From Promethearchaeota archaeon (GTDB lineage Archaea; Asgardarchaeota; Lokiarchaeia; Sigyniarchaeales; SOKP01): 41,575 nucleotides of DNA. The notes under the pieces were generated by a model. It did not search any database. It was not told where the DNA came from and saw only the letters and a program-made list of their open reading frames with translations. The position numbers and the translations under genes are program-made. Of the stretch, positions 1-41,575 are shown in pieces (the first letter of the stretch is position 1; each line of letters opens with the position of its first letter). The stretch lies in NCBI GenBank assembly GCA_019894955.1, contig JAGXNQ010000005.1:1-41575 (forward strand), written 5' to 3'.

Positions 1-10
1 ACTTAGAGAT

Positions 11-21
11 CTATATATAAA
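11..21 (+). promoter_or_regulatory. Candidate TATA box of the thermosome gene
   Basis: CTATATATAAA about 36 nt upstream of ATG 57; SD-like GTGA 7 nt before the ATG. Confidence 0.45.
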
Positions 22-56
22 CATAAATTAATTCAACCTAAAAAAGTGAACATTAA

Positions 57-1661
57 ATGGCACAATTATCTGGTGTTCCTATTATAATTCTTAAAGAAGG
101 AACTGAAAGAAAACAAGGAAGAGATGCTCAAAAAAACAATATAGCTGCCGCAAAAGCCGTAGCAGAAGCCGTAAGAACTACACTTGGACCTAAAGGAATG
201 GATAAAATGCTGGTTGATTCATTAGGAGATGTCACCATAACAAATGATGGAGCAACGATCTTAGATACGATCGATGTAGAACATCCAGCAGCTAAAATGA
301 TAGTGGAGGTTGCTAAAACTCAAGATGATAAAGTTGGAGATGGTACAACTACAAGCGTTATAATCTCTGGCGAATTATTAAATCTTGCCCAAGAACTGAT
401 GGAACAATCCGTTCATCCTACTATTATTATAAGAGGATATAGAAAAGCTTTAGTACAAAGTAAAGAAATCTTAAAAGATCTAGCTCAAAAGATCGATATA
501 AATGATGAGGAAACTCTTATCAAAGTCGCAGAAACATCAATGAATAGCAAGCTAATCGCAGGTGTGATAAATAATTTCGCTCTCATCGCAGTTAAAGCAG
601 TAAATCAAGTTAAAGAAAAACGTGGCGAGAACATTATTATTGATTTAGATCAAATTCAAATAATCAAGAAAGAAGGAAAAAGTCTTTTTGATACCTCTAT
701 TATTGAGGGTGTTATCGTTGATAAAGAAGTAGTCCATCCGATGATGCCCAAGTTGATCAAGGATGCAAGAATTGCCTTAATCAGCTCATCTTTAGAAGTA
801 GAAAAAACAGAATTTGATGCTGAAATACGAGTTCAAACTCCAGATCAACTCAATAAGTTCCTAGAAGAAGAATCTAGCATGCTTAAGAAACGGGTTCTAA
901 AATTGAAGGAAGTAGGTGCTAATGTCGTATTTTGTCAAAAAGGGATCGATGATAAGGCTCAAAATTTCCTCGCTCAAGAGAATATTCTTACTGTTCGCAG
1001 AGTTAAAAAATCAGACATGGAAAAGCTAGCAAGAGCTACTAATGCAAAAGTTGTAAATAATCTTTTCGATATCACCACCTCTGATATTGGAAAAGCAGGG
1101 AAAGTAGAAGAAAAGAAAATTGGAGATGATAGTATGATCTTTGTATCTGAATGTTCAGATCCTAAAGCTGTTAGCATTTTAATCAGAGCAGGTATCGAAC
1201 ACGTTGTTGATGAGGCTGAAAGAATGCTTCATGATGCGTTATCTGTTGTTAAAGCAGCTATAGAGCTTCCTTATATTTTACCTGGGGGCGGTGCTTCGGA
1301 AATTGAATTAGCTAAAAGATTAAGATCATTTGCTCGCTCAATTGGTGGCAGAGAGCAATTAGCTATAGAAATTTATGCAAATGCTTTAGAAATAATCCCA
1401 AAAACATTAGTAGAGAATGCAGGTCATAATCCTGTAGATTTAGTGGTAGAACTACGGTCAAAACATGAAGCAGAAAATGGTCAATCATACGGTATCAATA
1501 TTGATACAGGAAAACCCGATGATATGATTAAATTGGGAGTAATTGAACCTCTAACTATATTAACACAAGCAATTCAATCTGCTACTGAAGTAGCGTCTAT
1601 GATCTTGAAGATTGATGATGTTATCGCATCTTCTGGTTTATCTAAAGGTGGACAAGAATAA
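57..1661 (+). CDS. ths: Thermosome subunit (group II chaperonin)
   Basis: [27 protein letters not shown] and GGGASE motifs; 534 aa. Confidence 0.98.
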
Positions 1662-1702
1662 ATTTCAAGATTTTTTTTTAATATTTTCTTAAATTATTAT
1701 TT

Positions 1703-2155
1703 TTAAAATCCATTTAAATTTTTAAATTGAATTCCCCAAGTAAATTTTGAAAGAATAAAATCTGCATCCTCGATATAACCCGTGATATAAAGAGCAGCTG
1801 ATAAGGCTTCAACAGAGCTCAGTTTTTCCCATTTACCATAATTTACAGGATTAGCAGCTATAAGGGGAGGTAGTCTTCTACCATTATTAAAAATTCCTAA
1901 TTTTAAATCAAATAAATGCTTCCAGGAACAATCAATTACAAGTAAACCGTAATGATTGATAATAGATTTATCTCCTAAAGATATAACTTTTTGTGATAAT
2001 GGAGTTAAGACAATAGCATTTTGCATATCTCCTCTAATTTTTGATATGATTTTAAGTAAATTTAATCTTTTCAGTTTCAGAGCAGTGCATTTCTTTGGAT
2101 CGCATTCATTTAAATGAAGACAATACAAGAGAGGGATAACTGAATTAGAATTCAT
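1703..2155 (-). CDS. tsr3: 16S rRNA aminocarboxypropyltransferase Tsr3 (DUF367)
   Basis: ECDPKKCT, IDCSW, RRLPPLIAANPVNYG, LSSVEAL and FTWG motifs. Confidence 0.95.
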   Translation of the reverse strand: MNSNSVIPLLYCLHLNECDPKKCTALKLKRLNLLKIISKIRGDMQNAIVLTPLSQKVISLGDKSIINHYGLLVIDCSWKHLFDLKLGIFNNGRRLPPLIAANPVNYGKWEKLSSVEALSAALYITGYIEDADFILSKFTWGIQFKNLNGF

Positions 2156-2179
2156 TTTTCGATGAGTATTCCTTGTTTT

Positions 2180-3178
2180 TCATTCATATTTAAAACTAGT
2201 TAAGACATTAACGGCTTTAATGAAGTTATCCGTAGTAGGCTCAGAATCGATAATAGATAAAATTGAAAATATAACATTTCTAGTTTCACATATTATTGGT
2301 ATTCCACCATAGGTTAAAGTGAATAAACCTACAAAAGATATACTTTCTGAACTTGAAACTTCTTCTAACTTAGAATATTTTAAAATTCCTGCATGGCAAG
2401 TAATTATTCCGTAGAAATTTTCAGGATCGTTACCCGAGATTGTGATATAACTAAGTAAATCTCCCAGAGAGCTACCTTCGGATTCTTCTTTCATTTTTTG
2501 AAATCCTACATTCGCATTTGCTGAAAAAGCCTCAACTGATATAGGTAAATTTTGACCGCTAACCTCACGTGCATCTATTGTTAAGCCTGCTGGGCTTACA
2601 AGGCTATATCTTATGAAAATTGGATTTTGTATTGAATTTAATACATAACTTATTGCAGGCAAGAGATTTGTTTCATCATAATTTTCTGGGGAATAAGATA
2701 CAAATGGAACTTCTGAACCCATTCCAAATAGATATATTGCACTTCTTACTCTATTTGAGAATAATTCTAGTTCATTTTCTGACTCTACAACATTTCCAAA
2801 AAACTCACTCAATTTCTGTTTTAAATAATACATTGAACTCGCTAAATTATCTGCATCTAAAGGCCATTCTTTATGATAATCATGAGCAATAGTTAATAGA
2901 GTATCATTTATCCTTATTGTAATCAAACATATTTTGTCAAAATATGAAAATGATATTACTTGATCTTTTATGTTCAGATCTTCCCAATTTTCCCCACTTG
3001 CAGAAAATGCTGCCGAAGCTAAACTGGTGATTTGGTTTGGATTAATATCAATATCACTTTTCCGCCCTATTTTAGCTATCGAAAGACCATCTAGATCACA
3101 TAGAACCACTAATATGGTTCCTTGTGAAGATCGTAAAATTGACGTCAAATACTTAATTAAAGATTCTCGAACACTCAT
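2180..3178 (-). CDS. Tandem Roadblock/LC7 domain protein
   Basis: N-terminal VVLCDLDGLSIA...LASAAFSAS Roadblock pattern and a second YSLVSPAGLTID...EAFSANA pattern. Confidence 0.7.
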   Translation of the reverse strand: MSVRESLIKYLTSILRSSQGTILVVLCDLDGLSIAKIGRKSDIDINPNQITSLASAAFSASGENWEDLNIKDQVISFSYFDKICLITIRINDTLLTIAHDYHKEWPLDADNLASSMYYLKQKLSEFFGNVVESENELELFSNRVRSAIYLFGMGSEVPFVSYSPENYDETNLLPAISYVLNSIQNPIFIRYSLVSPAGLTIDAREVSGQNLPISVEAFSANANVGFQKMKEESEGSSLGDLLSYITISGNDPENFYGIITCHAGILKYSKLEEVSSSESISFVGLFTLTYGGIPIICETRNVIFSILSIIDSEPTTDNFIKAVNVLTSFKYE

Positions 3179-3353
3179 TAAAAAGACTAATTTGTTATTT
3201 GGTTGTTTTAATAACTCTAATATTTAATCTTATATATTTCTCTTTTTTATTTTTATCTATCACGATGGTTTTCCACATGAGAAAAATTTAATTAAGTCTT
3301 GATATTTTGAATATCATATAGCATTCCTATTAACAAATCTTTTATATAATTGT

Positions 3354-3438
3354 GCGGGAATTGCCAAGTTTGGTTAAAGGCGCTGGACTTAGAATCCAGT
3401 CTCGTAGGAGTTCGGGGGTTCAAATCCCTCTTCCCGCA
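3354..3438 (+). tRNA. tRNA-Leu(TAG), no intron
   Basis: Acceptor GCGGGAA/TTCCCGC, anticodon arm CTGGA-CTTAGAA-TCCAG, long variable arm, TTCAAAT T-loop. Confidence 0.97.
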
Positions 3439-3564
3439 TATTTCTTTTCTATCAATAGAATGTGTTTTTTTCAGTTCTAACTCCATTATAATAAAATTTA
3501 AAATCAAAGATTAATTAGAAAGTTATGTTTAGATTGTTTTGATCAACAAGTAAAATTAACCTAT

Positions 3565-3669
3565 GCTTCTGTAGTGTAGTCCGGCCAATCTTTCAATCTA
3601 TGCAAAGGAAAGGGCTTAGCATGCTAGGCTTTCACCCTGGTGACCCGGGTTCGAATCCCGGCAGAAGCA
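3565..3669 (+). tRNA. tRNA-Glu(TTC) with a 30-nt D-loop intron (3589-3618, about position 21/22)
   Basis: Acceptor GCTTCTG/CAGAAGC, anticodon arm CTAGG-CTTTCAC-CCTGG, T arm CCGGG-TTCGAAT-CCCGG; BHB helix GGCC/GGCT with bulges AAT and TAG. Confidence 0.93.
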
Positions 3670-3826
3670 CATAAATACTTTTTTATGATAAATTCATATA
3701 TATATATGGTTATTTGATTTTTATAAAGATGCTCAGGGATTTTATATTTAAAAAGCGGAATTATCTCATTTTCTTAATAAATTATTTGAAATGCGAATTA
3801 AAATTTAAATTAAGAGCGGAATTTAA

Positions 3827-3839
3827 CGCCCCGGGCTTG
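3827..3839 (+). repeat. Direct-repeat copy of the tRNA-Asn 3' end (att-like)
   Basis: CGCCCCGGGCtTG versus CGCCCCGGGCaTG at 5219-5231 (12/13 identical; 10 nt pure GC in an AT-rich background). Confidence 0.6.
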
Positions 3840-3940
3840 TCCAGATCTTCGGAAATCAAATCGGAAGTACTTGAATTTTTTTTAAACATATATGACCACT
3901 TTTAACTTAATTAGTTTCCTCAAAAATATCGTATTTTATA

Positions 3941-5209
3941 TTGTTTTCTCATAGAAATAATGATATGAATGAAGATCTTGACGAAAAATTTGATGACTTT
4001 CTCCAGCAAAATAATGAATTTTATGAGGATTGCGATAATGAATTCGAACCAATGGATGAATTATGTGAAGAAGAAAATGCTCTTAGCATTTTCGAACCTC
4101 GAGATGAAATTAGCAAAACAAATATGAATACATTTGAACCTTGGGAATACGAGTGTAAAAAAAATAATTCTGATAAAAAACACCATCAATCGAGTTCTAT
4201 TGAACGCTTTATAAATAAATTTAAAATAATAACAAACATTTATCATGGAAAGTATAAGGGAATGTGTGCTTACTGTAACTTAGATAATAAATTTTTGCAT
4301 ACAATTGATTTTCATCATTCTGATCCATCAATAAAAGAGATTACATGGAAGAATAGGAGGAATAAGGACTGGAAAGAGACGATGGAGTTATTCGAGAAGG
4401 AAAAAGTAATTCCTATGTGTGGAAATTGTCATTCCCGGGAACAAGCTGACCTATTTAATAGTTACAGAGAAATTATAATTAAAAAAAATCTTTTTGAAAA
4501 ATCTGCTTATCAAATTGATAAACTCATCCATGATAAGATTAAAGACCATGAAGCACAATATAATAGAAATATAAAATTTCGAATTGTAGAATGGCTTAAA
4601 AAACGTAGTGTTATTGAACAATTATACGACGGTAAATGCGTAGGATGTAATAAAATAACTGTAGAAAATAATCTTCCTGCTTTACAATTCCATCATAGAT
4701 CAGAAAGGAAAGAGGTAGAGAACAAATTTAAATGGCATAAAATTAAAAAATATGATATTAAAACAATTAGCAAAGAATTGATTAAAGAGGACTGTGTGTG
4801 TTTATGTGCAAATTGTCATAAAACAGTACATTTTAAGAACTTTAAGCTGAGTGATATTAGTATTCTTGGAAATGATTATAAAAGAGAAGTGGATAATTAT
4901 AAGTATGGAATTCAGCAAAATATACAGAAATTTGAATTAAAACTAACTGCAGTTAATAATCCCTTAGGAAAAGGGTATGGATATGGAGAAGCTTGGAAGA
5001 AGTATCTTCTTCATATCTCCAAATTATCAACAGAAGGTAAAAGAATCAAAACGTTAAATATAGCAAAAAGTGTTGGGGTTAATTCAAGAAATGTTCGTAA
5101 AAATATCCTAATTTTGTTAAATAAGGGATTCATCAGGATAGATGGGGAAAATAATAATAGAACAATATATTTAACTAAGAAGGGAAGAGAAGAATCAAAT
5201 AAGATGTAA
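3941..5209 (+). CDS. Tandem HNH endonuclease-like protein with C-terminal winged helix (start uncertain; ATG at 3965 possible)
   Basis: Two repeats of CxxC...FHH...CxNCH (CAYC/DFHH/CGNCH and CVGC/QFHH/CANCH); C-terminal IAKSVGVNSRNVRKNI...IYLTKKG wHTH. Confidence 0.8.
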   Translation: MFSHRNNDMNEDLDEKFDDFLQQNNEFYEDCDNEFEPMDELCEEENALSIFEPRDEISKTNMNTFEPWEYECKKNNSDKKHHQSSSIERFINKFKIITNIYHGKYKGMCAYCNLDNKFLHTIDFHHSDPSIKEITWKNRRNKDWKETMELFEKEKVIPMCGNCHSREQADLFNSYREIIIKKNLFEKSAYQIDKLIHDKIKDHEAQYNRNIKFRIVEWLKKRSVIEQLYDGKCVGCNKITVENNLPALQFHHRSERKEVENKFKWHKIKKYDIKTISKELIKEDCVCLCANCHKTVHFKNFKLSDISILGNDYKREVDNYKYGIQQNIQKFELKLTAVNNPLGKGYGYGEAWKKYLLHISKLSTEGKRIKTLNIAKSVGVNSRNVRKNILILLNKGFIRIDGENNNRTIYLTKKGREESNKM

Positions 5210-5218
5210 AAAAAATAG

Positions 5219-5388
5219 CGCCCCGGGCATGGTTGTCGTCTTGCTCAGAGATTGAACAATGAAATCGAACATGCGACCGCCCGGTTAACTTCCGGAAATA
5301 ATGAAAAATCCATTATTTGAGCCGGGTGCTCTACTTTGTCTAGCACACCGAAGCGTTGCTCTGACCTATCTAACTGAGCTACCGAGGC
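5219..5388 (-). tRNA. tRNA-Asn(GTT) with three introns (5335-5369, 5290-5319, 5233-5263)
   Basis: Removing the three BHB-like inserts gives a 74-nt cloverleaf GCCTCGG TA GCTC AGTTAGGTA GAGC A CCCGG CTGTTAA CCGGG CGGTC GCATG TTCGATC CATGC CCGGGGC G. Confidence 0.88.
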
Positions 5389-5549
5389 GTGGTTTTTGTT
5401 AAATTCCTATATCAAATGTGTGTTTAGAGAAGCATTGAAGAATGCATCTCGAATAATTAAAGTTATTAACATTCCTTTTTAGGTTTTTCGATATGGTAGG
5501 GATATTTAAAACTAAGTCCTTAGAATTAAGTTGCTTAATAGAATTAATT

Positions 5550-6074
5550 TTAATCTTGAGATGCGTAGTAAATAAGCCATTTAGACATAGCTTGAAATGA
5601 CTCTACAATGTTTAAATCCTCTTTTGAGGAGCAAAATACACATTGATTACACTTAGCTTTCTCAGCATAATCATGAGCAACTTCTGGGTCAATTTCATGA
5701 TTTTTCAGATCCCATTTCATCCCTAATAAAATTATTGGAATGAATCCCGCTTTTTGACGAATAATTTTCAACCAATCTGGGACATCTCGAAATGTATCAT
5801 AATCAGTTAAATCAAAACATATAAATGCGCCACTTGCACCCTTGCAATAATCAGGAAGTAATTCTCTAAAGCGTTTTTCACCTGCAAAATCCCATAATTG
5901 CATTTTTACGGTTTCCCCAGTATCTAAAACTTCAGATTTTGTATTAAATCCCGCCCCAATTGTCATTTTATATCTATCTTGGAACTGCCCTGTACAATAT
6001 CTGGTGACCATCGCGGTCTTGCCAACTCCTCCAGCCCCTGCAATGATGACTTTAAATATCCAAGAGTTATACAT
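5550..6074 (-). CDS. Rab-like small GTPase (Ras superfamily)
   Basis: G1 GAGGVGKT, G2 TIG, G3 WDFAGE, variant G4 MKWD, G5 CSSK. Confidence 0.92.
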   Translation of the reverse strand: MYNSWIFKVIIAGAGGVGKTAMVTRYCTGQFQDRYKMTIGAGFNTKSEVLDTGETVKMQLWDFAGEKRFRELLPDYCKGASGAFICFDLTDYDTFRDVPDWLKIIRQKAGFIPIILLGMKWDLKNHEIDPEVAHDYAEKAKCNQCVFCSSKEDLNIVESFQAMSKWLIYYASQD

Positions 6075-6264
6075 GATAAATAGCTTTAATATTGATAATT
6101 ATTTACGAATTTTTTTATATCTCAATAGCTAAATTACAAAACTAGGTTCATAAATAAAAATTTATCTTTTTAATAAATTAACGAAATAAAAAAGGTTTTT
6201 AAGAGATTTAGGTCTATTAATTGTTAGCACTTAATTTTAATAATAAAGGTTGTGAAGAAAGAAC

Positions 6265-6606
6265 ATTAAAGACGACGAGATTTGTCCAATATGTAGTTTT
6301 CCAAAAGAACTATGTATATGTGATAGTTTAAGCGCCGATGAGCAACAAATTATTATTTCTAACGATAAGAGGAAATGGGGGCGTGTCGTTACTGTTATCA
6401 CTTTTGAAGGTAATTTTGATGCAAATCTAAAAGATATTTTGAAAAAAGCAAAACATAAATGCGCGTCAGGAGGAACAATAAGAGATAACGAAATTGAACT
6501 ACAGGGAGATCACAAGTTAAAGATGAAAAAATTTTTGATGGATCAAGGATTTCCCGAAGAAAACATCCTCATACGAGATCGAATAAGCCAATCTTACAAG
6601 AAATAA
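6265..6606 (+). CDS. sui1: Translation initiation factor aIF1 / SUI1 (missed by the ORF track; probable ATT start)
   Basis: Translation IKDDEICPICSFPKELCICDSL...DKRKWGRVVTVI...KHKCASGGTIRDNEIELQGDH, typical of archaeal SUI1; stop TAA 6604-6606; in-frame TGA at 6253 leaves no ATG/GTG/TTG before the conserved N-terminus. Confidence 0.93.
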   Translation: MKDDEICPICSFPKELCICDSLSADEQQIIISNDKRKWGRVVTVITFEGNFDANLKDILKKAKHKCASGGTIRDNEIELQGDHKLKMKKFLMDQGFPEENILIRDRISQSYKK

Positions 6607-6664
6607 TAATAAGGTGTTCGATTAACTAAATATTCGTAATTACTAATCAACAAGTTAGATTTTA

Positions 6665-7099
6665 ATGAGTTTCGTATTCTATAAAGTTATATTTAGAAGT
6701 ATTGGTGAAATGGAGGAATTCTCATTATCTTTAACTTTTAATAATGTAATTTCAGATAAGTACATTAATATGACGCATTATATAACTTCAATAAAGAATT
6801 TGAGTGATTTACATGAAAATGTAATTAATTTCCAAAATATTGAAGAAGTTATCTTAATGGGAGCAAATAGTCACCCTCTCTCATTTAATTATTATATTAT
6901 AATTTTAATAATACATAAAAACGAAAAAAAGGAAGGATATTTAATAGGTAATACTAAAAAATTAGGAGATTTACTGATAGGTACTTGGCCATTTAGTCAA
7001 GATCCAATCAAGACTCAACCAGATAAAATTTTGAAAAGATTTGATGAAATAATCAATAATCCTGGTAATGTTAACAAAATTAGTCTAATTTATTCCTAA
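6665..7099 (+). CDS. Hypothetical protein
   Basis: 144-aa ORF filling the intergenic space; no motif recognised. Confidence 0.6.
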   Translation: MSFVFYKVIFRSIGEMEEFSLSLTFNNVISDKYINMTHYITSIKNLSDLHENVINFQNIEEVILMGANSHPLSFNYYIIILIIHKNEKKEGYLIGNTKKLGDLLIGTWPFSQDPIKTQPDKILKRFDEIINNPGNVNKISLIYS

Positions 7100-7103
7100 A
7101 TAC

Positions 7104-8042
7104 CTAATCAAAAAAAGATTTGTCGTTTTCTTTTAAAAACTTGGTTATCAATTTTTCATTAGGCATTCCAGTTCGAGCCCCCAATTGCTGTATCTTTAGG
7201 GCTGAAGCAGCATTTGCATATTTACATGATTTTTCTAACGACCACTTCTTTATCCAATATGCTAGCGAAAATGCGCCATTAAATGTATCTCCTGCACCAG
7301 TAGTATCAACAATATTTTTAACATTATAAGCAGGAATCATTTTTTGATATTGTTTGGTTGTTAATAATACTCCTTTACTCCCCATAGTAATAATTACAAT
7401 AGGAATCCCCTTTTTAATCAATATATCTGCTGCTTCTTTAGGCGTTTTACTATTTGTTATAGATTTTGCTCCTTCTTTGTTTGGAATTATAATATCTGCT
7501 TGTAAAAGCATTTTCTTTAAATTATTCCATCCACTTTGAGCAATTTGAGATTCTAGATCGATGCTTACGTTTACATTATTTTTTTTTGCAATTTCAATAG
7601 CCTTTTCGGTAATTTCTTGATGAATCATAGTTGTGTGCAATAATTTTGAATTGATGATAGAAAATTCATCAAAGTCAGAGATTTCAACCTTAGTTTTCAG
7701 CATATGAGGTGATTGTATAATTGATTTCTCTCCTTTTACAATAAAGATGAAATTTACTGGAGTTTTTTGCTCTTTTTTTATGAAGGTCCATTTAGTGTTT
7801 ACATTCTCTTTATTAAAGTCAGAAATTAGCAAATCTCCATATGGATCACCTCCTACGGCACCTATAAAACCACTTTTTCCACCCAATCTTGCGACTGCAA
7901 CTAAATAGTTAGCGGTTACTCCCCCTGGAAAAATATTTTCGCTTATCGCATTAATTTTTTCATCTGGTTTTGGAAAATGGGGGATTTCAGTGACCCAATC
8001 GACCACAACCTCTCCTAAACCTATAATATCGATCTGGTTCAT
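7104..8042 (-). CDS. PfkB/ribokinase family carbohydrate kinase
   Basis: PGGVTANYLVAVARLG and VDTTGAGDTFNG PfkB signatures. Confidence 0.95.
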   Translation of the reverse strand: MNQIDIIGLGEVVVDWVTEIPHFPKPDEKINAISENIFPGGVTANYLVAVARLGGKSGFIGAVGGDPYGDLLISDFNKENVNTKWTFIKKEQKTPVNFIFIVKGEKSIIQSPHMLKTKVEISDFDEFSIINSKLLHTTMIHQEITEKAIEIAKKNNVNVSIDLESQIAQSGWNNLKKMLLQADIIIPNKEGAKSITNSKTPKEAADILIKKGIPIVIITMGSKGVLLTTKQYQKMIPAYNVKNIVDTTGAGDTFNGAFSLAYWIKKWSLEKSCKYANAASALKIQQLGARTGMPNEKLITKFLKENDKSFFD

Positions 8043-8116
8043 AATCTAAGATAACAGTGTTTAATTAAAATGAGATATAAATAGATAAAATAAATATAAG
8101 TTAAATACTCATGATT

Positions 8117-10186
8117 CTAAGAATTTAACTCTTCCATGAGATAATTTAATTCCTTTGTAGGATCAGTAAATTGAAATTCAGAAACTTTCAGCTCATAATT
8201 GTTCATATCATTAAAATCATTTAATGAAGCTCTTCCACGAACAATTAAGCTACGACCTTCCAAATCTTTTAAAACATCGCTTAAATCTTCCATATCCGCG
8301 ATTTCACTTGCTTTCTTGCCAACCAACTCTTCAGCTTGCTGACCAAAAAAACTGGTTTTTATTGTGCCACTTTCATCATCCAGGACGACTTTTAAGATCA
8401 TTCTTTTCTCTGATTCTTCTTTTTTTTCACATGTACAATTGGTATCCTTTTTAAAGCACGTCGGACAAGCATCATATATGAACAAATCTCTCTTAGATAA
8501 ATCAATTTCCTTTATAATGCTTCCTTTTATTTCAAAAAATCCAATAGAATCAATTGATTCGATTTTTGTTTCCAAAAATTGTGAAGACTTATTTGAACTT
8601 GGTGAGCTTGCTTTCTTTGTAAACTTGATATCTTCATTAATTTTCTCAATTTCAGAAAATTTATTAAAAGTTGCCTCCTTTCTGTCAAACCTCTCATTAT
8701 ACTTAATTCTGACATTTGAAACTAAAACTTTCATCTCATCTGTTAATTTTTCGGCTAATTCTTCCGCTATATCTCTCCATGCAGTCACTCGAATTGAACC
8801 TGTATTATCACTAACTTCAAAATCAAGTACAGACACATCTTCTCCTGATTTAAGAGTAACTTTTCTTATCTCTCCTACAGATGTAATTACACCTTTAAAA
8901 GAAGCGGAGTTTTCAAGGTTTTCGATCTCTTTTATATTTTTAGTAATTGTAGTTTTTAACTTTTCTTCTTTTGGACGTGCTGTAATTTGAATTTCTTCCT
9001 CGATTACATTAATCTCTGAAACTCGATTATAAATAGCTTCTTTTCTGTCAAACATTTCATTGTGTTTAAGATTAACATTTGACACCAACACCGTCATATC
9101 ATTTGTTAATTTTTCGGCTAATTCTTCCGCTTTATCTCTCCATGCAGTCACTCGAATTGAACCTGTATTATCACTAACTTCAAAATCAAGTACAGACACA
9201 TCCTCTCCTGATTTAAGAGTGACTTTTCTCATCTCTCTGACAGATGTTATAACTCCTTTGAAAGATACTAATTTTTCAAGTTCTTGAATAGATTTTATGT
9301 TTTTAGCTATTGCAGCTTTATATTGAACGCTTCCTTTGGTTTTTTTAATAATTGTGTTAGGGGATGCTGTTAGTTCAATTGTTTTCGGATTTAATTTACT
9401 TTCTCGTGGAGAAAGTTGAGTAATAGAAATATTATCTCCTTCTTTTATTCCTTGAATTTTATCAACATCTTCATTCCAAAAAACTATTCTGACAATACCA
9501 GTTGAATCCATTATTTCGATGTTTCCGACTTTTCCTGTGTTTCCATCACTCTTTACAAATTCTTTTACTGGAGTATAACGAAGCACTTGACCCTTAATTG
9601 AATAAGATTTAAAATTCGGAGTAATATCTCCAATTTTCGTAAAGGCTTGCGTTATTTTAGGAATTTTATTATAATCAATATCTTCCGGGGATAAGATAAT
9701 TTTTCCAAAACGCCCAACATGTATTTCTAAATCTTGATATCGACCTTCTTTAGTATACCCATTGATAATTTTTACAACCTCATTTATTACAAAGTTTTCA
9801 TGTGTTAAAATTTTAGTATCTTCATCCCATAAAACGACTCGAATCTCCCCTGATTCATCTTGGATTGAAAATGATCCAACAAATCCTTCACTTCCATCAT
9901 TTCTTGTAAAATTGAATATTTTATTAACATCTTTTATTCTTCCTGCTAAAACAATATTTTTCATCCCAAGGGAAATATCAGAGATCTTAACTTCAATGTT
10001 ACTAATAGCATCTGTATTCTCTTTTTTTACCTCTACTTTTAGCTCTTTTGCTATTAGAAGTAGTGCTCCATCATCAGTAATTAATCCTTTAAGTTCTGCT
10101 TTTTTTTCATCCACAAGATCTTGAATGTCTTTTCGAGATAATCCTGTTTCATCCATAATTTTATTAATATACGATTCTGCTGACAT
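8117..10186 (-). CDS. rpa1: Replication protein A large subunit (multiple OB folds, C-terminal Zn-finger OB)
   Basis: Repeated D(E/S/N)(S/T)G(E/I/S)xRxxxW OB motifs, N-terminal GLITDDGALLLIA, YDACPTCFKK Zn motif. Confidence 0.9.
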   Translation of the reverse strand: MSAESYINKIMDETGLSRKDIQDLVDEKKAELKGLITDDGALLLIAKELKVEVKKENTDAISNIEVKISDISLGMKNIVLAGRIKDVNKIFNFTRNDGSEGFVGSFSIQDESGEIRVVLWDEDTKILTHENFVINEVVKIINGYTKEGRYQDLEIHVGRFGKIILSPEDIDYNKIPKITQAFTKIGDITPNFKSYSIKGQVLRYTPVKEFVKSDGNTGKVGNIEIMDSTGIVRIVFWNEDVDKIQGIKEGDNISITQLSPRESKLNPKTIELTASPNTIIKKTKGSVQYKAAIAKNIKSIQELEKLVSFKGVITSVREMRKVTLKSGEDVSVLDFEVSDNTGSIRVTAWRDKAEELAEKLTNDMTVLVSNVNLKHNEMFDRKEAIYNRVSEINVIEEEIQITARPKEEKLKTTITKNIKEIENLENSASFKGVITSVGEIRKVTLKSGEDVSVLDFEVSDNTGSIRVTAWRDIAEELAEKLTDEMKVLVSNVRIKYNERFDRKEATFNKFSEIEKINEDIKFTKKASSPSSNKSSQFLETKIESIDSIGFFEIKGSIIKEIDLSKRDLFIYDACPTCFKKDTNCTCEKKEESEKRMILKVVLDDESGTIKTSFFGQQAEELVGKKASEIADMEDLSDVLKDLEGRSLIVRGRASLNDFNDMNNYELKVSEFQFTDPTKELNYLMEELNS
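8741..9220. repeat. Near-identical intragenic direct repeat (8741-8857 and 9104-9220; period 363 nt)
   Basis: 115/117 nt identical core within two duplicated OB domains of RPA. Confidence 0.95.
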
Positions 10187-10348
10187 ATCATCACGTTAAA
10201 TATTACTTTTATTAGGTTTATATGGATCTTTCTAAATTATATTCTTAAAAAAGTAATCTATTAATATCTAATTAATGAATATTTTTAAAAAACAAGAGTA
10301 TTTCATATCGGTAATTTATTAAAAAATAATATTAAATTTGTCGGTAAT

Positions 10349-11116
10349 ATGAGTAATTTTAAAATCATTCCCGTATTGGATATCCTCAATTCCATATGCG
10401 TTCATGCGATTAAGGGAGAGAGAAGTCAGTATGCTCCGTTAAAATCTTACATGTTTGGATCTAGTGATCCTCATGCAATTGTAGAAACTCTTCATGATAA
10501 ATATGAGTTTAATGAGTTGTATATCGCAGATTTAGATGCTATAATGAAAAATAAACCAAACTCTGATATAATTATAAATCTCATTCAAAATTATGATATA
10601 AGAATTATGCTAGATTCGGGAGTCTCAACTAAAGATGATATAAATGCAATATTCGAACTTGGAATCAAGGATATCATTATTGGTTTAGAAACTTTAGGGA
10701 ATTTAGAGGTTATTAAAAGCACATTAAGTGTATTGGGAAGTGAAAATATAATTGTAAGTATTGATATGTATTTAGAGAAAGTCATTACAAAAATTAAAGA
10801 ATTAAAATTCAAATCTATCCCTGATATTGTGAAAATCATAGGAGATTTAGGCGTTTCTAAAATTATTTTACTTGATTTATTTCGAGTTGGACAGAAGTTG
10901 GGAGGAATTTCGCCTCTTTATCTTAGATTGAGGAATAAATTTGACGGAGAAATATATGTAGGCGGAGGAATAAAGAATTTATCAGATATTCAAACTTTTA
11001 ATGATAATGAATTTTCCGGAGTATTAATAGGAACAGCACTTTATGATGGAACAATAAAAATTCAGAAATTAAGAAATTTAATCTATAAATATGACACCAG
11101 TACTAGAAACATTTAA
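10349..11116 (+). CDS. HisA/HisF-related TIM-barrel protein (family associated with methanofuran/C1 genes)
   Basis: IIPVLDI...VHAIKGER..Y.P, LYIADLDAI, IIIGLETL, ILLDLFRVG, YVGGGI motifs. Confidence 0.8.
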   Translation: MSNFKIIPVLDILNSICVHAIKGERSQYAPLKSYMFGSSDPHAIVETLHDKYEFNELYIADLDAIMKNKPNSDIIINLIQNYDIRIMLDSGVSTKDDINAIFELGIKDIIIGLETLGNLEVIKSTLSVLGSENIIVSIDMYLEKVITKIKELKFKSIPDIVKIIGDLGVSKIILLDLFRVGQKLGGISPLYLRLRNKFDGEIYVGGGIKNLSDIQTFNDNEFSGVLIGTALYDGTIKIQKLRNLIYKYDTSTRNI

Positions 11117-11608
11117 TGATTTTTTACACACGGGACAAGAGTGCTTCATTCTCACCCAATCGATCATGTGATCTTTATGAGCTTTAGTTTCACATAAAGG
11201 ACATCCAATTACTTCATCAAAAATTTCGATTTTTTTACTACATACAGCACATTTTGTTTTAGATGAGGTGGTAACCTTAATTAATTCTTTTTTAATATCT
11301 AAAACTACAGTTTCTGTGTTTTCTGCTGTTGGTGTTATCTGTTTCAATTCCGATTTATTATCAATGCAAAAGATAGTTCCAGCACCCTCATCTTTTGTAT
11401 TTCCTATCCATACTACTTTTCCCTTGAATTCTCCGGCGCCTTCGCTTTCTATAGATAGATTTAATCTGCGATCCTCCAAGACAAAAGTTTGTATTACTTT
11501 AGTATATTTTAACCCTTCAAGATTTGCAGATAACTGTTTAATAACTTCAATCGGTTCTTTAAATACTTGGCTAGTTATATCCAATTTAGTAATTTCTTTG
11601 GGTGACAA
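11078..11608 (-). CDS. Hypothetical protein with C-terminal RING-like zinc finger
   Basis: CAVC-x12-CPLC-x4-H-x2-H-x3-W-x6-CPVC. Confidence 0.75.
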   Translation of the reverse strand: MSPKEITKLDITSQVFKEPIEVIKQLSANLEGLKYTKVIQTFVLEDRRLNLSIESEGAGEFKGKVVWIGNTKDEGAGTIFCIDNKSELKQITPTAENTETVVLDIKKELIKVTTSSKTKCAVCSKKIEIFDEVIGCPLCETKAHKDHMIDWVRMKHSCPVCKKSLNVSSTGVIFID

Positions 11609-11907
11609 AATTAAATCATCATGTTTTTTTGATATTTAATAATAATTATTTAATTTAAACTTTTATATCACAATTAAAAATACGAGTAAGGTCATATATC
11701 AGTATTATTGAAAAGTTCTTGGAGAAAGGAAATTAAACAAAAATATTTAATGTTTTTTTTATATCCCTAAAAGTATATGCCTCTCTTTTAGAATTTAAAT
11801 TTATGACTGTTTTTAAAAAAGAAATTAATGTTTTATTGAAAATAAAAAATTAATTAAGCTATTCATAATATGAGTTTTTTAGAAAGTCACATAAAATATG
11901 AATTGTA

Positions 11908-12636
11908 ATGGCACACAAAATAAAATTATTAGTAAGTCCTAAAAATATCGAAGAAGCAAGAATCACCATCAACTCTGGAGTTGATTATGTGGATTGCAAA
12001 AATCCTGATGAAGGTTCATTAGGTGCTAATTTTCCATGGATTATTAATCAAATGAAAGAATTGATTCCAGAAAGTAGTTCACAGAAACTCAGTGCTACCA
12101 TAGGAGACTTTCCTTATTTGCCCGGGTCCGCATCCTTAGCTGCATTAGGTGCAGCAGTTTCTGGGGCAGACATTATTAAAGTTGGATTAAAAGGACCTAA
12201 AAATGTGGAAGAAGGAGTGGATCTAATGGAAAAAGTAGTAAAAGCAGTGAAAAATTTTAATACAGAGATTAAAATAGTAGTAGCAGGTTACGCTGATTAT
12301 AAGAGAATAAAAACATCTCCTGATTTTTTATCTATCCCCATAATTGCTGCTGAGTCGGGATCTGACATAGCAATGCTAGATACATTTATAAAAGATGGAA
12401 AAGGAATATTTGATTTTTTAAGTGTTGAACAATTGAAGGATTTCAAAAAAATTTCAAAACAATTGAATCTTGAAGTAGCTTTAGCTGGTAATTTAATGAA
12501 AGAATCAATTTCAAAAATCAAAAAAATCTCACCAGATATTATTGGAGTAAGAAGCATTGTATGTGATAACTTCGATAGACAAAAAGGCAAAATTAGAGGC
12601 CATTTGATTGAAGATTTAAAAAAAGAATTATACTAA
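11908..12636 (+). CDS. mfnB: (5-formylfuran-3-yl)methyl phosphate synthase (methanofuran biosynthesis, DUF556)
   Basis: LLVSP, DCKNPDEGSLGANFPW, SATIGD, IKVGL, MLDTFIKDG, ALAG and DIIGVR motifs. Confidence 0.95.
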   Translation: MAHKIKLLVSPKNIEEARITINSGVDYVDCKNPDEGSLGANFPWIINQMKELIPESSSQKLSATIGDFPYLPGSASLAALGAAVSGADIIKVGLKGPKNVEEGVDLMEKVVKAVKNFNTEIKIVVAGYADYKRIKTSPDFLSIPIIAAESGSDIAMLDTFIKDGKGIFDFLSVEQLKDFKKISKQLNLEVALAGNLMKESISKIKKISPDIIGVRSIVCDNFDRQKGKIRGHLIEDLKKELY

Positions 12637-12656
12637 GTAGGATATCTGGAAATATA

Positions 12657-13154
12657 ATGAAAGATTTAGAAATTTCTATTGGTCTTTCAGCAAATTTGTC
12701 TCTAATTGATTTACGTCTGTGTGCAAAAGAATTTATTGACTTTATAGATGGGTTTTCAGATAACAACAATACTGAAAATTACATTATCCTTACAGCTTTG
12801 CAAGATGAGTTATTAGTTGGTATGATCATTGCTGATAAGAAAAGTAATAATGATGATCCGATTATAAATTTTCTTCCCACCACCTCTTTAAAACTATTGT
12901 TCGTAGCTCCTAAATTTAGAAATAAAAAAATCGGTTATTTATTATTAAATAAATTTATAAAATTACAAAAGGAAGAAGGAATCGCTAAAATTCAAATAAA
13001 ATTACCTCAACATTATATAAAAGGTATTAAATTTTTCCAAAAATATAATTTTCATGAAAAAGAGAAGTTTCGAAACAATATCATATTAGAAAGAAATATT
13101 TGGATTGATTTTGGCATCAGAGATGCAGATATTATAGATAATAGTTTCTACTAA
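12657..13154 (+). CDS. GNAT family acetyltransferase
   Basis: LFVAPKFRNKKIGYLLL motif A and GIKFFQKYNF motif B. Confidence 0.85.
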   Translation: MKDLEISIGLSANLSLIDLRLCAKEFIDFIDGFSDNNNTENYIILTALQDELLVGMIIADKKSNNDDPIINFLPTTSLKLLFVAPKFRNKKIGYLLLNKFIKLQKEEGIAKIQIKLPQHYIKGIKFFQKYNFHEKEKFRNNIILERNIWIDFGIRDADIIDNSFY

Positions 13155-13215
13155 CTCCTTTGAAAAATATAAACAAATCATAAACTTATTTTGGTATTAG
13201 TTATAAAATTTTAAT

Positions 13216-14037
13216 ATGTTTGAGAAAGAATTAGGGATTATTGGTATTGGTAAAATTGGTTCAGCATTACTCAAGCGATTTGTTTTAACTAATACGGTTA
13301 AAAATGAATCAATAATTATATATGATATCGATGAAACGCGTTCAAAGGACGTTTCAGAAAAACTAAATGTTGAGATCGCTAAAGACAATTTAGAATTAGT
13401 CAAAAGATCCCGCTATATTTTAATAGCTGTCATTCCTCAAGTAATCAATAAAATTTTAAGCGAAATTAGTACGGAAATTTCAGAGGACCAAACAATAATA
13501 TCAATTGCCGCAGGAGTATCTTTTGAACATATTTTTAAAATTTTAAATAAACCAATCGGTTTAATAAGAATTATGACAAATACTCCTTGCATTATTGGAG
13601 CTGCAGCAACCGCTATAGCCTCTAATGAATATGTGAATGAGAGAGAATTAACTTTTGCTAAGAAATTATTTAAATCTGTAGGATTTGTTGTGGAACTAGA
13701 CGAAATACACTTAGATGCAGTGACTGGGTTGTCTGGTAGTGGACCAGCTTATATTTTTATAATAATTGAAGCTTTAGCAGATGGAGGAGTAAAAATGGGG
13801 TTACCTCGGGATATTTCACAAAAATTAGCAGCGCATACCGTTATGGGCTCAGCAAAGTTGTTATTAGAAACGGGGAAACATCCAGGAGAATTGAAAGATA
13901 TGGTTGCAACACCCGGTGGAACAACTATTACCGCTATTCATGAGCTTGAATCCGCAAAATTAAGAGCAACTCTAATTAGAGCTGTAGAGGCAGCAACTTT
14001 AAAATCTAAAACTCTAAATAATTCTAGAAAGCCTTGA
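13216..14037 (+). CDS. proC: Pyrroline-5-carboxylate reductase
   Basis: GIIGIGKIG, ISIAAG, RIMTNTP, TGLSGSGPAY and TPGGTT motifs. Confidence 0.96.
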   Translation: MFEKELGIIGIGKIGSALLKRFVLTNTVKNESIIIYDIDETRSKDVSEKLNVEIAKDNLELVKRSRYILIAVIPQVINKILSEISTEISEDQTIISIAAGVSFEHIFKILNKPIGLIRIMTNTPCIIGAAATAIASNEYVNERELTFAKKLFKSVGFVVELDEIHLDAVTGLSGSGPAYIFIIIEALADGGVKMGLPRDISQKLAAHTVMGSAKLLLETGKHPGELKDMVATPGGTTITAIHELESAKLRATLIRAVEAATLKSKTLNNSRKP

Positions 14038-14038
14038 T

Positions 14039-15016
14039 TTATGCAACTTTATTCATAAAATTAATAGTTTTATCCTCGTATATGCTCGATTTAGTAATTT
14101 TTATTTCTGGTATATAAGTATCAAATACATCTAACACTTTTGCTTCACTCCTCTTTTTGCATATTGCATATACCGATCTTCCCAATTGATTCATACTAGC
14201 ACCAATTATGTTTAGTTTGTTTAAATCTTCTATTAGTTCGCGTGTGTTAGTAAGTTGCAGAATATCGAGGATTAGGGTTTTTTGTACAAATTCGATGGAA
14301 GTATTCATAAAAGTATGAATACTTGGATTTTGGAGCAATTTAATTAATGCATCTCTACCAGCATACTTTATATTCATATTTAATCTTGGGTCATTTAGTA
14401 TTGATTTTGTATGAATCATTCCAAAGGAACCACAGATTACACTTAAACCCGATGGATGTTGGATCCGTTCTGAGATACAAGGATAACCTGGTTCTTTTAA
14501 AATGCACAAACCACCTCCTAATTGACCACAAATTGTTCCTAGACCTGTTTTATTTGAAACTTCGGCAATATGGGCTATCTTACCTTTCTCCCAATCTGAT
14601 ATCTTTAGTTTTAAAAGAGCAGCTATTCCATATGCAGTCCCTAGAGCTCCAGATCCGCTTGCACCATACCCACAACCTACGGGTAAATCAAAATTGTGCT
14701 CAATTTTCAAATGAGAGGTTTTTTTAAAATATTGTTTTAGATAATTGAAAATAAAGTGAGTTGTTTCGGCTTTTTCATTTAATTCTATCCCATTAATAAA
14801 GATTTGACATGTCGAATAAGAAGTATCTTTTGGATCTTGAGTAGTAATTTTAGTTATCCCGAAATTATTGATATTGAACCCCGCCCCCCTTGATCCAATC
14901 AATTGAGGATCTTGTATCTTAATTCCGTTTAATTGATCCACAATTTCAAAAAATCCAGAAATCCGGTGTGGTACCTTTACAATAACTTCTACATCTTTAT
15001 TTGACATGCAACTCAA
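14039..15016 (-). CDS. Pantoate kinase (GHMP family)
   Basis: VPHRISGFF, GSRGAG, PVGCGYGASG, AHIAEV..KTGLG and ASMNQLG motifs of archaeal PoK. Confidence 0.88.
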   Translation of the reverse strand: MSCMSNKDVEVIVKVPHRISGFFEIVDQLNGIKIQDPQLIGSRGAGFNINNFGITKITTQDPKDTSYSTCQIFINGIELNEKAETTHFIFNYLKQYFKKTSHLKIEHNFDLPVGCGYGASGSGALGTAYGIAALLKLKISDWEKGKIAHIAEVSNKTGLGTICGQLGGGLCILKEPGYPCISERIQHPSGLSVICGSFGMIHTKSILNDPRLNMNIKYAGRDALIKLLQNPSIHTFMNTSIEFVQKTLILDILQLTNTRELIEDLNKLNIIGASMNQLGRSVYAICKKRSEAKVLDVFDTYIPEIKITKSSIYEDKTINFMNKVA

Positions 15017-15070
15017 GAAACTTAATTTAGCTGATCAACTATATATTAATAAATAAAAGAAAAATCAAAT

Positions 15071-15784
15071 TTGATTATTATTAAAAATATTGTAATAAAA
15101 ATTGGGGGTTCACTATTATTTTCGGAAGATCTTGAAATCAATATTCAACAAATAATTAAGTTTTGTGACATAATTAAGGCTAATCAATATTATAATAAGG
15201 TTATCATAGTATGTGGGGGCGGTAAAATAGCAAGAAAATATATTTCTGCTATAAGATATGTTCATTCGAACGAAACATCTAATGATATTATGGGGATTAA
15301 AATATCTCGAATTAACGCCCGATTATTAATGGAAGTAATTGGAGAAAGTGCTTTCCCTATAGTTCCAAAACAATTTGAAGAATTAGCACAAGCTCTTTTA
15401 TTTGATAAAATAATAATTATGGGTGGTTTGCAACCAGGGCAATCAACGACTTCAGTTGCTTTAGAAGTTGCTGAATTTATCAATGCTGATCAGGTAGTAA
15501 TACTTACTAATGTTACTGGGATATATAATAAAGATCCAAATAAATTTGATGATGCTAAGTTAATTAAAAACTTAACCCTCGATGAGCTACAAAATTTGAT
15601 TATTAATAACAGTAATGAAAAACAAGCTGCTGCTGGAGAATATCGAATTTTTGATGCGGTCTCTCTGCAAATAATGAAAAGAAGTAAGATAAAGGTCTAT
15701 GTAGTATCTGGAACGAATTTAGATGATTTTATGAAAATCTTGGATGGAAACTCTGATTTTAATGGTACTTTAATTTCAAATTAA
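15071..15784 (+). CDS. pyrH: Uridylate kinase (archaeal)
   Basis: KIGGS, GGGKIARKYI, MGGLQPGQST and GIYNKDP motifs. Confidence 0.93.
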   Translation: MIIIKNIVIKIGGSLLFSEDLEINIQQIIKFCDIIKANQYYNKVIIVCGGGKIARKYISAIRYVHSNETSNDIMGIKISRINARLLMEVIGESAFPIVPKQFEELAQALLFDKIIIMGGLQPGQSTTSVALEVAEFINADQVVILTNVTGIYNKDPNKFDDAKLIKNLTLDELQNLIINNSNEKQAAAGEYRIFDAVSLQIMKRSKIKVYVVSGTNLDDFMKILDGNSDFNGTLISN

Positions 15785-15864
15785 TTTTCATTTCGAAAAA
15801 TTAATTTATTTATCCACATTTATTAAAAACTAAGATTATTCTAAGAATTAACTAGGAACTGAAA

Positions 15865-16092
15865 ATGTCTCAATCGTCATGGAAAGAACAGATAAAAAAA
15901 AAATGGGGACCTCATAGTCATTGTCCCGTATGTCGTAAAGCTATGCCTGCTGATAAACAATTTTGTAACCAAACTTGTAAGGATAATTATCTAGCAAAAG
16001 AAAAGAAAGGTAAGAAAAAAAATAGAATTCAAATGATTGTTATGTTTTCAATGCTAGGTGTTTTGATAATTTTTACGTTGTTTATGGGATGA
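15865..16092 (+). CDS. DUF2116 Zn-ribbon protein with C-terminal TM helix
   Basis: PHSHCPVC...FCNQTC, basic stretch, terminal hydrophobic helix. Confidence 0.8.
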   Translation: MSQSSWKEQIKKKWGPHSHCPVCRKAMPADKQFCNQTCKDNYLAKEKKGKKKNRIQMIVMFSMLGVLIIFTLFMG

Positions 16093-16104
16093 TAAAGTTA
16101 ACTT

Positions 16105-16226
16105 GCAGGGATAGCCAAGCGGTCAACGGCGGTGGACAAATAAAAGAATAAAATCTTGCCAGTCTTTTAACCACACTCAAGATCCATTGACATAGGTCTA
16201 CAGGGGTTCAAATCCCCTTCCCTGCA
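16105..16226 (+). tRNA. tRNA-Leu(CAA) with a 39-nt intron at 32/33 (16138-16176)
   Basis: Acceptor GCAGGGA/TCCCTGC; mature arm GTGGA-CTCAAGA-TCCAT; BHB helix GTGG/CCAC with bulges ACA and ACT; long variable arm. Confidence 0.93.
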
Positions 16227-16265
16227 TCTTATCAATAGGATTTTTCACGTAGTAAATTTATTTAA

Positions 16266-16622
16266 TTATTTGGGTAATATAGATATCATTTCATTAAGAC
16301 AACTCATAATAGGTTTAATGAAATTTTCTTCAACCATTTCAGTTTTAAGAAATGATAACAATAAAACTGGAGTGTTTAGTAAATTTGCCATACGTTCAAC
16401 TATCAATTTATTCGCAATTTTATTTTTAATTCCAAATAGTGTATAGGAAGATGACGAAGTTTTAACTCCTTCGATAAGAGAAGGGTTGCTTAAAGTAACA
16501 CTTCCAATACCCATTTCTTTTTGATCAGATAATAGTAATAGGTGACTCTTATGTAATCTAAAAAGAGAGAGATAAAAACACACGTCATTAATGAGTAAAT
16601 TTCTTTCTGATATCGGTTCCAT
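16266..16622 (-). CDS. Proteasome assembly chaperone PAC3/PAC4-like protein
   Basis: Size and pattern LLLLSD...GIGSVTLSNP...SSYTLFG...ERMANLLNTPVLL resemble the PSMG4/PAC4 family. Confidence 0.55.
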   Translation of the reverse strand: MEPISERNLLINDVCFYLSLFRLHKSHLLLLSDQKEMGIGSVTLSNPSLIEGVKTSSSSYTLFGIKNKIANKLIVERMANLLNTPVLLLSFLKTEMVEENFIKPIMSCLNEMISILPK

Positions 16623-16642
16623 TAATCATTAACTCCAAAATT

Positions 16643-17446
16643 TTATAGTCCTGATTCCTTTATTGCCTCATTCACATCATAATTTTTATGCACAATTAGA
16701 GATAGGGCTTTTACAACACTCGTGGGATTCTCCGCTTGAAAAACATTTCTCCCATATGCAACTCCTGCACCACCAACATCAATAGATTCTTTTGTAATTT
16801 CCAAAATACCCTTAATTCCCGTTTTTTCACCACCTGCTATAATTACTGGCACCATACAACCATCAACAACTTGTTTAAATGAATCTGGATCTCCCGGCCA
16901 ATTTGTTTTCACTAAATCCGCCCCTAATTCTGCTGCAACTCGAGCTACTATTTTCACTACTCCAACTTCATATTCATCTTTAATGTTTTGCCCCCGTGGA
17001 TACATCATTGCTATTAAAGGCATTCCATATTCTCGACATTCTCGAGAGACCCTTCCCAAAGTTTCTAACATTTCAGGATCAGATTTAGTTCCTATATTTA
17101 TGTGTAAAGAAACACCATCAGATCCAAATCTTACAGCCTCTAAAACCGTATTTATTAAAACCTTATAATTTGCATCAGGGCTTAAAGAAGTTGAACCGGA
17201 TAAATGAAGAATTAGTCCAATATCGGGTCCATATCCCCTGTGTGCATGGAGAGGGATTCCAACATGGCCTATAACAGCATTTGCCCCTCCTAAAGCAATT
17301 TTATTAACCATTTCTCCTATTTCACAATCTATCCCCTTAATTGGACCAACTGTTAATCCATGATCCATCGGAACAATTACAGTTTTATTCGTTTCTCTAT
17401 TAATAATTCTCTCCAACCGAATTTTCTTACCAATATATCCCGAAAT
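16643..17446 (-). CDS. Class I DhnA-type aldolase, probably 2-amino-3,7-dideoxy-D-threo-hept-6-ulosonate synthase (start extended to ATT at 17446 or 17449)
   Basis: VPMDHG, HRGYG.D.GLILHLS.ST, MMYPRG, AELGADLVKT and IAGG motifs; conserved GKKIRLERI lies upstream of the TTG at 17416. Confidence 0.85.
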   Translation of the reverse strand: MSGYIGKKIRLERIINRETNKTVIVPMDHGLTVGPIKGIDCEIGEMVNKIALGGANAVIGHVGIPLHAHRGYGPDIGLILHLSGSTSLSPDANYKVLINTVLEAVRFGSDGVSLHINIGTKSDPEMLETLGRVSRECREYGMPLIAMMYPRGQNIKDEYEVGVVKIVARVAAELGADLVKTNWPGDPDSFKQVVDGCMVPVIIAGGEKTGIKGILEITKESIDVGGAGVAYGRNVFQAENPTSVVKALSLIVHKNYDVNEAIKESGL

Positions 17447-17571
17447 AATATTTTCACCTTTTCAGTATTGAATTTAAATTGATAATCTAAATATATAGTA
17501 TTTATCACCTTTTTAAATCTTTTAAACTCAATATAGGATTAAAATTAATATAAATTGTTTTTGAATTGGGT

Positions 17572-18000
17572 TTAGTCTAAATCTAATATCACATCAGAAA
17601 TTCTTTGTCTTCTGATGTCAAAATCATGATCGAGGTGAAGTGTAATACAGTGAATATCTTTCCTTTTTGGGTTTTTATGAACGAAACTAATAGGAACCAC
17701 GGGTAATTCTGATTCTTTAATAATATTTTTTGTAATTGGGACTGGAATGACTTCCATACATCTTTCACATTTAACTAACACTACTTTTATGTTTTTTTGC
17801 TCTAACTTTTTAATTTTACTTAATAAATCCGTCGATAATCCTGGAGAGTCAAGAGAAATCCTATCTTTCTTCTTAGGAGCTTCTGGAACTGCCGGAATAT
17901 TTAAATCTATGTTCTCTTTTTCTCTCTTGTCCTTTAAATCTTCTTTTATTTTTTCGGATTTCACATTCTTTATATCATTCATGATAGAAGATAGAAACAA
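17572..18000 (-). CDS. Hypothetical protein with putative Zn-binding C-terminal domain
   Basis: CERC...FVH...HC motif; co-oriented with profilin, 24 nt downstream. Confidence 0.7.
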   Translation of the reverse strand: MFLSSIMNDIKNVKSEKIKEDLKDKREKENIDLNIPAVPEAPKKKDRISLDSPGLSTDLLSKIKKLEQKNIKVVLVKCERCMEVIPVPITKNIIKESELPVVPISFVHKNPKRKDIHCITLHLDHDFDIRRQRISDVILDLD

Positions 18001-18024
18001 TATTAGATATTTAAAATGAAAGAA

Positions 18025-18627
18025 CTAAACACCAAATATCTGTCTTAATTCAGCATATATTTTTGAGAGCTCAGAAATAATTTGGGCATTATTTTGTTGC
18101 ATGTAGTAATTAATATATCCCGAAAGACCCTCTCCATCCTTAATCCACTCTAAAAAGGATTGTATTTCTCCCTTCAATTGAGGATCAATATTGGGTGTTG
18201 AAGGTTGAACAGCTCCCGTGCTTCCTAGTTGTGCATTTGGATCTATATATGTTTGTTGTGAGGAATTCATATCTGATACACCTCTAGCTACATCCATCGT
18301 AGCACCCATAGGTTCACCATCGGGTTCTAAATATACGAGTAAATGATGTTCTTCATCTTTTGCCCCAATGATATGTCCTTCTCCTTTCAGTGAAGTAGCT
18401 ACCAATCTTTCAGATGTGCATTGAAGAATAGAATATTTAACACCAGAAATCATAATAAATTGGGCATTCATACCACTCCAACTAGATACAACCTTTCCCA
18501 CATCAGCACTTATATCCCAATTATCAGTTGAATATATTAAATTTCTTCCTTGAACAACTGCGGCAGCTATAATACTGGGATCTTTTTGTAATAAATTGGT
18601 AACAGCGGTTGCTGGATCTAAAGGCAT
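18025..18627 (-). CDS. Asgard profilin with C-terminal extension
   Basis: AAAVV...IYSTDNWDIS...ISGVKYSILQCTSERLVATSLKGEGHII matches the Lokiarchaeal profilin pattern. Confidence 0.85.
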   Translation of the reverse strand: MPLDPATAVTNLLQKDPSIIAAAVVQGRNLIYSTDNWDISADVGKVVSSWSGMNAQFIMISGVKYSILQCTSERLVATSLKGEGHIIGAKDEEHHLLVYLEPDGEPMGATMDVARGVSDMNSSQQTYIDPNAQLGSTGAVQPSTPNIDPQLKGEIQSFLEWIKDGEGLSGYINYYMQQNNAQIISELSKIYAELRQIFGV

Positions 18628-18743
18628 TTTATTTTTACTCGGTATTTGATTTATTTCTCTCTTTAAGAGGATATTTTGTTAATAATATCTATTATAAATA
18701 TAATTATAAATTTTATATTAAAATTTATGGAAAAGAACAACAC

Positions 18744-19196
18744 TCATTTTCCCTTCTTAAGATTTATTCGACCAAATTTGGGATTATATTTGGTTTCTTT
18801 TTCATCAACTGAATTGAAATTATTTTCAAATATATATTGATTCTCTAAGAATACTTTATGGTTATCATCATTTTTTTTCATTTGATTAATATGATCTTTC
18901 AAGTAATTTTCGTTTTCAAATAGTTTTCCACAAACCGGACAGCTTACTCTTGTGTTCTCTAAAAGGCCAATAGGTTTTTTAATAATAACTTGAAACTTAT
19001 CTAATCTTTGATTTTTTTTTTTTAGATTTTGCCGACAAAAATGCCTTATCAATTTTCCATAAGGAGGATACTCAAAAAATAATTTACTCCCATGGGTACA
19101 TTCCCAATATAATACATCAGCTTTACAACTGGGGCAAGATGTCTTAAATGAGCGGAGATAGCAGTGTTTTCCGTGACTTTTATAAAAATGTCGCAT
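18744..19196 (-). CDS. Zinc-finger protein (CxxC...CxH plus C2H2 finger)
   Basis: CPSC...ECTHG...HFC and CPVCGKLF...LKDHI motifs. Confidence 0.75.
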   Translation of the reverse strand: MRHFYKSHGKHCYLRSFKTSCPSCKADVLYWECTHGSKLFFEYPPYGKLIRHFCRQNLKKKNQRLDKFQVIIKKPIGLLENTRVSCPVCGKLFENENYLKDHINQMKKNDDNHKVFLENQYIFENNFNSVDEKETKYNPKFGRINLKKGK

Positions 19197-19358
19197 TATA
19201 TGGATTGAAAATTTGATCCTATTAAAATTTTTTTATAATTTGTTTAGTTAATAAATTCTTATTGAAGAAAATTATTAACTGATAATTCTTAAAAACGCAA
19301 ATATTTAAATGTTCGATACTGATTATAGAAATTAAGGAATTGAAAAAGTTAAGGGTAG

Positions 19359-20297
19359 TTGTTTTTGGATCTGTCAATGACGATAAATAATTCAAACTTA
19401 TGTCCAGAATGTGGAAATAAGAATTTAATCTCTGATGAGGCTCGTGGTGAGATAGCTTGTGTTGTATGTGGGTTAGTACTGGATCAAAGACTCATTGATT
19501 CGGGTCCAGAATGGAGAGCCTTTTCATCAGAAGAAGCATCTAAAAAAGTGAGGGTTGGAGCTCCAACTACTTTAACTATTCACGATAAGGGGCTCAGTAC
19601 TATGATTGGTTGGACAAATAAAGATGCGTTTGGAAAAAATATTAGCCCAAAGATGAAGGCAGAAGTGTACCGTCTGAGAAAATGGCATGTTAGAACTCGT
19701 ACAAATAAATCTCTTGATCGTAATTTAGCCTATGCCATGAATGAGTTAGATAGATTTTCATCTCAGTTAAATTTATCAAAGGAATTAAAAGAATCTGCTG
19801 CTCATATTTATCGTAAAATGGCTAATAAAAATTTAATCCGTGGAAGATCAATAGAGGCTATGCTAATTGCTTCAATATATCTCTCTTGTAAATTAAATAA
19901 GATTCCTAAAACCCTAGATGATTTTTTGGAATTTGCATTGGTAGATAGGAAAAAAATTGCTCGATGTTATAGGTTAATCATTCAGGAATTAAAGATCAAT
20001 ATTATTGTACCTTCTCCAACAACATTCATCCCAAGGTTTTGTGCTGAACTAAATCTTTCAGGGCGAACCCAGAATAGAGCTGCAGAATTATTGAAACTAG
20101 CAAAAAAATATCAGATCACTGCTGGTAAAGCACCTACTGGCCTAGCTGGTGCCGCATTATATGTGGCTGCTATGCAAGAAGGTGAACGGAGAACTCAAAA
20201 AGAAATCTCATTAGCAGCAGGTGTAACTGAAGCAACTATAAGAAATAGATATAAGGAGCTTGTAAATCATATGCAGGCAAATTTCAACGCACTTTAA
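19359..20297 (+). CDS. tfb: Transcription initiation factor IIB (TFB); start possibly ATG 19377
   Basis: CPECG Zn ribbon, GPEWRAF B-reader, HDKGLST, cyclin repeats, VTEATIRNRYKEL. Confidence 0.98.
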   Translation: MFLDLSMTINNSNLCPECGNKNLISDEARGEIACVVCGLVLDQRLIDSGPEWRAFSSEEASKKVRVGAPTTLTIHDKGLSTMIGWTNKDAFGKNISPKMKAEVYRLRKWHVRTRTNKSLDRNLAYAMNELDRFSSQLNLSKELKESAAHIYRKMANKNLIRGRSIEAMLIASIYLSCKLNKIPKTLDDFLEFALVDRKKIARCYRLIIQELKINIIVPSPTTFIPRFCAELNLSGRTQNRAAELLKLAKKYQITAGKAPTGLAGAALYVAAMQEGERRTQKEISLAAGVTEATIRNRYKELVNHMQANFNAL

Positions 20298-20433
20298 TTC
20301 TTTTTATTACATCCGGACGTTTTTTATAAAGAATGCGAAAACCGCAATGAGAACATTTTATTCCTGGAAGAGCATTTAATTCTTGCTTGGAAACTTCCTT
20401 TCCGCATGCTTTTCTTGCACATACATAATTCAT
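20284..20433 (-). CDS. rpo12: RNA polymerase subunit Rpo12 (P), missed by the ORF track
   Basis: MNYVCARKACGKEV...IKCSHCGFRILYKKRPDVIKRIKVR (49 aa); ATG 20433, TGA 20284-20286. Confidence 0.93.
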   Translation of the reverse strand: MNYVCARKACGKEVSKQELNALPGIKCSHCGFRILYKKRPDVIKRIKVR

Positions 20434-20508
20434 AATTGTTATAATAGACCATTAATATTAAATTTTTCGTATAAAATTTATTTAATAAATAGTCGGAATA
20501 GGCTAAAT

Positions 20509-21324
20509 CTAGATGTATAACGATTTTCTTTTATCTTCAGAGTCAATAAATTGAAAAGTATCAAGATCTTTTTCTAATTCATCTCTTTTATTTTGGAGAT
20601 TCTTAGTAATGTCATCAATGTTATCCAATGAATAATTCTTTTTAATTGGTAGTGTGAACGATTTCTTAATTAATTCTAATAGAGTAATTGAAGCTTTCAA
20701 ATCAGTAACATCTTCATTAATCATAGCAATATTATCTGTTTCAGCCAATAAAACTAATCCATCAATATTAAAACGTGCTTTAGCTAAAGTTGGAATTAAT
20801 CCATTTGCACCAATAATAACTCCTTTTTGTATTTTTTCACAATTATTTTCTGATAGAAATTTATCTAATAGAACACGATTCGTTGAACTAGCATAGATTT
20901 TAGGGATTTTTTGATTTAATTTCCTATTATTTAATGGATAAGCTCCTAACGCTATGATTAATTTTATATTATATTGGTTGATAATTTCAGCGAGGAAATT
21001 AGAGATTCGATATATCCCTTTTGGAGTTAAACTCTGAGCATCAGCAGTTATTAATAAAATATCTCGTATTTCTTCAGGATCTTTCCAGACTAATATTTCT
21101 GCTTTAGGAGCTGAAAGAATACTATCATCCACTATTGCTCCTGCTGGATAGTCATCAAAAATAAAATCCATAAAATTTTTAGCATCTAATTGCCCAATTA
21201 AGGAATCTAATGCAAATTTTCCAATATCTGCGATACCAGGCATTCCTAGTATGCTAATTGGATTTATTAAATCTTCTTTTGATAAATCAGCGTGTTTAAT
21301 AATTCTAATTCCAGATTCTGTCAA
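20509..21324 (-). CDS. PAC2 family proteasome assembly chaperone-like protein
   Basis: GMPGIADIGKFA, LLITADAQ, IIALGAY, IIGANGL and LLAET motifs. Confidence 0.88.
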   Translation of the reverse strand: MTESGIRIIKHADLSKEDLINPISILGMPGIADIGKFALDSLIGQLDAKNFMDFIFDDYPAGAIVDDSILSAPKAEILVWKDPEEIRDILLITADAQSLTPKGIYRISNFLAEIINQYNIKLIIALGAYPLNNRKLNQKIPKIYASSTNRVLLDKFLSENNCEKIQKGVIIGANGLIPTLAKARFNIDGLVLLAETDNIAMINEDVTDLKASITLLELIKKSFTLPIKKNYSLDNIDDITKNLQNKRDELEKDLDTFQFIDSEDKRKSLYI

Positions 21325-21503
21325 TTTTTTTTACCTATTATCAATACTTATGTTATAATAAATCATTGAAAAACTTCTTTTTAAAAATCGTGTGTTATCC
21401 TAATAGACACGTGATTTATCGTAAAAGTAATATATTCATATTATCACTACTTTAGATATATCATAATCTTTAGTTCTGTTTTATCATAAAAAAGAATAAA
21501 TAT

Positions 21504-22109
21504 TTGATGACGACTCTTAAATTTACATGCATGCAATGTGGGACATGTTGCTATGAAATTACTGAGCAACCAGGATCAAAACGAATCCCGTTATATCCAG
21601 AAGAAGTGATTAAATTAATTTCAATAGCTGAAGAACGGGGTTACAATTTTCAAGTTATCGAAGATCTCGTGTTTCCAGATATTAAAAATAAAAAAATACT
21701 AGTTGTAACTTATAGAATCTTATTGAATAATCAGAATGAAAGATGTCCATTTTATCAAACAGAATCTGGATGTTCAATTCATAATGAAAAGCCATTCGCG
21801 TGCCAAGCTTATCCTCTCTCTTTGACGCGTATTGATGCATTTAATTTTAAGATTTCAATTGATCCTCTCTGTAATTTTATTATTGATAACTATGATCAAT
21901 TATTAAATGTTGATCTAGAAACCTTAAAAATTATCTTTAAAGATGAATTCCCTAAAGCTGAAAAATTCTACAGAAAAAATAAGAGACTGCAATTAAAAAT
22001 TCGAGAATTAGAATATGAAGGGAAAATAGAGATTCCAAGAGAAGTACACATTAAAGATTTTAATAAATATCTGAACAAATGGGAACGAGAGGAAATAATT
22101 GTAAAATAA
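21504..22109 (+). CDS. YkgJ / CxxCxxCC cysteine-cluster protein
   Basis: FTCMQCGTCC...CPF...CSIH..KP..C..YP. Confidence 0.88.
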   Translation: MMTTLKFTCMQCGTCCYEITEQPGSKRIPLYPEEVIKLISIAEERGYNFQVIEDLVFPDIKNKKILVVTYRILLNNQNERCPFYQTESGCSIHNEKPFACQAYPLSLTRIDAFNFKISIDPLCNFIIDNYDQLLNVDLETLKIIFKDEFPKAEKFYRKNKRLQLKIRELEYEGKIEIPREVHIKDFNKYLNKWEREEIIVK

Positions 22110-22123
22110 ATTAGGAGATAATT

Positions 22124-22759
22124 ATGAAAAAGTTTATATCTTTATTTTCGGGGGGATTAGATAGTCCTGTGGCAGCATATTTAATTGCTAAAAATGGTTT
22201 TGAACCGATCTTTCTTTCATTTTTAACTTCAGATGATAACGTAAATTCCTTAAAATTAAAAATCATCCATATACTAAAAAAACTAAAAACTCAAATTGAT
22301 CATAAGATAAAAGTGTATTTTATTAACCACGATCCCAATCTAAGTTTTTTCCAACAAAACTGTGAAAGAAAATTGACGTGCATTTTATGTAAACGAATGA
22401 TGTTGCGTATTGCTGAGGCAATAGGTAAACGGGAGGGTACAAACTTAGTCGTTACTGGGGATATCCTTGGTGAACAAGCAAGTCAAACTCTTGATAATCT
22501 TATTGAATATAATGATTTAATGCGAAATTTCATTATCATTAGACCATTAATTGGATGGGATAAATTAGAAGTAATAGATCTAAACAAAAAACTAGGGTTA
22601 TACGAAATTACATCATTGAAATCTGCTTCTTGTCAATTTAATCCTATTTATCCCGAAACACATGCGAAAAAGCATGAAATTATTAAATCTGAACTTCTTT
22701 ATAATGTGTCAGAACTTGTTGAAAATTCATTGAATAGGGCTGAAATTTTAGAATTTTGA
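22124..22759 (+). CDS. ThiI-like PP-loop sulfurtransferase, catalytic domain only
   Basis: SGGLDSPVA, TCILCKRMM, TGDILGEQASQTL and RPLIGWDK motifs; no N-terminal THUMP domain. Confidence 0.88.
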   Translation: MKKFISLFSGGLDSPVAAYLIAKNGFEPIFLSFLTSDDNVNSLKLKIIHILKKLKTQIDHKIKVYFINHDPNLSFFQQNCERKLTCILCKRMMLRIAEAIGKREGTNLVVTGDILGEQASQTLDNLIEYNDLMRNFIIIRPLIGWDKLEVIDLNKKLGLYEITSLKSASCQFNPIYPETHAKKHEIIKSELLYNVSELVENSLNRAEILEF

Positions 22760-23149
22760 TTCTAGTTCTTTTATCATAATATAATATCTTTTATCTTCTA
22801 ATTCTTTAATATTATATTCTCCTAATGATTCACTGAGGATTTGAGCAATAATATGTTTACAATAGTTTCGTTTTCTGTTAATTACTACATTTTTATAAAA
22901 TTCTTGGCAGGAACAGTAAAGTTTTGGATACACTAAATGCTTATTCTTTTTTTCTCCTTTTACAATCCAAGATATTCTTTCAGAGGGTTTATATATATTC
23001 TTTATAACCCCCCTACTAAAGCTTTCTAATACTTTTTCAAAGTTAATAGCAAAATTTGTATTAATAAAATTGATGATTTCATCATCTATAATCCCTTTTT
23101 TTACGATTAGGGTTTGCATTTCAAATAATAAATCTTTTGACATTTGCAT
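22748..23149 (-). CDS. SWIM zinc-finger protein (SWS1/ZSWIM7-like)
   Basis: WIVKG...YCSCQEF...CKHIIA (CxC-x15-CxH). Confidence 0.8.
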   Translation of the reverse strand: MQMSKDLLFEMQTLIVKKGIIDDEIINFINTNFAINFEKVLESFSRGVIKNIYKPSERISWIVKGEKKNKHLVYPKLYCSCQEFYKNVVINRKRNYCKHIIAQILSESLGEYNIKELEDKRYYIMIKELESKF

Positions 23150-23191
23150 CTCATATATATATAATTATTATATATATTTAGGATCATAGAT

Positions 23192-24490
23192 TTGAATACT
23201 ATTCTTTACTTACCAACACGATATTTCCCCGCAATCTCTGGAGCTGAATTTTATATTCAAAGATTAGCAGAAATATATAAAAAGGATTATAAATGGGATG
23301 TAGACATATTTACATCTAATGCTTTAGATTTCAAAGCTCTAAGAGATCCTAAAGGAAAAATAATTAAAGAAACTAATAAGTATTTTTACAATGTTAATAA
23401 TGTGAATGTAAATAGGTTTCCGATAACCTATAAAGAAGAGTTTGGAGAATCACTAAAAGAATTAAAAAGAATTCCAAATTTAGAGTCTCTTCAACTTCCT
23501 AATGAGACCATCAGTCAATTATTAAAAAATGGACCTTATCTAAAGGAAATTATTGACATTTTTCTCAATTGTAAACAAAAGGATTATGATATTATACATA
23601 CTACCTTTTTTCCTTATTTTAATTTGGTAATAGCATTATTAATAGGAAGGATTCTTAAAAAACCGGTTATTTGCACACCATTTTTTCATTTTTCTAATCC
23701 TAGATATTTGGATTCCAATTTAATTTCTGTATTACGTAGCTTCGATATGCTCATAGCTTGTACCTCAAGAGAAAAAGATTTTCTCATTAACAATTTAAAT
23801 TTAACCAAGTCTAGAATCACTACCATTCCTATGGGCGTAGATTTTGACAAGTTCGCTATAGTTAAAGAAAATTTCAACTTTAAACTACACTATTTTACAA
23901 GAAAAGAGAGAAATTATAAATTAGTTTTGTTTTGTGGGTATAAGAATTTTGAAAAGGGAGCTATTTCAATTCTAAAAGCAATTCCCCTGATATTAAAAAA
24001 ATATCCAAAAGTATATTTTACTTTTATTGGTCCTTCAACTACTGCTTACAATCGTGAATTTGCAAAAACTAAGAAAACTACAAATGCTAGAATAATTAAT
24101 CTTTCACCAGATAATTTAACGGGATATTTTGACAAAAATAAGATTGCTGCATTTATGGAAAGTGACCTTTATTTAATGCCAAGTCGAAGTGATGCTTATG
24201 GTATAGCATTTTTAGAAGCATGGTCTGCGGGTAAACCTGTGATCGGTGCTCGCATTGGTGCAACTCCAGAAGTAATTCAGGAAAATATAGATGGTCTTCT
24301 TGTTGAGTTTGATAATCCTCAAGATATTGCTGATCAAGTAGTAAAACTTCTAAGAAATAAGAAATTAAGAAAGAAACTTGGCGAACAAGGTAAAGTGAAA
24401 GTACAAACTTACCATTCATGGCAGAATATCGCAAATATAACGAAAAATGTATATAATAACGTAATTGATAGTTGGAGAGTTAGAAATTGA
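23192..24490 (+). CDS. GT4 family glycosyltransferase
   Basis: YFPAISGAE, IPMGVD and MPSRSDAYGIAFLEAW..GKPVI motifs. Confidence 0.92.
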   Translation: MNTILYLPTRYFPAISGAEFYIQRLAEIYKKDYKWDVDIFTSNALDFKALRDPKGKIIKETNKYFYNVNNVNVNRFPITYKEEFGESLKELKRIPNLESLQLPNETISQLLKNGPYLKEIIDIFLNCKQKDYDIIHTTFFPYFNLVIALLIGRILKKPVICTPFFHFSNPRYLDSNLISVLRSFDMLIACTSREKDFLINNLNLTKSRITTIPMGVDFDKFAIVKENFNFKLHYFTRKERNYKLVLFCGYKNFEKGAISILKAIPLILKKYPKVYFTFIGPSTTAYNREFAKTKKTTNARIINLSPDNLTGYFDKNKIAAFMESDLYLMPSRSDAYGIAFLEAWSAGKPVIGARIGATPEVIQENIDGLLVEFDNPQDIADQVVKLLRNKKLRKKLGEQGKVKVQTYHSWQNIANITKNVYNNVIDSWRVRN

Positions 24491-25707
24491 AAACGATTGC
24501 CGGTAACAAATATTTAATTAACAAAGATAATCTCATTACTATCGATTCAGTATCATTAAAAACTCTCTTAGAAGGTTGTAAAACACCGATTATGGTCTTT
24601 TTGGAAAGCAAAATTAGAGATAATATCCAAACATTTAACAAAATATTTAACTCTGTATTTAGCAATTATGAAGGTTTTTATTCATTTAAAGCAAATTTTC
24701 TACCAGACATTTGTAGTATAATTCAATCTGAAGGTATTGGTGCTGAAATCGTTGGAATTCCAGAACTTAACCTTGCTTTAAGGTTAGGATATTCCTCCGA
24801 CAAGATTATTGCTGGAGGACCATATTTACCAGATCAATTTATTGAGAAGTGTGTGCTAAATGATGTACGAGAAATTATCATTTATAATATTAATGATATA
24901 AAGAGAGTAAATGAAATTTCTGAAAAATACGGAAAATCTCAAAATTTATGCTTAAGAATTAATTCACAGAAATTTGGTAGTAAATTGGGTATAGTATTAG
25001 ATGCTAAAACACTTTCAAAATTGGAAAAAATCTTACAAGATTGCAAAACTATATGTTTAAAAACCATCCTATCCCACCGTGCGACTCAAATGAATAATTT
25101 TGAACAATTTAGAATTAATTTAGAAAATGTAACACATGCCTATACTCAATTAAAAAATTCAGGGATAAAAGTTGATAATATAAATTTAGGAGGGGGATTT
25201 CCGGAAGCAGTTGTTATTCCTGAAATACAACTAAAAAAAATAGCTCTAAGATTGAAAGAATATTTGGATTTATTGGAAATTAATGTGAATCAGATTTATT
25301 TTGAACCCGGAAGATATTTTGTTGGTGATGCTGGTATATTTCTAACTGAAATAATTAAAGTAACAGATGATCGCTGGATTTTTTTAAATATTGGAAATAA
25401 TATCTGCCCAAAATTTGCACGATGTTCCTTAAGGTTTTATAATGCAACTAAAATAAATGCGTCACATAAATTTAAAACCTCTATAGCAGGTATCATCCCT
25501 ACTGATCAAGATATTCTTGTGAAGGATTATTTTTTTACCCAATCTCTAGATGAAGGAGATGTCGTTATCATAACTAATGTAGGTGCTTATACTTTAACAT
25601 TTTCAAATCGATTCCCTTACTCCCTCCCTCCAATCTTTCTCGTGAGTGGAACAAATGTTAAAAAAATTTTTGATCCTATTGTTGATAGTGATTTTTCACT
25701 TCGATAA
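24487..25707 (+). CDS. Fold-type III PLP decarboxylase (diaminopimelate decarboxylase-like, divergent)
   Basis: YSFKAN (PLP Lys), NLGGGF, FEPGRYFV and NVGAY motifs. Confidence 0.85.
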   Translation: MKTIAGNKYLINKDNLITIDSVSLKTLLEGCKTPIMVFLESKIRDNIQTFNKIFNSVFSNYEGFYSFKANFLPDICSIIQSEGIGAEIVGIPELNLALRLGYSSDKIIAGGPYLPDQFIEKCVLNDVREIIIYNINDIKRVNEISEKYGKSQNLCLRINSQKFGSKLGIVLDAKTLSKLEKILQDCKTICLKTILSHRATQMNNFEQFRINLENVTHAYTQLKNSGIKVDNINLGGGFPEAVVIPEIQLKKIALRLKEYLDLLEINVNQIYFEPGRYFVGDAGIFLTEIIKVTDDRWIFLNIGNNICPKFARCSLRFYNATKINASHKFKTSIAGIIPTDQDILVKDYFFTQSLDEGDVVIITNVGAYTLTFSNRFPYSLPPIFLVSGTNVKKIFDPIVDSDFSLR

Positions 25708-25810
25708 TACCATGGTATATTTTTTGGTAATATTAGCATATTATATTCATTCTAATTTTTGACACATATTATTTCTATAACATAATAGTGATTCATTCAG
25801 TTGAAATTAT

Positions 25811-26917
25811 ATGGAATCATTTATAAAAACAGCCAGAAAAAGAGAAGTAGTAACTCCTGCCAAAAGTATATTTGGACATGCTAACATCAAAATAGTAGGT
25901 TGTGGGGGTGCGGGGAACAATACAATCAACAGATTAATGAAAATCGGAATTAAAGGTGCTAAATGTGTGGCTGTAAATACAGATTGCCAACATTTGGACG
26001 TAGTTGAATCTCACATTAAAATTCTAATTGGGAAAAATCTTACTCGTGGTTTAGGTGCCGGGGGTAACCCAGAAATTGGAAGAGCTGCAGCTGAAGAATC
26101 TAGAGAAGATCTAACAAAAATCTTAAGAGATTCAAATTTGGTCTTTATTACATGCGGTGAAGGAGGGGGAACAGGAACTGGAAGTGCTCCTATCGTTGCA
26201 GAAATTGCCAAATTGGAAGGAGCAATTGTTGTAGGTGTAGTCACTTTACCATTTGAAACTGAAATTGGGCGGATTGATAAAGCACAAATTGGTCTAAGTG
26301 AATTAAGGAAGTATGCGGATACTTTAGTAGTAATTGACAATAATACGCTTTTGGAAATCGCTCCTGATTTACCGATAATAGAAGCTTTTAGCGTAGCAGA
26401 CGAGGTGCTTGCTACGATGGTTAAAGGTATCACTGAAACAATATCGTTACCGTCACTAATTAACCTTGATTTTGCTGATGTAAGAACAATATTAAGTACT
26501 GGAGGTGTTGCTATTGTTGGTGTTGGAGAATCTGGGGAAAAACAAAATAGGGTTGAAGATGCTATTGAAGATGCTCTTAATTCCCCATTGCTTGATGTAA
26601 GTATTGATGGTGCTAAAGGAGCTTTAATTCATATCACAGGAGGAAATGATATGACCCTAGCAGAAGCCAATTCCGTTGCAAAAAAAATTTCTGAGAAAAT
26701 GGATGTGAATGATTCTATGGTTATATGGGGTGCAAGAGTGAATGATGAATATGATGGGTATCTGCGTGTAATGCTTCTTATTACAGGTATTAAATCGCCT
26801 CAAATTTTTGGAAAAGATTCCCAGATTGTTGAGCCTTTACAAAATAGAACATTCTCCAAACAAAAAGTTGGATTGTCTGATGATATCTTTAACATCGGTG
26901 AAATTGCTTTTGATTAA
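25811..26917 (+). CDS. ftsZ: Cell division protein FtsZ
   Basis: GCGGAGNN, GLGAGGNP, GGGTGTG and INLDFAD motifs. Confidence 0.98.
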   Translation: MESFIKTARKREVVTPAKSIFGHANIKIVGCGGAGNNTINRLMKIGIKGAKCVAVNTDCQHLDVVESHIKILIGKNLTRGLGAGGNPEIGRAAAEESREDLTKILRDSNLVFITCGEGGGTGTGSAPIVAEIAKLEGAIVVGVVTLPFETEIGRIDKAQIGLSELRKYADTLVVIDNNTLLEIAPDLPIIEAFSVADEVLATMVKGITETISLPSLINLDFADVRTILSTGGVAIVGVGESGEKQNRVEDAIEDALNSPLLDVSIDGAKGALIHITGGNDMTLAEANSVAKKISEKMDVNDSMVIWGARVNDEYDGYLRVMLLITGIKSPQIFGKDSQIVEPLQNRTFSKQKVGLSDDIFNIGEIAFD

Positions 26918-26961
26918 ATTTTTTCTAATAACTTTTTAAATCTAATTTTAGAAATTATTCT

Positions 26962-27339
26962 ATGGAAAAAAATGATTATGATACTCAAATTCAAGTAAAT
27001 AAATTACTTAAAAAACTTGGAATATGGAAAAACTTATTTTCAGTTAAAATAAATTTCTATGTTGAAGGGTGGGCAGCATATCTAATGGAAAAGAACATCT
27101 ATCCTCGTCTAATTGTAATTTTCAAACCTTTTGATTGCGAATATTTCTCAATTAAAAGTTTTGAAGTCTCTTATGATGCAAAAGCAAGGGAAATTCATTC
27201 TGAAATTTATGCACGAGACCTTATCTATGGTTTTGAGAACTTATTTAAAGAATTAAAAGAAGTTATTTATGGAAAAGATGTGGTTTCTTCTTTTTCGACA
27301 GATTTAATTGATACAAACAATATGGATGAGATACGTTAA
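26962..27339 (+). CDS. Hypothetical protein
   Basis: 125-aa ATG ORF downstream of ftsZ; no motif recognised. Confidence 0.7.
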   Translation: MEKNDYDTQIQVNKLLKKLGIWKNLFSVKINFYVEGWAAYLMEKNIYPRLIVIFKPFDCEYFSIKSFEVSYDAKAREIHSEIYARDLIYGFENLFKELKEVIYGKDVVSSFSTDLIDTNNMDEIR

Positions 27340-27375
27340 ATTAAAATGAAAAGAATTCAGAGGAATAACCAAATA

Positions 27376-27933
27376 TTAAAACTCTGGTTTATATAACTGT
27401 CGAAATTCTTCTTTTTTCTTCTCATTATATCTAGTTTCTAAAAATCTCATTACTGTATGGTGTGGTATACCATTTAATAACATACTCACCGATTTCCTTG
27501 CAATTTGTAAGCTATTGTAATCAGCAATAATAGAAATTGTTTTTCCAAGAACGGATATATAACAAGTTGCATATCTTTCTATAGCTTGTCTCATTTCACC
27601 ATTTCTTCCAATGATCCTTCCTTTCATTCGCTTAATCTTTTTTTCAGATCTCCCTAGTATATTTTGGAGATTAAATATTTCGAGATCATATGTTTCTTCA
27701 AGCAATTTCATTGCTTTTATGGGATTAAAACCCCTATTTATAGCATTAAGAATTTTTTCTGCAATGAATATATTCAACGGATTGTAATTAGGAGCTTCAA
27801 TATTTGTATTAATTTCACAATGACCCGATGTACTATCTAGATTTATATTTACACCTAATATATCTTCTATTTGGCGCTTTGTTTCACCGTTTTTACCGAT
27901 GATGACTGCAATTCGACTTTTTCCTATTTTCAT
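27376..27933 (-). CDS. KH-domain ribosome assembly factor Dim2/Pno1
   Basis: IIGKNG, AINRGF, KGRIIGRNG and GIPH motifs. Confidence 0.93.
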   Translation of the reverse strand: MKIGKSRIAVIIGKNGETKRQIEDILGVNINLDSTSGHCEINTNIEAPNYNPLNIFIAEKILNAINRGFNPIKAMKLLEETYDLEIFNLQNILGRSEKKIKRMKGRIIGRNGEMRQAIERYATCYISVLGKTISIIADYNSLQIARKSVSMLLNGIPHHTVMRFLETRYNEKKKEEFRQLYKPEF

Positions 27934-27977
27934 CTTTAGTTATCTATTTTTATATATACATATGAATCTAATTAATT

Positions 27978-28802
27978 TTATATATCTATTACTTCATAAT
28001 AAAACGATTTTGGATCAGGAAGATCTATTCCTTGTTTACTAAAATAATTGAAAATATTTTTAATATCTCTTACCAAATAAATCTCCGCTTTAGGATGTTG
28101 AATATCTACAGCTTGAGAGATATCAATGATTACGGGTTTCTGATTGTGGTATAATATATTAAACTCAGATAAATCCCCGTGAACTAATCTTGCATTCTGA
28201 TATAAATCTTTTATGAACTTAAGGATTTCATCAAATAAAACGTTGACATCTTTTGGATTTTTTATATCTTTTAGTTTTGGAGCTGGAATAGATTCAAAAC
28301 CTATATATTCCATAAGTAATACGTTATTCTTAATTAGAATAGGTTCAGGAACTGCTAAACCTACTCTATAGGCTCGTTTTAAATTTTTATATTCCTTACT
28401 AGCCCATAAGAATATTACTTTCGATATATTATGAGGAATTTTCTTAAAACGTGGATCCCCAATAATATAATTTCTCATCCATTTAGATGTATTGCTATCG
28501 ATCTTATAGATTTTTACTGCAACCTCTTTATGATTATGATCGTATGCTAAGTAAACATTAGCCTCTTTGCCTGCAGAAATAATTCCCGTTATATGATCCA
28601 AAGCGCCATTAACTAAGAGTTTGCCCAATAATTCGTGGGTTCTTTCATCCAATACGGATTCTATGACTGCTTTCTTTTTTGATTGATCAATATTTCTAAT
28701 TCTATTTGAATCGAGTGTTCTTTTTTCCAAATCATCGATATCACCATCATATTCATTCCCTAAATCATCTTCATCAAATTCTTCTTCCGTATCGTCTTTC
28801 AA
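27978..28802 (-). CDS. rio1: RIO1 family kinase/ATPase
   Basis: ISAGKEANVY, AVKIY, GDPRF, LVHGDLSEFNIL and IIDISQAV motifs. Confidence 0.96.
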   Translation of the reverse strand: MKDDTEEEFDEDDLGNEYDGDIDDLEKRTLDSNRIRNIDQSKKKAVIESVLDERTHELLGKLLVNGALDHITGIISAGKEANVYLAYDHNHKEVAVKIYKIDSNTSKWMRNYIIGDPRFKKIPHNISKVIFLWASKEYKNLKRAYRVGLAVPEPILIKNNVLLMEYIGFESIPAPKLKDIKNPKDVNVLFDEILKFIKDLYQNARLVHGDLSEFNILYHNQKPVIIDISQAVDIQHPKAEIYLVRDIKNIFNYFSKQGIDLPDPKSFYYEVIDI

Positions 28803-28805
28803 AAT

Positions 28806-29732
28806 TTAATTATCATCTCGTAATTTTATATTCATTTTCTCATTAAAGAAATATGTGAAGTTTTTTATCAATCTGTTATCTAAGTGATCTCGAAGAATGA
28901 CTTTGTTTTTAGAAATGCTCTCAACATGATAAATATCATCATTAATAATAACTGTATCATTTTTCTTAAAAGGTAAAAGTCGAATAAGGTTCTTTAATCT
29001 ATATAAATTTCTTCCTTTTTGTTTATCTCTTCCAACTAGCTTTTTCGTTCTTTTTAGTTCAAAATAATACTTAGATCTAAGATAGGAAACAATATAATTC
29101 ATCAATTCATTAGTACTGAGTAATAAATCAACTCCATTCTTGTGCTCGACCAATTTAGATATGTATTGACGATCGTCCTTCTGAAATTTTTTTTCTACAT
29201 ATGCATAGATTTCGTCAATTATAGTATCAATAATATCAAAATTGAGGGGGTTAGAAACTCTGATCTGCAAAATTGATAAAAAATACATCCCTCCTCTCAA
29301 GTTAGTACAATTCTTACATAATTCGTAATCAATTCTTACTGCAACTTCTTCCTCATAAAAAATGCTTTGATTTTCCTTTAACCATCCCATAATTTTAACA
29401 TCTAGAGATACCAATAGATCTTTGTTAGAGTAATTGAAAGAATTTTCATTTAATTCTATTTCAAACTCAATTAGATTACCTTTATTAACTGATTTTAATA
29501 AAAACCTTTGTAAAGCATCCTTAATCGCCTCATCAATATCTCCAGAGGTGTTATCAAACCAATTTTCTTTTTTCGAGTATCTTCCGCAATCAAGACACAC
29601 ATTAATGTGGAATAATTTATCAAGTTCAAATAGAGGATGTTCCTCTAAATAACATTCTAAACACATCCCAAAATGAGGTGTATTATCATCAATATCCTTA
29701 CCACATATAGCACAAAACTTACGAGGCATCAA
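28806..29732 (-). CDS. nmd3: NMD3 family ribosome biogenesis protein
   Basis: Four CxxC pairs, YF.SILQIR and KKLVG.D motifs. Confidence 0.9.
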   Translation of the reverse strand: MMPRKFCAICGKDIDDNTPHFGMCLECYLEEHPLFELDKLFHINVCLDCGRYSKKENWFDNTSGDIDEAIKDALQRFLLKSVNKGNLIEFEIELNENSFNYSNKDLLVSLDVKIMGWLKENQSIFYEEEVAVRIDYELCKNCTNLRGGMYFLSILQIRVSNPLNFDIIDTIIDEIYAYVEKKFQKDDRQYISKLVEHKNGVDLLLSTNELMNYIVSYLRSKYYFELKRTKKLVGRDKQKGRNLYRLKNLIRLLPFKKNDTVIINDDIYHVESISKNKVILRDHLDNRLIKNFTYFFNEKMNIKLRDDN

Positions 29733-30025
29733 AACATCATCTTCATAGCCATTGGTACACCATTTATTGTACGTACTCCTTCTTTTGGTAGTATATTATG
29801 GGAAATAGCTTTTTCAATAATATTTTTCCCTACAATATTAAAATATTGGGCATGCATCAAAATTTCAATTGCATCATCAATATCCATTAAGGCACCACTA
29901 AAAAATTGCTCTGTAATCTCAATTCTTGAATTATCTTCCTTAAACACCTTTTTAAGAAGTGGTTCATCACAACAAGCTACAGTTTCAATTTCATTGTTAT
30001 GATGTATCTTTAAATAAACATTCAT
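29729..30025 (-). CDS. DUF424 family protein
   Basis: VACCD..LL, FFSG, NIVG and INGVP motifs. Confidence 0.88.
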   Translation of the reverse strand: MNVYLKIHHNNEIETVACCDEPLLKKVFKEDNSRIEITEQFFSGALMDIDDAIEILMHAQYFNIVGKNIIEKAISHNILPKEGVRTINGVPMAMKMMF

Positions 30026-30047
30026 TTTTGTATGCTAAGTCCTAAAA

Positions 30048-30461
30048 CTACTTTTCTTTAATCTCTTCCCTTGCTCCACATGCCGTACATTTAAGGAATA
30101 TCTTTTTACCTTCACGTTGAATATCGGTATCTGGTTTTTTACAAATTTTACATAGAACATACATCTTTGTATATTGGTCTATTAGACGATCTAACGCTTG
30201 TTCTTTATGAATTCCTTTCATAAATAATTGTTGTCCCCGAATCTCTCCCATAGTACCAGCTTTTTTAAGGAAAATTCCCAAAAAATGTCTTCTATCTCTA
30301 TTTAGCGTGTTAATTATTTTATTTAAATTTGTGATATAAGTATTTCGAGATTCTATTCTTAGTTCTACTTTAGGAATTTCGAACCTTGAAGATTTTTTTA
30401 CATTCTCAGGAATTTTTTCATATGCTCCATCCAAAAGTTTCTCATAATCGTTTAAATCCAT
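30048..30461 (-). CDS. eif2b: Translation initiation factor 2 subunit beta (aIF2-beta)
   Basis: DYEKLLD, RFEIP, LNRD and YVLCKICKKPDT...CTACGA motifs. Confidence 0.96.
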   Translation of the reverse strand: MDLNDYEKLLDGAYEKIPENVKKSSRFEIPKVELRIESRNTYITNLNKIINTLNRDRRHFLGIFLKKAGTMGEIRGQQLFMKGIHKEQALDRLIDQYTKMYVLCKICKKPDTDIQREGKKIFLKCTACGAREEIKEK

Positions 30462-30523
30462 CGTTCTCAGGAAATTTTTTTTATAATTATTATAATAATT
30501 CTTTCAAAAATAATTTTTCTATT

Positions 30524-31270
30524 TTAATCATAACTTTGATATACATTTTCATCTGACATATAAATTTTAGAAGCTTGCTCTAAATCTCTAATATAACGTA
30601 TTAACTTATTTTCTGTGATTTGCATTTTTATCTTTAACTCTTTTAGATGAGTATCTTTTCCATTATGAGAGTTTTCTTTAATGATCGAAAAAATCATTTC
30701 TTTTATCGAATCCTCCGTTTTATTATCATCTAGTTCTTGTTGAGAAATTTCCGGAGAAATAATTGATGTATCATTATACTCACCAAATTCATCTCCAATT
30801 TCATTAAATTTTTGCGTTTTCTTAGGAATTTCTACAACTTCTCCTGATCTTATTTTCTTAATTATTATAGCATCATGAAGCAAAATATCATTTGGATCAC
30901 TAATTATTTTGATGATTTCAATCCTGAGAGACGTAATTCCTTCTCGAGATTGTAACACTCCGATAAAATATGCTAAATTTCCTATCTCATATCTCCCAAT
31001 TTCTTCAGGCCCTACTTTCCATTTTGAAGATCGTATCAATCCTGTTCCGTCATCTAAATCCAAATTAAGATTAGACGATGTTTCACTATCGAAACTTGGA
31101 AATTCGTATTTATCCCTAATTGTGGCAAGAAAACGAACACGTTTGATTTTTCCAAATATTGAATGAAATACATTTTCAATTTCATTGTAATTTGCATCTA
31201 AAATATGTTTAATCCAGCATCTAATAGCGGGAAATCTTACATATTGGCTTGTTTCAGTCATTGGTATCAT
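30524..31270 (-). CDS. Replication protein A 32-kDa-like subunit (OB fold plus C-terminal winged helix)
   Basis: RVRFLATI...LDDGTGLIR OB motif, acidic linker, C-terminal wH ending IYMSDENVY. Confidence 0.8.
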   Translation of the reverse strand: MIPMTETSQYVRFPAIRCWIKHILDANYNEIENVFHSIFGKIKRVRFLATIRDKYEFPSFDSETSSNLNLDLDDGTGLIRSSKWKVGPEEIGRYEIGNLAYFIGVLQSREGITSLRIEIIKIISDPNDILLHDAIIIKKIRSGEVVEIPKKTQKFNEIGDEFGEYNDTSIISPEISQQELDDNKTEDSIKEMIFSIIKENSHNGKDTHLKELKIKMQITENKLIRYIRDLEQASKIYMSDENVYQSYD

Positions 31271-31355
31271 GTTTCGTTTATTTAAAAAAGATTAATATGA
31301 ATAAGAAGTAAATTAATTTAGTGTTTTATGTTGTGTGATAAATAAAAAGGATAAG

Positions 31356-31494
31356 TAGCGGGGGTTCGATTTTCAGCTCGCTGGATAGCAGCTTGTTTTA
31401 AGCATTTGAACGAACGATCTCAGGGTTTCTAAAAGGAAAGTTAATCTTTCCATTTATGAGCCCTGCGGCATAAACCAGGCTAGCCCACCCCGCT
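31356..31494 (-). tRNA. Initiator tRNA-Met(CAT) with two introns (37/38: 31427-31454; 59/60: 31370-31404)
   Basis: A1:U72, three G:C pairs in the anticodon stem CAGGG/CCCTG, CAT anticodon; T-loop BHB TTCA/TGAA with AAT bulges; spliced length 76 nt. Confidence 0.93.
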
Positions 31495-31521
31495 CTTTTT
31501 AATTCCTATGAAAATTTTAAA

Positions 31522-31538
31522 TTTTATATATATCTTTA
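31522..31538 (-). promoter_or_regulatory. Candidate BRE/TATA of tRNA-iMet
   Basis: Minus strand TAAAGATATATATAAAA about 28 nt upstream of the tRNA 5' end. Confidence 0.5.
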
Positions 31539-31636
31539 ATATTATCTCTATTTTAATTTTTTACCATTTTTCGTGCTATTTTTTAATTTTTTTTTTTATA
31601 TATTGATATAATAATCACTAATCAAGAAAATCAACT

Positions 31637-32335
31637 ATGGCAGATTCTCATTCAAAGAGTTTTTTTGGGAAAAATATTGGATTAATTATTCGGAGTTTTT
31701 CAAAATTCGAACCTTATATTATTATTCAATGTATTAAGAAAAATCCAAATGGAGTGTGGGAAAAATTATCATCTAATGAAGGGAAAACGATAAAATGTTC
31801 CTTAGAAGAGATTGCGATTATTCTGCAAGTCTTAAATAAGAGAAAATTTAATTGGCAAGGAAATCACAAGTTCAATGATATAATTACAAAATTATCTATA
31901 TGTTGGGAGGACGAAAATGCAGAAGTTTTATGGATAAATATTGGAAATTATTCAAAAATGCTTAATTCAGGTCAAATCGATATTCTAGCTTTATTACTGA
32001 CCCATTTATTGAATGAGAAAATCATTTATGCAACATCTTATAAACCTTCTCAAACGCCTAATGCTGTAAAGGAACGATTTGACGAAAATGTTGTGGAAGA
32101 ATTAAGAACTCTATCCCAAAAGATCTCTATCGAGGAGACTATTTCAAAATCAATGACAGAAGTTAACGGGAAAATAACGGGAGAGACAAATAAAGCAATT
32201 TTACTTGAAATTGAGGAGGGTCATAAATCTTGGATTCCAAAATCCTGTATTCATTCTCAATACGATCCAAAACCAATGCTTTTACAATCTTTCTTGGTTG
32301 AAAATTGGATCTTAAAAAAAGTGAATGATACTTAA
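31637..32335 (+). CDS. Hypothetical protein, possible Whirly/PC4-like N-terminal fold
   Basis: 232-aa ATG ORF; see findings. Confidence 0.7.
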   Translation: MADSHSKSFFGKNIGLIIRSFSKFEPYIIIQCIKKNPNGVWEKLSSNEGKTIKCSLEEIAIILQVLNKRKFNWQGNHKFNDIITKLSICWEDENAEVLWINIGNYSKMLNSGQIDILALLLTHLLNEKIIYATSYKPSQTPNAVKERFDENVVEELRTLSQKISIEETISKSMTEVNGKITGETNKAILLEIEEGHKSWIPKSCIHSQYDPKPMLLQSFLVENWILKKVNDT

Positions 32336-32403
32336 TCAAAAGAATAAACTTAATTTTATTATTTAATTTACCTTGATATAAGAGAAAAAAGGCTTGTTAT
32401 TTC

Positions 32404-34188
32404 ATGTTATTAAATAATTTTATTGTAGATTTCCTCCTAAATCCATGGTTTGTAATTTCACTAGTTTTTTGGATTTTTATATCAATTTTAGTTTTATTAT
32501 TGAGAAATAAGAAAGAAGCATATAGCATCTTTTTCCCATTTCTCGCTCTTTTTAAAACTAAAAAACTGAATAAACTCATAGTTCATATATCTAGAAAAAA
32601 TCCCAAATTTTGGAGGATTTTTTGGAATATTGGTATTTTTGTATCCTTTGGTTTTACAATTTATGGGTTTTATTTTTTTTTCAGTAACGTAGTTAATCTA
32701 ATATTCACCCCAAGTATCGAAAATGCAATTATTCCCCTTATCCCCGGTGTAACGATTGATCTTCCGGTCTTTTTTTATATGTTATTACCCTTATTGTTAA
32801 TTCTAACCACACATGAATTCGCTCATGGAATTTCAGCCGCAATTGATGATGTTGAAATAAAATCAACTGGACTCTTAGGTGTTGGACTTTTTTATTTGGT
32901 AGGATTCGGAGCTTTCGTGGAGGTTGATGAACGATCGTTAAGATCCTCAAAATATCATCGAAATACCAGATTACGAATCGCTGCGGCTGGAACCTATATC
33001 AATTCTATCGTTGTAGGTATAGCTCTCTTACTCTTGCTCATATTTCCAATGCTAACTTCACCTTTCTTTTCACAAGTTTCTCAAGTCTATACCGTATTGA
33101 GTCCTGAAGAAGGAGGATTTAATGATGGAATTTTAATTTATGGTGATGCAATCGTAGCGATTAAAAAAGAAGGAGAATTAGATTCTCAATATGTATATCT
33201 AGATTATTATCAAGGAATCGACTTATCCTCTATCTTGGACAATCAAACACGGATTAAATGTTCTGTAAGAGATAATTTAACTATGAAAATTTACAACCCT
33301 TTTGTTGATTTATCCTCCGAAAAAGAGATCATATTAGGTCCTCGTTACGATCTCAGCATTGATTATGAATATACTTCAGATTATGAAATAAGAATTACTT
33401 ATAATTATACCAGTGATCAACAAACTAATATTTTAATAAATTACATAAATGGTACTGCAATAAATCGCACTTCTGGAAATACATTAGAGAAATTTTTAAC
33501 TCAATTCGACCTTAAAACTCTTGATTTAAATAGTACTACAAATCAACGCTACTTAATAGAGCCTGAAATATTGGGAGTATTTGTAGGTGTACAAACTACC
33601 TTTTATTGGATGCATAAAAACGATTTTGCTAAATTTTTATCTGCGAATTGGCCAGATTTTTGGTTAAAAGAAATTTCTTGGTTATTTATAATAGGATTTA
33701 GCTTAACTCTATTTAATATGATGCCCCTTCCAATTTTTGATGGTGATAGAGTTATAAAAGAGATTGTAAATAGCATTTTTGGGAGTTCTTATAGTTCAAA
33801 AAAAATGAAAGTTGACAGACTTATATATAATGATGATGATTTAGATTGTAAGTTATCAGAATATCGTATTGAAACAATTAATGAAGTAAAAATTACGATA
33901 AAAGATAGAAATAAAATTGAAAGTGAGATATTCCTTGGTGAGGAAAATTATGAACTGTTTGATTCGATCGGAGATGGATTTAAAGATGCTTTAAAGCTTC
34001 ATCTTCCAACAACCACAACAATTGAGAAAAATGCTATCTTTGATATCTCATATGAATATTTATATGATGAGAAAAGAAAAATAAAACAGATTGTCTTAAA
34101 TACAATAAGAGCTATAGCCTTGATATTGATAGTTTCTAATTTCGCATTATCCTTTATTAAATTTGGATTCAATCTTTTTTGGATCTAA
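32404..34188 (+). CDS. Site-2 protease (peptidase M50) membrane metalloprotease
   Basis: HEFAHG, GAFVE, IAAAG and NMMPLPIFDG motifs; multiple TM helices. Confidence 0.95.
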   Translation: MLLNNFIVDFLLNPWFVISLVFWIFISILVLLLRNKKEAYSIFFPFLALFKTKKLNKLIVHISRKNPKFWRIFWNIGIFVSFGFTIYGFYFFFSNVVNLIFTPSIENAIIPLIPGVTIDLPVFFYMLLPLLLILTTHEFAHGISAAIDDVEIKSTGLLGVGLFYLVGFGAFVEVDERSLRSSKYHRNTRLRIAAAGTYINSIVVGIALLLLLIFPMLTSPFFSQVSQVYTVLSPEEGGFNDGILIYGDAIVAIKKEGELDSQYVYLDYYQGIDLSSILDNQTRIKCSVRDNLTMKIYNPFVDLSSEKEIILGPRYDLSIDYEYTSDYEIRITYNYTSDQQTNILINYINGTAINRTSGNTLEKFLTQFDLKTLDLNSTTNQRYLIEPEILGVFVGVQTTFYWMHKNDFAKFLSANWPDFWLKEISWLFIIGFSLTLFNMMPLPIFDGDRVIKEIVNSIFGSSYSSKKMKVDRLIYNDDDLDCKLSEYRIETINEVKITIKDRNKIESEIFLGEENYELFDSIGDGFKDALKLHLPTTTTIEKNAIFDISYEYLYDEKRKIKQIVLNTIRAIALILIVSNFALSFIKFGFNLFWI

Positions 34189-34972
34189 AACAAAGTACCA
34201 ATTGGTGATTAGTTTCAATATTTCAAAAAACTGCTTCAAATGTAATAAAACTCCTACAATTCAGAGAAGACATTCAGGGCAATTTCTCTGTTTAGATTGT
34301 TTTAAATCAAGCATAGAAAAAATTATCTCTAAAACAATAGCAAAATATAATATGCTGAGCCCAAATGATAATATAATTATAGCATTATCAGGAAGTAAAA
34401 ATTCAATAACACTTCTTTATAATCTTAAGAAAATTCAAGAAAAAGCATACAGAACACGACCCATTATTGCCTTATCAATTGATGAAGGAAACACAATTGA
34501 ATTAACAAGAGATTTATGTGCTTCACTTTCTATTGAGCAAGTTATAATAAATTCAAATGAGATCAATAAAGGTGAACCATTTCTGCTCCAATTAGTAGAA
34601 ATTGCTTCTACTAATTTAGGAGGGAATATACTTGCTCTTGGATATAATTTAACTAATTTATCGAATATATTTTTAAATCAATTAATATTCAGTAAAGATC
34701 CATTTCAAATAGTTAATCACCAAGATGATACCATTAAAATGATAACTCCACTAATGAGAATTCCAAAAGAGGAAATTAATATATACTATAAAATAAAAAA
34801 AATGAGGATTGGTAAAGACCAAGTACAAAAAAAAAGGGATTCCATAGTACAAATTCATACTGAAAATTTTTTAAATGACTGTAAAAGTTTTAGTCCAGAA
34901 ATTGAATTCAATTTACTCAATGGATTGTTAGAGTTAACAGAAATCAATAACCAATCAAAGAATCCTACTTAA
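34163..34972 (+). CDS. Degenerate TtuA/Ctu1(Ncs6)/TtcA-family PP-loop protein (start uncertain)
   Basis: N-terminal CFKC...LCLDCF, TIAKYNML...IIIALSGSKNS, LSIDEG and TPLMRIPKEEI motifs. Confidence 0.8.
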   Translation: MDSIFFGSKTKYQLVISFNISKNCFKCNKTPTIQRRHSGQFLCLDCFKSSIEKIISKTIAKYNMLSPNDNIIIALSGSKNSITLLYNLKKIQEKAYRTRPIIALSIDEGNTIELTRDLCASLSIEQVIINSNEINKGEPFLLQLVEIASTNLGGNILALGYNLTNLSNIFLNQLIFSKDPFQIVNHQDDTIKMITPLMRIPKEEINIYYKIKKMRIGKDQVQKKRDSIVQIHTENFLNDCKSFSPEIEFNLLNGLLELTEINNQSKNPT

Positions 34973-35943
34973 TTTTTCATTAAATAATTCGAGAGATTTT
35001 TCAATGGTAAATATTCTCTAATTTCATCTTTAAATAAAGGTACTTCTATTAGATTTTTATTCCAATTCTTTCTAAAGCGCTCTTTGATTTTATTTAGATT
35101 TTTTTGTTGCATACGCCTTCTAGCTTTACAAAATTCACATAACTCACTATTTGCTTCATACAATTGATTTATAATTATATTTGAGTTTGGAATGTGGTAA
35201 TTTACTAATTCATTTAATAACCGTTCTGTCTCTAATATTGCCATTTCTTCCGAAATCATAACAACCACAAAAGAACTTTTAAGTGGATCAGTTAAATCCT
35301 CTTTGGCTCGGAGAATAGCCTCATTTAATCGTTCTAGTATCTCTAACGATTGATCACCTTTATTAGATTCTCCTCCAAACATGCTTTTAATGGCTCCAAA
35401 CATAGTTCCAAGCTTCATTTTCATTTTCAGTATTTTCCCGATCCAACCTGATAAAGTTTCAGGAAGACCTAAAAACCGAAGAGTATGACCAGTAGGTGCC
35501 GTGTCAAATATAATCAAATCAAAATCATGTTCAGTTTCGATGAATTCAAGAACTTTTAATAATGCTAAGGTCTCGTCTATTCCTGGAGGATTCATTGATG
35601 ATAAATCAGTTAAATCCTCCATAAAAGGAATATTAGATATTCCTATATCTTCAATTGGGTTTATATTTGTAAGTCCTTGAAATTCTGTGATATTAGCTTG
35701 AGAGTTTATTTCTAATGCAGTAAGATTCGCTATTCCTGGAACAGCAGTAGGGATTCCAGGAGGTAGACTAACACCTAAACTATCACCTAATGAATGAGCA
35801 GGATCAGTGCTAATTATAAGCGTATTTCTACCCTGTTCTGCTGCCCAAATTGCCGAACTCGAAGCACAAGTCGTTTTGCCTACTCCACCTTTTCCACCAA
35901 ATAAAACCATATTTAGGTTAAGTAATATTTCATCTAACAACAT
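34969..35943 (-). CDS. Get3/TRC40-like ArsA-family ATPase
   Basis: GGKGGVGKTT, STDPAHSL, PGIDE, FDTAPTGHTLRFL, Met-rich insert, CEFC. Confidence 0.92.
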   Translation of the reverse strand: MLLDEILLNLNMVLFGGKGGVGKTTCASSSAIWAAEQGRNTLIISTDPAHSLGDSLGVSLPPGIPTAVPGIANLTALEINSQANITEFQGLTNINPIEDIGISNIPFMEDLTDLSSMNPPGIDETLALLKVLEFIETEHDFDLIIFDTAPTGHTLRFLGLPETLSGWIGKILKMKMKLGTMFGAIKSMFGGESNKGDQSLEILERLNEAILRAKEDLTDPLKSSFVVVMISEEMAILETERLLNELVNYHIPNSNIIINQLYEANSELCEFCKARRRMQQKNLNKIKERFRKNWNKNLIEVPLFKDEIREYLPLKNLSNYLMKN

Positions 35944-35953
35944 AATAGTTCAA

Positions 35954-37231
35954 TTAATAGTCAATTTTATATCTAAGAATAGCCACAACTCCCCCAAACG
36001 TACTTTTAAGGGTTTCTCCTCCTTCCGTTTCACCAGACAAAATTTCCACATTGCTTCCTAAAGATTCTGCGATATCACCCAAATATTCAATAATCGGGTA
36101 ATAATCTGTAGTACTAAATGAGTTTGAATTGCAGTTTGGACACAAATCTACTTTTTCATTTGATTCATCAATTTTTATTTGAGTGGATGTTATATAATCA
36201 TAATGTTGACAATTCGAGCATTCTCTTTTAATTTTGTATAAACCTAATTGTTCAGACATTATTAACGTATCTACAGCACCTAGATTTAAAGCTCGTTCAA
36301 CTTCTTCTTGCCCATAAATAGCCATTCCGATATCACTAGTGATTTGTTTCATAAAGTTCTGCCATATAAATTGTTCTCTAACATATTTTACATTTTCAAT
36401 CTGGTTTTTTACTTTTTCAACTAGAGCTCTTAATCCTTCGGTTCCTCCATAGCCTAAATCTACAGTGTCTAGGATTTTTTCTCGTAATCTATAATCTAGA
36501 CTTTCATCATTGACAAATTTCTCTTTTGATGGACCAGGACCCCCAATAAAAATACCTTGTAATTGCTCCATGCCCAAAAATAATTCATTTACCTCACTAG
36601 AAATATGTCGATAGAAACTAATTTCTCCTTCTTCAATCAAACGTTCAAATCGTTTTTGTGATTGACCACCAGCTTTATGTTTTCCATGTATATTAGACGT
36701 AAATTCTCTAACTTCCTCCATATGATTTCCTCTTAAATATCCTACTGCAGACTTTTTTCTTCCTATTACTAATAATCCATAAGTTTCTTTTGTCTCTAGC
36801 ATTTCCTCTAAAGGTCTTGTCAAGAATTCACTAGCACAATGGTACCTAAAGGTGTTTACTTTTTCAGGAGCGTCAAGGATATATTTTTCCATTCGCTCCG
36901 TACCCGGTGTGTTATTTTGAGGTATGGCACCAGCAAACATTACTAATCCATTATCAGAAACTTCACGATAATTTTTTAACATTCCTAAAAGTGTTGATAT
37001 TCCATCTAATACGTTTTTCCTGGTTAATTTTGATTTAATATTTTGACTTTCACTCACTTCATTTTTCAAATAATTTGTAACATCAGAAAGTTTACGATCA
37101 TGAGGAATATATAATGAAATTAATTCCGTATGGAAACCTTTCTTTGATTTCAAAGTTTCCAGTATCCGCTTAACCTTGAAGCGTTGAAGATCAGTAGCTT
37201 TCTTTACATTCTCTGCATTCATGCTTATCAA
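35954..37231 (-). CDS. prf1: Peptide chain release factor aRF1
   Basis: TELISLYIP, NIKS, YHCASEF, GGQS and FGGVVAILRY motifs. Confidence 0.97.
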   Translation of the reverse strand: MISMNAENVKKATDLQRFKVKRILETLKSKKGFHTELISLYIPHDRKLSDVTNYLKNEVSESQNIKSKLTRKNVLDGISTLLGMLKNYREVSDNGLVMFAGAIPQNNTPGTERMEKYILDAPEKVNTFRYHCASEFLTRPLEEMLETKETYGLLVIGRKKSAVGYLRGNHMEEVREFTSNIHGKHKAGGQSQKRFERLIEEGEISFYRHISSEVNELFLGMEQLQGIFIGGPGPSKEKFVNDESLDYRLREKILDTVDLGYGGTEGLRALVEKVKNQIENVKYVREQFIWQNFMKQITSDIGMAIYGQEEVERALNLGAVDTLIMSEQLGLYKIKRECSNCQHYDYITSTQIKIDESNEKVDLCPNCNSNSFSTTDYYPIIEYLGDIAESLGSNVEILSGETEGGETLKSTFGGVVAILRYKIDY

Positions 37232-37317
37232 CTATATATTAAAAGAATCAAAAGATTAATAGTTTTTCGTTATATTCAATACATATAAAGTACGAATGCA
37301 ATTGAGTTGGTAATTTA

Positions 37318-38121
37318 ATGGGAAACAATGAAAATAACCACGTAAAAGTTCCAAAGGATCATCCTCGCCTTACAAGTTTAATGTATCGTCATAAAATTAT
37401 CGAAGGTATGAAAAATTTAGTAGTTGCGGAAGCAGGGTTAATAGCTCACGGTCGAGGTGAATGCTTTGATTATATTTTAGGTGAAATAACAAATAAGATA
37501 GCAATACAAGCTATTAATGCAGCGGTTGCTCAATTACTTCTAGCTCAACATCCTGTAATAAGTGTAAATGGTAACGTAGCTGCCTTATGTCCAGAAGATT
37601 TAGTTTTACTTTCAAAAACTCTAAACGCTCCCTTAGAAATAAATTTATTTTATCGAAAAAAGGGTAGAATAGATGCAATCAAGAAGCTACTAAAAAAAGC
37701 TGGTGCTCAAAAAATTCTTGGGGTAGATGAAAACACTATGGTCGAAATTGAAGAATTATCAAGCAATCGAAGAATGGTAGATCCTAGTGGTATTAAAATA
37801 AGTGATGTTGTATTTGTACCTTTAGAAGATGGCGATAGAACAGAAGCCTTGAAAAAATTAGGAAAAACAGTTATTGCCGTTGACCTAAATCCCTTAAGCA
37901 GGACTGCTATCTGGGCGGATATTACTATCGTTGATAATATTATACGTACACTTCCACTAATGGTGAAAATTGCATTACAATATAAAAAATATACCAAAGA
38001 ACAATTAAAAAATATTGTAAATGAGTTTGATAATAAAAAGAATATTCAAGATATTTTAGAGTTTATAATTGAATATATTAATTTACAAAAAGAAAAGGCT
38101 TTCGACATCTTATATAAATAA
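37318..38121 (+). CDS. 4-phosphopantoate-beta-alanine ligase (PPS)
   Basis: HPR..SL, GLIAHGRGECFDY, SVNGN, VPLEDGDR and DLNPLSRT motifs. Confidence 0.95.
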   Translation: MGNNENNHVKVPKDHPRLTSLMYRHKIIEGMKNLVVAEAGLIAHGRGECFDYILGEITNKIAIQAINAAVAQLLLAQHPVISVNGNVAALCPEDLVLLSKTLNAPLEINLFYRKKGRIDAIKKLLKKAGAQKILGVDENTMVEIEELSSNRRMVDPSGIKISDVVFVPLEDGDRTEALKKLGKTVIAVDLNPLSRTAIWADITIVDNIIRTLPLMVKIALQYKKYTKEQLKNIVNEFDNKKNIQDILEFIIEYINLQKEKAFDILYK

Positions 38122-38213
38122 AATTATTTAAAAAAGCTTAAAAGAATCTAAAATATTATCTTATATAGTTAACTTCATTGTCTACGCTAACTAAATTACG
38201 AATATGAATAACG

Positions 38214-38741
38214 ATGGGAACAGATAAGGAAACTAGAACTGTAAATTTCAATGATAATAGCGGAAATAATCCAATTTTAATTAGGCGCTGTACTTTAGAA
38301 GACTTAGAAGGCGTAATTGAAATAAATGAGAAAGAGTTGCCGGAAGATTATCCTTATTTTTTTTATAAAAGCATTCTTGATAATTTTAATGAATCTTTTT
38401 TAATAGCAGTTGATATTAATGGCAATGTTGTTGGATATATCATGTGGCGAGTGGAAAAAGTACCTGCCATTGATAGTTTGAAAATAATTAATAAAGGCCA
38501 CTTAGTATCTATAGCGGTTATTAAGGGATTTAGACGATTGGGAATATCAAAAGCTCTTCTTACAAAATCAATGGAAGAGATAAAGAAAAGAGTAATAGAT
38601 GAATTTGTTTTAGAAGTCCGAGTTAGTAATTATGCAGCAATTAATCTATATAAAAAATATAACTTTTCATCTCAAAGCATTAAATATAAGTATTATCGAG
38701 ATGGGGAAAATGCATACTTCATGGTTTGCAAAGCTAAATAA
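38214..38741 (+). CDS. Ard1/RimI-type N-terminal acetyltransferase
   Basis: LPEDYP, GYIMWRVE, GHLVSIAV, LEVRVSN and YYRDGENAY motifs. Confidence 0.93.
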   Translation: MGTDKETRTVNFNDNSGNNPILIRRCTLEDLEGVIEINEKELPEDYPYFFYKSILDNFNESFLIAVDINGNVVGYIMWRVEKVPAIDSLKIINKGHLVSIAVIKGFRRLGISKALLTKSMEEIKKRVIDEFVLEVRVSNYAAINLYKKYNFSSQSIKYKYYRDGENAYFMVCKAK

Positions 38742-38743
38742 TC

Positions 38744-39760
38744 TCAAGCATATGATTTCTCCAAACCCTTAATAAGAAGTGTTATAATTTTGTTAAAAGG
38801 CACATTAATATTTAATTCCTTAGCTAATTGAACTATTTTGCCATTCATAAAATCTATTTCAGTAAATTTACTTTTCAATACATCCTGAAGCATAGAATTT
38901 AAATTATTGCTCGTATCTTCTGCTACTTGGTACATTATGTTTGCATAATCTTTTTGTGGTAGTTTTATTCCTAGCTTCTTTGCAATTTTTAATGCTTCTA
39001 GAACTAGTACTTTCATTAATTTTTTTAATTTCCCATTTTCTAACAATTGGCCATTTTTTAATCGAGTAATTGCTCCTAATGCATTAATTCCAATATTAAC
39101 CATCACTTTTTCCCAACAATAAATATTAATATCATTCACAATCTCAGTCTTTAAACCACTTAAATTGAGCAAATTTCGTAATAATTCAAGCACATCCTTA
39201 ATTGATTTGTTTTTTAGTTTATTAGATTTAATGAATGAAAAACCAATTTTAGTAAATCCACTTCCAGCGTGATAAATCTGACCTGGATTTTTAATATACG
39301 CACCGTGAGTTGTAACTATTCTTATTATTTTTTCTTTCTCACAAAACTGACTGACAATATCCTCATTACCTATTCCATTTTGTAATATAATGACCCAAGA
39401 ACTTGAATCGATAATCTTTTTATACTGGATTAAAGAATTTTCCAAGTCAGGAGTTTTAGTAGAAATAAAAAGAAAGTTAAAATGATAGGTGGAGTTCTCT
39501 TTTATAATTTTATCAACTTGATTGAGATTTTCATATGCAATTATATTACTAATTTTCAAGATTTCTCCACATGTTTGGATCTCTAAACCCCTTTTCTTTA
39601 TCTCTAGACAATGTTCTTTTCTGCAAAAAAACGTAATTTCAATAGAATATTCATTATGTTTAATTGATGATAATAAGCCACCAAATAAACTACCTATAGA
39701 GCCCGCACCGATAAACCCAAACTTCAATTTTTTTTTAGGTGAATTTAATATATTCATCAA
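38744..39760 (-). CDS. panE: 2-dehydropantoate 2-reductase
   Basis: GAGSIG, LQNGIG, WEKVMVN..IN and NSMLQD....TEIDFMNG motifs. Confidence 0.94.
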   Translation of the reverse strand: MMNILNSPKKKLKFGFIGAGSIGSLFGGLLSSIKHNEYSIEITFFCRKEHCLEIKKRGLEIQTCGEILKISNIIAYENLNQVDKIIKENSTYHFNFLFISTKTPDLENSLIQYKKIIDSSSWVIILQNGIGNEDIVSQFCEKEKIIRIVTTHGAYIKNPGQIYHAGSGFTKIGFSFIKSNKLKNKSIKDVLELLRNLLNLSGLKTEIVNDINIYCWEKVMVNIGINALGAITRLKNGQLLENGKLKKLMKVLVLEALKIAKKLGIKLPQKDYANIMYQVAEDTSNNLNSMLQDVLKSKFTEIDFMNGKIVQLAKELNINVPFNKIITLLIKGLEKSYA

Positions 39761-39776
39761 TAATTCAACATTAAGA

Positions 39777-40646
39777 TTATGTTAGGAAATTTTTTAGGCT
39801 TGTTTGATTTTTGGAATAGACTCCTGATTTCTTTTTAACATCTAAAATACTGACTTTGTTTGGATCATTTTTTGGATTAACACCTAATGCCTTCATCAAC
39901 ATTAATGAGTTTTTTACAGCATATCCAGAATAATGATTGTTAAAATAGATACCGATTTTTTTGACTTTCGGAATGATTTTTAATATAGATTGAGCCCATT
40001 GCTGAATTTCCTGATCAGAAAATAGATAATCGAACCAAGGTTTCTCCCCATAACCATGAAATCGAATATAGGCAAAATCATCATTTGTTACATCCATTCT
40101 AGGAGGTAATAGTGGTTCAATAACCCCACAATAAACTAATTGCTCTTTCTTCAAAAAATCAAAAACCTCATCTTCCATCCATGAGTTGTGCCGAAATTCT
40201 ATTGATAAGTAATATCCATCTTCTTTTGGATTAGTTGGCCAATTATCAATGAAATCCTTTAAAAGATCAAAATGACTTTCTTTTTTAAATGAAGGGGGTA
40301 ACTGGATTAACAATGATAGTAGCTTTTTCGATTCTACAAAAGGAGTCATTAGTTTTAAAAATTTAGATAAATCATCACTACAATGTTCTAAAGATAATTT
40401 ACTTTTATGTGTTATAGATTGAGGAAGTTTTACTGAAAAAAGGAAATTATTTGGTGTTTTATTCACCCAATTCTTTACCGTCCAATATGAAGGCATATGA
40501 TAAAATGTTGTGTTGATTTCATTAGTATAAAAAATTTCGGAATAGTACACTAGAAAGTCTTCTTTTTTCAAACTCTTAGGATAAAATGTACCAACCCATT
40601 CATCATACCCCCAACCAGAGGTTCCAATTAAAATATTATTTCCCAT
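39777..40646 (-). CDS. DUF72 (YecE/YunF-like) protein; ATG 40646 preferred over GTG 40652
   Basis: IGTSGW, EINTTFY, QLPPSF, IEFRH.SW, YIRFHG and YFNN motifs; SD GAGGTG upstream of ATG 40646. Confidence 0.93.
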   Translation of the reverse strand: MGNNILIGTSGWGYDEWVGTFYPKSLKKEDFLVYYSEIFYTNEINTTFYHMPSYWTVKNWVNKTPNNFLFSVKLPQSITHKSKLSLEHCSDDLSKFLKLMTPFVESKKLLSLLIQLPPSFKKESHFDLLKDFIDNWPTNPKEDGYYLSIEFRHNSWMEDEVFDFLKKEQLVYCGVIEPLLPPRMDVTNDDFAYIRFHGYGEKPWFDYLFSDQEIQQWAQSILKIIPKVKKIGIYFNNHYSGYAVKNSLMLMKALGVNPKNDPNKVSILDVKKKSGVYSKNQTSLKNFLT

Positions 40647-40984
40647 TAACACACCTCTTTTAAGCTTTTTACTATAACGTAGTATTATAAACTTAATGAA
40701 TTTAAAAATTAGAGATTATTTAAGATGAACTCGGAGTTGATTTATAATATTCCTAATATATTTTCATTTATTATAATTCTCTGAATGTAAATAAAATTAA
40801 AAAATTGACTAATAATCTCTTTATTAGTACGGCAGGAATAAATCATAAAGTTCCTCATTTACCTTTTAAAGTTTATGGAATGCGACCATAAAATTTTTAA
40901 TGTAATAAAGATTGTTATATTTCGTCGAAGATTTTTAAAAATTAGGTTAAAAATTTAACCCTCAAATCATCGATAAGTTATTGG

Positions 40985-41190
40985 TTGAGAAAAACATCTC
41001 ATCCATATGTGATGACATGGCACCAATAGCCGGTTTCGACCTCACTTAAGTACACCAGTATCGGCTTCGGTCGGCGTGACTGGAGAAACATGAGGTGAGT
41101 GCTTAAAATGACCATTACTTTGGTTGGTTTAAGTGTATCGAACCAAGTGTGACCAATATGAGTTCATGCTCATAGGAACAAACTCCCCTT
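40985..41190 (+). ncRNA. Unidentified structured RNA candidate
   Basis: Locally GC-enriched segment with no ORF in the track; many hairpins, a cUUCGg tetraloop, G.U pairs favouring the + strand, possible pseudoknot or switch. Confidence 0.55.
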
Positions 41191-41335
41191 AACAAATAAA
41201 GAGTCTTTAAAAACTTTAATCACATCTAATGTGGTTAAATTAGTAATTGTCTCCAATTTATGTAATTTTAATTAATTAAATGCTTTTAAAAATTCAAGTC
41301 TTAACACGAGCATTCTGAATCTTTCCTTGAGTAGT

Positions 41336-41575
41336 AGCCAATACGCCTACGCTATTTGGTGGATATCTTGGCTTGGGCACTGATGAAGAGCGTGACAAGC
41401 TGCGTTAAGCTCGGGTTAGTCGCATGTAGACGTTGACCCCGAGATTCTCGAATAGGACATCCCCTTGCGGCCCAATAATCCGCAAGATTCCCAATAGGGA
41501 AGAGGAACCCTGGGAAGTAAAACATTTTAGTACCAGGAGGAAAAGAAAACAACCGTGATTCCGTTAGTAACGGCG
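41336..41575 (+). rRNA. rrl: 23S rRNA, 5' portion (truncated by window end; start approximate)
   Basis: GGTGGAT...GGC...GATGAAG, AAGCTGCG.TAAGC, GAAGTAAAACATTTTAGTACC.GGAGGAAAAGAAA and GATTCCGTTAGTAACGGCG are LSU domain I signatures. Confidence 0.97.

Follow-up and report, generated by a model that had tools for sequence, protein, structure and literature searches.

A probable AUU start codon conserved on the aIF1 gene of a Lokiarchaeia lineage, and its possible role in autoregulation

The window analysed here is a stretch of 41,575 nucleotides from a Promethearchaeota archaeon of the class Lokiarchaeia (contig JAGXNQ010000005.1, positions 1 to 41,575 of the forward strand). Within it, the coding sequence of the start-codon fidelity factor aIF1 (SUI1 family) occupies positions 6265-6606 of the plus strand and comprises 113 codons followed by TAA; in the ORF translation of the window, the SUI1 frame is open from 6256 to the stop codon at 6604-6606. 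The product matches the Pfam SUI1 family PF01253 (E 2.4e-17, 63.6 bits against a cut-off of 25.5), whose domain lies at 6340-6555 (+), as well as NCBIfam NF002096 (113.1 bits against a cut-off of 98) and, over residues 5-104, the aIF1 of PDB entry 4mo0 (E 8.1e-26), which is also found in the 30S initiation complexes 5jb3/5jbh. It shares with the solved aIF1 proteins of M. jannaschii (4mo0) and P. abyssi (5jb3/5jbh) both this domain and the zinc knuckle, here an N-terminal CPIC-x6-CIC motif encoded at 6283-6321 (+), the four cysteines of which are invariant among 20 aligned Asgard aIF1 proteins. By homology, the protein would bind the 30S subunit and proofread start codons. A search of the whole assembly (2.77 Mb, 88% complete) found a single aIF1, and its frame is intact and under purifying selection. 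Database proteins with 76-86% identity carry names such as Promethearchaeota and Lokiarchaeota, with which a placement among the Asgard archaea fits.

The first-pass annotation of this DNA had claimed that no ATG, GTG, or TTG lies between the upstream in-frame stop and the zinc knuckle, and reading of the frame bears this out: TGA(6253) AGA AAG AAC ATT(6265) AAA GAC GAC GAG ATT TGT CCA ATA TGT. The first canonical in-frame start is a TTG at 6439-6441 (+), which is codon 62 of the 116 in the frame; a start there would drop the zinc knuckle together with about half of the SUI1 domain and leave a C-terminal fragment of 55 aa. The annotation had instead placed the start at the ATT of 6265-6267 (+), which would be read as Met. 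A protein that begins at this codon is, in alignment, two residues longer at its N-terminus than the solved 4mo0 chain.

A Shine-Dalgarno (SD)-like element, AGGTTGTGA, with a GTGA core, is located at 6247-6255 (+) and ends 9 nt before ATT 6265, as had been described. Read by eye, it matches seven of nine bases of the complement of the 16S tail GGATCACCTCCT; this tail was taken from two genomes of the same genus, and a 16S gene was not found in the window's own assembly. The 9 nt between the element and the ATT form a purine-rich spacer (6256-6264, +). Two further spacings that had been cited for comparison were also recovered in the window, namely GTGA + 7 nt + ATG at ths (the 534-aa ORF at 57-1661) and GTGA + 4 nt + ATG at rpa1 (the 689-aa ORF ending at 10186 on the minus strand). 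Among 1720 ORFs of the genome whose first canonical start is near the ORF boundary, the distance from GTGA to the start is most often 6-7 nt (62 and 37 cases) and is 9 nt in 17 cases; the spacing at aIF1 is in range, and off the genome optimum.

Whether a non-AUG codon is conserved at this position among relatives was a check proposed in the annotation. We queried 41 relatives, of which 31 gave a match, and 151 genomes of the order, of which 128 did, and read, at each locus, the 60 nt preceding the first Cys codon. Four loci affected by a contig end or N runs (L019, L050, L057, and L110) were left out of the family count, and an apparently split aIF1 gene in genome G102 proved to be an artefact of an N run. 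Of 81 readable main-orthologue loci in the family, from 12 genera, 74 lack any in-frame ATG, GTG, or TTG from the upstream stop to the zinc knuckle, although the relatives are non-independent and such locus counts overstate the number of evolutionary events. The start position in these 74 loci, behind a GTGA-type ribosome-binding site, is occupied by ATT (70), ATC (3), or ATA (1), such that ATH is kept widely in the family and the refuting case named in the annotation, relatives all using ATG, does not hold. Absence of a canonical start is complete in genera g1 (33/33), g12 (19/19), g16 (6/6), g17 (4/4), and g13 (3/3), and is found at 4/5 loci of g15, 2/2 of g22, 1/1 of g19, and 1/1 of g20; three genera mostly carry a canonical codon, with 1/5 loci lacking it in g14, 0/1 in g18, and 0/1 in g21. 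The canonical codon of the remaining seven family loci is GTG throughout. In six of them the GTG is four codons upstream of an ATT or ATA, while at L074 it appears to be the start itself.

A closer comparison of the initiation region is possible among 63 main-orthologue loci from six genera, all of which share the AGGTTGTGA layout; the same layout is present in 33 of 33 readable loci of the window's own genus. The start codon in these 63 loci is ATT (60) or ATC (3). The SD-like element is identical in 61, with GTGA retained in the two variants; the spacer is fixed at 9 nt and variable in sequence, with 27 different sequences and no codon periodicity. Both the two internal mismatches of the SD and its spacing of 9 nt, versus the genomic peak of 6-7 nt, are therefore conserved features of the locus. 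From the codon immediately after the ATT, codon positions 1-2 show a variability of 0-0.06 and position 3 one of up to 0.64, which is to say that third-position-only variation begins right after the inferred start. This onset of coding constraint fits the ATT six codons before the first Cys as the translation start. Since the K-D-D-E residues that follow it are conserved, the ATT immediately preceding the Cys, which some NCBI entries use as start (MCPLC...), does not fit. Second aIF1 copies have a related arrangement, GAGGTGA + 8 nt + ATT/ATA.

The possibility of a 1-nt indel had been raised as a reason to doubt the AUU reading, and the independent contigs that cover the gene leave that reading standing. 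Over 6234-6516, no insertion or deletion was found in three DNA contigs (from two studies) or in one RNA-library contig; these contigs differ from the window at 5 to 11 positions, which indicates that they come from close relatives or other strains. Sequencing error or a 1-nt indel is ruled out by the 63 concordant assemblies together with these gap-free contigs. With conservation across 12 genera, coding constraint that sets in at the ATT, and an SD-like element upstream, the original placement of the start holds, and we consider it very likely that translation of aIF1 starts at AUU 6265.

Beyond the family, aIF1 starts are more diverse. Sister-family loci have ATG, GTG, TTG, or ATA at the homologous codon, which precedes CCN AAR. 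PF01253 was found in 188 of 201 genomes across the phylum, from which 56 loci were hand-picked to represent families outside the order; six of these were unreadable, no zinc knuckle being found in them. There is no canonical start at 12 of the 50 readable loci, and the other 38 have ATG or GTG, with a few TTG. The non-canonical codon is CTG in family f9 and CTG or ATA in f6, one f16 locus also lacks a canonical start, and f11 and f17 carry AGGAGG + 9 nt + ATA; the CTG starts in other Asgard families are preceded by GGAG-type SDs. We also surveyed species genomes of many archaeal phyla, limited to the best 80 hits to an Asgard-derived profile and hence a biased sample, in which the nearest in-frame start at 73 readable hits is ATG (53), GTG (11), TTG (5), or none of these (4). 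The four without a canonical start comprise one Baldrarchaeum, one Thorarchaeota, one Hadarchaeota, and one other archaeon. Within this sample, weak or non-canonical aIF1 starts appear to be concentrated in Asgard archaea.

A weak start on the gene of a factor that polices start codons has precedents in the other two domains. Passages in PMC4705826 and PMC6237735 describe IF3, with its AUU start, and eIF1, with its poor context, as autoregulated through their own starts. The bacterial infC gene (IF3) resembles the window's aIF1 in being a fidelity-factor gene that begins at AUU behind an SD, its product rejecting AUU-type codons, and a low IF3 level leads to more IF3 synthesis, as stated in parts of PMC4705826 and PMC4611024. 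A conserved start other than AUG, GUG, or UUG on the fidelity factor's own gene, which is characteristic of infC, is what we find at this locus. The IF3 fold, however, is unrelated to aIF1, and feedback is demonstrated for IF3, whereas for the aIF1 of the window it is a hypothesis. Eukaryotic eIF1 (SUI1) is closer in descent: it is a homologous protein with the SUI1 domain, and sections of PMC4705826 and PMC6237735 report a conserved sub-optimal site on its own mRNA. Unlike the aIF1 studied here, with its non-AUG codon and SD placement, eIF1 keeps AUG and makes use of Kozak context and scanning. For an archaeon, passages in the same two papers (PMC4705826; PMC6237735) relate that the S. solfataricus 30S complex bound AUG and AUU mRNAs without aIF1 and only AUG mRNA with it. 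Our search of the full-text literature found no description of a non-canonical start or of autoregulation for an archaeal aIF1 gene.

We hypothesize that a comparable feedback operates at this locus. The 16S tail would pair with the imperfect SD AGGUUGUGA, 9 nt upstream, and place the 30S subunit at AUU 6265, where initiator Met-tRNA would pair with a third-base mismatch. aIF1 would destabilise initiation complexes formed on this AUU, such that abundant aIF1 leads to less initiation on its own mRNA and scarce aIF1 to more, closing a negative feedback loop; initiation would be further weakened by the mismatches in the SD and by its long distance from the start. A structured RNA that hides the SD or start is not supported by conservation: RNAalifold on 52 unique sequences retains only a hairpin in the coding region, the 5-bp GUUGU/ACGAC helix of the window is absent from that consensus, the fold z-score is -1.4, and no Rfam element, SECIS included, matches in 5900-6900. 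Functional feedback of aIF1 through its own AUU start is plausible, and the recurrence of weak aIF1 starts in other Asgard families plausibly adds to the case, as does the published in-vitro discrimination of Sulfolobus aIF1 against AUU. We assign the AUU start and functional feedback, taken together, a probability of roughly 0.5.

The strongest competing explanation is that the AUU start is real and no dedicated feedback exists, with AUU, AUA, and AUC serving as ordinary, moderately efficient starts that perhaps set a low level of expression. This depends on how often such codons open genes elsewhere in the genome. We screened for ORFs whose first canonical start is far inside, applied an overlap filter against shadow ORFs, and then read the 5' ends. 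This yielded 85 non-shadowed ORFs with the first canonical start at least 30 codons in, several dozen of which, judged from their translations, look like real genes, and many real-looking genes show GGTGA + about 6 nt + ATT/ATA with no canonical start. By a reading of their translations, rather than a family search, these genes resemble an ABC ATPase, a JAB-domain protein, a PAN ATPase, hydrolases, a transporter, and a uL16 protein. At positions defined by GGTGA + 5-7 nt and opening at least 100 codons (n=117), the codons include ATG (38), ATT (15), TTG (9), AAA (8), ATA (7), and GTG (2), where ATT and ATA number 12 and 10 at control spacings (n=194). ATT is consequently the second most common codon at the SD-defined start positions of this genome. 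In E. coli, hardly any gene besides infC is known to use an AUU start. Autoregulation of the infC type would call for a weak codon that is rare elsewhere in the genome and so singles out the gene; here, ATT (15) and ATA (7) stand against 38 ATG of 117, ATT/ATA starts are common, and the feedback is for this reason less infC-like than had been proposed.

Several of these other non-canonical starts are themselves conserved to some degree. No canonical start is present at 8 of 9 loci of a ZIP-like gene and at 2 of 9 of a GDPD-like gene, and a PAN-like paralogue has ATA in 3 of 20 loci, namely in this genome and its two closest orthologues. In a PGDH-like control gene, ATA occurs in this genome only (1 of 20 same-genus loci), the others having ATG, TTG, or GTG; this variation among relatives indicates that start codons turn over, whereas the ATT of aIF1 does not. 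From these comparisons, non-canonical starts would seem to be a habit of the lineage, of which aIF1 appears to be the most deeply conserved case among the genes examined. AUU may accordingly be a fairly efficient start here, and its conservation on aIF1 may reflect expression tuning without feedback.

Against this explanation, the retention of the aIF1 ATT across 12 genera differs from the turnover seen in the control gene, CTG or ATA occurs independently on aIF1 in other Asgard families, and the aIF1 genes in the wider archaeal sample mostly have ATG as the nearest start, in 53 of the 73 readable loci among the best 80 hits. Moreover, any discrimination against AUU by the aIF1 of this lineage would, with an AUU start on its gene, automatically amount to negative feedback, and such rejection is what the relevant passage of PMC4705826 describes for Sulfolobus. 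We regard an ordinary AUU start with no dedicated feedback as a serious contender, though one that falls short of an even chance.

Less likely by a wide margin are readings in which ribosomes do not begin at AUU 6265 directly. The first-pass annotation had pointed to two short elements upstream, both of which are present: an in-frame TTG-TGA at 6250-6255 (+), and a GTG mini-ORF at 6252-6269 (+), GTG AAG AAA GAA CAT TAA, which has five sense codons, lies in the frame one base upstream of that of aIF1, and ends in a TAA overlapping the ATT by one base. Translation might begin at GTG 6252 and enter the frame of aIF1 through a +1 frameshift at CAU-UAA-A, in the style of prfB or antizyme, or through termination and reinitiation at AUU. 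As in prfB (RF2) and antizyme, a short upstream ORF ends at a stop with the main frame at +1; the mini-ORF, with its stop overlapping ATT, recurs in 58 of the 63 main-orthologue loci, and comparable NTG-TGA overlaps are found in genera g5, g13, and g15. It is also noted in a passage of PMC8211752 that the S. solfataricus aIF1 gene was formerly annotated as interrupted by a frameshift. In contrast to prfB and antizyme, however, some relatives retain the ATH codon without a conserved upstream ORF, stop, or shift site. The mini-ORF is broken in 5 of the 63 loci, ending early in L095 and L076 and running 14 codons with no overlapping stop in the three ATC loci, and L061, L079, and L080 have no upstream NTG and keep ATT. 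The zero-frame ORF, shift site, and in-frame stop expected in all members of a programmed +1 frameshift system are thus lacking in some, and conservation does not extend to any slippery site. With only 1-2 nt between them, the SD-like AGG is too near the GTG to act as its SD, and the mini-ORF is most variable at second codon positions. The GTG belongs to the SD as its core, and the overlapping stop arises wherever ATT is followed by AAA or AGN as second codon. The TTG-TGA does not act as a start and is a by-product of the SD; the mini-ORF, a by-product of the SD and of ATT-AAA, is probably incidental. Neither is a conserved part of the locus. Frameshifting or reinitiation is accordingly improbable.

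A leaderless mRNA, beginning at or next to A6265, would make a different use of the upstream sequence. A conserved A/T-rich block, TTTTAATAATAAA, is situated just upstream of the SD at 6235-6247 (+) and is 60-90% conserved at -30 to -18 from the ATT (54 unique sequences from 62 loci), a position that matches the usual archaeal TATA-to-start distance. The block would then be a TATA box and AGGTTGTGA a promoter-proximal or operator element, in keeping with AGGTTGTGA being more invariant than an SD requires. The block may belong either to the 5' leader or to the promoter. However, genome-wide start profiles show a G-rich SD signal and, at -27 from starts, no TATA-like signal, which argues against a mainly leaderless genome, and an SD is found 7-11 nt before the non-canonical aIF1 start in every Asgard family examined. 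Leaderless initiation is, in addition, generally reported to require a canonical 5' start codon, which counts against a leaderless aIF1. RNA-library contigs from two studies cover aIF1, and one of them, 97% identical to the window, reaches 6242, 23 nt upstream of the ATT, with the flanking genes uncovered at that identity; this is weak evidence against a leaderless transcript, as the coverage consists of contigs only, which show neither transcript ends, strand, nor expression level. We consider a leaderless aIF1 mRNA slightly less probable still than frameshifting or reinitiation.

The probability that the feature reflects misassembly, a pseudogene, or read-through from TTG 6250 past TGA 6253 is negligible, even though some public entries translate TTG-TGA as MW..., as a code with TGA=W would, given that the layout is identical in 63 independent assemblies from six genera, that the intact and selectively constrained frame is that of the only aIF1 found in the genome, that read-through in the sister genus would have to pass two or three stops, and that 5900-6900 holds no SECIS or other Rfam match. 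Most sister-genus loci carry further in-frame TAA/TAG after the TGA, and in L077 a TAG replaces the TTG; read-through of TTG-TGA or recoding of TGA is ruled out by these additional stops.

The initiation at AUU 6265 favored here also bears on how the gene is represented in databases. The first-pass annotation had predicted that gene callers would miss or truncate it, and this is true of part of the public record: JGI and ENA entries are cut to 70-90 aa, of the same kind as the fragment expected from TTG 6439, and some ENA entries read the TGA as W. It does not apply to NCBI entries of relatives, which begin at the ATT (MKDDEICPIC) and are named YciH-like by the pipeline. Prodigal-type callers thereby shorten or mis-translate a universal marker gene in these genomes. 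More generally, the apparent frequency of ATT/ATA starts in this lineage is high enough for the annotation of many proteins to be affected.

Feedback through a fidelity factor's own weak start is known in bacteria (IF3) and eukaryotes (eIF1), and aIF1 would supply the third domain, in a case that falls in the archaea closest to eukaryotes. More speculatively, and with considerable doubt, Asgard aIF1 may have been placed on a near-cognate start repeatedly or ancestrally, with AUU, AUC, or AUA in this family and CUG or AUA in others, where it could act as a homeostat of cell-wide start-codon stringency; the relaxed and regulated stringency could permit a sizeable set of genes with AUU and AUA starts, and the self-limiting logic of eIF1, rather than having arisen in eukaryotes, may have been inherited from an archaeal ancestor.

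The aIF1 gene that is inferred to begin at ATT 6265 (6265-6606, +) shares its unusual start with other genes of the same assembly (G000). Judged by the 5' ends of the screened ORFs, many ordinary-looking genes there have no canonical start (in-frame ATG, GTG or TTG) near the N-terminus, including those at C49 2992-4200 (-), C186 13411-14205 (+), C190 8685-9893 (-), C10 6215-7120 (-), C193 9649-10581 (+), C223 6070-7512 (+), C166 6704-7486 (+) and C222 26828-27565 (+). Most of these eight carry instead GGTGA or GGTG followed, after about 6 nt, by ATT or ATA, while no Shine-Dalgarno (SD) sequence of this type was seen at the genes on C166 and C222. Across the SD-defined start positions of the assembly, ATT is the second commonest codon. 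Separately, an ORF on C192 (3225-4196, -) opens with SCKLG... directly behind a stop codon; its translation as read looks like selenophosphate synthetase, and the stop may be a selenocysteine codon.

Some genomes of the window's family hold a second aIF1 copy, 56-62% identical (L084-L090, L108), in which a near-perfect SD, GAGGTGA, is followed after 8 nt by ATT or ATA, and the GTG within this SD is in frame with aIF1. These copies may be either paralogues or contamination. Public predicted proteins of relatives (P0001, P0004, P0009-P0011) begin with MW(R/K)K..., which corresponds to the in-frame TTG-TGA start-stop, at 6250-6255 in the window, with TGA translated as Trp; these N-termini look like an artefact of the genetic code chosen by the gene caller on short AT-rich contigs. 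Immediately 5' of the window's SD lies a conserved A/T-rich block (6235-6247), which sits at the distance of a TATA box, supposing that the transcript starts at the ATT.

Among 41 same-genus genomes, 8 yielded no aIF1 (G004, G009, G012, G017, G018, G023, G024 and G099), and some of these 8 are 98-100% complete. Since some 10 kb separate aIF1 from a 16S gene in G007 and G104, loss of rRNA-linked contigs during binning may explain its absence. A candidate split aIF1 in the closed genome G102 (L050, C1:1384800-1385433) was rejected because a run of N covers the N-terminal part.

Outside the window's order, aIF1 genes without a canonical start occur in further Asgard families, namely f9 (L128, L133-L137), f6 (L118-L119), f11 (L141), f17 (L154-L155) and f16 (L152), with CTG or ATA preceded by an SD of the GGAG or AGGAGG type.
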